A stretch of 20,000 nucleotides of DNA from an uncultured Nitrososphaerota archaeon (GTDB taxonomy: Archaea > Asgardarchaeota > Njordarchaeia > Njordarchaeales > Panguiarchaeaceae), in the NCBI GenBank assembly GCA_964636085.1, contig CAZWPQ010000034.1, forward strand, positions 1,991-21,990, in the 5' to 3' direction. Position 1 is the first letter of the stretch. Each line of letters starts with the position of its first letter. Positions 1 through 20,000 of this stretch are shown piece after piece. A model generated the notes under the pieces. That model worked only from the letters and a program-made list of their open reading frames with translations. It had not been told where the DNA came from and did not search any database. The position numbers and the translations under genes are program-made.

Positions 1-2086
1 TATTATGCTCTTTTGCCAAATCCCTAACTATAGTCTCGTGCTCATAGATGTAATCGATGAGAGCATCAAATTTAGATAGCAATTTCCTTATGATAGTCCA
101 GTTCTCCGGAGATGATACGACGGCGAATAATATTTGCATTACTTTTCTTGAATCCCAAGACTCTTTAGAATTTCTCCAAGACTTCAGGGTATCAAGTATT
201 GTCTTAGCTGAGGTAGGCTTAAGGTAAAGTCTTACCAAAACTCTTCCGATCTCCGTTGCTTGATAATAAATCCTTCGCCCCTTTCTGACCCTTAGGATAA
301 GGCCATTATCCACCAGAAATCTCAATCCGTCCCTTATGTTAGACTCCAGCACGTTAAGTCCATGGATATCCCCCATGCGTCTAGAGTAATTATAAAAGAA
401 TGTATCCTCGAAAAAGTTATAGATTCTTCTCTTATCGATCATGCTTTCCATCACTACTAATGCTAGTATTTGAGAATATACTATTGGCGGTATATGGCCA
501 GAAATCGGTTTAATAGCCTCTGGTTGCCCCAGCACATACTTCTCAATGAATTTATTCATTTCTTTCCTATTTTTGGCGATCAAAATTGCCTCTCCTACTT
601 TATCGTAGTTAGGTCTTCCTGCCCTACCTCCTCGTTGCTTATAATCTGCTGTGGAAAGATCGACAACACCGCCATATTCTGGTTCATAATACTTGTGCTC
701 AATAATAACTCTCCTCGCGGGCAAATTAACTCCTGCGGCTAGGGTAGGTGTAGCGACGAGTACAGCTAAGTGCCCAGCCCTAAATGCTTCCTCGATTATC
801 TGCCTTTCCAATCTTGATAATCCTGCATGGTGAAAGCCTACCCCGTAGGATGTTGTATCAATTAATTCCATTGTGAGTAGCGTTGGTTCTTGTATCTCGT
901 TTTTGAGTCGATCCGCAACGTTCTTACATCCTTGGTAAAGGATATAATACTGGCGGGTTTTCATGAATTCTGCTATTTTTTTCGCTGTTTTTTGAGCTAG
1001 GCTTCTAGACCTACGAAATACCAATAGTTGCCATTTTTGCCCATATTTTTGCATCTCATGTATCATATCCTCTAAAATGTCGAGTATTGCTACCATGAAT
1101 GATGTACTTCTTATGTTTCCATGGGCAGTTCTCACACGCTTAACATAAAATCCGCCAGACCCAATCATACTAGCATATTTTTTTTCTAGGTATTGACATA
1201 AACGTGTTCTTTTGAAGCGTCGAGCGACTAGGCGTCCAATCCCCTCGCTTACAGATATGATCTTATAGTTCTCCCCTAAGAGGTTATCCAGCGGTATTTT
1301 ATTAGTTTTCTCTCTTTTGGCCAGGAATTCATCTAATGTTTTTTCCTTTTTTATGGGTTCTATAAGATCATTGTTAGTTACAAAATATTGCTCCGCTTCA
1401 TTAGGCCGGGGATCATAGATTATCATTTTGGATTCGGGGGGAATATAGATACATTCTAAAAGCTTCACTGGTCTAAAATCACTCACCACGAGCTCTGCAT
1501 TTAGCCACTCGCTGATGTCTTCAGGATTAAGTATTGTTGCTGAGAGTCCAATTATCTGAATACCATGATCCTTCATATAGGTGAGCACTATATCGAGTAA
1601 TGGGCCTCTTTTTGGATCTCCTAACAAGTGGATCTCATCAACAATAGCTAGCTTTACTGATTCTAACCAGCTAGGTTTTTCCCTGAATATGTGATCAGTT
1701 TTTTCATAGGTTAATACGATCAAATCGTGCATTCCAAGAGCTCTCAGCGGGACATCCCTATAATCCCCTGTAGCCACCCCTACATTGATTGGATATCTTA
1801 ATCTGAATGTAGACGCTATTTCTTCAGCAAGGGCTTTGTACGGGGTCAGATAAAATACTTTCCATCCGTCTTTAAGAATCATGTTAACTGCAAGAACCTC
1901 CCCAATTAGTGTTTTTCCACTCCCTGTGGGCGCAACAACGATTAATGACTTGCCTTTCAATCCCTTGCGAATAGCCTCATATTGAAATTTTCGCAGATTT
2001 TTAATGTTTATTCCATATAGTGCATTGATAATATTTTTGTCTACTCCTAACCTGACAAGTATTTCTGTAGGTATATCACTCAACAT
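1..2086 (-). CDS. Ski2/Hel308-type superfamily II DNA/RNA helicase, C-terminus runs off the window
   Basis: Minus-strand reading from ATG at 2086 gives MLSDIPTEILVRLGVDKNII..., Walker A APTGSGKT, motif II VDEIHLLGD, motif III SATILNPEDISEWLNAELVVSDFRPVKL, GVGFHHAGLSRLERQ, and YKQRGGRAGRP. These are the Hel308/Ski2 motifs. The ORF is not in the supplied track, probably because it has no stop inside the window. Confidence 0.8.
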   Translation of the reverse strand, partial: MLSDIPTEILVRLGVDKNIINALYGINIKNLRKFQYEAIRKGLKGKSLIVVAPTGSGKTLIGEVLAVNMILKDGWKVFYLTPYKALAEEIASTFRLRYPINVGVATGDYRDVPLRALGMHDLIVLTYEKTDHIFREKPSWLESVKLAIVDEIHLLGDPKRGPLLDIVLTYMKDHGIQIIGLSATILNPEDISEWLNAELVVSDFRPVKLLECIYIPPESKMIIYDPRPNEAEQYFVTNNDLIEPIKKEKTLDEFLAKREKTNKIPLDNLLGENYKIISVSEGIGRLVARRFKRTRLCQYLEKKYASMIGSGGFYVKRVRTAHGNIRSTSFMVAILDILEDMIHEMQKYGQKWQLLVFRRSRSLAQKTAKKIAEFMKTRQYYILYQGCKNVADRLKNEIQEPTLLTMELIDTTSYGVGFHHAGLSRLERQIIEEAFRAGHLAVLVATPTLAAGVNLPARRVIIEHKYYEPEYGGVVDLSTADYKQRGGRAGRPNYDKVGEAILIAKNRKEMNKFIEKYVLGQPEAIKPISGHIPPIVYSQILALVVMESMIDKRRIYNFFEDTFFYNYSRRMGDIHGLNVLESNIRDGLRFLVDNGLILRVRKGRRIYYQATEIGRVLVRLYLKPTSAKTILDTLKSWRNSKESWDSRKVMQILFAVVSSPENWTIIRKLLSKFDALIDYIYEHETIVRDLAKEHN

Positions 2087-2264
2087 GATTACCAGGGGAA
2101 TTGTGTATTATCAGGACATTATACTAGTATAAGACTCTACCACTATAATAGTTGACTATACTTATTGATTAATTAAATTGTAATCAACGTTCACGACAAT
2201 ATAAAATAATTTAAGCACACTAACCCATATAACCTAATTGATGATGAAGCTGGGTTGATATATT

Positions 2265-5200
2265 GTGTTTTTGAAGGAAGTGGAGCTCGTAGACTTTATG
2301 TGCCACAGGAAATTTATAATGAAGCCGAGCAGACTAACGTTAATATATGGCCGGAATGGTAGCGGGAAGTCAGCAATATTAGAGGCAATACATTTAGCAT
2401 TTGGGGGCTTAGGTAGGGAGAGACAGGAGTTGCTGAGGGATTTTATAAGGTATGGTAAAACGAGGTCGCTAATTAGACTAAAACTCAATAATTCTGTAGC
2501 CCTTCCTGGAATAGGTGTTATTTATCTAGACCCTAAATTGAGGCAGAATTCAGAGGTAATCATCGAACGAATCATTAAGCCAGAGCTAACTATATATAAA
2601 ATCAATGGGCAAAAAGCGACTAAGGAGGAAGTGGTTACTTTACTTTCAAAGGTTAATATTTCTCCAAAGAATCCATTCTTCTTTGTTCCGCAAGAGAAGA
2701 TAACGAAATTATTAGAAATGAAGCCAGAAGAAAGATTAGACGCCATTATGGCGGGGTTAGGTCTATTAGAACTCAAACGAGCACTGTCAAAATTAAAAGA
2801 TGAGATAAGGGGATATGAAAAAAGGAAGAGCGAGATTAAGAGAGAAATCGAAGAGCTTCAAAAAAATCTAGAAGAGCAAAAAAAAGTATTAGCCTCGGTA
2901 GAATCAGCAATTCAAACACTCAAGAATTACTACGTTTACAAGTTGGCTCTGTTGTATAAGAAAAGACTTAGATATCTTGAGGAAGAAGAAGAGCTCCTCA
3001 AGAAAATAGATGAATTGGAGAAGCGGATTAAGGATCATGAAAATTTCATCAATACTCTTCCCGACAAGTTAGCTAATATTAGTAAAGAAATAGGACAAAT
3101 GCAGGAGGAAAAGGCGAAAATTATTGCTGAAGACCCAGAATTAGATAGAAAAATACGGGAATTAGAAGAGCGTGAGAAAGAATTATCATTAAAGATAAAG
3201 AATCTGGATAGTAAGCGTGCAAATATTCTAGAGAAAATGGAGACGATCCTTAAAAAATGGAGGGTCTCCACACTAGAGGACATGGAATCTCTTCTAAAGA
3301 GCAATGAGGAGAGGTTAGTTAAGTTGGAGGAATTGATAGAGAAAGCTGACGAAACAAGACAAATCAGGGAGCTTGAAAAGACGTTAAACATCAAAAAAAA
3401 GGAACTTAAAGAATTGGAGCGGATCCGAGTAGAGTATATAAAAAAGTTCGAAGAAATCATGAATCTGCTCGACCCAAGTGGGAATGTGCTCAAAGTTTAC
3501 AACTTTGTGGTTAAAGAGGGGCTTACGGATGAAGTACAGGGTCCGCTGATATTGGAGATAGCGTTTAATATTGATAACACTAAACTAAAACAATATGCAT
3601 ATGCTATCGAAAGGGCGTTGGATAGAAAAATATTAAAATCGTTCGTGGCGCTGAGCTGGAGAGCTTTACGGAAGCTAATGGTGATTATAAAGAGGCTAGG
3701 TAGGGATCCCCCTACTGTATTTTTCTTTGGACATGGACGAGGTATGTGGAGTGGGGAGCATCAATTTGCGCATTTTCTATATGCGGTACCTGAAGAAATC
3801 TTTGATAAATTTGAGGAGAGGAGGATAAAAATCATGGAAAAACTATCTAGCTTATCTTCATATGAAAGATCGGCCTTTATATGTTTATTGCCACAACTTA
3901 TAGATGCCCCCCAAGCTACAAAAGCGATAATAGAATATTTTGCAGGGAGTACAGCTCTTGTGAGTAATTTGGATGCTGGAATCAGTCTTATGAGGAATAT
4001 AGAGTTGGATCGAATTGTTACTATCGATGGTGAAGTAGTTCAGCGATACCCGGTGGGAGAAGGAGCAATTTATTCTATGTTGCCTAAAATAGAGAATCCA
4101 ACTGAAAATCCTGAAGAATCATTGATTTATAGGGCGCGAGAATTTAAGATGCAGGAATTTAGGAGAAAGAAGAGAGATCTTGATGATGCGATAAGCAACC
4201 TTAGAGATGAAATTAGAAACCTAGAAAGGCAAATAAGTATTCTCGAAAATAATCTCCCAACGAAAATAAGAAATCTATGGCTAGAGCGTTCTAAATTAAA
4301 AGATGCGATATCGGAACTACGCCATGATATCCTGTACTTAGTAACTGCATACAAAGAAAGAAATCGTTTGCCTGAGCAGATTAGGAAGTTGGAATCTCAA
4401 CTGGATAAAATTGAGAAGCAGATCGTCGACTTGTGTAAGAAAAAAGATCTTTATGCCAAAAGACTAGTTGAGATAGACAGTAAAATAGGACAATTTGAGA
4501 AATATAAAGAAACACTAATTAGTCAGAAAGGAAAAATAATGGCCGAACTTGAAAAAATGAGGGAAGATGTTACGATTCTTAAAAGCAAAGTTGAGACTAT
4601 TAGGAGATTTAAAAATAGTATTGAAGGCGAAATAGATAGTCTTAAAAGAGAAATACGGGCATTGACGTTAGTAGTATGGTCGACATTGAGTAGTAACAGA
4701 GAACATAATGTCAATGACGTGTTGGAAAAAGAGATAGTCGAGCCTGCAGCACTAATTATAAAGGAAATGAGTGAAAGTGAGTTAGAGGAAATAATCAAAA
4801 ACTTCGATGAGAAGGGTATTGCGGATCTCCGCTTTGATATAATTTCGAGAGAAGAAAAAATACGAGCAATTGAACAAATTAGGAGTAAATTAGAGAAACA
4901 TAAGGCCGAACTTAATACTATCGAAAGAAGTATAGAATCTGCTAGGAGATTAGCAGAGAAGACATTAAATAGGCTGTTAGCTAGGTTAAGGGAGAAAATA
5001 CGTGAGTTATCGGAGAATTACAAATACGTCCTATCAAAAATAGGCGCAAAGGGCGACGTACAGCTAGTTGGTGATAAAATCGATCAAATGTGTCTTAAAA
5101 TAACCATAGATCTTCATAGGAACAAGCCTGTCGATATAAGCGAGGGAGCTTTCTCGTCAGGCGAAAAAACATTGGCTATTTTTGCCTTTATTATTGCCTT

Positions 5201-5489
5201 ATTTTTAACGTCGCCAACCCCTATATTGATACTAGACGAATTTGATGTATATTTGGACGATTTAATGGTAGCATTGGCGGCAAAAATATTAAAGGAAGTG
5301 CTTTTAGATCTAAAATATGTTCAGTGCATATTGACAACAACGCATAGGGTAGAGCTTATGCGCGTCGCCGACGTCATAATTAACCTTGTGTACGATGAAT
5401 CCGCCAAAAGTACAACTAGTTATGTTGTCCCGAAGAGGAGAATCGAAAAAATTGTTTCACGAGGATCTATCGCATCCATACAACCCTAA
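2265..5489 (+). CDS. SMC-family ATPase with SMC5/6-like N- and C-terminal motifs
   Basis: 1074 aa, GTG start. N-terminus ELVDFMCHRKF...LTLIYGRNGSGKSAILEAIHLAFGG (Walker A), long heptad/charged coiled coils, a central hinge-like segment, and C-terminus FSSGEKTLAIFAF...ILILDEFDVYLDD (signature and Walker B). Confidence 0.9.
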   Translation: MFLKEVELVDFMCHRKFIMKPSRLTLIYGRNGSGKSAILEAIHLAFGGLGRERQELLRDFIRYGKTRSLIRLKLNNSVALPGIGVIYLDPKLRQNSEVIIERIIKPELTIYKINGQKATKEEVVTLLSKVNISPKNPFFFVPQEKITKLLEMKPEERLDAIMAGLGLLELKRALSKLKDEIRGYEKRKSEIKREIEELQKNLEEQKKVLASVESAIQTLKNYYVYKLALLYKKRLRYLEEEEELLKKIDELEKRIKDHENFINTLPDKLANISKEIGQMQEEKAKIIAEDPELDRKIRELEEREKELSLKIKNLDSKRANILEKMETILKKWRVSTLEDMESLLKSNEERLVKLEELIEKADETRQIRELEKTLNIKKKELKELERIRVEYIKKFEEIMNLLDPSGNVLKVYNFVVKEGLTDEVQGPLILEIAFNIDNTKLKQYAYAIERALDRKILKSFVALSWRALRKLMVIIKRLGRDPPTVFFFGHGRGMWSGEHQFAHFLYAVPEEIFDKFEERRIKIMEKLSSLSSYERSAFICLLPQLIDAPQATKAIIEYFAGSTALVSNLDAGISLMRNIELDRIVTIDGEVVQRYPVGEGAIYSMLPKIENPTENPEESLIYRAREFKMQEFRRKKRDLDDAISNLRDEIRNLERQISILENNLPTKIRNLWLERSKLKDAISELRHDILYLVTAYKERNRLPEQIRKLESQLDKIEKQIVDLCKKKDLYAKRLVEIDSKIGQFEKYKETLISQKGKIMAELEKMREDVTILKSKVETIRRFKNSIEGEIDSLKREIRALTLVVWSTLSSNREHNVNDVLEKEIVEPAALIIKEMSESELEEIIKNFDEKGIADLRFDIISREEKIRAIEQIRSKLEKHKAELNTIERSIESARRLAEKTLNRLLARLREKIRELSENYKYVLSKIGAKGDVQLVGDKIDQMCLKITIDLHRNKPVDISEGAFSSGEKTLAIFAFIIALFLTSPTPILILDEFDVYLDDLMVALAAKILKEVLLDLKYVQCILTTTHRVELMRVADVIINLVYDESAKSTTSYVVPKRRIEKIVSRGSIASIQP

Positions 5490-5494
5490 TTGAG

Positions 5495-6166
5495 GTGGTT
5501 GTCGTGTATGAAAAAGGTGAATACTATAAGACTATGCGGGGAATTGCCGAATTGATACGCCTTTTGAATTCATATATCTCAAGAAAGAGGGGTCATATTA
5601 ATACAAGAGAAATATCAAACACATTGGAATCTCTGGTCAGAAAAGATGAGACACCTGACGTATTGATAAATAATGTCGACATGGGGATAAAATTTTTCAA
5701 TACGCTCTGTAAATATTTTCCCGTGCGACTATCCGTCATACAGAAATTTATTTCTAGTCTAGAGAATATAACATACTTTCCATCGGTAATAGCGAAAATT
5801 GTTCTGAATCTCTCATTATCTGGCAAAATTAGAATGTATGGTGAGGTTAAAGTCCGGGGCATTACACTAGGGATCATAAAGAAAGGTATTAGAAGGCTTA
5901 GGGAAGTATGTGTTTCTTGCTCTAAACTAGAGCCCAGTTTTTATCCGCGACAAAGCATTGGAAAATTTGTTAGACTGTGTAACTTAGTTAATGATATAAA
6001 GACAGCGGTTGTGGAAAGGGATATAAAATCCTTAATTTATGGTGCCTCTCATCAGGAGCCTTTTCAAGTAGATCCATACATATTGGTTCATTCTCGAAAA
6101 GAAATTGTTTTAAAAATTCTGGCCGTACTGAAATATATGGGCGAAAAGGAGCTGGCGGGGGAATAA
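5495..6166 (+). CDS. Uncharacterised protein between SMC and Kite-like genes; candidate kleisin/SMC-complex subunit
   Basis: 223 aa, starts 5 nt after the SMC stop, GTG start. Position matches that of ScpA in smc-scpA-scpB operons. Sequence support for a kleisin is weak. Confidence 0.4.
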   Translation: MVVVYEKGEYYKTMRGIAELIRLLNSYISRKRGHINTREISNTLESLVRKDETPDVLINNVDMGIKFFNTLCKYFPVRLSVIQKFISSLENITYFPSVIAKIVLNLSLSGKIRMYGEVKVRGITLGIIKKGIRRLREVCVSCSKLEPSFYPRQSIGKFVRLCNLVNDIKTAVVERDIKSLIYGASHQEPFQVDPYILVHSRKEIVLKILAVLKYMGEKELAGE

Positions 6167-6169
6167 AAG

Positions 6170-6730
6170 TTGGATAGTTCTAGATATGATAAGAATGATG
6201 TCATAAGGAGAATAGCCGCATTACTACTATTGGAGACACAAAGACACCATTATGTGTCAAGATCTAAAGTAGAATCCATTGCGAGGAAGTACAATATTTC
6301 TTTTGAGTCGATTAAAGAGGAACTTGTCAAGAGATTTCACAGTGTAGGTATTGTGTTGAGGGAGGTGGAGGTAGAGAGAAGGAACAAGCGAAAGCGCATG
6401 CTTATATGTGTACTAGACCCAGAATTAGACCTAGATGCTAGTTTTATTGATCCAATAATGGCCGCAGTTTTGGCGATTATTTATGTTAGGACCAAGAGGG
6501 GGGAGATATTGATAGATGAGCTATATGATGAGATATCAAAATTGTTCGGTTCTGAAGAAATAAAGGCTAAAATATCGGAAATCCTAAGGGTGTTAGAAAA
6601 AAAGAAGTTGATCAGTATAGACACTAAGGAGAGAATTATTAGATTGAAACCATTGGCAATAGCTATGATGCCTCCTAAAGATAAAATCGATAAGCTCCTA
6701 TTGGATGTGTTAACGAGGCGTGAGGGGTAG
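6170..6730 (+). CDS. Tandem winged-helix protein, Kite superfamily (ScpB / Nse3-MAGE-like)
   Basis: 186 aa. First WH-like part IRRIAALLLLETQRHHYVSRSKVESIARKY...ELVKRFHSVGIVLREVEVERRNKRKRMLICVL, second part DPIMAAVLAIIYVRTKRGEILIDELYDEISKLF, which resembles the MAGE/Nse3 'LL..VL.LIFM.GN.I.E...W..L..LG' pattern. Located directly after the SMC and candidate kleisin genes. Confidence 0.5.
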   Translation: MDSSRYDKNDVIRRIAALLLLETQRHHYVSRSKVESIARKYNISFESIKEELVKRFHSVGIVLREVEVERRNKRKRMLICVLDPELDLDASFIDPIMAAVLAIIYVRTKRGEILIDELYDEISKLFGSEEIKAKISEILRVLEKKKLISIDTKERIIRLKPLAIAMMPPKDKIDKLLLDVLTRREG

Positions 6731-8039
6731 AAGCTTGGAAATATCCAAAATAAGGCCGCCCAGTTGGTATCCACTACAGCAGGTCAAGGGGGAGCTAAGT
6801 TTAGGAGAATTGCTTGAGATTGCAAAAAAAAGAATTGATTTCCTAGTGAGTTGGAAGGCTGGAGAGATCCCAGATGATAGTTTAGATTATCTAAAAAATA
6901 ATGCCCTCGGAAATCTTGCGTTGTGTATCGCGTCGGCAGTTACGGATGATGCATATTTTCGTAATTGGTTGCTAGAGACCGAAGCAGATTTTTTTGCTAC
7001 GATGTTTAAAAAAGCATCTCCTTCTGCTAAGTTGGGTATATTGAATAAGGTTTTTGGCGGAATAATCGTAGGTCTGTCAGGAGTATCCGAATACCTAAAT
7101 GTGTCGAGTGATTTTATTCTAAATGAGCTTGCTACGATTCGTAGGGTGAAGAAGGAGTCATTTAATCAACTCGTTGGGACATTCGAGGGCTTCTCAGTGG
7201 CTGCAGCAAGATTTGAGAAGGCATATAAGATAATAAGAAAGGAGAGTGGGCTTCTACTAGGGGGCTGGGTTGTAGCGCCCTTAATAGAGTTCTTTAGGAT
7301 TGTAAAAGCATGTTTTCAGAGTATAATGGAGCAGAGAATAAGAGAAATTAGAAAAAGAATTATGGGGGGTAATAAAAAGGAGGTATACGAAGGATATGCC
7401 CAAGAAGTTATAGCATATTGGAGGGGTAAAAGAGCTAAGTTCGTAACGGCAAAATCTTATGTAAGCAGTGGTAGTAAGCTTTGGCAACGTCCGCATTTAT
7501 TCCCGCCTTGCTCGAGAATATTATATGATAAATTTATGGCGACAGGATATATACCACATGGTGAGAGAGTACAATTAGCATTATTTTTGAAGGGCTTAGG
7601 TATGCCGCTTGAAGAGCAATTAAAGTTTTGGTACAAAGCTGTTGACAATATGGGTATTAGTTGGGATAATTATCTGAGGAAGGGGGGGTATTATATTCGT
7701 CATATATACGGTTTGGAAGGATCTAGGAAAGACTATAGTCCTCCTAAATGTGAAACAATAATATCAAGATACTTCTGCCCCTTTAGTAAATTAGATAGTT
7801 CTAGTCTGAGAGAAGTGTTGAAAAAGATTAATCCAAAAATAACTTCTGGTGCCTTGGACAGAATAATTGATGCGTGTATTATACATGAATTTACACGAGC
7901 GTGTACAATGTTTTTGGAGTCTATTACTGGTAAAACGCTAAGAAGGGGGTTTATAAGTCATCCCCTCCAATTCGTTAGGATCTTAAGTATCTATGAAAAA
8001 AAGAAGGGTGGTGGAAATAAACGGGCGAAAGTACCCTAG
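6720..8039 (+). CDS. priL: DNA primase large subunit PriL / PRIM2-like (4Fe-4S)
   Basis: C-terminal half: LFPPCSRILYDKFMATGYIPHGERVQLALFLKGLGMPLEEQLKFWYKAV...YYIRHIYGLEGSRKDYSPPKCETIISRYFCPFSKLD...ACTMFLES...ISHPLQF. This carries the PriL cysteine arrangement. GTG start overlaps the end of the previous gene. Confidence 0.82.
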   Translation: MRGRSLEISKIRPPSWYPLQQVKGELSLGELLEIAKKRIDFLVSWKAGEIPDDSLDYLKNNALGNLALCIASAVTDDAYFRNWLLETEADFFATMFKKASPSAKLGILNKVFGGIIVGLSGVSEYLNVSSDFILNELATIRRVKKESFNQLVGTFEGFSVAAARFEKAYKIIRKESGLLLGGWVVAPLIEFFRIVKACFQSIMEQRIREIRKRIMGGNKKEVYEGYAQEVIAYWRGKRAKFVTAKSYVSSGSKLWQRPHLFPPCSRILYDKFMATGYIPHGERVQLALFLKGLGMPLEEQLKFWYKAVDNMGISWDNYLRKGGYYIRHIYGLEGSRKDYSPPKCETIISRYFCPFSKLDSSSLREVLKKINPKITSGALDRIIDACIIHEFTRACTMFLESITGKTLRRGFISHPLQFVRILSIYEKKKGGGNKRAKVP

Positions 8040-8781
8040 AATGTTTTCTAGGGTATATCTGAGCGGATTTGATCCAGATAGACTAAAACAAAAAACTGTG
8101 GCTGTATTCGGAGTCGGGGGAATAGGAGCTTTAGTCGCCGAAATGCTCGCTAGGATGGGCGTTGGAAAAATAATAATAGTTGATAAGGATATAGTTGAGG
8201 AAGAAAATTTGAATAGGTTGGGGTATTATGTGTGTGATCTAGGGAAACCGAAGGTTGAGGTTCTAAAAAGGAGACTTGATGAGTTAAATAACATCCGTGG
8301 AAAAAATTTTCCATTGAAGGTAGAGGCGTATTATGTTAATATATTCGATTTTCCTGAGATTGGGGATATCGTGAAAAATAGTGATTGCATTATAGTGGCT
8401 TTTGACGATATAGATGCTAGGCTTGAGGTAAACTCTGCGGCTCTAAAGTATAATAAAGTGTTGATAGATGGAGGGGCGTCCACAAATGGTTTAAGGGGTC
8501 GGGTAACTGTTGTAAAGCCTTATGTGTGGCCATGTCTAGGATGTCTATATTCGCCTGATGTATTGGTAAAGGAGGGTGAAGTAGACACGCTAACATGTAA
8601 TGTTAGTCTGCCAACAACCATGGCGGTAATAGCTAGCATTCAGGTGGATCAATGTTTAAGATATCTCCTCAATAAGGGTGGATTAAGCCCGTTGACCTTG
8701 ATATCTTTTGAGGATGGTATTATTATTACTAAATTTAATAGTCTGTCCAGAAGGGGCGACTGTCCATACTGCTCTAGGTGA
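7993..8781 (+). CDS. E1-like ubiquitin-like-protein activating enzyme, UBA5-like (ThiF/MoeB superfamily)
   Basis: Rossmann motif VAVFGVGGIGALVAEMLARMGVGKIIIVDKDIVEEENLNRLGY, GKPKVEVLKRRL, zinc-type CLGC...CPYC pairs, and LTCNVSLPTTMAVIASIQVDQCLRYLLNKG, which aligns with the UBA5 catalytic-Cys region [28 protein letters not shown]. Overlaps priL by 47 nt. Confidence 0.85.
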   Translation: MKKRRVVEINGRKYPRMFSRVYLSGFDPDRLKQKTVAVFGVGGIGALVAEMLARMGVGKIIIVDKDIVEEENLNRLGYYVCDLGKPKVEVLKRRLDELNNIRGKNFPLKVEAYYVNIFDFPEIGDIVKNSDCIIVAFDDIDARLEVNSAALKYNKVLIDGGASTNGLRGRVTVVKPYVWPCLGCLYSPDVLVKEGEVDTLTCNVSLPTTMAVIASIQVDQCLRYLLNKGGLSPLTLISFEDGIIITKFNSLSRRGDCPYCSR

Positions 8782-8787
8782 ACAAAT

Positions 8788-9174
8788 TTGGGAAAAGACG
8801 CCAAGGAGGCTAAGAGCTTGGTGGATAGTAAAATTGTGCTAAAGATCGATGCAATAGAGACGCCGCGAGGGTTGGTTCCTACGATATCGAGCATAGAGAG
8901 CCTTGTTAATGCAATTAACAAAATTCTAAGTGAACTCTTTAACAGAATAGAACGCATAATGACCCTACTTGAAAATAACTCTAAGTGTATAAAAGACATA
9001 ACGTTAGTTCTAAATGGCTTGAAGTTGAGGATGGAATTCATAGAGAATCTTCTATCTGAAATAAAAGTTTATATTAGCGAACCTAGGAGGGAAGATAGTG
9101 TAAGGGATGTTGGTCAGCGTAAAAAAGATATTAAAAAGGAATTATTAGATATGATTGGTTCTAATGCCCCATGA
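8788..9174 (+). CDS. Hypothetical coiled-coil protein, last gene of the SMC/PriL/E1 block
   Basis: 128 aa, TTG start 6 nt after the E1 stop, central heptad-like segment (SLVNAINKILSELFNRIERIMTLLENNSKCIKDITLVLNGLKLRMEFIENLLSEI). Confidence 0.5.
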   Translation: MGKDAKEAKSLVDSKIVLKIDAIETPRGLVPTISSIESLVNAINKILSELFNRIERIMTLLENNSKCIKDITLVLNGLKLRMEFIENLLSEIKVYISEPRREDSVRDVGQRKKDIKKELLDMIGSNAP

Positions 9175-9802
9175 GGGCATATATAGAAAAGAAACTGGTA
9201 ATGAGTGATATGACGAAGAGTATAATGGGCCTTCTTATGTTCTGTTTTTCTACATAAGCATTCCCAACAAAAAGATTTAAAGTGAAGAATATTTTTGTGA
9301 GCGCTAAGATTATGCATGCACTTGTAATAGTCAGTATTAAGAACATGTCTGTTGGTTTGTTTTTGTATCCAAATGTAGTGGCAATAGACGTAAAAAAGAA
9401 CGTCGCTAATAGTGCCCCGAGTGATAATCCCATTATGAATGATAATAGGTTTATTTTCATGAGTGTTCTTTGGACTAATTCCTCTTGCCTAAGCTGAATC
9501 GTTATTTCCTTCTGCGCTACCAGCACTAAATTTTTGCATAATTTTACTATATATCGGGGGTTTTTGCTATAATACCTTAGCAGTAACACGATGCTTCTCA
9601 TAAGCTGACTGCTATGATACATGGAATATATTTTCGTCCATGTTCCTTCTGGATCGGCGATAAAATCTAGGGTTCTAATGTTTTTGATATAATCTATGAA
9701 GGATCTCTCAATGCATTTATACTCTGTTGCTCTATTGATTACCTTAAGAAGGGTAGACAATAATACTTCTTTTTCATTAGGTGAAATATCTTGTGTTTGC
9801 AT
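9161..9802 (-). CDS. Small membrane protein with about three predicted transmembrane segments, function unknown
   Basis: 213 aa; hydrophobic stretches INLLSFIMGLSLGALLATFFFTS, MFLILTITSACIILALTKIFFTL, PIILFVISLITSFFSIYALMG after a polar helical N-terminal half. This layout is loosely like a truncated T2SF/TadC domain. The 3' end overlaps the convergent 8788-9174 ORF. Confidence 0.5.
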   Translation of the reverse strand: MQTQDISPNEKEVLLSTLLKVINRATEYKCIERSFIDYIKNIRTLDFIADPEGTWTKIYSMYHSSQLMRSIVLLLRYYSKNPRYIVKLCKNLVLVAQKEITIQLRQEELVQRTLMKINLLSFIMGLSLGALLATFFFTSIATTFGYKNKPTDMFLILTITSACIILALTKIFFTLNLFVGNAYVEKQNIRRPIILFVISLITSFFSIYALMGH

Positions 9803-9927
9803 GAAGTAAGACCAATTTACCCAAAAATAGAGTTGCAGAAGCCAAATTAGGTGTCAATACATGTTTTTAAATATGATTGAATTTGATAAAAATAAGGCAT
9901 GTTACGAATAAATCTAAGTACTTATAG

Positions 9928-9935
9928 GGAGGTGG
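9928..9935 (+). promoter_or_regulatory. Shine-Dalgarno-like sequence of the elongation factor 2 gene
   Basis: GGGAGGTG located 7 nt before ATG at 9943. Confidence 0.6.
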
Positions 9936-9942
9936 AAAAATC

Positions 9943-12195
9943 ATGGTAAAGATCAAAGGAGCGGAAGAAATTCGTGGGTTAGTAAAAAAACTACCTCTAG
10001 AACAACGGAGAATATTTAGCATCACAGCTCATATAGATCATGGAAAAAGCACAATGTGTGATTTTTTGCTGGCGAGGGCTGGTCTTATGTCCCAAGAATT
10101 GGCTGGCGAGAAAAGGATGACAGACTACGATGAAGAGGAACAAAAGAGAATAATTACAATATTCACCACAGTAGTTAATCTACTCTATAAATATGGGGGG
10201 AAGGACTACCTAATACAGCTCAACGATACACCAGGCCACATATCATTCACAGGCGAAGTTTCAAGGGCAATACGTGCAAGTGATGGTATTATCTTATTGG
10301 TGGATGCTGTGGAAGGAGTAATGACACAGACAGTTACAAATTTAAGATTAGCCCTGCAAGAAGGATGTAAGCCCGTGCTATACATAAATAAGGTAGATAG
10401 GCTTATATCAGAATTAAGGTTAAGTCCCCAAGAAGTCGTAACACGTATCGACGCAATAATCAGAGAGGTAAATAAACTAATAGAAATGTATGCGCCAGAA
10501 CCTTTCAAGAAGGAATGGAAAGTTAATTTTATGGAGGGCACTGTCGCTATTGGATCGGCGAAGGACGGGTGGGGTTTCACATCAGATATCCTTAAAAAGA
10601 AATTTGAAGACCCCCGTGAGGGCTACATTAAGATCTTCAAAAAATATGAAGAAGGCGACATAAACTGGTTAAGAGAAAATCTACCCCTAGATGAGGCGAT
10701 ACTAGAGATGGTAATCAAGCACCTTCCAAGCCCCAAGGAGGCGCAAAAATACAAGATAGAGGCAATATGGCGGGGTAAGACGGATATAGACGTTTATGAC
10801 GCACTAATTAATGTGGATGCTAATGGCCCTCTCGTAGGTATGATTACGAAGATTTTCGTTCATCCTAGAACATTTCAAACTGTTCTAATTGGTAGAGTAT
10901 GGTCTGGGACACTTACAAATGATGTAGAGTTATATCTTTTGAGCAAGGGAACCACAGCAAGGCCTCATCGACTTGGGGTTATGGAGATAACGGATATATT
11001 AGATGTCGATGCGATACCAGCAGGAAACCTATTTGCCATGACGGGCTTTTTAGTTCCCGCGGGCGAAAGTTTTGTGACGGCAGAACTCTATAATGAATAC
11101 AAGGACATAATAGAGGCAGGAGAATTCGGTTTCGAACCCATCCCATATGCTAGCGAACCAGTTGTTTCTAGAGCAATTAGGCCAAAAGACCCTAATGAGC
11201 TAGATACGTTAGCTAGAGTTGCAGAAATGTGGGTGGCTGCTGATCCAACAGCAAAATTTTATCTGGATAGGGAATCCAATCAATACATCCTAGCGGGCGT
11301 GGATCCATTGCAACTAGAGATCCTTATAAAGAGGATAGGCATGAAGGTCCCTGTCGAGGTGGACGAACCAATAATAGTATATAGAGAGCGTGTCGAAAAA
11401 AGCGGGATTGAGGTCACTACGAAATCTCCAAATGCACTTAATCGTCTAACACTATATGTCGAACCACTGAGCAATGATGTTGCTGATGCTATAAGGAAAG
11501 GCCTGATAAAGGAGGAGCAAGACCCCAAGGCCAGAGCTAGGATACTCAGGGAGAACTTTGGATGGGAAACGCATTTGGCGCGCAATATAATTGCTATAGA
11601 GGAGACAAACATACTTATTAATGCGACGGTTGGTGTCCAAAGATTTGATAGGATCAAGGACTATATAATAGCAACATTTAGGGACTTTTGTAGAGGTGGA
11701 CCTCTCGCTAAGGAACCAATACAGCATATGAAGGTAGTGATAACCGATGCTGTTGTTCACGAAGACCCGGTGCATACTCAGATGGGACAAATATTTCCAA
11801 TGACTTTCTCTGCGTTAGCTGTGTCATTCTTAACAGGGAATCCAGCAATATTTGAACCAGTGCTAAGAGTAGATGTTAAGGCACCACAAAGATTCATGGG
11901 ACCGCTAATAACTCTGCTATCACAAAGAAGGGGCAGGATATATGAATCAACAATAGAGGGCGAAGATGTACATATAATAGCTCATGTACCCGTACCCGAA
12001 ACACTTGATTTAGCCGAAAGATTAAGGTCTATAACAAGTGGAAGGGCGTTCTTTGGATACCAATTCGAGACATGGTGGCGTGTGCCTGATTCAATGCAGG
12101 CTGATTTGATACGTAATATAAGGAGAAGGAAGAAACTAAAGGAAGAACCTCCAACAGTGAAAGATTTCGAAAGATTTATCTACCAACGAACATGA
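9943..12195 (+). CDS. fusA: Archaeal translation elongation factor 2 (aEF-2 or aEF-2 paralogue), divergent
   Basis: 750 aa: AHIDHGKST, DTPGH, NKVDR, EKRAMTD-like N-domain, domain IV ITDAVVHEDPVHTQMGQIFP, C-terminal SGRAFFGYQFETWWRVPDSM...RRRKKLKEEPPTVKDFERF. Collinear with Sulfolobus-type aEF-2 over its full length. Confidence 0.9.
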   Translation: MVKIKGAEEIRGLVKKLPLEQRRIFSITAHIDHGKSTMCDFLLARAGLMSQELAGEKRMTDYDEEEQKRIITIFTTVVNLLYKYGGKDYLIQLNDTPGHISFTGEVSRAIRASDGIILLVDAVEGVMTQTVTNLRLALQEGCKPVLYINKVDRLISELRLSPQEVVTRIDAIIREVNKLIEMYAPEPFKKEWKVNFMEGTVAIGSAKDGWGFTSDILKKKFEDPREGYIKIFKKYEEGDINWLRENLPLDEAILEMVIKHLPSPKEAQKYKIEAIWRGKTDIDVYDALINVDANGPLVGMITKIFVHPRTFQTVLIGRVWSGTLTNDVELYLLSKGTTARPHRLGVMEITDILDVDAIPAGNLFAMTGFLVPAGESFVTAELYNEYKDIIEAGEFGFEPIPYASEPVVSRAIRPKDPNELDTLARVAEMWVAADPTAKFYLDRESNQYILAGVDPLQLEILIKRIGMKVPVEVDEPIIVYRERVEKSGIEVTTKSPNALNRLTLYVEPLSNDVADAIRKGLIKEEQDPKARARILRENFGWETHLARNIIAIEETNILINATVGVQRFDRIKDYIIATFRDFCRGGPLAKEPIQHMKVVITDAVVHEDPVHTQMGQIFPMTFSALAVSFLTGNPAIFEPVLRVDVKAPQRFMGPLITLLSQRRGRIYESTIEGEDVHIIAHVPVPETLDLAERLRSITSGRAFFGYQFETWWRVPDSMQADLIRNIRRRKKLKEEPPTVKDFERFIYQRT

Positions 12196-12275
12196 AACCA
12201 TGGAAGCTAAAACCATTTTTTCTAAAAATTTATATAGGGTTTTTTGTTAAGTAATATTGTTATGATAGGCCAAGT

Positions 12276-12378
12276 GCCGGGGTTGCCGAGCTGGTACGGC
12301 GTCGGCCTGCTAGACGAGCGGCCATTGTAGAAAGCCGATGGCGTTTTCGCCTCGCGGGTTCGAGTCCCGCCCCCGGCA
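12276..12378 (+). tRNA. tRNA-Ser(GCU) with a 20-nt canonical-position intron (12313-12332)
   Basis: Acceptor GCCGGGG/CCCCGGC, D stem GCCG/CGGC, anticodon stem TCGGC/GCCGA, spliced loop CUGCUAA, variable arm GGCG-TTTT-CGCC, T arm GCGGG-TTCGAGT-CCCGC. A BHB-like 4-bp helix CUGC/GUAG flanked by 3-nt bulges UAG and AAA places the intron at 37/38. Confidence 0.88.
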
Positions 12379-12382
12379 TTTT

Positions 12383-12438
12383 GAATGATGAAGGTTCAAC
12401 CAACTGAGCACTGTGATGAATGCATGTCTTGCTGAAAA
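12383..12438 (+). ncRNA. C/D box sRNA (2'-O-methylation guide) between two tRNA genes
   Basis: Box C ATGATGA (12385-12391), 12-nt guide AGGTTCAACCAA, D' CTGA (12404-12407), spacer GCACT, C' GTGATGA (12413-12419), 12-nt guide ATGCATGTCTTG, D CTGA (12432-12435). Confidence 0.88.
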
Positions 12439-12458
12439 ACGGACTTGCCCCAGAGTTT

Positions 12459-12533
12459 GGGCCGGTAGCTCAGCCTGGGTAGAGCGTCCGGCTCTTAACC
12501 GGACGGTCGCGGGTTCAAATCCCGCCCGGCCCA
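12459..12533 (+). tRNA. tRNA-Lys(CUU)
   Basis: Acceptor GGGCCGG/CCGGCCC plus A73, anticodon stem TCCGG/CCGGA with loop CTCTTAA (anticodon 12494-12496), T arm GCGGG-TTCAAAT-CCCGC. Confidence 0.95.
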
Positions 12534-12620
12534 TTTGTGTAGTTATTTTCCTTTACTCGTGTAGGTAACGCTCATATATATCTTTTTATTAAGGTCTCAT
12601 TAAAGTTAGTTTGAACTTAG

Positions 12621-14108
12621 GTGATGCCTTTTGGAATGTCTATCAGGGTAAAAATTTCTGATACACTCCGTGGTGAAAAAATAGAGTTGACTAATAGGTT
12701 TGTAAGGGCATATTTCTGTGGTCCTACAGTATATGATGTGCCCCATCTGGGTCATGCGAGAGCGTATGTTATATTCGATGTTTTGATAAGACTGCTGAAG
12801 TATCTAGGATATAATGTAAAGTATGTAAGAAATATTACGGATGTAGATGACAAGATAATTAGAAGGGCTAATAGCGAGGGTGTATCGCCTTTTGAGATAG
12901 CGGAAAGATATTCCTATGAATTTCATGATGCTATGAGAGAGCTAGATGTAACTCCGCCAAATATCGAACCTCGTGCATCCGCTCATATACCCGAGATAAT
13001 TGAGTTTGTTAAGGGTCTCGTTGAGAAAGGCTATGCATATGAGACTCCTGATGGTGTATATTTCAGAGTGAGGAAATTTAGGGATTATGGTAAATTATCG
13101 AAAAGAAGTCTCGATGAGATGCGTGCTGGAGCGAGAGTAGAGCCTAGTCCATATAAAGAGCATCCACTTGATTTTGCTTTATGGAAAAAGTCAAAACCGG
13201 GGGAGCCGTATTGGGATAGCCCGTGGGGTAAAGGGAGGCCCGGTTGGCACATAGAATGCTCGGCGATGGTTTTAAAACATCTAGGAGAGACAATAGATAT
13301 TCATGGCGGAGGAGAAGATTTAATATTCCCTCATCATGAAAACGAAATAGCACAAAGTGAGGCCCTCACAGGGAAAACATTTTCTAGGATATGGTTTCAT
13401 GTAGGCTTGCTAACAATCGGAGAAGAAAAAATGGCTAAAAGTCTCGGTAATATAGTATCGGTTAAGCAGGCTCTTGAGAAATATGATGGTGAGACAATAA
13501 GGGTGTTTCTAATTAGTGTCCACTATAGAAAACAACTAGCGTTTAGCTGGTCGAAGCTTGATGAAGCTGAGAAAATGTTAGACGAAATATATAGAGGCCT
13601 CTTCTTAGCTGAATATTTAGGAGGCACAGCGTATGAAGGCGATATACGCGAGGATATAAAATCATATATAGATGAAACCAAGAGAAAATTCTTAGAGGCG
13701 CTCTCTGATAATCTAAACACAGTAGAGGCATTAAGGATTCTTAGAGATATAGCAAGAAAGGTTATAGCAACGCATAATGAAATGGAGCGAGGAGAGCTAG
13801 TGGCGATTGCAGGTCTCATGCGTGAACTTGGCAATATACTGGGCATACTAAAACAGACAATTGAGGATAGGATCAAGGAAAAAAAGAAGCGTAAGAAACC
13901 AATAGGATTGATTCTCCCTCCAGGCTACACACCGCCGGGGATGGGAATAGAGAAAGATCTCATAGAAATTATAATAAAGGTGCGTGAGGAGCTTAGGAGA
14001 AGAAAAATCTATGACCTAGCAGATGAGATAAGATCAAGACTTAAAGATGTGGGCATAATTCTCGAGGATACACTCGAAGGAACCAGATATGTAATTTCGC
14101 GAGTATAG
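12621..14108 (+). CDS. cysS: Cysteinyl-tRNA synthetase
   Basis: FCGPTVYDVPHLGHARAYVIFDVLIRLLKYLGYNVKYVRNITDVDDKII (HIGH region), HPLDFALWKKSKPGEPYWDSPWGKGRPGWHIECSAM, DIHGGGEDLIFPHHENEIAQSEA, and EEKMAKSLGN (KMSKS). Alternative starts exist at 12624 and 12636. Confidence 0.97.
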   Translation: MMPFGMSIRVKISDTLRGEKIELTNRFVRAYFCGPTVYDVPHLGHARAYVIFDVLIRLLKYLGYNVKYVRNITDVDDKIIRRANSEGVSPFEIAERYSYEFHDAMRELDVTPPNIEPRASAHIPEIIEFVKGLVEKGYAYETPDGVYFRVRKFRDYGKLSKRSLDEMRAGARVEPSPYKEHPLDFALWKKSKPGEPYWDSPWGKGRPGWHIECSAMVLKHLGETIDIHGGGEDLIFPHHENEIAQSEALTGKTFSRIWFHVGLLTIGEEKMAKSLGNIVSVKQALEKYDGETIRVFLISVHYRKQLAFSWSKLDEAEKMLDEIYRGLFLAEYLGGTAYEGDIREDIKSYIDETKRKFLEALSDNLNTVEALRILRDIARKVIATHNEMERGELVAIAGLMRELGNILGILKQTIEDRIKEKKKRKKPIGLILPPGYTPPGMGIEKDLIEIIIKVREELRRRKIYDLADEIRSRLKDVGIILEDTLEGTRYVISRV

Positions 14109-14115
14109 TCCCTTT

Positions 14116-14430
14116 TTATCTTTGCATTCTAGCTCTTTTAAGTTTTTGCCTCCAAATGTACTTACTGTGAATCTGCCTGCATTTTGTAGAATTTTTGGAT
14201 CTAAGCAATACTTGATTGAAAAGCTCAACGCTAGTAGTTTTTATTAGGTCCAGTATCTCACCAATGTTGTCTTCTGGAAAATTAGATTCTATCATATGAT
14301 CGACTATTCCAGCGAGCCTACTTATAGATGTTTCATCCCTCGCATGTTGGGATGGATGGCGTTTCTTAACGATTTCTAGAATCGTGATTACGCGGTGTTT
14401 TATTTGGTTAAACGTCATAGACATTTCCAA
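14116..14430 (-). CDS. Hypothetical small protein
   Basis: 104-aa ORF (MEMSMTFNQIKHRVITILEIVKKRHPSQHARDETSISRLAGIVDHMIESNFPEDNIGEILDLIKT...) filling the gap between cysS and the GTPase gene; amphipathic helical composition; no family recognised. Confidence 0.4.
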   Translation of the reverse strand: MEMSMTFNQIKHRVITILEIVKKRHPSQHARDETSISRLAGIVDHMIESNFPEDNIGEILDLIKTTSVELFNQVLLRSKNSTKCRQIHSKYIWRQKLKRARMQR

Positions 14431-14525
14431 ACACCGTTACTTCTAGTAAATCACTATTTTTTGGTCTTATTAAGTAATTTTTATGTAACTTATAATGACA
14501 GTAGGTAGTATCATATATGTAGCAA

Positions 14526-15404
14526 TTGAACTATAGACACGCTATTAGTTGGTGTGGCATCATGGTTATTAGGGCCGTAGCCTTATTTGATGCCTATGGT
14601 AATGAAATATTCTATAACACTTATGCCAATTTTACCCCGAACTTTCCTCTCCTTAATAGGATATTGCTAGGTATGAAGGAACACTTCATAAAGGAGGTTG
14701 ATTCGCTGGAAATGGGCCAGTATAGAATTTCGCTTATGATAACATCTAACTTTATGTTGTCGATATTGGCTGATAGGGTAAATAGTGCGGAGGAACTGGA
14801 AAAAGTATTAAGAAGACTCATGGAGGATGCAGTGGATATTTTTGGTGACGCCACTAAAGAAAGTGTGTCTAATGAGAGTGTTGAAAAATTTGAACAATGC
14901 GTGGAAGATGCAATAAAGATGATTCCAGTTAAGTGTACCTTGACTGGGTACGGGGGGGTAGGTAAGACGACAATAGTTAAGCTTGTTGCGAAGGGAATCA
15001 CAGTTAGTAAGCATATTCCTACGATACTAGCCGACGTGGAGGAGCTTCATATAGAGGGCATTGAACCGTTTAAAGTAACCCTATTCACTGTTGCTGGCCA
15101 GCCAGAATACTGGCGAACTTGGATGGTTACCACAGAAGGGTCGGACTTTGTGGTTCTCGTCACCGATTCGAGTGAAGAGGACGTTATTAGGCTTCAGAAG
15201 GAAATATTGCCATATCTGATGAAGATAACTCCGTATTCAAGATTTACGTTGATAGCTAATAAACAGGATCTTCCTGATAGATTGCCCCCTTCAGCGATAG
15301 AGGAGTTGACGGGATTTCCATCGTATCCACTTGTGGCTATATCTCCTGACGCCAAGGAAAGATTTATTGAAATTCTTAATTCGATGATAAGGGAGTTGCC
15401 TTAG
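14526..15404 (+). CDS. Small GTPase (MglA/Arf/Rag-like) with N-terminal longin/roadblock-like domain; likely start at ATG 14562
   Basis: N-terminal MVIRAVALFDAYGNEIFYNTY...LLGMKEHF, P-loop GYGGVGKTT, G3 region LFTVAGQPEYW, G4 IANKQDLPD. Confidence 0.8.
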   Translation: MNYRHAISWCGIMVIRAVALFDAYGNEIFYNTYANFTPNFPLLNRILLGMKEHFIKEVDSLEMGQYRISLMITSNFMLSILADRVNSAEELEKVLRRLMEDAVDIFGDATKESVSNESVEKFEQCVEDAIKMIPVKCTLTGYGGVGKTTIVKLVAKGITVSKHIPTILADVEELHIEGIEPFKVTLFTVAGQPEYWRTWMVTTEGSDFVVLVTDSSEEDVIRLQKEILPYLMKITPYSRFTLIANKQDLPDRLPPSAIEELTGFPSYPLVAISPDAKERFIEILNSMIRELP

Positions 15405-15427
15405 TTTTTCGATCTTTTAACATATGT

Positions 15428-16156
15428 TTGTGTTTAGCTTTTTTCATTAAGGCTACGTCGTGTAGAGTTATGGTGATATCGGAGAGAATTAGGCAGATAG
15501 TCTCAGAGTTAATAAAATTGGGTGCACATGCTGTATATGTCTCTGATAAAGATGGTCTAGAGATATGTTATATTGGGGATACTAACCTTAAAAGTTTCCT
15601 CCAATTGTTACCGTCTGTGAGAACATGGATACAATATCAGCTAGATATGAACTTCTTAATGTCTCTTCAAGCAAGATATAATCTAAACATAGCGTGCGAT
15701 GATATACCTATAATTCAGCTAAAATTCAAGATGGGGGCAATGAATAGCATATTAATGAGTTACCATGGATTATCGATAGGCTGCATTTATCCAAATAGCG
15801 TGGATATTGATCCAAGAAGTCTTTTAAAGATACTTAGAGAAATCTTTGATACTATGGCAGGTAGTGCTGGTGCGAGGGAGGATATAATCGATAAAGTAAG
15901 GCATTATATTTTAGAAGCCCGAAAAAACATAAGTGCTGGCGATAGGGAAGGACTTGTTGAAAACTTGGAGCACATAAAAACATATTTACTGGGATCCTCA
16001 AATCCCAATGTTAACAGGTATATTACACACATAGAGAGACTTCTAGATGTGCTAAGGGTTGCAGATTTGGGTGGAGAGGTAGAAAGAAAGGCTAAACGAA
16101 GTCTTTTATTGTTATTTAGGAATATAATAAAATCGCTGGAAACGGCAAAATCTTAG
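15428..16156 (+). CDS. Roadblock/LC7-like protein, likely partner of the upstream GTPase; likely start at ATG 15470
   Basis: MVISERIRQIVSELIKLGAHAVYVSDKDGLEICYIGD... matches the roadblock pattern 'GA..v.v.d.dGl.i...g'. Helical C-terminal extension of about 90 aa. Confidence 0.55.
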   Translation: MCLAFFIKATSCRVMVISERIRQIVSELIKLGAHAVYVSDKDGLEICYIGDTNLKSFLQLLPSVRTWIQYQLDMNFLMSLQARYNLNIACDDIPIIQLKFKMGAMNSILMSYHGLSIGCIYPNSVDIDPRSLLKILREIFDTMAGSAGAREDIIDKVRHYILEARKNISAGDREGLVENLEHIKTYLLGSSNPNVNRYITHIERLLDVLRVADLGGEVERKAKRSLLLLFRNIIKSLETAKS

Positions 16157-16171
16157 GCATCTGAGTGACAC

Positions 16172-16759
16172 ATGGAGATGCAAATGTTAACGGCGGGGAA
16201 TAAGGAGGGCATCGATAAGAAGAGCATAGCAGTTGTGGTTAATGTAGATGAAGATCGCATTGGTGCTGTAATAGGAACAAAACATTCAGTGATTAGAAGG
16301 ATTGAGTCTGCGTTGAAAGTAAGGGTTAAAGTTAAACGGGGGAAGGGAGAAGTTTTGATATTGTCCAGTAGGGAAAACATAGATAATGTTTTAAAAGCCA
16401 AGATGATAATAGAGGCGATTGCCAACGGGATACCATCCACATATGCGCTAGATGCTCTAGAAAAAGCGGATTATATACTGGAAATAATAAATATAGATGA
16501 TTATGCTAGGGGAAAGAAGGATCTAAGAAGGATTAAGTCAAGGATAATAGGTAGGGGGGGAAGGATTAAAAGAATTATCGAAGATGAACTTAATGTCAAT
16601 ATTTCAATTAGAGGTAAAAAAGTCGCGATACTCGGCAAATATACGAATGTTCAAGCTGCCAAAGATGCCATAATATCCATATGCAGGGGCAGTAAGCATG
16701 GCCGTGTGCTAAAGAAGATAGAAGAATTTAAGATGATTCAACAGTTGAGGGGGCTATAG
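16172..16759 (+). CDS. KH-domain rRNA-processing protein of the Pno1/Dim2/Krr1 family
   Basis: Two KH units: VDEDRIGAVIGTKHSVIRRIESALKVRVKV... and IKSRIIGRGGRIKRIIEDELNVNISIRGKKVAILGKYTNVQAAKDAI; C-terminal RGSKHGRVLKKIEEF. Confidence 0.87.
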   Translation: MEMQMLTAGNKEGIDKKSIAVVVNVDEDRIGAVIGTKHSVIRRIESALKVRVKVKRGKGEVLILSSRENIDNVLKAKMIIEAIANGIPSTYALDALEKADYILEIINIDDYARGKKDLRRIKSRIIGRGGRIKRIIEDELNVNISIRGKKVAILGKYTNVQAAKDAIISICRGSKHGRVLKKIEEFKMIQQLRGL

Positions 16760-16781
16760 CTGAGGGTACTATAATAACAGC

Positions 16782-16970
16782 TCATAATCTTCGTCTACGA
16801 GGAGGTTGACCGATTCTATATCCTTTCACAAATCTCTTCCAATAAGCTTCGCGTTTAGCTAGTCTTGGTATGGGAGTGTGTCTCTCCTTGGGCGTAATTC
16901 CTAGCATTCTTAATGCTTCTAGAGTAGCACGCCTAACTTTTCCTGCTTTGTCCAGGGAGCCATGAGTCAT
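16782..16970 (-). CDS. Small ribosomal subunit protein eS30 (S30e)
   Basis: MTHGSLDKAGKVRRATLEALRMLGI...PIPRLAKREAYWKRFVKG: the S30e hallmark HGSL.KAGKVR.T and basic C-terminus. Confidence 0.82.
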   Translation of the reverse strand: MTHGSLDKAGKVRRATLEALRMLGITPKERHTPIPRLAKREAYWKRFVKGYRIGQPPRRRRL

Positions 16971-17078
16971 CTAAACCACCATGAAGCATACTCATTAAAC
17001 GTTAGATAATAAAAAAATATTAAAATTTTTTGATACTATAGAAATGGCAAAAAATGAGGTATCATGTAAAATTATACT

Positions 17079-17151
17079 GGGCCGGTGGCCTAGTGGCTAT
17101 GGCGTCCCGCTTACGACGGGGAGGTCGGCGGTTCAAATCCGCCCCGGCCCA
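17079..17151 (+). tRNA. tRNA-Val(UAC)
   Basis: Acceptor GGGCCGG/CCGGCCC plus A73, anticodon stem TCCCG/CGGGG with loop CTTACGA (anticodon 17112-17114), T arm GGCGG-TTCAAAT-CCGCC. Confidence 0.95.
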
Positions 17152-17175
17152 CTTTTGCCTAGGTGTACAATACTT

Positions 17176-17249
17176 GCGCCGGTGGTCTAGAGGTAGGATG
17201 CCAGCCTCCCAAGCTGGTGACGCGGGTTCGAATCCCGCCCGGCGCACCA
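17176..17249 (+). tRNA. tRNA-Gly(CCC), 3' CCA encoded
   Basis: Acceptor GCGCCGG/CCGGCGC plus A73 at 17246, CCA at 17247-17249, anticodon stem CCAGC/GCTGG with loop CTCCCAA (anticodon 17208-17210), T arm GCGGG-TTCGAAT-CCCGC. Confidence 0.95.
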
Positions 17250-17296
17250 AAAACATATAGAAGTTCATTGGTTCATAATTTCCTATTGGCAAAATC

Positions 17297-17304
17297 TTTT
17301 TATA
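17297..17304 (+). promoter_or_regulatory. Possible TATA box for the permuted 5S rRNA gene
   Basis: TTTTTATA preceded by an A-rich BRE-like AAAATC, about 37 nt upstream of the terminal stem; implied start near 17327-17332. Confidence 0.35.
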
Positions 17305-17340
17305 GGCATTAGGATATAGTATTATTTTGGACATAGCAAT

Positions 17341-17495
17341 GGCACGGGGGCCGAAAGCTAAGCCGCGCCACGCCGATCCGAGTAGTCTGGTGGGAGACCC
17401 CAGGCGAAAGGACGGTGCTGTCCGCCCTTTGGGGTGGACGGCCATAGGGCGCGGGCTACGCCCGAACCCATTCCGAACTCGGAAACTCCCGTGCC
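17341..17495 (+). rRNA. 5S ribosomal RNA, circularly permuted gene order
   Basis: Normally-3' segment first (17358-17428: CUAAGCCGCGCCACGCCGAUCCGAGUAGUCUGGUGGGAGACCCCAGGCGAAAGGACGGUGCUGUCCGCCCU), then the normally-5' segment (17431-17484: GGGGUGGACGGCCAUAGGGCGCGGGCUACGCCCGAACCCAUUCCGAACUCGGAA). Helices I, II, III, IV and V can all be paired by hand. Outer stem GGCACGGGGG/CUCCCGUGCC joins the new ends. Confidence 0.9.
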
Positions 17496-17639
17496 ATTTT
17501 TATATCGTGAGGTTATGATTGTCTTTTTAGGGCGTCTCGCTTTTGTAAGAATATAACCCAGTGGAAATAGATGATATCTAATAGATGTTGATCTATCCTG
17601 TATGTTATCAACTTAGCCTTTTTTAATAAAATCTTCGTC

Positions 17640-18551
17640 TTAGCGAAGAGATTGTAGGTACGATTGGTTAGATTTTATGGATACAATTGCCTTCAGTATC
17701 TCTATTTTTAGTGTTCTTATATTGGGTCTTATTAGCGATCTTTCTTGATCAATTTTCTCTATTGCAGACATGATGCTCTTTGTGTCGGTTCTTAGCATTC
17801 TTTTAATTTTTTTTAGGATTTGAGCTCCATTCTTTTCGTTGGTAGGTAATTTAATTTTTAATCCATCTCTTAATTGCATAATTAGGCCTCGAAATAGGAG
17901 AGATTTGCATGATTTTATACTCGCTATATCGCTCCTATAATAAAAGATAAAGTTGGCACTATTTTTATGACGGATAAAGAGCCGTATTGTTGTGACTATT
18001 ATCTCGAATTTTGGTGTCTTGATTATTCCAAGTATGAATTCGCCGTTCTCAAGTGCATCAAGGATTCCACAAGAAGATACATAATTATAATTTTTTCTAA
18101 GTTCTAGAATCCTTCGCTTTATGCTTTCTATTCGCTTTTCAACATTGTTTAGGAGAAGTATTGTTCTATCATTGGGGGCCTTATCAATGAGAATAGTTCC
18201 TCTTTGGTCTTCTGAATGGGCAATTTGATGGTTGTCGCAATAGCTTAGTCTAGCTATTACAAATGCATTGGCAATATTTTCATAGACATTAATTATAATC
18301 TCATATAGCCTAGATAGTAATTCATCTAATTTCCAGTAGATGGCCAGATGATTGCTTCTAAAGAATTTTAAATTGTAGTATATTGAGTCCATTTCTGATA
18401 TAAGATATTCCATGTAGAAGACTGTATCTATAGTGCTTCTATAAATGTCGGCTAAAACCATGTCTCTGCGCCTTGGCCATTTTTTATACTGTCGGTACTT
18501 TTTATTACATGGAGAGAATATAAAGGTACAAATTACTATGATGTTATCCAC
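17640..18551 (-). CDS. Hypothetical protein, likely true start at the internal Met (about 18461)
   Basis: 303-aa ORF, helical and basic C-terminus; the first 30 residues look like non-coding extension upstream of MVLADIYRSTIDTVFYMEYLISEMDSIYYNLKF. Confidence 0.5.
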   Translation of the reverse strand: MDNIIVICTFIFSPCNKKYRQYKKWPRRRDMVLADIYRSTIDTVFYMEYLISEMDSIYYNLKFFRSNHLAIYWKLDELLSRLYEIIINVYENIANAFVIARLSYCDNHQIAHSEDQRGTILIDKAPNDRTILLLNNVEKRIESIKRRILELRKNYNYVSSCGILDALENGEFILGIIKTPKFEIIVTTIRLFIRHKNSANFIFYYRSDIASIKSCKSLLFRGLIMQLRDGLKIKLPTNEKNGAQILKKIKRMLRTDTKSIMSAIEKIDQERSLIRPNIRTLKIEILKAIVSIKSNQSYLQSLR

Positions 18552-18662
18552 ATATACATATTAGTAGTTCTGTGTGGTTTTTTCTGGCATTTAAAATTTT
18601 TATGTTTCCTTAAATACTACTATAAAACGAATAGTATAGGAAAAATAAAAAGTGATCTGGTT

Positions 18663-19451
18663 ATGAGTCAAAAAAACGAAAAAACGAAGATTGAGTCAAC
18701 ATCTAAAGGAGATGAATATAGTCTGATGGTATATGAAAAACCACCTCTGATTCGTCTATGGTCACATAGAATTAGAAAGTTCCTTTACAAGCTTATTAGG
18801 TATATTGATGAGACGCTAGTAATTCCCGATGATATCCAACATGATGTAGTGAAGACAACAATAGATTGCGTTCTCTACATAATGGATGCTAAGAGTAAAC
18901 TAAGAGTTCGTTTATATGATTTATCCTTAGCCTGTTTTTGGCTTAAACTCCAAGAATATGGAATAACAGAGATTTCATTACTCAAATTGATAAAGGTAGC
19001 AAGGAAAACATTGAATCACAGAATAACTCATGGAAAAGTGCTTAGAGTGGTATCGTATCTTAGGGAGAATGCGTTCAAATCAAATGACTCATTAGGTGAG
19101 ATAAAAAGAAATATCGTGATGATTTTAGAGAGAATGTTCAGTGATAAAAAATTTATCAAAAAAAAGTTTGGTGTTAGTTCCTCAATTTCCTACAACATAA
19201 TAGACCTGAAGCTAAAAATAATTGACAGCCTCTCAGAATGTCTATCGAAGATACCCGCCGATTATCTCATAGGGCCACCAAGAAAAGTGTTGGCCGCCGC
19301 ATTACTATATGCGTTTCTCCGAAAGTATCGTGAGAAGGGAGGACCCAAAATCTCGGCCAGTGATATCGAACGATATTCAGGTGTATGCAAATTTACCATC
19401 CTTAGGAAATACAAGAGACTCCAAAGGTATGCGGACTTACATATATTTTGA
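18663..19451 (+). CDS. Divergent TFIIB-like / cyclin-fold protein lacking a zinc ribbon
   Basis: Two repeat-like regions: VRLYDLSLACFWLKLQEYGITEISLLKLIKVA and LIGPPRKVLAAALLYAFLRKYREKGGPKISASDIERYSGVCKFTILRKYKRL. The latter matches the TFB cyclin-repeat pattern 'P..laAAalY.a.......t..eia..agv...ti...yk.l'. Confidence 0.5.
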   Translation: MSQKNEKTKIESTSKGDEYSLMVYEKPPLIRLWSHRIRKFLYKLIRYIDETLVIPDDIQHDVVKTTIDCVLYIMDAKSKLRVRLYDLSLACFWLKLQEYGITEISLLKLIKVARKTLNHRITHGKVLRVVSYLRENAFKSNDSLGEIKRNIVMILERMFSDKKFIKKKFGVSSSISYNIIDLKLKIIDSLSECLSKIPADYLIGPPRKVLAAALLYAFLRKYREKGGPKISASDIERYSGVCKFTILRKYKRLQRYADLHIF

Positions 19452-20000
19452 TGATAATGATCAATTCTTCAGTATCATCTTTATGTCTTCACACACATAG
19501 AGTGACCGTTATGAGGAAATCATATGTGTATTCTTTCAAACCATTCGTATATGAGGTACATCGAGGGGTATATAAATATAAGGTTGATGAAAACTTTAAG
19601 GACGCTATTAATGCATTATTTCCTCAAGTTGTTAAATCTTTATCAAAGTATGAGAACAGCCGAATATTGAGGTTCAGCATATTATTAAAAGAAGCGACGG
19701 AGATTATAGAAGGGAGTGTTGTTCTTAAGAGATTATTAAACCCTATAGTTACAAAGTTTACGCATGATGTGTACGAGCTTATATCTATGTTTCTCCTGTT
19801 TAAGTTATTCAGATTGGAGAAGATATTTCCATTAATGTGTGATGGAATGGTAAATGAAATTTATATAGACGGTCCAGGAAAAAAGGTATATATAGATCAT
19901 GCTCTTTTTGGAAGACTTGAAACTAATATAGAAGTAACAACTAGGGATATAGAATCATTAATTTTTTTCATTAAAATCTACGGGGATTCATTACTATTTG
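19451..20000 (+). CDS. N-terminal part of a VirB11/GspE/ArlI-type secretion ATPase (right edge truncated)
   Basis: Open reading frame to the window end, start candidates 19451, 19457, 19502 or 19511. Contains MCDGMVNEIYIDGPGKKVYIDHALFGRLETNIEVTTRDIESLIFFIKIYGDSLL, the 'ENI.IdGpG.pvyv.H..yG.l.TNi' region that precedes the ATPase core. Not listed in the ORF track because it is open at the edge. Confidence 0.75.
   Translation, partial: MIMINSSVSSLCLHTHRVTVMRKSYVYSFKPFVYEVHRGVYKYKVDENFKDAINALFPQVVKSLSKYENSRILRFSILLKEATEIIEGSVVLKRLLNPIVTKFTHDVYELISMFLLFKLFRLEKIFPLMCDGMVNEIYIDGPGKKVYIDHALFGRLETNIEVTTRDIESLIFFIKIYGDSLLF

Follow-up and report, generated by a model that had tools for sequence, protein, structure and literature searches.

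The eukaryotic SMC5/6 holocomplex consists of Smc5-Smc6, the kleisin Nse4, the KITE proteins Nse1 and Nse3, the SUMO ligase Nse2, and Nse5/6, and the UFM1 system consists of the E1 UBA5, the E2 UFC1 and the modifier UFM1. Yoshinaga and Inagaki (2021) are said to have covered operons related to SMC5/6 in the TACK and Asgard archaea. Van Hooff, Raas, Tromer & Eme (bioRxiv 10.1101/2024.01.07.573240) have already described operons in these archaea that encode an SMC protein, an Nse4-like kleisin and an Nse1/3-like KITE subunit. The SMC5/6-like trio as such is hence known; that publication mentions neither a primase nor ThiF, and thus not the combination of the trio with the large primase subunit (PriL) and an E1.

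The window, i.e. the whole stretch of 20,000 nt that was analysed, derives from an Asgard archaeon and carries such a trio within a string of six genes (Table 1). The trio agrees with the archaeal SMC5/6-related operons in comprising an SMC protein that groups with eukaryotic SMC5/6, a small protein (X) in the kleisin slot, which holds a 205-275-aa protein in other SMC5/6-like operons, and a KITE subunit (Y) of the Nse1/3 type; the three-gene layout also occurs in two other archaeal families. In contrast to these operons, the Njord trio runs unbroken into the genes for PriL, an E1 of the UBA5 family and a coiled-coil protein (CC), and no similarity to Nse4 or ScpA could be detected in its kleisin-slot protein. 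We consider it probable that the locus represents an order-wide Njordarchaeales string of three separable modules: an SMC5/6-related complex, PriL, and the E1 together with CC.

Table 1. Features of the window in order of position, and the basis of each assignment.
Feature	Position	Strand	Basis
Hel308/Ski2-like DNA helicase, cut by window edge, outside operon	1..2086	-	Pfam DEAD 1.2e-29, Helicase_C 6.6e-13
Intergenic region, AT-rich, divergent, 178 bp	2087..2264	.	No other sizeable non-coding gap precedes the string; sequence read directly
Six-gene string (host: Asgard archaeon, Njordarchaeales)	2265..9174	+	
SMC5/6-related SMC ATPase, 1074 aa	2265..5489	+	Pfam, motifs, head-domain tree
Protein X, 223 aa, candidate kleisin	5495..6166	+	Position, size, helical pattern only
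Protein Y, 186 aa, KITE subunit, tandem winged helix	6170..6730	+	AF2, Foldseek
PriL, DNA primase large (regulatory, 4Fe-4S) subunit, 439 aa	6720..8039	+	Pfam, PDB, Cys
UBA5-family E1-like adenylating enzyme, 262 aa, adenylation domain only	7993..8781	+	Pfam, PDB, invariant Cys
CC protein, 128 aa, long coiled coil	8788..9174	+	Alignments, synteny
Membrane protein, 213 aa, convergent, helical N-terminal domain and about three TM helices	9161..9802	-	

The six genes had been noted to lie on one strand with short gaps or overlaps, and their coordinates match the ORF list exactly. From SMC to CC, the first two gaps measure 5 and 3 nt, the next two junctions overlap by 11 and 47 nt, and the last gap is 6 nt; these values hold for maximal ORFs, whose true starts possibly lie slightly downstream. 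The 47-nt overlap of PriL and E1 is nevertheless real, since the conserved E1 residues P15 and R20 are encoded upstream of the PriL stop. The close packing and the single upstream intergenic region indicate that the string may be co-transcribed as one unit, in which case the three modules would be co-expressed. The presumed promoter lies in this intergenic region, with TATAAAATAA at about 2200-2209.

The conserved synteny on which the original prediction depended is present in relatives. All but one of the Njordarchaeales loci that are long enough retain the order SMC-X-Y-PriL-E1-CC, and it persists at SMC identities down to 28% and PriL identities of 35-53%. A GTDB scan gave 12 species loci, of which seven have all six genes, four are truncated where the contig ends yet fit the same order, and one (L022) has SMC-X-Y-PriL without E1; assembly and metagenome loci agree with this synteny. 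In two loci (L011 and L012) BacA is inserted after SMC. The arrangement is not due to chance, because the order recurs in all related loci of sufficient length, bar this one exception and one insertion. The block stays intact although the flanks change between clades, with genes for Hel308, CDP-alcohol phosphatidyltransferase or TyrRS-type proteins upstream, and membrane protein plus EF-2, Ubl-Sec61beta plus TIM, or a convergent ORF of 361-387 aa downstream. The same helicase as in the window (Helicase_dom4_arc plus HHH_5) is found upstream and divergent in four loci (L003, L004, L006, L010).

The modules can also be found apart. E1-CC stands alone on three contigs (L043, L044, L050), whose E1s form a sister branch to all PriL-linked E1s, and neither PriL nor E1 was found beside the SMC5/6-like operons of the two other archaeal families. 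The window E1 belongs to the PriL-linked paralogue group (group A), and CC follows E1 in every group-A locus, even in loci without PriL or SMC; in three loci CC is inverted yet still adjacent to E1.

As had been stated beforehand, the window holds no gene for a ubiquitin-like protein (Ubl) or E2: tblastn and jackhmmer found no homologue of Ubl, E2 or JAB, and no Ubl was found within 10 kb in the window's own clade. Sister clades encode, after E1-CC, a Ubl candidate that ends in Gly and is either free or fused to Sec61beta, sometimes with a JAB protease. The candidate (ending ...ISSADMLG-stop) is co-directional after CC in L017, L048 and L051, is fused to Sec61beta in L005, L011 and L048, and has JAB alongside in three further loci (L023, L042, L052); its most constant partner, by fusion or adjacency, is Sec61beta. 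It gave no significant match to known Ubl families, UFM1 included, and one group-B member matched Pfam Ufm1 faintly (0.078). The same sister-clade genomes carry a paralogous operon, JAB-UBA5-UFC1-like-Ubl. In view of these neighbours and this operon, the window E1 probably activates a Ubl. The enzyme would most likely adenylate the C-terminal Gly of the Ubl and then form a thioester, the partner being encoded outside the window and, in sister clades, directly after CC.

The original prediction linked the E1 to modification of SMC or the replication machinery, i.e. E1, CC and a Ubl encoded elsewhere would conjugate the Ubl onto the SMC5/6-like complex, the primase, or replication/repair factors nearby. 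If so, the operon would be a functional unit and an archaeal forerunner of Nse2/Nse1-type SMC5/6 modification or of the DNA-damage roles of UFM1. The PriL/E1 overlap and the order-wide adjacency at low sequence identity, the survival of the block when both flanks change, the retained catalytic Cys of the E1, the presence of the Ubl in the same co-directional string in three loci, and the Hel308-like repair helicase as divergent neighbour all favour this proposal. On the other hand, E1-CC occurs alone in the lineage that is sister to the PriL-linked E1s, L022 has no E1, BacA interrupts the string in two loci, SMC5/6-like operons of other archaea lack an adjacent PriL or E1, and the string has neither E2 nor E3. 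Moreover, Sec61beta points to the translocon rather than DNA, and the neighbours of the E1 in sister clades, a Ubl with Sec61beta or JAB, speak as much against a role on DNA as for one. The proposed link thus gained no direct support; we regard it as unlikely, and naming SMC or primase as E1 targets is speculation.

The second of the separable modules, PriL, supplies the archaeo-eukaryotic primase with its Fe-S regulatory subunit. It matches Pfam DNA_primase_lrg (2.4e-42), and its four Fe-S cysteines (264, 344, 353 and 395) do not vary across 23 members of the family. The closest solved relatives are the human and yeast PRIM2 C-terminal domains (about 1e-20), in an unbalanced comparison because the solved-structure matches included no archaeal PriL chain. 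Hence, of the proposed PRIM2-like primase subunit, the genuine Fe-S PriL stands, but the comparison of PRIM2 with archaeal PriL is weak.

The SMC protein carries the motifs GRNGSGKS (Walker A), FSSGEKT (signature) and LDEFDVYLD (Walker B), and its long coiled coils enclose a hinge-like central region. It matches Pfam SMC_N (1.9e-28), and no match was obtained for Pfam SMC_hinge. According to precomputed Pfam annotation this domain is missing from the Njord family and from most eukaryotic SMC6-like hits, whereas most canonical SMC and SMC3 hits contain it. The family comprises 12 proteins from the homology search and 12 GTDB species loci, all from Njordarchaeota-type MAGs. Two lines of evidence support the grouping with SMC5/6 rather than with canonical SMC, as had been proposed. 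The Walker B core DEFDVYLD matches the eukaryotic SMC6-like DEFDVF[ML]D and not the canonical DE[IV]DAALD, and in a neighbour-joining tree of head domains alone, sampled from the hits of one search, the protein clusters with SMC6-like proteins of eukaryotes and an archaeal family of 640-aa proteins, apart from canonical SMC and SMC3 (bootstrap 82-98).

Protein Y was predicted to be Kite/Nse3-like, and structural comparison supports a KITE subunit resembling Nse1/Nse3, JetB and MukE. Its AF2 model (pLDDT 81.4, pTM 0.71) has two winged-helix domains, and Foldseek searches of the PDB gave JetB 8dk1_E (5.3e-5) as top match, followed by 8as8_C, MAGE-G1/Nse1 5hvq (8.5e-5), Nse1-Nse3-Nse4 7dg2 (9e-5) and MukE 3rpu, with ScpB 1t6s at rank 27.

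The kleisin assignment of protein X fared worse, and X is a candidate by virtue of its position, always between SMC and KITE. No match was found in Pfam, in the PDB or by hhalign, Foldseek found nothing for the poor AF2 model (pLDDT 51), and among 1.84 billion proteins only 25 represent the family. The C-terminal pattern S..E...R..AL..L...I...G..V.R, seen in many members, may resemble the C-terminal winged helix of kleisins.

With these components the Njord string shares with eukaryotic SMC5/6 the SMC6-type Walker B, an accessory subunit of KITE type (not HAWK type) and, by gene order alone, a nearby enzyme of ubiquitin-like modification. It differs in having one SMC gene, one KITE without a RING domain, no Nse2, Nse5 or Nse6, and a UBA5-family E1 instead of an E3 bound to the SMC arm. 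With a single SMC gene the complex is presumably a homodimer, the SMC subunits associating through the hinge, with X bridging the two heads and Y sitting on the kleisin; if it works like other SMC complexes, it would entrap or extrude DNA using ATP.

The SMC-kleisin-KITE-dimer architecture is also shared with Smc-ScpAB and MukBEF/Wadjet (JetABCD), and JetB and MukE are among the best matches of Y. SMC-X-Y might be a fast-evolving ordinary archaeal Smc-ScpA-ScpB condensin and not an SMC5/6-type paralogue. The gene order equals smc-scpA-scpB, Pfam ScpB was weakly matched by four of 14 Y family members (best 0.011; MksE by one of 14), SMC3 and Pyrococcus SMC were the best PDB sequence matches of the SMC heads (1e-23 to 1e-19, versus 2e-11 for SMC6), and the sequences examined included no canonical Njord SMC. 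We nevertheless find this improbable, given the non-canonical Walker B and tree position, the lack of a Pfam hinge match, a score of only 128 bits for NCBIfam SMC_prok_A (cutoff 729), and a Y model matching JetB, Nse1/3 and MukE well ahead of ScpB. X and Y both stay below the Pfam thresholds for ScpA and ScpB, and MukF and JetA likewise gave no match at threshold.

The third module of the string, E1-CC, begins with an enzyme that matches Pfam ThiF (3.1e-43) and that had been predicted to be UBA5-like. UBA5 is indeed its best PDB match (1.4e-26, 97 bits, versus about 1e-14 for ThiF/MoeB and 58 bits for ThiF), with 30-35% identity between the adenylation domain and human UBA5 and an alignment spanning the catalytic Cys motif C-x-x-SLPTTM. 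C202 and the zinc CxxC pairs 181/184 and 257/260 are invariant in 11 orthologues. The enzyme retains an ATP-binding fold together with the zinc cysteines and a catalytic Cys of UBA5 type. The last gene product, CC, is a generic coiled-coil protein by Pfam, as expected, in which an N-terminal conserved motif, I-E-T-P-R-G-x-V-P-T, precedes the coiled coil; I23, T25, P26, G28, P31 and N44 are invariant in the alignments.

The catalytic Cys context and zinc cysteines are shared with the UFM1 system, as is the paralogue in the same genomes, behind which lie a UFC1-like E2 and a Ubl ending in Gly. The window E1 differs in lacking the C-terminal UFM1-/UFC1-binding tail of UBA5 and in being followed by CC and not by an E2, and the Ubl candidate in not matching UFM1 significantly. 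With the prokaryotic E1-Ubl-JAB systems (archaeal SAMP/UbaA; bacterial and archaeal operons) it shares a small stand-alone E1, a Gly-ending Ubl, in some relatives a neighbouring JAMM/JAB peptidase, and perhaps conjugation without an E2, but the window E1 is of UBA5 type (79 bits for NCBIfam UbaA, cutoff 450) and lies within a replication/chromosome gene string.

That the E1-like enzyme is instead a ThiF/MoeB/TcdA-type adenylyltransferase of sulfur-carrier or tRNA chemistry, located after PriL by chance, appears very unlikely. It is a bare adenylation domain in a window without Ubl or E2, and its best NCBIfam models by name are ThiF/MoeB (TIGR02356, 105.8 bits; PRK08644, 92 bits), but no NCBIfam equivalog cutoff, ThiF/MoeB included, was reached. 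The higher UBA5 score, the invariant UBA5-type Cys context, the Gly-ending Ubl candidate and JAB protease that follow orthologues, and the UFC1-like E2 beside the sister paralogue likewise argue against it.

A defence island, combining a Wadjet/Lamassu-like SMC system with a Bil/CBASS-like E1, is suggested by JetB as top match of Y and by PADLOC (LmuB, mad3 and JetC for SMC; 'E1-E2' for E1) but is hardly credible, as the PADLOC matches are confined to the generic ATPase head or E1 fold with none for X, Y and CC, JetD/Toprim and nuclease genes are absent, the block includes the essential PriL, and it keeps an order-wide conserved chromosomal position in housekeeping surroundings (EF-2, ribosomal proteins, aIF2, TIM).

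Downstream of CC, the convergent membrane protein gave a faint Pfam match to CDK5RAP3 (0.019), which was treated as noise because it did not recur in homologues. The protein is a conserved neighbour in the window's clade only, with homologues adjoining CC in ten loci.

The reading with the most support is that of a co-expressed string of three modules, in which an SMC5/6-related complex, PriL, and an E1 activating a ubiquitin-like protein (Ubl) together with its coiled-coil partner would be produced from one locus. The six genes are, in order, SMC, X (a 223-aa protein in the kleisin slot), Y (a 186-aa KITE), PriL, E1, and CC (a 128-aa coiled-coil protein). The coordinates and strand that the original prediction had assigned to them were reproduced exactly by a mechanical ORF list. 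The first three genes lie 5 nt and then 3 nt apart, the next two junctions are overlaps of 11 and 47 nt, and 6 nt separate E1 from CC. On the 5' side a 178-bp AT-rich gap separates the string from a divergent Hel308/Ski2-like helicase gene, and on the 3' side CC shares 14 nt with a convergent gene for a membrane protein. GC content is about 35-40% over the block, and the purine skew is positive throughout. The pairing of Hel308 with the SMC string recurs in four related loci on other contigs (L003, L004, L006 and L010) and lends the neighbourhood a replication/repair flavour in this clade only.

Positions of the string, its neighbours and the related genes and operons (window coordinates, or coordinates of related loci with prefix L)
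Feature	Position	Strand	Remark
Hel308/Ski2-like helicase	window 1-2086	-	divergent from SMC string
SMC ORF	window 2265-5489	+	ORF list
X ORF	window 5495-6166	+	ORF list
Y ORF	window 6170-6730	+	ORF list
PriL ORF	window 6720-8039	+	ORF list
E1 ORF	window 7993-8781	+	ORF list
CC ORF	window 8788-9174	+	ORF list
292-aa protein, C-terminal Arf/Ras-family GTPase domain	window 14526-15404		Pfam Arf 3.5e-14; N-terminal region without family match
242-aa protein, no match	window 15428-16156		after Arf-family GTPase gene
Unfused Ubl candidate	L017:17041-17352		Sec61beta next at ~17374-17583
Ubl-Sec61beta fusion	L005:8914-9426	-	
Ubl-Sec61beta fusion	L011:13902-14495	-	
Ubl-Sec61beta fusion	L048:9206-9784	+	
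Group-B operon	L053:6929-9722		
Group-B operon	L057:6881-9652		contig Ga0190314_1000031, shared with Njord-type cluster L048
Group-B operon	L056, L058, L060		metagenome contigs

The Pfam model SMC_N covers residues 3-1047 of SMC (1.9e-28), and a Walker A motif (GRNGSGKS), a signature motif (FSSGEKT) and a Walker B motif (LDEFDVYLD) can be read in the sequence. The Pfam SMC_hinge model found no match in SMC; the central non-coiled region holds four residues invariant in the family (G426, P427, T586 and G589). By its sequence, SMC is an ATPase of the SMC superfamily, with a split ABC-type head, long coiled coils and a central hinge-like region. Against the archaeal SMC equivalog SMC_prok_A it scored 128 bits, the cutoff being 729. 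In the same homology search the Walker B motif read DEFDVF[ML]D or DEFDIFMD in eukaryotic SMC6-like matches, DE[FY]D[IV]HMD in a 640-aa archaeal SMC family, and DE[IV]DA.LD in canonical bacterial and archaeal SMC and in SMC3. The two head halves were joined into one alignment (37 sequences, 328 columns, without SMC1/2/4/5 or Rad50 references), and the neighbour-joining tree built from it separated the Njordarchaeales SMC, the eukaryotic SMC6-like proteins and the 640-aa archaeal family from canonical SMC and SMC3, with bootstrap values of 82-98%. Within the limits of this method and sampling, the head tree and the Walker B motif suggest that SMC groups with eukaryotic SMC5/6, and not with canonical SMC, condensin or cohesin. 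The tree is in line with the published report of an SMC5/6-related operon in TACK and Asgard archaea, present there besides a condensin/cohesin-related one (van Hooff et al., bioRxiv 10.1101/2024.01.07.573240). SMC has only 11 high-scoring relatives. Source names are given for two of them, one from "Candidatus Njordarchaeota archaeon" and the other, a partial sequence, from the MAG of an "Archaeoglobales archaeon". In contrast to the eukaryotic SMC5/6 holocomplex, with its Smc5/Smc6 heterodimer, Nse2, Nse1 RING and Nse5/6, the string in the window has a single SMC gene and no Smc5/Smc6 pair, its sole KITE of 186 aa is without the RING domain of Nse1, and no Nse2- or SP-RING-like ORF lies within it.

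Y is a KITE by its modelled structure. The AF2 model (9-sequence alignment, pLDDT 81) has two winged-helix domains, and its best Foldseek matches in the PDB were all KITE subunits, namely JetB, MAGE-G1/Nse1, Nse1-Nse3-Nse4 and MukE, at 5e-5 to 5e-3, with ScpB only at rank 27. The structure match, as distinct from a phylogeny against the ScpB archetype, would make Y an operon-encoded tandem winged-helix KITE of the Nse1/Nse3 type. The slot between SMC and the KITE is always filled by X, a protein of 206-245 aa, and a 205-275-aa protein occupies the same slot in two other archaeal SMC5/6-like operons. X family profiles built from 8 and 27 sequences found no match among PDB sequences, a Pfam scan of every member gave nothing relevant, and hhalign comparison with the slot proteins of the two other operons gave no match. 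A full HMMER pass with X over 1.84 billion representatives retrieved 25 proteins, all of the X family, with no link to kleisins; the AF2 model (6-sequence alignment, pLDDT 51) is unreliable, and Foldseek found no match with it. Many members have a C-terminal helix-plus-hairpin pattern, which in our reading of the alignment appears typical of kleisin C-terminal winged helices. X is best described as a very divergent kleisin-slot protein of Njordarchaeales, a candidate Nse4-like kleisin by its position.

That SMC, X and Y might instead be a diverged Smc-ScpAB is less likely than the three-module reading. Weak Pfam matches to ScpB and MksE occur in a minority of Y members; the ScpB match, which points in that direction, is sub-threshold and confined to 4 of the 14 members, no ScpA match was obtained, and the SMC_prok_A score and the SMC_hinge search speak against it as well.

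PriL contains the Pfam domain DNA_primase_lrg (2.4e-42), and four cysteines (264, 344, 353 and 395) are invariant in 23 of 23 family sequences with a PRIM2-like spacing. The domain and the four presumed 4Fe-4S ligands indicate a primase large subunit. The closest solved relatives are the C-terminal domains of eukaryotic PRIM2 (about 1e-20), a ranking that is no fair test of the claim in the original prediction that the protein is closer to eukaryotes, since no archaeal PriL chain was among the solved-structure matches. No priS was found within the 20-23-kb genome stretches examined.

E1 contains a ThiF domain (Pfam, 3.1e-43) with a nucleotide-binding GVGGIG motif that is invariant in 11 orthologues, as are the catalytic C202 and the two CxxC pairs C181/C184 and C257/C260. 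Against PDB sequences it scored 97 bits with UBA5 and 58 bits with ThiF/MoeB, and its segment tCnvSLPTTM aligned with a ten-residue stretch of UBA5 in the catalytic cysteine context C-x-x-SLPTTM. From these features E1 is predicted to belong to the UBA5 family, with a ThiF-type adenylation domain, an in-domain catalytic cysteine and a four-cysteine zinc site. The protein ends at residue 262, two residues past the second CxxC, and so has neither the C-terminal UFM1-interacting sequence of UBA5 nor the UFC1-binding tail. The exact E1 sequence of the window is present also in ENA and Logan assemblies. CC begins with a conserved motif, I-E-T-P-R-G-x-V-P-T, in its N-terminal part and continues as a long coiled coil, and its searches gave coiled-coil matches with no specific family. 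A faint MoaD match of CC was dropped: with no conserved C-terminal glycine and only coiled-coil matches, CC is not a Ubl. In some lineages (L023:16578-17453 and L043:7054-7788) CC is extended at its C-terminus by a further domain, about 110-160 aa long and with no assigned family, for total lengths of 244-291 aa.

The original prediction made the coherence of the operon depend on conserved synteny in sister genomes, and this was borne out. The Y family alignment was too variable to seed a genome scan, and two family-specific peptide patterns from the SMC alignment were used in its place on one genome per GTDB species. The scan gave 12 loci, most of them labelled Njordarchaeota or Njordarchaeum and the rest with generic archaeal labels, and gene order was read from scripted ORF calls that were matched to profiles of the families. 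The order SMC-X-Y-PriL-E1-CC was found in every related locus of sufficient length, down to 28% identity in SMC and 35% in PriL, with four variations: in L003, L004 and L015 CC keeps its place next to E1 but is inverted, L011 and L012 have a BacA gene inserted 3' of SMC, L022 has SMC-X-Y-PriL without E1, and L043, L044 and L050 have E1-CC alone, the 6 kb upstream containing neither PriL nor SMC. Since the flanks of the string vary between clades while the block stays, its conservation goes beyond mere recent common ancestry, although the units can part. In SMC5/6-like operons outside Njordarchaeales the KITE gene is the last, and the genes beyond it are unrelated. One such archaeal operon (L025:8001-11307) encodes a short-armed 642-aa SMC, then proteins of 275 and 184 aa, and another (L028:6985-12590) an AAA protein, a 1144-aa SMC, and proteins of 205 and 173 aa; the small subunits of both gave no Pfam match, and neither operon adjoins PriL or E1. 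The text of van Hooff et al. (bioRxiv 10.1101/2024.01.07.573240) makes no mention of primase or ThiF. The SMC5/6-like trio adds a further member to a kind already published; that it is joined, across the order, to PriL and to an E1-CC pair of the UBA5 family is described nowhere in the literature searched.

In deeper Njordarchaeales clades the gene after CC encodes a conserved domain of about 84 residues ending in ...QISSA[DE]MLG, whose predicted strand/helix pattern and exposed C-terminal glycine fit a beta-grasp Ubl. Profile searches with this candidate matched no PDB entry and no known Ubl. It is co-directional with the string in L017, L048 and L051. In L017 and L051 it ends exactly at its stop codon, with a Sec61beta gene about 20 nt further on, and in L005, L011/L012 and L048 the two form one in-frame fusion (in L005 the Sec61beta part matches Pfam Sec61_beta at 5.8e-6). 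L023/L052 and L042 have a JAB-like peptidase along with it (matches to Pfam Prok-JAB at 6e-5 to 0.04). The fusions resemble those of ubiquitin to ribosomal proteins, bring to mind the connection of UFMylation with the Sec61 translocon in eukaryotes, and give a concrete starting point for working out what the pathway did ancestrally. Neither a Ubl nor a UFC1-like E2 lies within the window.

When the E1 alignment was used to seed a scan of metagenomes, a second group of E1s (group B) came to light, 36-40% identical to the E1 of the window, which belongs to the PriL-linked group A. Group-B operons encode a JAB protein of 340-400 aa, the UBA5-like E1, a protein of 175 aa, and a Ubl whose C-terminus reads ...KDLLG plus 0-4 residues. 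UFC1 chains were the sole PDB matches to the 175-aa protein profile (best 4.2e-7), with the catalytic cysteine aligned. Judged on sequence, the operon has the look of a full proto-UFMylation cassette from an Asgard archaeon. The UFC1-like E2 was found beside the paralogous group-B E1 only, and the Gly-ending Ubl candidate beside group-A orthologues. Similarity to human UBA5 is about the same for the two groups, which fall into separate clades in a neighbour-joining tree; in that tree the E1s of the loci with E1-CC only are sister to the PriL-linked ones. A 64-kb contig holds both L048, of group A, and L057, of group B, and a single genome therefore carries both E1s. One paper reports UBA5 homologues in a diverse set of archaea and bacteria and describes UFC1 and UFM1 as exclusive to eukaryotes, and for nine Asgard clades a 2026 paper reports homologues of Ufm1; in the literature searched, UFC1 and Asgard archaea were named together only where UFC1/UFM1 were called exclusively eukaryotic. 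A variant cassette (L047:1-3366) has the order Ubl, E2-like (198 aa), JAB (389 aa), E1, E2-like (180 aa), so that two UFC1-like paralogues flank the JAB-E1 pair. In group-B JAB proteins (e.g. L057:6881-7978) the JAMM domain is followed by a segment that by eye looks Ubl-like and then by a Lys/Glu-rich coiled coil.

The UBA5-type catalytic site of E1, the Ubl and JAB neighbours in its relatives, and the UFC1-like partner of its paralogue support a protein-modification enzyme. Its being a sulfur-transfer enzyme is less likely than the three-module reading: E1 fell short of every prokaryotic equivalog cutoff of NCBIfam for ThiF/MoeB/UbaA adenylyltransferases (TIGR02356 105.8 against 275, PRK08644 92 against 159, MoeB 65 against 377, UbaA 79 against 450). 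A defence island is likewise less likely, as PADLOC yielded partial JetC matches for SMC, none for X or Y, no JetD and no specific defence-system match, and the context of the string is conserved and housekeeping, unlike the mobile defence locus of Wadjet/JetABCD.

Within the three-module reading, gene order is the sole support for the proposal of the original prediction that the modification is linked to chromosome maintenance or replication, with the SMC complex and primase as targets; the separability of the modules and the association of the Ubl with Sec61beta count against such targeting as the simplest explanation. We consider it unlikely that group-A E1, a CC adaptor and the Gly-ending Ubl form a second, E2-less proto-UFMylation branch dedicated to the SMC5/6-like complex, primase and Hel308; if they did, ubiquitin-like control of SMC5/6 and replication would predate eukaryotes. 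The components of the string are expected in an Asgard archaeon. Should co-expression reflect function, the string would be a testable prokaryotic model for the coupling of ubiquitin-like modification to SMC5/6 and replication before eukaryotes. Regardless of function, Njordarchaeales have an SMC5/6-type complex with its own divergent kleisin-slot protein, and two UBA5-family E1 paralogues, one of them in a JAB-E1-UFC1-like-Ubl operon. The arrangement and the E1, Ubl, Sec61beta and UFC1-like leads that came from it make an old question testable, that of when control by ubiquitin-like proteins was tied to the machineries of DNA and of the translocon.

Elsewhere in the window, a faint Pfam match of the downstream membrane protein to CDK5RAP3 was dropped, as its homologues did not show it. 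At 0.001, Pfam had no match for three ORFs (17640-18551 on the minus strand, 18663-19451 and 19448-20000), which are 184-303 aa long. A 103-nt tRNA at 12276-12378, found by Rfam (48.7 bits) without an ARAGORN call, adjoins tRNA-Lys (12458-12534) and is probably an intron-containing archaeal tRNA. The Arf-family GTPase gene, in keeping with an Asgard origin of the window, and the gene that follows it make up a typical Asgard small-GTPase locus.

Follow-up and report, generated by a model that had tools for sequence, protein, structure and literature searches.

A 5S rRNA gene in rotated order

The evidence supports reading positions 17338-17498 on the forward strand of the window (the whole 20-kb stretch of DNA that was analysed) as a genuine 5S rRNA gene of an archaeal chromosome, complete but circularly permuted. 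The organism would, moreover, rely on it as its functional 5S gene, with a transcript spliced by EndA and a ligase into a circular 128-nt 5S rRNA that the ribosome uses; this we hold with a little more confidence than doubt. Judged by its genes, the window is archaeal, and the nearest labelled relatives are Asgard.

The portion corresponding to canonical positions ~52-120, normally the 3' part of the molecule, lies upstream here, at 17357..17427 (+), and comprises the 3' side of loop B, the 3' strand of helix II, helix V, loop E (GAGUA), helix IV with a GAGA loop D, and the 3' strand of helix I. A UUUG tetraloop (17428..17431, +) then closes helix I at the very site of the 5' and 3' ends in a conventional 5S, and leads into the 5' portion (canonical 1-51; 17432..17484, +), made up of the 5' strand of helix I, loop A (CCAUAG), the 5' strand of helix II, helix III and loop C (CCCAUUCCGAAC), and ending in ...CUCGGAA. 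Both portions are marked out by half matches to the Rfam 5S model (RF00001) and by a canonical profile, the upstream one also by covariation in helices II, IV and V. The pairings worked out by hand in the preliminary description agree with the sequence throughout: helix I joins 17420-17427 (GUCCGCCC) to 17432-17439 (GGGUGGAC) under the UUUG cap, helix II joins 17363-17369 to 17448-17454 (7/7 pairs), helix III CCGA 17462-17465 to UCGG 17479-17482, helix IV CUGG 17387-17390 to CCAG 17400-17403 and helix V 17371-17379 to 17410-17417, while a terminal stem joins 17341-17350 to 17486-17495 and reaches 13 bp when extended (17338-17350 with 17486-17498). The whole element folds at -92.4 kcal/mol (z = -5.9), with 0/200 shuffles as good; its full-length minimum-free-energy fold has the outer stem and helix I closed and loop C misfolded.

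The gene is invisible to standard annotation. At its gathering score (38 bits) RF00001 finds neither a collinear 5S nor any other match in the 20-kb window, and 0/20 related loci reach that threshold. In E-value mode the two order-swapped half matches that had been foreseen do appear, the 3' half at 17329-17426 (27.3 bits) and the 5' half at 17434-17527 (26.5 bits), both below the gathering score. A covariance model of the rotated alignment, built from 14 other permuted genes with the window and its near relatives excluded, gives a single full-length match at 17338-17498 (model 1-160, 158.9 bits, E 2.4e-33), again as anticipated; the same model scores complete held-out permuted genes at 131-151 bits, the 5'-truncated L108 at 106 and canonical 5S genes at 24-58. 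A profile made from 20 canonical archaeal 5S genes matches the native order in two separate pieces (profile 4-54 at product positions 78-128, and 56-128 at 2-73) and the product spliced and rotated in silico in one (profile 4-128, 73.3 bits, E 1e-23), the profile aligning directly across the predicted ligation junction; the corresponding products of all 21 sequences described below score 63-89 bits. The loop A, loop C and loop E motifs are all present, so that 5S motifs are conserved over the full length, and both profile tests agree with the original claim that the 5S consensus is complete but rotated. No canonical 5S was found in the 20-kb window or in ~122 kb of sequence flanking the permuted loci.

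We infer from the surrounding signals that the permuted 5S is a single transcription unit with its 3' half upstream of its 5' half. A putative archaeal TATA box (TTTATA, 17299..17304, +, within CTTTTTATAGG) stands ~34 nt upstream of the outer stem, a position that implies a transcription start a few nucleotides before 17338, and a TTTAWA box preceded by an A-rich stretch is found 22-45 nt upstream of the outer stem at 21/21 permuted loci. The T5 run overlapping the end of the stem (17497..17501, +) is likely an archaeal oligo-T terminator; T-tracts follow the stem in most of the other permuted loci. Directly upstream lie the genes for tRNA-Val(UAC) (17079-17152, +) and tRNA-Gly(CCC) (17176-17249, +); in L004, L091 and L105, the closest relatives, two tRNA genes likewise precede the permuted 5S. 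On long contigs of an 82%-identical relative the upstream synteny (helicase-SMC-PriL-ThiF-aEF-2) is kept and the downstream region is divergent; these contigs hold no 5S.

Recurrence and covariation among Asgard-affiliated lineages

The search for relatives with the same layout, which the preliminary description had proposed, returned the rotated gene in 21 distinct sequences, drawn from genome and metagenome assemblies that are independent of one another, on contigs of up to 402 kb. The carriers include Njord-, Baldr- and Frey/Jordarchaeia together with several unlabelled Asgard-affiliated clades, amounting to at least 8 Asgard-related lineages besides that of the window, and their spliced products are 59-92% identical to that of the window. 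Judged by MAG and sample names only, many come from hot-spring, hydrothermal or deep-sea samples. The pattern used for the first collection had also brought in material of other kinds, mostly canonical bacterial or archaeal 5S genes with a chance GAGTA upstream, as well as a conserved coding region of Acidobacteriota; inspection and the R1 model served to remove them.

Compensatory changes, as had been hoped for in the terminal stem, are found there and in all five 5S helices: 39/47 pairs have changed on both sides, and RNAalifold recovers helices I-V and the three-way junction. The paired fraction of cells is 94.9%, vs 65.9% in shuffled alignments and 38-54% in slid registers, with 0/500 shuffles reaching the observed values. 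In the outer helix each of the 13 aligned pairs has changed on both strands among 19 sequences, and pairing holds in 93.5% of cells. Covariation is also seen in helix III, at the pair of columns 137-151 (UA 11, AU 7, GC 1); the G at column 22, the predicted first base of the product, pairs with the C at column 133 in 19/19, equivalent to canonical pair 52-26, and the pair after it, equivalent to canonical 53-25, is C-G in 14 and U-A in 5. On the strength of these changes, the permuted gene is to be regarded as real and under selection.

Helix I and its cap show a variability of their own. The natural 5S termini are bridged by a linker of 3-5 nt across the set, on a helix of 7-12 bp; the cap is UUCG in 7/19 distinct hairpins and GNRA in 2/19. 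The UUCG caps occur in separate lineages, and close relatives differ, with UAGA in L004 and UUCG in L091. This variation indicates selection for what would be a stable, permanent cap.

A splice-site-like motif beside the outer stem

The terminal stem had been taken for a clamp that holds together the new ends inside loop B. Its pairing is real, but the role of clamp suits it less well, since the outer helix abuts a site resembling the archaeal bulge-helix-bulge (BHB), where predicted cleavage and ligation bring back the canonical 5S junction exactly. More likely, then, the stem serves processing and is taken off. In the window its strands, AAUGGCACGGGGG (17338..17350, +) and CUCCCGUGCCAUU (17486..17498, +), form 13 contiguous pairs and belong to the covarying set. 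Immediately inside them is the leader tetranucleotide CCGA (H5, 17351..17354, +), whose proposed partner is UCGG (H3, 17479..17482, +), with 4/4 Watson-Crick pairs; in the mature fold H3 serves as the 3' side of helix III, and in the proposed BHB precursor conformer it would be the partner of CCGA. On either side of this short helix are two 3-nt bulges, AAG (B5, 17355..17357, +), with a predicted cut at 17356/17357 that would make G17357 the first base of the product, and AAA (B3, 17483..17485, +), with a predicted cut at 17484/17485 that would make A17484 the last.

This geometry does not vary across the set. The outer helix is 5-16 bp long and different in sequence in almost every lineage, and in 21/21 it adjoins the 4-nt segment without a spacer; again in 21/21, the 4-nt segment lies between two bulges of exactly 3 nt each, which is the geometry of the archaeal BHB. 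B5 reads AAG, AGG or AAA, and B3 reads AAA, AAU or, in a shifted register, GAA. Cuts of the NN/N type followed by ligation give the junction GAACNCGGAA-GYUAAGCC in 21/21, with products of 121-134 nt. In the window, 17484 joined to 17357 gives GAACUCGGAA-GCUAAGCC, the canonical junction, in a product of 128 nt. Of particular interest is the Baldrarchaeota copy L054, in which the tetranucleotides are CGUG/CACG and the register is shifted by one base, and which still restores CACGGA-AGUCAAGCC; other than through selection acting on the spliced product, such a shift would be difficult to account for. The leader CCGR-AA, which is not 5S sequence, is nearly invariant beside a hypervariable stem.

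The outer helix is present and covaries, but the site departs from the strict hBHBh' form in that an inner helix past the second bulge is absent, leaving a relaxed helix-bulge-helix-loop. Within the 4-nt helix, 9 of the 21 sequences, including the window, have four standard pairs and the other 12 have three plus a G.A or A.A; in the 19-sequence alignment three of its positions never change, and a standard pair stands at the fourth in 8/19 only. Covariation in this helix was seen in none of the 21 sequences except L054, and sequences of the ACGG type have the leader CCGG or CCGA, never CCGU. Since native helix III uses UCGG too, as its 3' strand, the splice-site conformer and the mature fold compete for it; the H5:H3 helix does not form in the full-length minimum-free-energy fold, which also misfolds loop C, and it does form in folds of mini-substrates, although these were designed to form it. 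The complementarity could in part be a frozen relic of a tandem duplication, as the CCGGAAG leader resembles the 3' NCGGAAG and CCGG is palindromic. We also considered that the leader CCGG-AAG might itself be the 3' strand of helix III, with the break elsewhere, and rejected this: no pairing with the 5' strand of helix III is possible for the CCGA found in the window and in L004, L091 and L094, whereas the 3'-terminal NCGG pairs with it 4/4 and covaries.

An intron-containing tRNA-Ser gene in the same window (12276..12378, +; Rfam tRNA 48.7 bits, with an insertion in the anticodon loop) offers a comparison. Its anticodon stem (UCGGC/GCCGA) is followed by a 3' bulge AAA, a 4-bp helix CUGC/GUAG, a 5' bulge UAG and then a loop, without a third helix. 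ARAGORN with option -i reports a tRNA-Ser with a 20-nt intron; NN/N splicing at 37/38 gives an 83-nt tRNA-Ser(GCU) that ARAGORN accepts, while the program's own placement of the intron is 33/34 (AGA), so that as a calibration the placement is ambiguous. The intron shares the helix/AAA-bulge/4-bp helix/NNG-bulge/loop architecture, which suggests that the enzymes of the host already handle the relaxed form.

Proposed maturation and alternative readings

From these elements we infer the following course for the transcript. The precursor, of ~170 nt, would be transcribed alone from the TATA-box promoter to the oligo-T stop, and its 5' leader and 3' trailer would pair into the 13-bp helix. The leader CCGA would then pair with the UCGG of the 5S body beside this helix, setting out the AAG and AAA bulges of a relaxed BHB site, each of which the tRNA-splicing endonuclease (EndA) is predicted to cut after its second base, at 17356/17357 and 17484/17485. 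The tRNA ligase, presumably RtcB, would join A17484 to G17357 and so restore the strand ...GAACUCGGAAGCUAAGCC... between helix III and loop B. With helix I already closed by the UUUG loop, the outcome would be a covalently closed 128-nt circle with the normal three-way fold of 5S, used as such by the ribosome. Steps of this kind are known from other rRNAs: BHB cleavage and ligation circularise archaeal pre-16S and pre-23S (PMC8339473), circular 23S has been reported in mature archaeal ribosomes (PMC12918454), and in E. coli a 5S is functional when a 4-nt connector joins its native ends (PMC7283268). The wider proposal, that several Asgard-affiliated lineages (Njordarchaeales, Baldrarchaeia, Frey-/Jordarchaeia, the clade of the window and others) have the rotated 5S only, and a ribosome with a circular 5S made by tRNA-splicing endonuclease and ligase, is put forward tentatively, the balance here inclining slightly towards doubt.

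A precursor that is trimmed or used as it is, with no ligation, would instead leave a linear permuted 5S with its ends between helix III and loop B, the stem being kept as an extra arm, as the preliminary description had it, or removed, and would resemble the 5S of brown-algal mitochondria. This reading can draw on the rotated order, on the closure of helix I and on the terminal stem, none of them in doubt; helices II and III would hold the nicked strand together, permuted 5S of organelles do stay permuted in the final product (PMC4267664), and the central helix of the proposed splice site shows no covariation. We nonetheless think it unlikely, because a simple clamp needs neither the fixed 4-nt/3-nt/3-nt geometry seen in 21/21 nor a conserved non-5S leader beside a hypervariable stem, because a stem that ranges from 5 to 16 bp, and that a 21-nt insertion breaks up in L009, is what one expects of a processing stem that is thrown away and not of an arm embedded in the ribosome, and because the register shift of L054 preserves the ligated sequence and not the positions of the ends. 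It also counts against an unligated product that those of archaeal EndA (pre-16S, pre-23S and introns) are normally ligated. Less likely again is that the circle is an intermediate only, cut and ligated and later opened again, in the helix I cap or close to it, so that a conventional linear 5S results. The 3-5-nt linker on its 7-12-bp helix, repeatedly UUCG or GNRA, would make a poor nuclease target, unlike a disposable spacer, and helix I drifts in length as a solvent-exposed hairpin would. Nor is any enzyme analogous to RNase P or tRNase Z known that would make 5S ends at such a loop. Precedents can be cited on both sides: transcripts of permuted tRNA genes pass through a circle whose later linearisation restores the usual termini (Soma 2007/2014, as cited in PMC4267664 and PMC7758197), and circular pre-16S and pre-23S are usually re-opened (PMC8339473), while 5S with joined native ends works in E. 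coli (PMC7283268).

That this is no working gene at all, but tandem 5S fragments joined in assembly or a duplicate in decay with a normal 5S elsewhere, seems very improbable. Permuted genes plausibly do arise from tandem duplicates, and the CCGGAAG leader looks like a remnant of one. Against this stand the same architecture in 21 distinct sequences from unrelated samples and assemblers, a TATA box at each locus and a T-tract at most of them, the preservation of the universally conserved 5S motifs, and natural ends joined by a tetraloop instead of spacer DNA. Recurrence in so many sequences, together with the 39/47 compensatory pairs, leads us to reject both the assembly join and the decaying copy, and the assembly-artefact reading is effectively refuted.

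Relation to known permuted and circular RNAs

Our literature search found no published report of a chromosomal archaeal permuted 5S, in agreement with what the preliminary description had said, and searches for 5S in Njordarchaeales or Freyarchaeia, and for the MAG names, returned nothing. The comparison it had drawn with the mtPerm-5S of mitochondria in brown algae and other stramenopiles holds in so far as both are permuted 5S genes, with helix I a closed hairpin, termini elsewhere and a sequence that the standard 5S model misses. It is otherwise loose, since the break here is between helix III and loop B and not at the alpha/gamma junction. The mtPerm-5S is organellar, with helix I replaced by a 5' hairpin and ends at that junction, has no flanking stem or BHB, and gives a final RNA that is linear and permuted (PMC4267664); the gene described here is chromosomal and archaeal. 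With its break in the beta domain it falls outside mtPerm-5S, and in a permissive Rfam scan of 17250-17600 RF00001 was the best 5S-clan match on both halves, so that no other family of the clan, mtPerm-5S included, scores above it, one lower-scoring match of the same clan having been suppressed without being named.

Permuted tRNA genes are known in Cyanidioschyzon merolae and other algae, and in one archaeon, Thermofilum pendens. In these genes, too, a single transcript has the 3' half upstream, and leader and trailer pair into a BHB-type site, at which the tRNA-splicing machinery is thought to cut and ligate, with a circular intermediate (Soma 2007/2014, as cited in PMC4267664 and PMC7758197). 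There the spacer is removed by RNase P and tRNase Z, whereas the permuted 5S has only a stable 3-5-nt loop in that place, so that the circle is probably the end product; and permuted tRNAs are scattered over individual genes, while the permuted 5S is fixed across several deep lineages.

Archaeal 16S and 23S precursors likewise have a long flanking stem with a BHB, where EndA cleavage and ligation lead to circular rRNA, and in some lineages (Pyrococcus/Thermococcus; Methanosarcina and others) a circular or permuted derivative is the mature 23S (PMC8339473, PMC7758197, PMC12918454). Those genes are in conventional order and it is the natural ends that are ligated; in the permuted 5S the gene is rotated and it would be the internal strand between helix III and loop B that is repaired. 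The 5S has been described as outside the BHB pathway, and a 2026 preprint treats 5S circles as BHB-independent. Low-abundance circular reads do show 5S with joined ends in Sulfolobus, Halobacterium and Pyrococcus (PMC3326292), but from genes of conventional order without a BHB, and as minor circles of uncertain meaning, which in Sulfolobus could not be validated by RT-PCR. The engineered 23S-cp5S of E. coli, in which the native ends are linked by a 4-nt connector and new ends placed elsewhere, supports working ribosomes; it is artificial, with the new ends in loop C or D tethered into the 23S and no splicing step (PMC7283268).

Implications

The 5S, a universal RNA, is taken to be trivial to recognise in an archaeal genome, yet the standard model misses it throughout this set of lineages. 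With 0/20 loci above the Rfam threshold, these genomes will be scored as lacking a 5S, which affects both MAG quality standards and rRNA inventories. If the proposed maturation is correct, splice-type (EndA/RtcB) processing would extend to the one archaeal rRNA thought to lie outside it, and 5S maturation would depend on the splicing machinery; this would be the first natural case in which gene rotation and ligation are needed to build a 5S, and a circular 5S in the mature ribosome is predicted. A possible link between an RNA without ends and thermostability also suggests itself. A rotation with a single shared breakpoint would, in turn, be a rare genomic change marking a clade within the archaea closest to eukaryotes, and as a discrete character common to Njord-, Baldr- and Frey/Jordarchaeia and the unlabelled clades it could help with the question, now in dispute, of how these groups branch close to where eukaryotes arose.

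The rotated 5S rRNA gene

The preliminary description read window positions 17341-17495, extendable to 17338-17498 (+), as a 5S rRNA gene in rotated order, the 3' half encoded before the 5' half, and its helix coordinates all match the sequence. With the Rfam 5S model (RF00001) at its gathering score of 38 there is no match in the full 20-kb window, where only four tRNAs pass; a permissive scan of 17250-17600 gives the two partial, order-swapped matches that had been predicted, one to the 3' half of the model at 17329-17426 (+, 27.3 bits) and one to the 5' half at 17434-17527 (+, 26.5 bits), both below that score. The folding energy of the element region is -92.4 kcal/mol (z = -5.9 against shuffles).

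Twenty archaeal 5S genes of conventional order, an incidental catch of the first collection scan, provided a canonical profile. The element in native order matches it in two split pieces (profile 4-54 at product positions 78-128, profile 56-128 at 2-73), and the element spliced and rotated in silico gives one match (profile 4-128, 73.3 bits, E 1e-23) that runs unbroken across the predicted junction. A covariance model, R1, was built from 14 other permuted genes (alignment A2); neither the window nor its three nearest relatives nor the Baldrarchaeota locus L054 contributed to it. R1 has exactly one match in the window, at 17338-17498 (158.9 bits, E 2.4e-33, model positions 1-160), the single full-length match anticipated for a model of the rotated alignment. 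With R1, complete permuted genes kept out of the model score 131-151 bits, the 5'-truncated locus L108 106, and canonical 5S 24-58. The interpretation as a permuted 5S gene is supported, and the finding goes beyond what was originally stated.

Splice-site-like flanks

The flanks were tabulated for 21 permuted sequences. On the 5' side an outer helix of 5-16 bp is followed by 4 nt (CCGA, CCGG or CUGG), 3 nt (AAG or AGG) and YUAAGCC; on the 3' side GAAC is followed by 4 nt (UCGG, ACGG or CCGG), 3 nt (AAA or AAU) and the outer helix, and no spacer separates that helix from the 4-nt segment. The 4-nt segments are mutually complementary (4/4 in the window, CCGA/UCGG), and when they pair each 3-nt segment is a single-strand bulge. 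Judged from sequence, this geometry is that of the archaeal bulge-helix-bulge (BHB) motif, in which the tRNA-splicing endonuclease (EndA) cuts each bulge between its second and third bases. Applied to the window in silico, that NN|N rule gives a 128-nt product, G17357 to A17484, whose joined ends read GAACUCGGAA-GCUAAGCC, identical to the canonical strand that links helix III to loop B. The canonical junction is regained in all 21 sequences, with predicted products of 121-134 nt. The most telling case for the splice-site reading is L054, whose motif lies one base out of register (CGUG-AAA / CACG-GAA) and whose predicted ligated junction, despite the shift, is CACGGA-AGUCAAGCC. The first product base, G, is paired with its canonical partner in 19/19, and the adjoining pair covaries as C-G or U-A.

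The leader, CCGR-AA, is non-5S sequence, nearly invariant beside a hypervariable stem. Several features weaken the splice-site reading. Three pairs of the central helix are invariant and the fourth is standard in only 8/19; a CCGU leader is never seen with ACGG-type sequences, and there is no inner helix past the second bulge. In the native fold UCGG belongs to helix III, as its 3' strand, which sets the splice-site and native conformers in competition, and the splice-site motif does not form in the full-length minimum-free-energy fold of the element. The leader also looks like a duplicate of the 3' NCGGAAG, and CCGG is a palindrome, so some complementarity may be left over from the tandem duplication that presumably gave rise to the rotation.

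A calibration comes from an intron-containing tRNA-Ser at 12276-12378 (+), which scores only 48.7 bits with Rfam and is missed by default ARAGORN. Its anticodon stem (UCGGC/GCCGA) is followed by an AAA bulge, a 4-bp CUGC/GUAG helix, a UAG bulge and then the loop. NN|N cuts fall at the canonical 37/38 position, removing 20 nt and leaving an 83-nt tRNA-Ser(GCU) that ARAGORN accepts. ARAGORN -i itself places the intron at 33/34 (anticodon AGA), which is less likely because archaea are not known to use A34 anticodons, though the placement is still ambiguous. Read with cuts at 37/38, the intron lacks a third helix and matches the 5S junction in its relaxed form.

At one permuted locus, L009 (4582-4789, +), just 5 bp (GGGUG/CACCC) make up the proximal outer helix. 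Beyond it come an asymmetric internal loop, with 21 nt inserted on its 3' side, and then a second helix of 10 bp (GAGACGCGUG/CACGCGUCUC); the flank looks like a two-tier processing stem.

Distribution among archaea

Two collection scans, with patterns demanding 3'-half motifs upstream of 5'-half motifs, returned 89 loci from species-representative genomes and 30 from JGI metagenomes. On inspection most proved to be canonical 5S genes that happened to have GAGTA upstream, or coding regions, and were discarded. Six loci from Acidobacteriota / Terriglobia (L017, L023, L032, L048, L058 and L086), unrelated to 5S, had matched the first pattern by chance; a near-identical stretch of ~113 nt that they have in common looks like a conserved protein-coding segment.

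There remained 21 distinct sequences of permuted 5S, whose products are 59-92% identical to that of the window. Labelled carriers are Ca. Njordarchaeum / Njordarchaeota (L018, L061 and L082), Ca. Baldrarchaeota (L054) and 'Promethearchaeati' (L021), and other carriers bear the labels Crenarchaeota, Thermoproteota or Nitrososphaerota. A 99% identical TrpRS assigns L079 to Ca. Freyarchaeota, and Orc1/Cdc6 of the L092/L096 lineage is nearest those of Baldr-, Atabey-, Hel- and Odinarchaeia (56-61%). The aEF-2 of the window matches its own clade at 58-100% and thereafter Asgard labels only, at 53-58%; an Arf/Ras-family small GTPase is also encoded in the window. No family in Rfam 15 recognises permuted 5S in the window and 20 permuted loci scanned, and none of those 20 loci reaches the Rfam 5S threshold; standard annotation would therefore call such genomes 5S-less.

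The most divergent permuted lineage is that of L092 (3373-3472) and L096 (5038-5137), with CCAAAG rather than CCAUAG in loop A and a loop C one base shorter (CCCA-GCCGAAC). Its 5S adjoins the Orc1/Cdc6 gene, and a replication origin may be near.

Probable transcription unit and neighbouring genes

At every permuted locus a TTTAWA box, itself preceded by A-rich sequence, stands 22-45 nt upstream of the outer stem (TTTATA at 17299-17304 (+) in the window), and at most loci a T-run comes directly after the stem (here T5, 17497-17501 (+)). A tRNA gene pair upstream is common to the closest relatives, L004, L091 and L105. A 127-aa ORF at 17062-17445 (-), which spans the genes for tRNA-Val and tRNA-Gly as well as the first half of the 5S element, is almost certainly spurious, a product of RNA genes that are rich in G+C within a genome rich in A+T.

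In the 292-aa ORF at 14526-15404 (+) the C-terminal half holds an Arf/Ras/Roc small-GTPase domain, and the N-terminal ~130 aa have no assignment; eukaryote-like GTPases of this kind are common in Asgard archaea. In the clade of the window's aEF-2 (9943-12195, +), all members (protein-collection matches P0001-P0022) except P0010 are without a precomputed match to PF03144 (EF-Tu domain 2), which is present in most other Asgard EF-2; either a divergent paralogue of EF-2 or divergence specific to the lineage could account for this.

Covariation and the fate of the RNA

RNAalifold on the 19-sequence alignment A1 recovers helices I-V and the outer stem, with both-sided changes preserving 39 of 47 pairs. 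By pair counting on A1, 94.9% of cells are paired, versus 65.9% when shuffled and 38-54% with slid partners; the covariation score is 0.753 versus 0.215, and none of 500 shuffles attains any observed pairing measure. All 13 pairs of the outer stem vary on both sides. Such two-sided covariation of helices and outer stem excludes an assembly join, and the comparison argues strongly against a decaying copy; a non-functional locus we regard as highly improbable. The rotated gene is clade-wide and under selection.

The splice-site-like flank predicts 5S maturation that depends on EndA and the tRNA ligase RtcB, and a 5S rRNA that is probably circular. Archaeal EndA products are normally ligated, as in pre-16S, pre-23S and introns (PMC8339473), and mature ribosomes of several lineages are reported with circular 23S (PMC12918454). 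A linear permuted RNA would recall the organelle mtPerm-5S, whose product is linear and whose architecture is unlike that of the permuted archaeal 5S (PMC4267664); for the archaeal gene we find it unlikely. Permuted tRNA genes, as cited in PMC4267664 and PMC7758197, follow the same logic as the rotated 5S, yet are re-opened at their natural ends, and a circle re-linearised in this way to conventional 5S seems to us a still more doubtful outcome. Helix I has 7-12 bp and a closing loop of 3-5 nt in the permuted set; among 19 distinct hairpins UUCG closes 7, across separate lineages, and GNRA closes two, and close relatives differ in their caps (UAGA in L004, UUCG in L091). This pattern fits a cap that is kept for good as part of the structure, rather than a spacer to be cut. 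In E. coli, growth is supported by a 5S whose native ends are joined through a 4-nt connector (PMC7283268). On balance we lean towards a mature 5S that is circular.

Post-transcriptional permutation occurs in the 23S of Pyrococcus and Thermococcus, where gene order is conventional (PMC7758197; bioRxiv 10.64898/2026.03.23.713588). A 2023 survey lists the organelle case as the sole 5S permutation (PMC10085705), a 2026 paper has 5S not processed via circularisation, and a 2026 preprint assumes that 5S circles would be BHB-independent. The arrangement was not reported in the literature covered, mostly outside subscription journals, on permuted or circular 5S or on 5S with Asgard, BHB, Njordarchaeales or Freyarchaeia. 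The rotated gene would extend to 5S rRNA two things already known, BHB-mediated RNA circularisation and permuted RNA genes.
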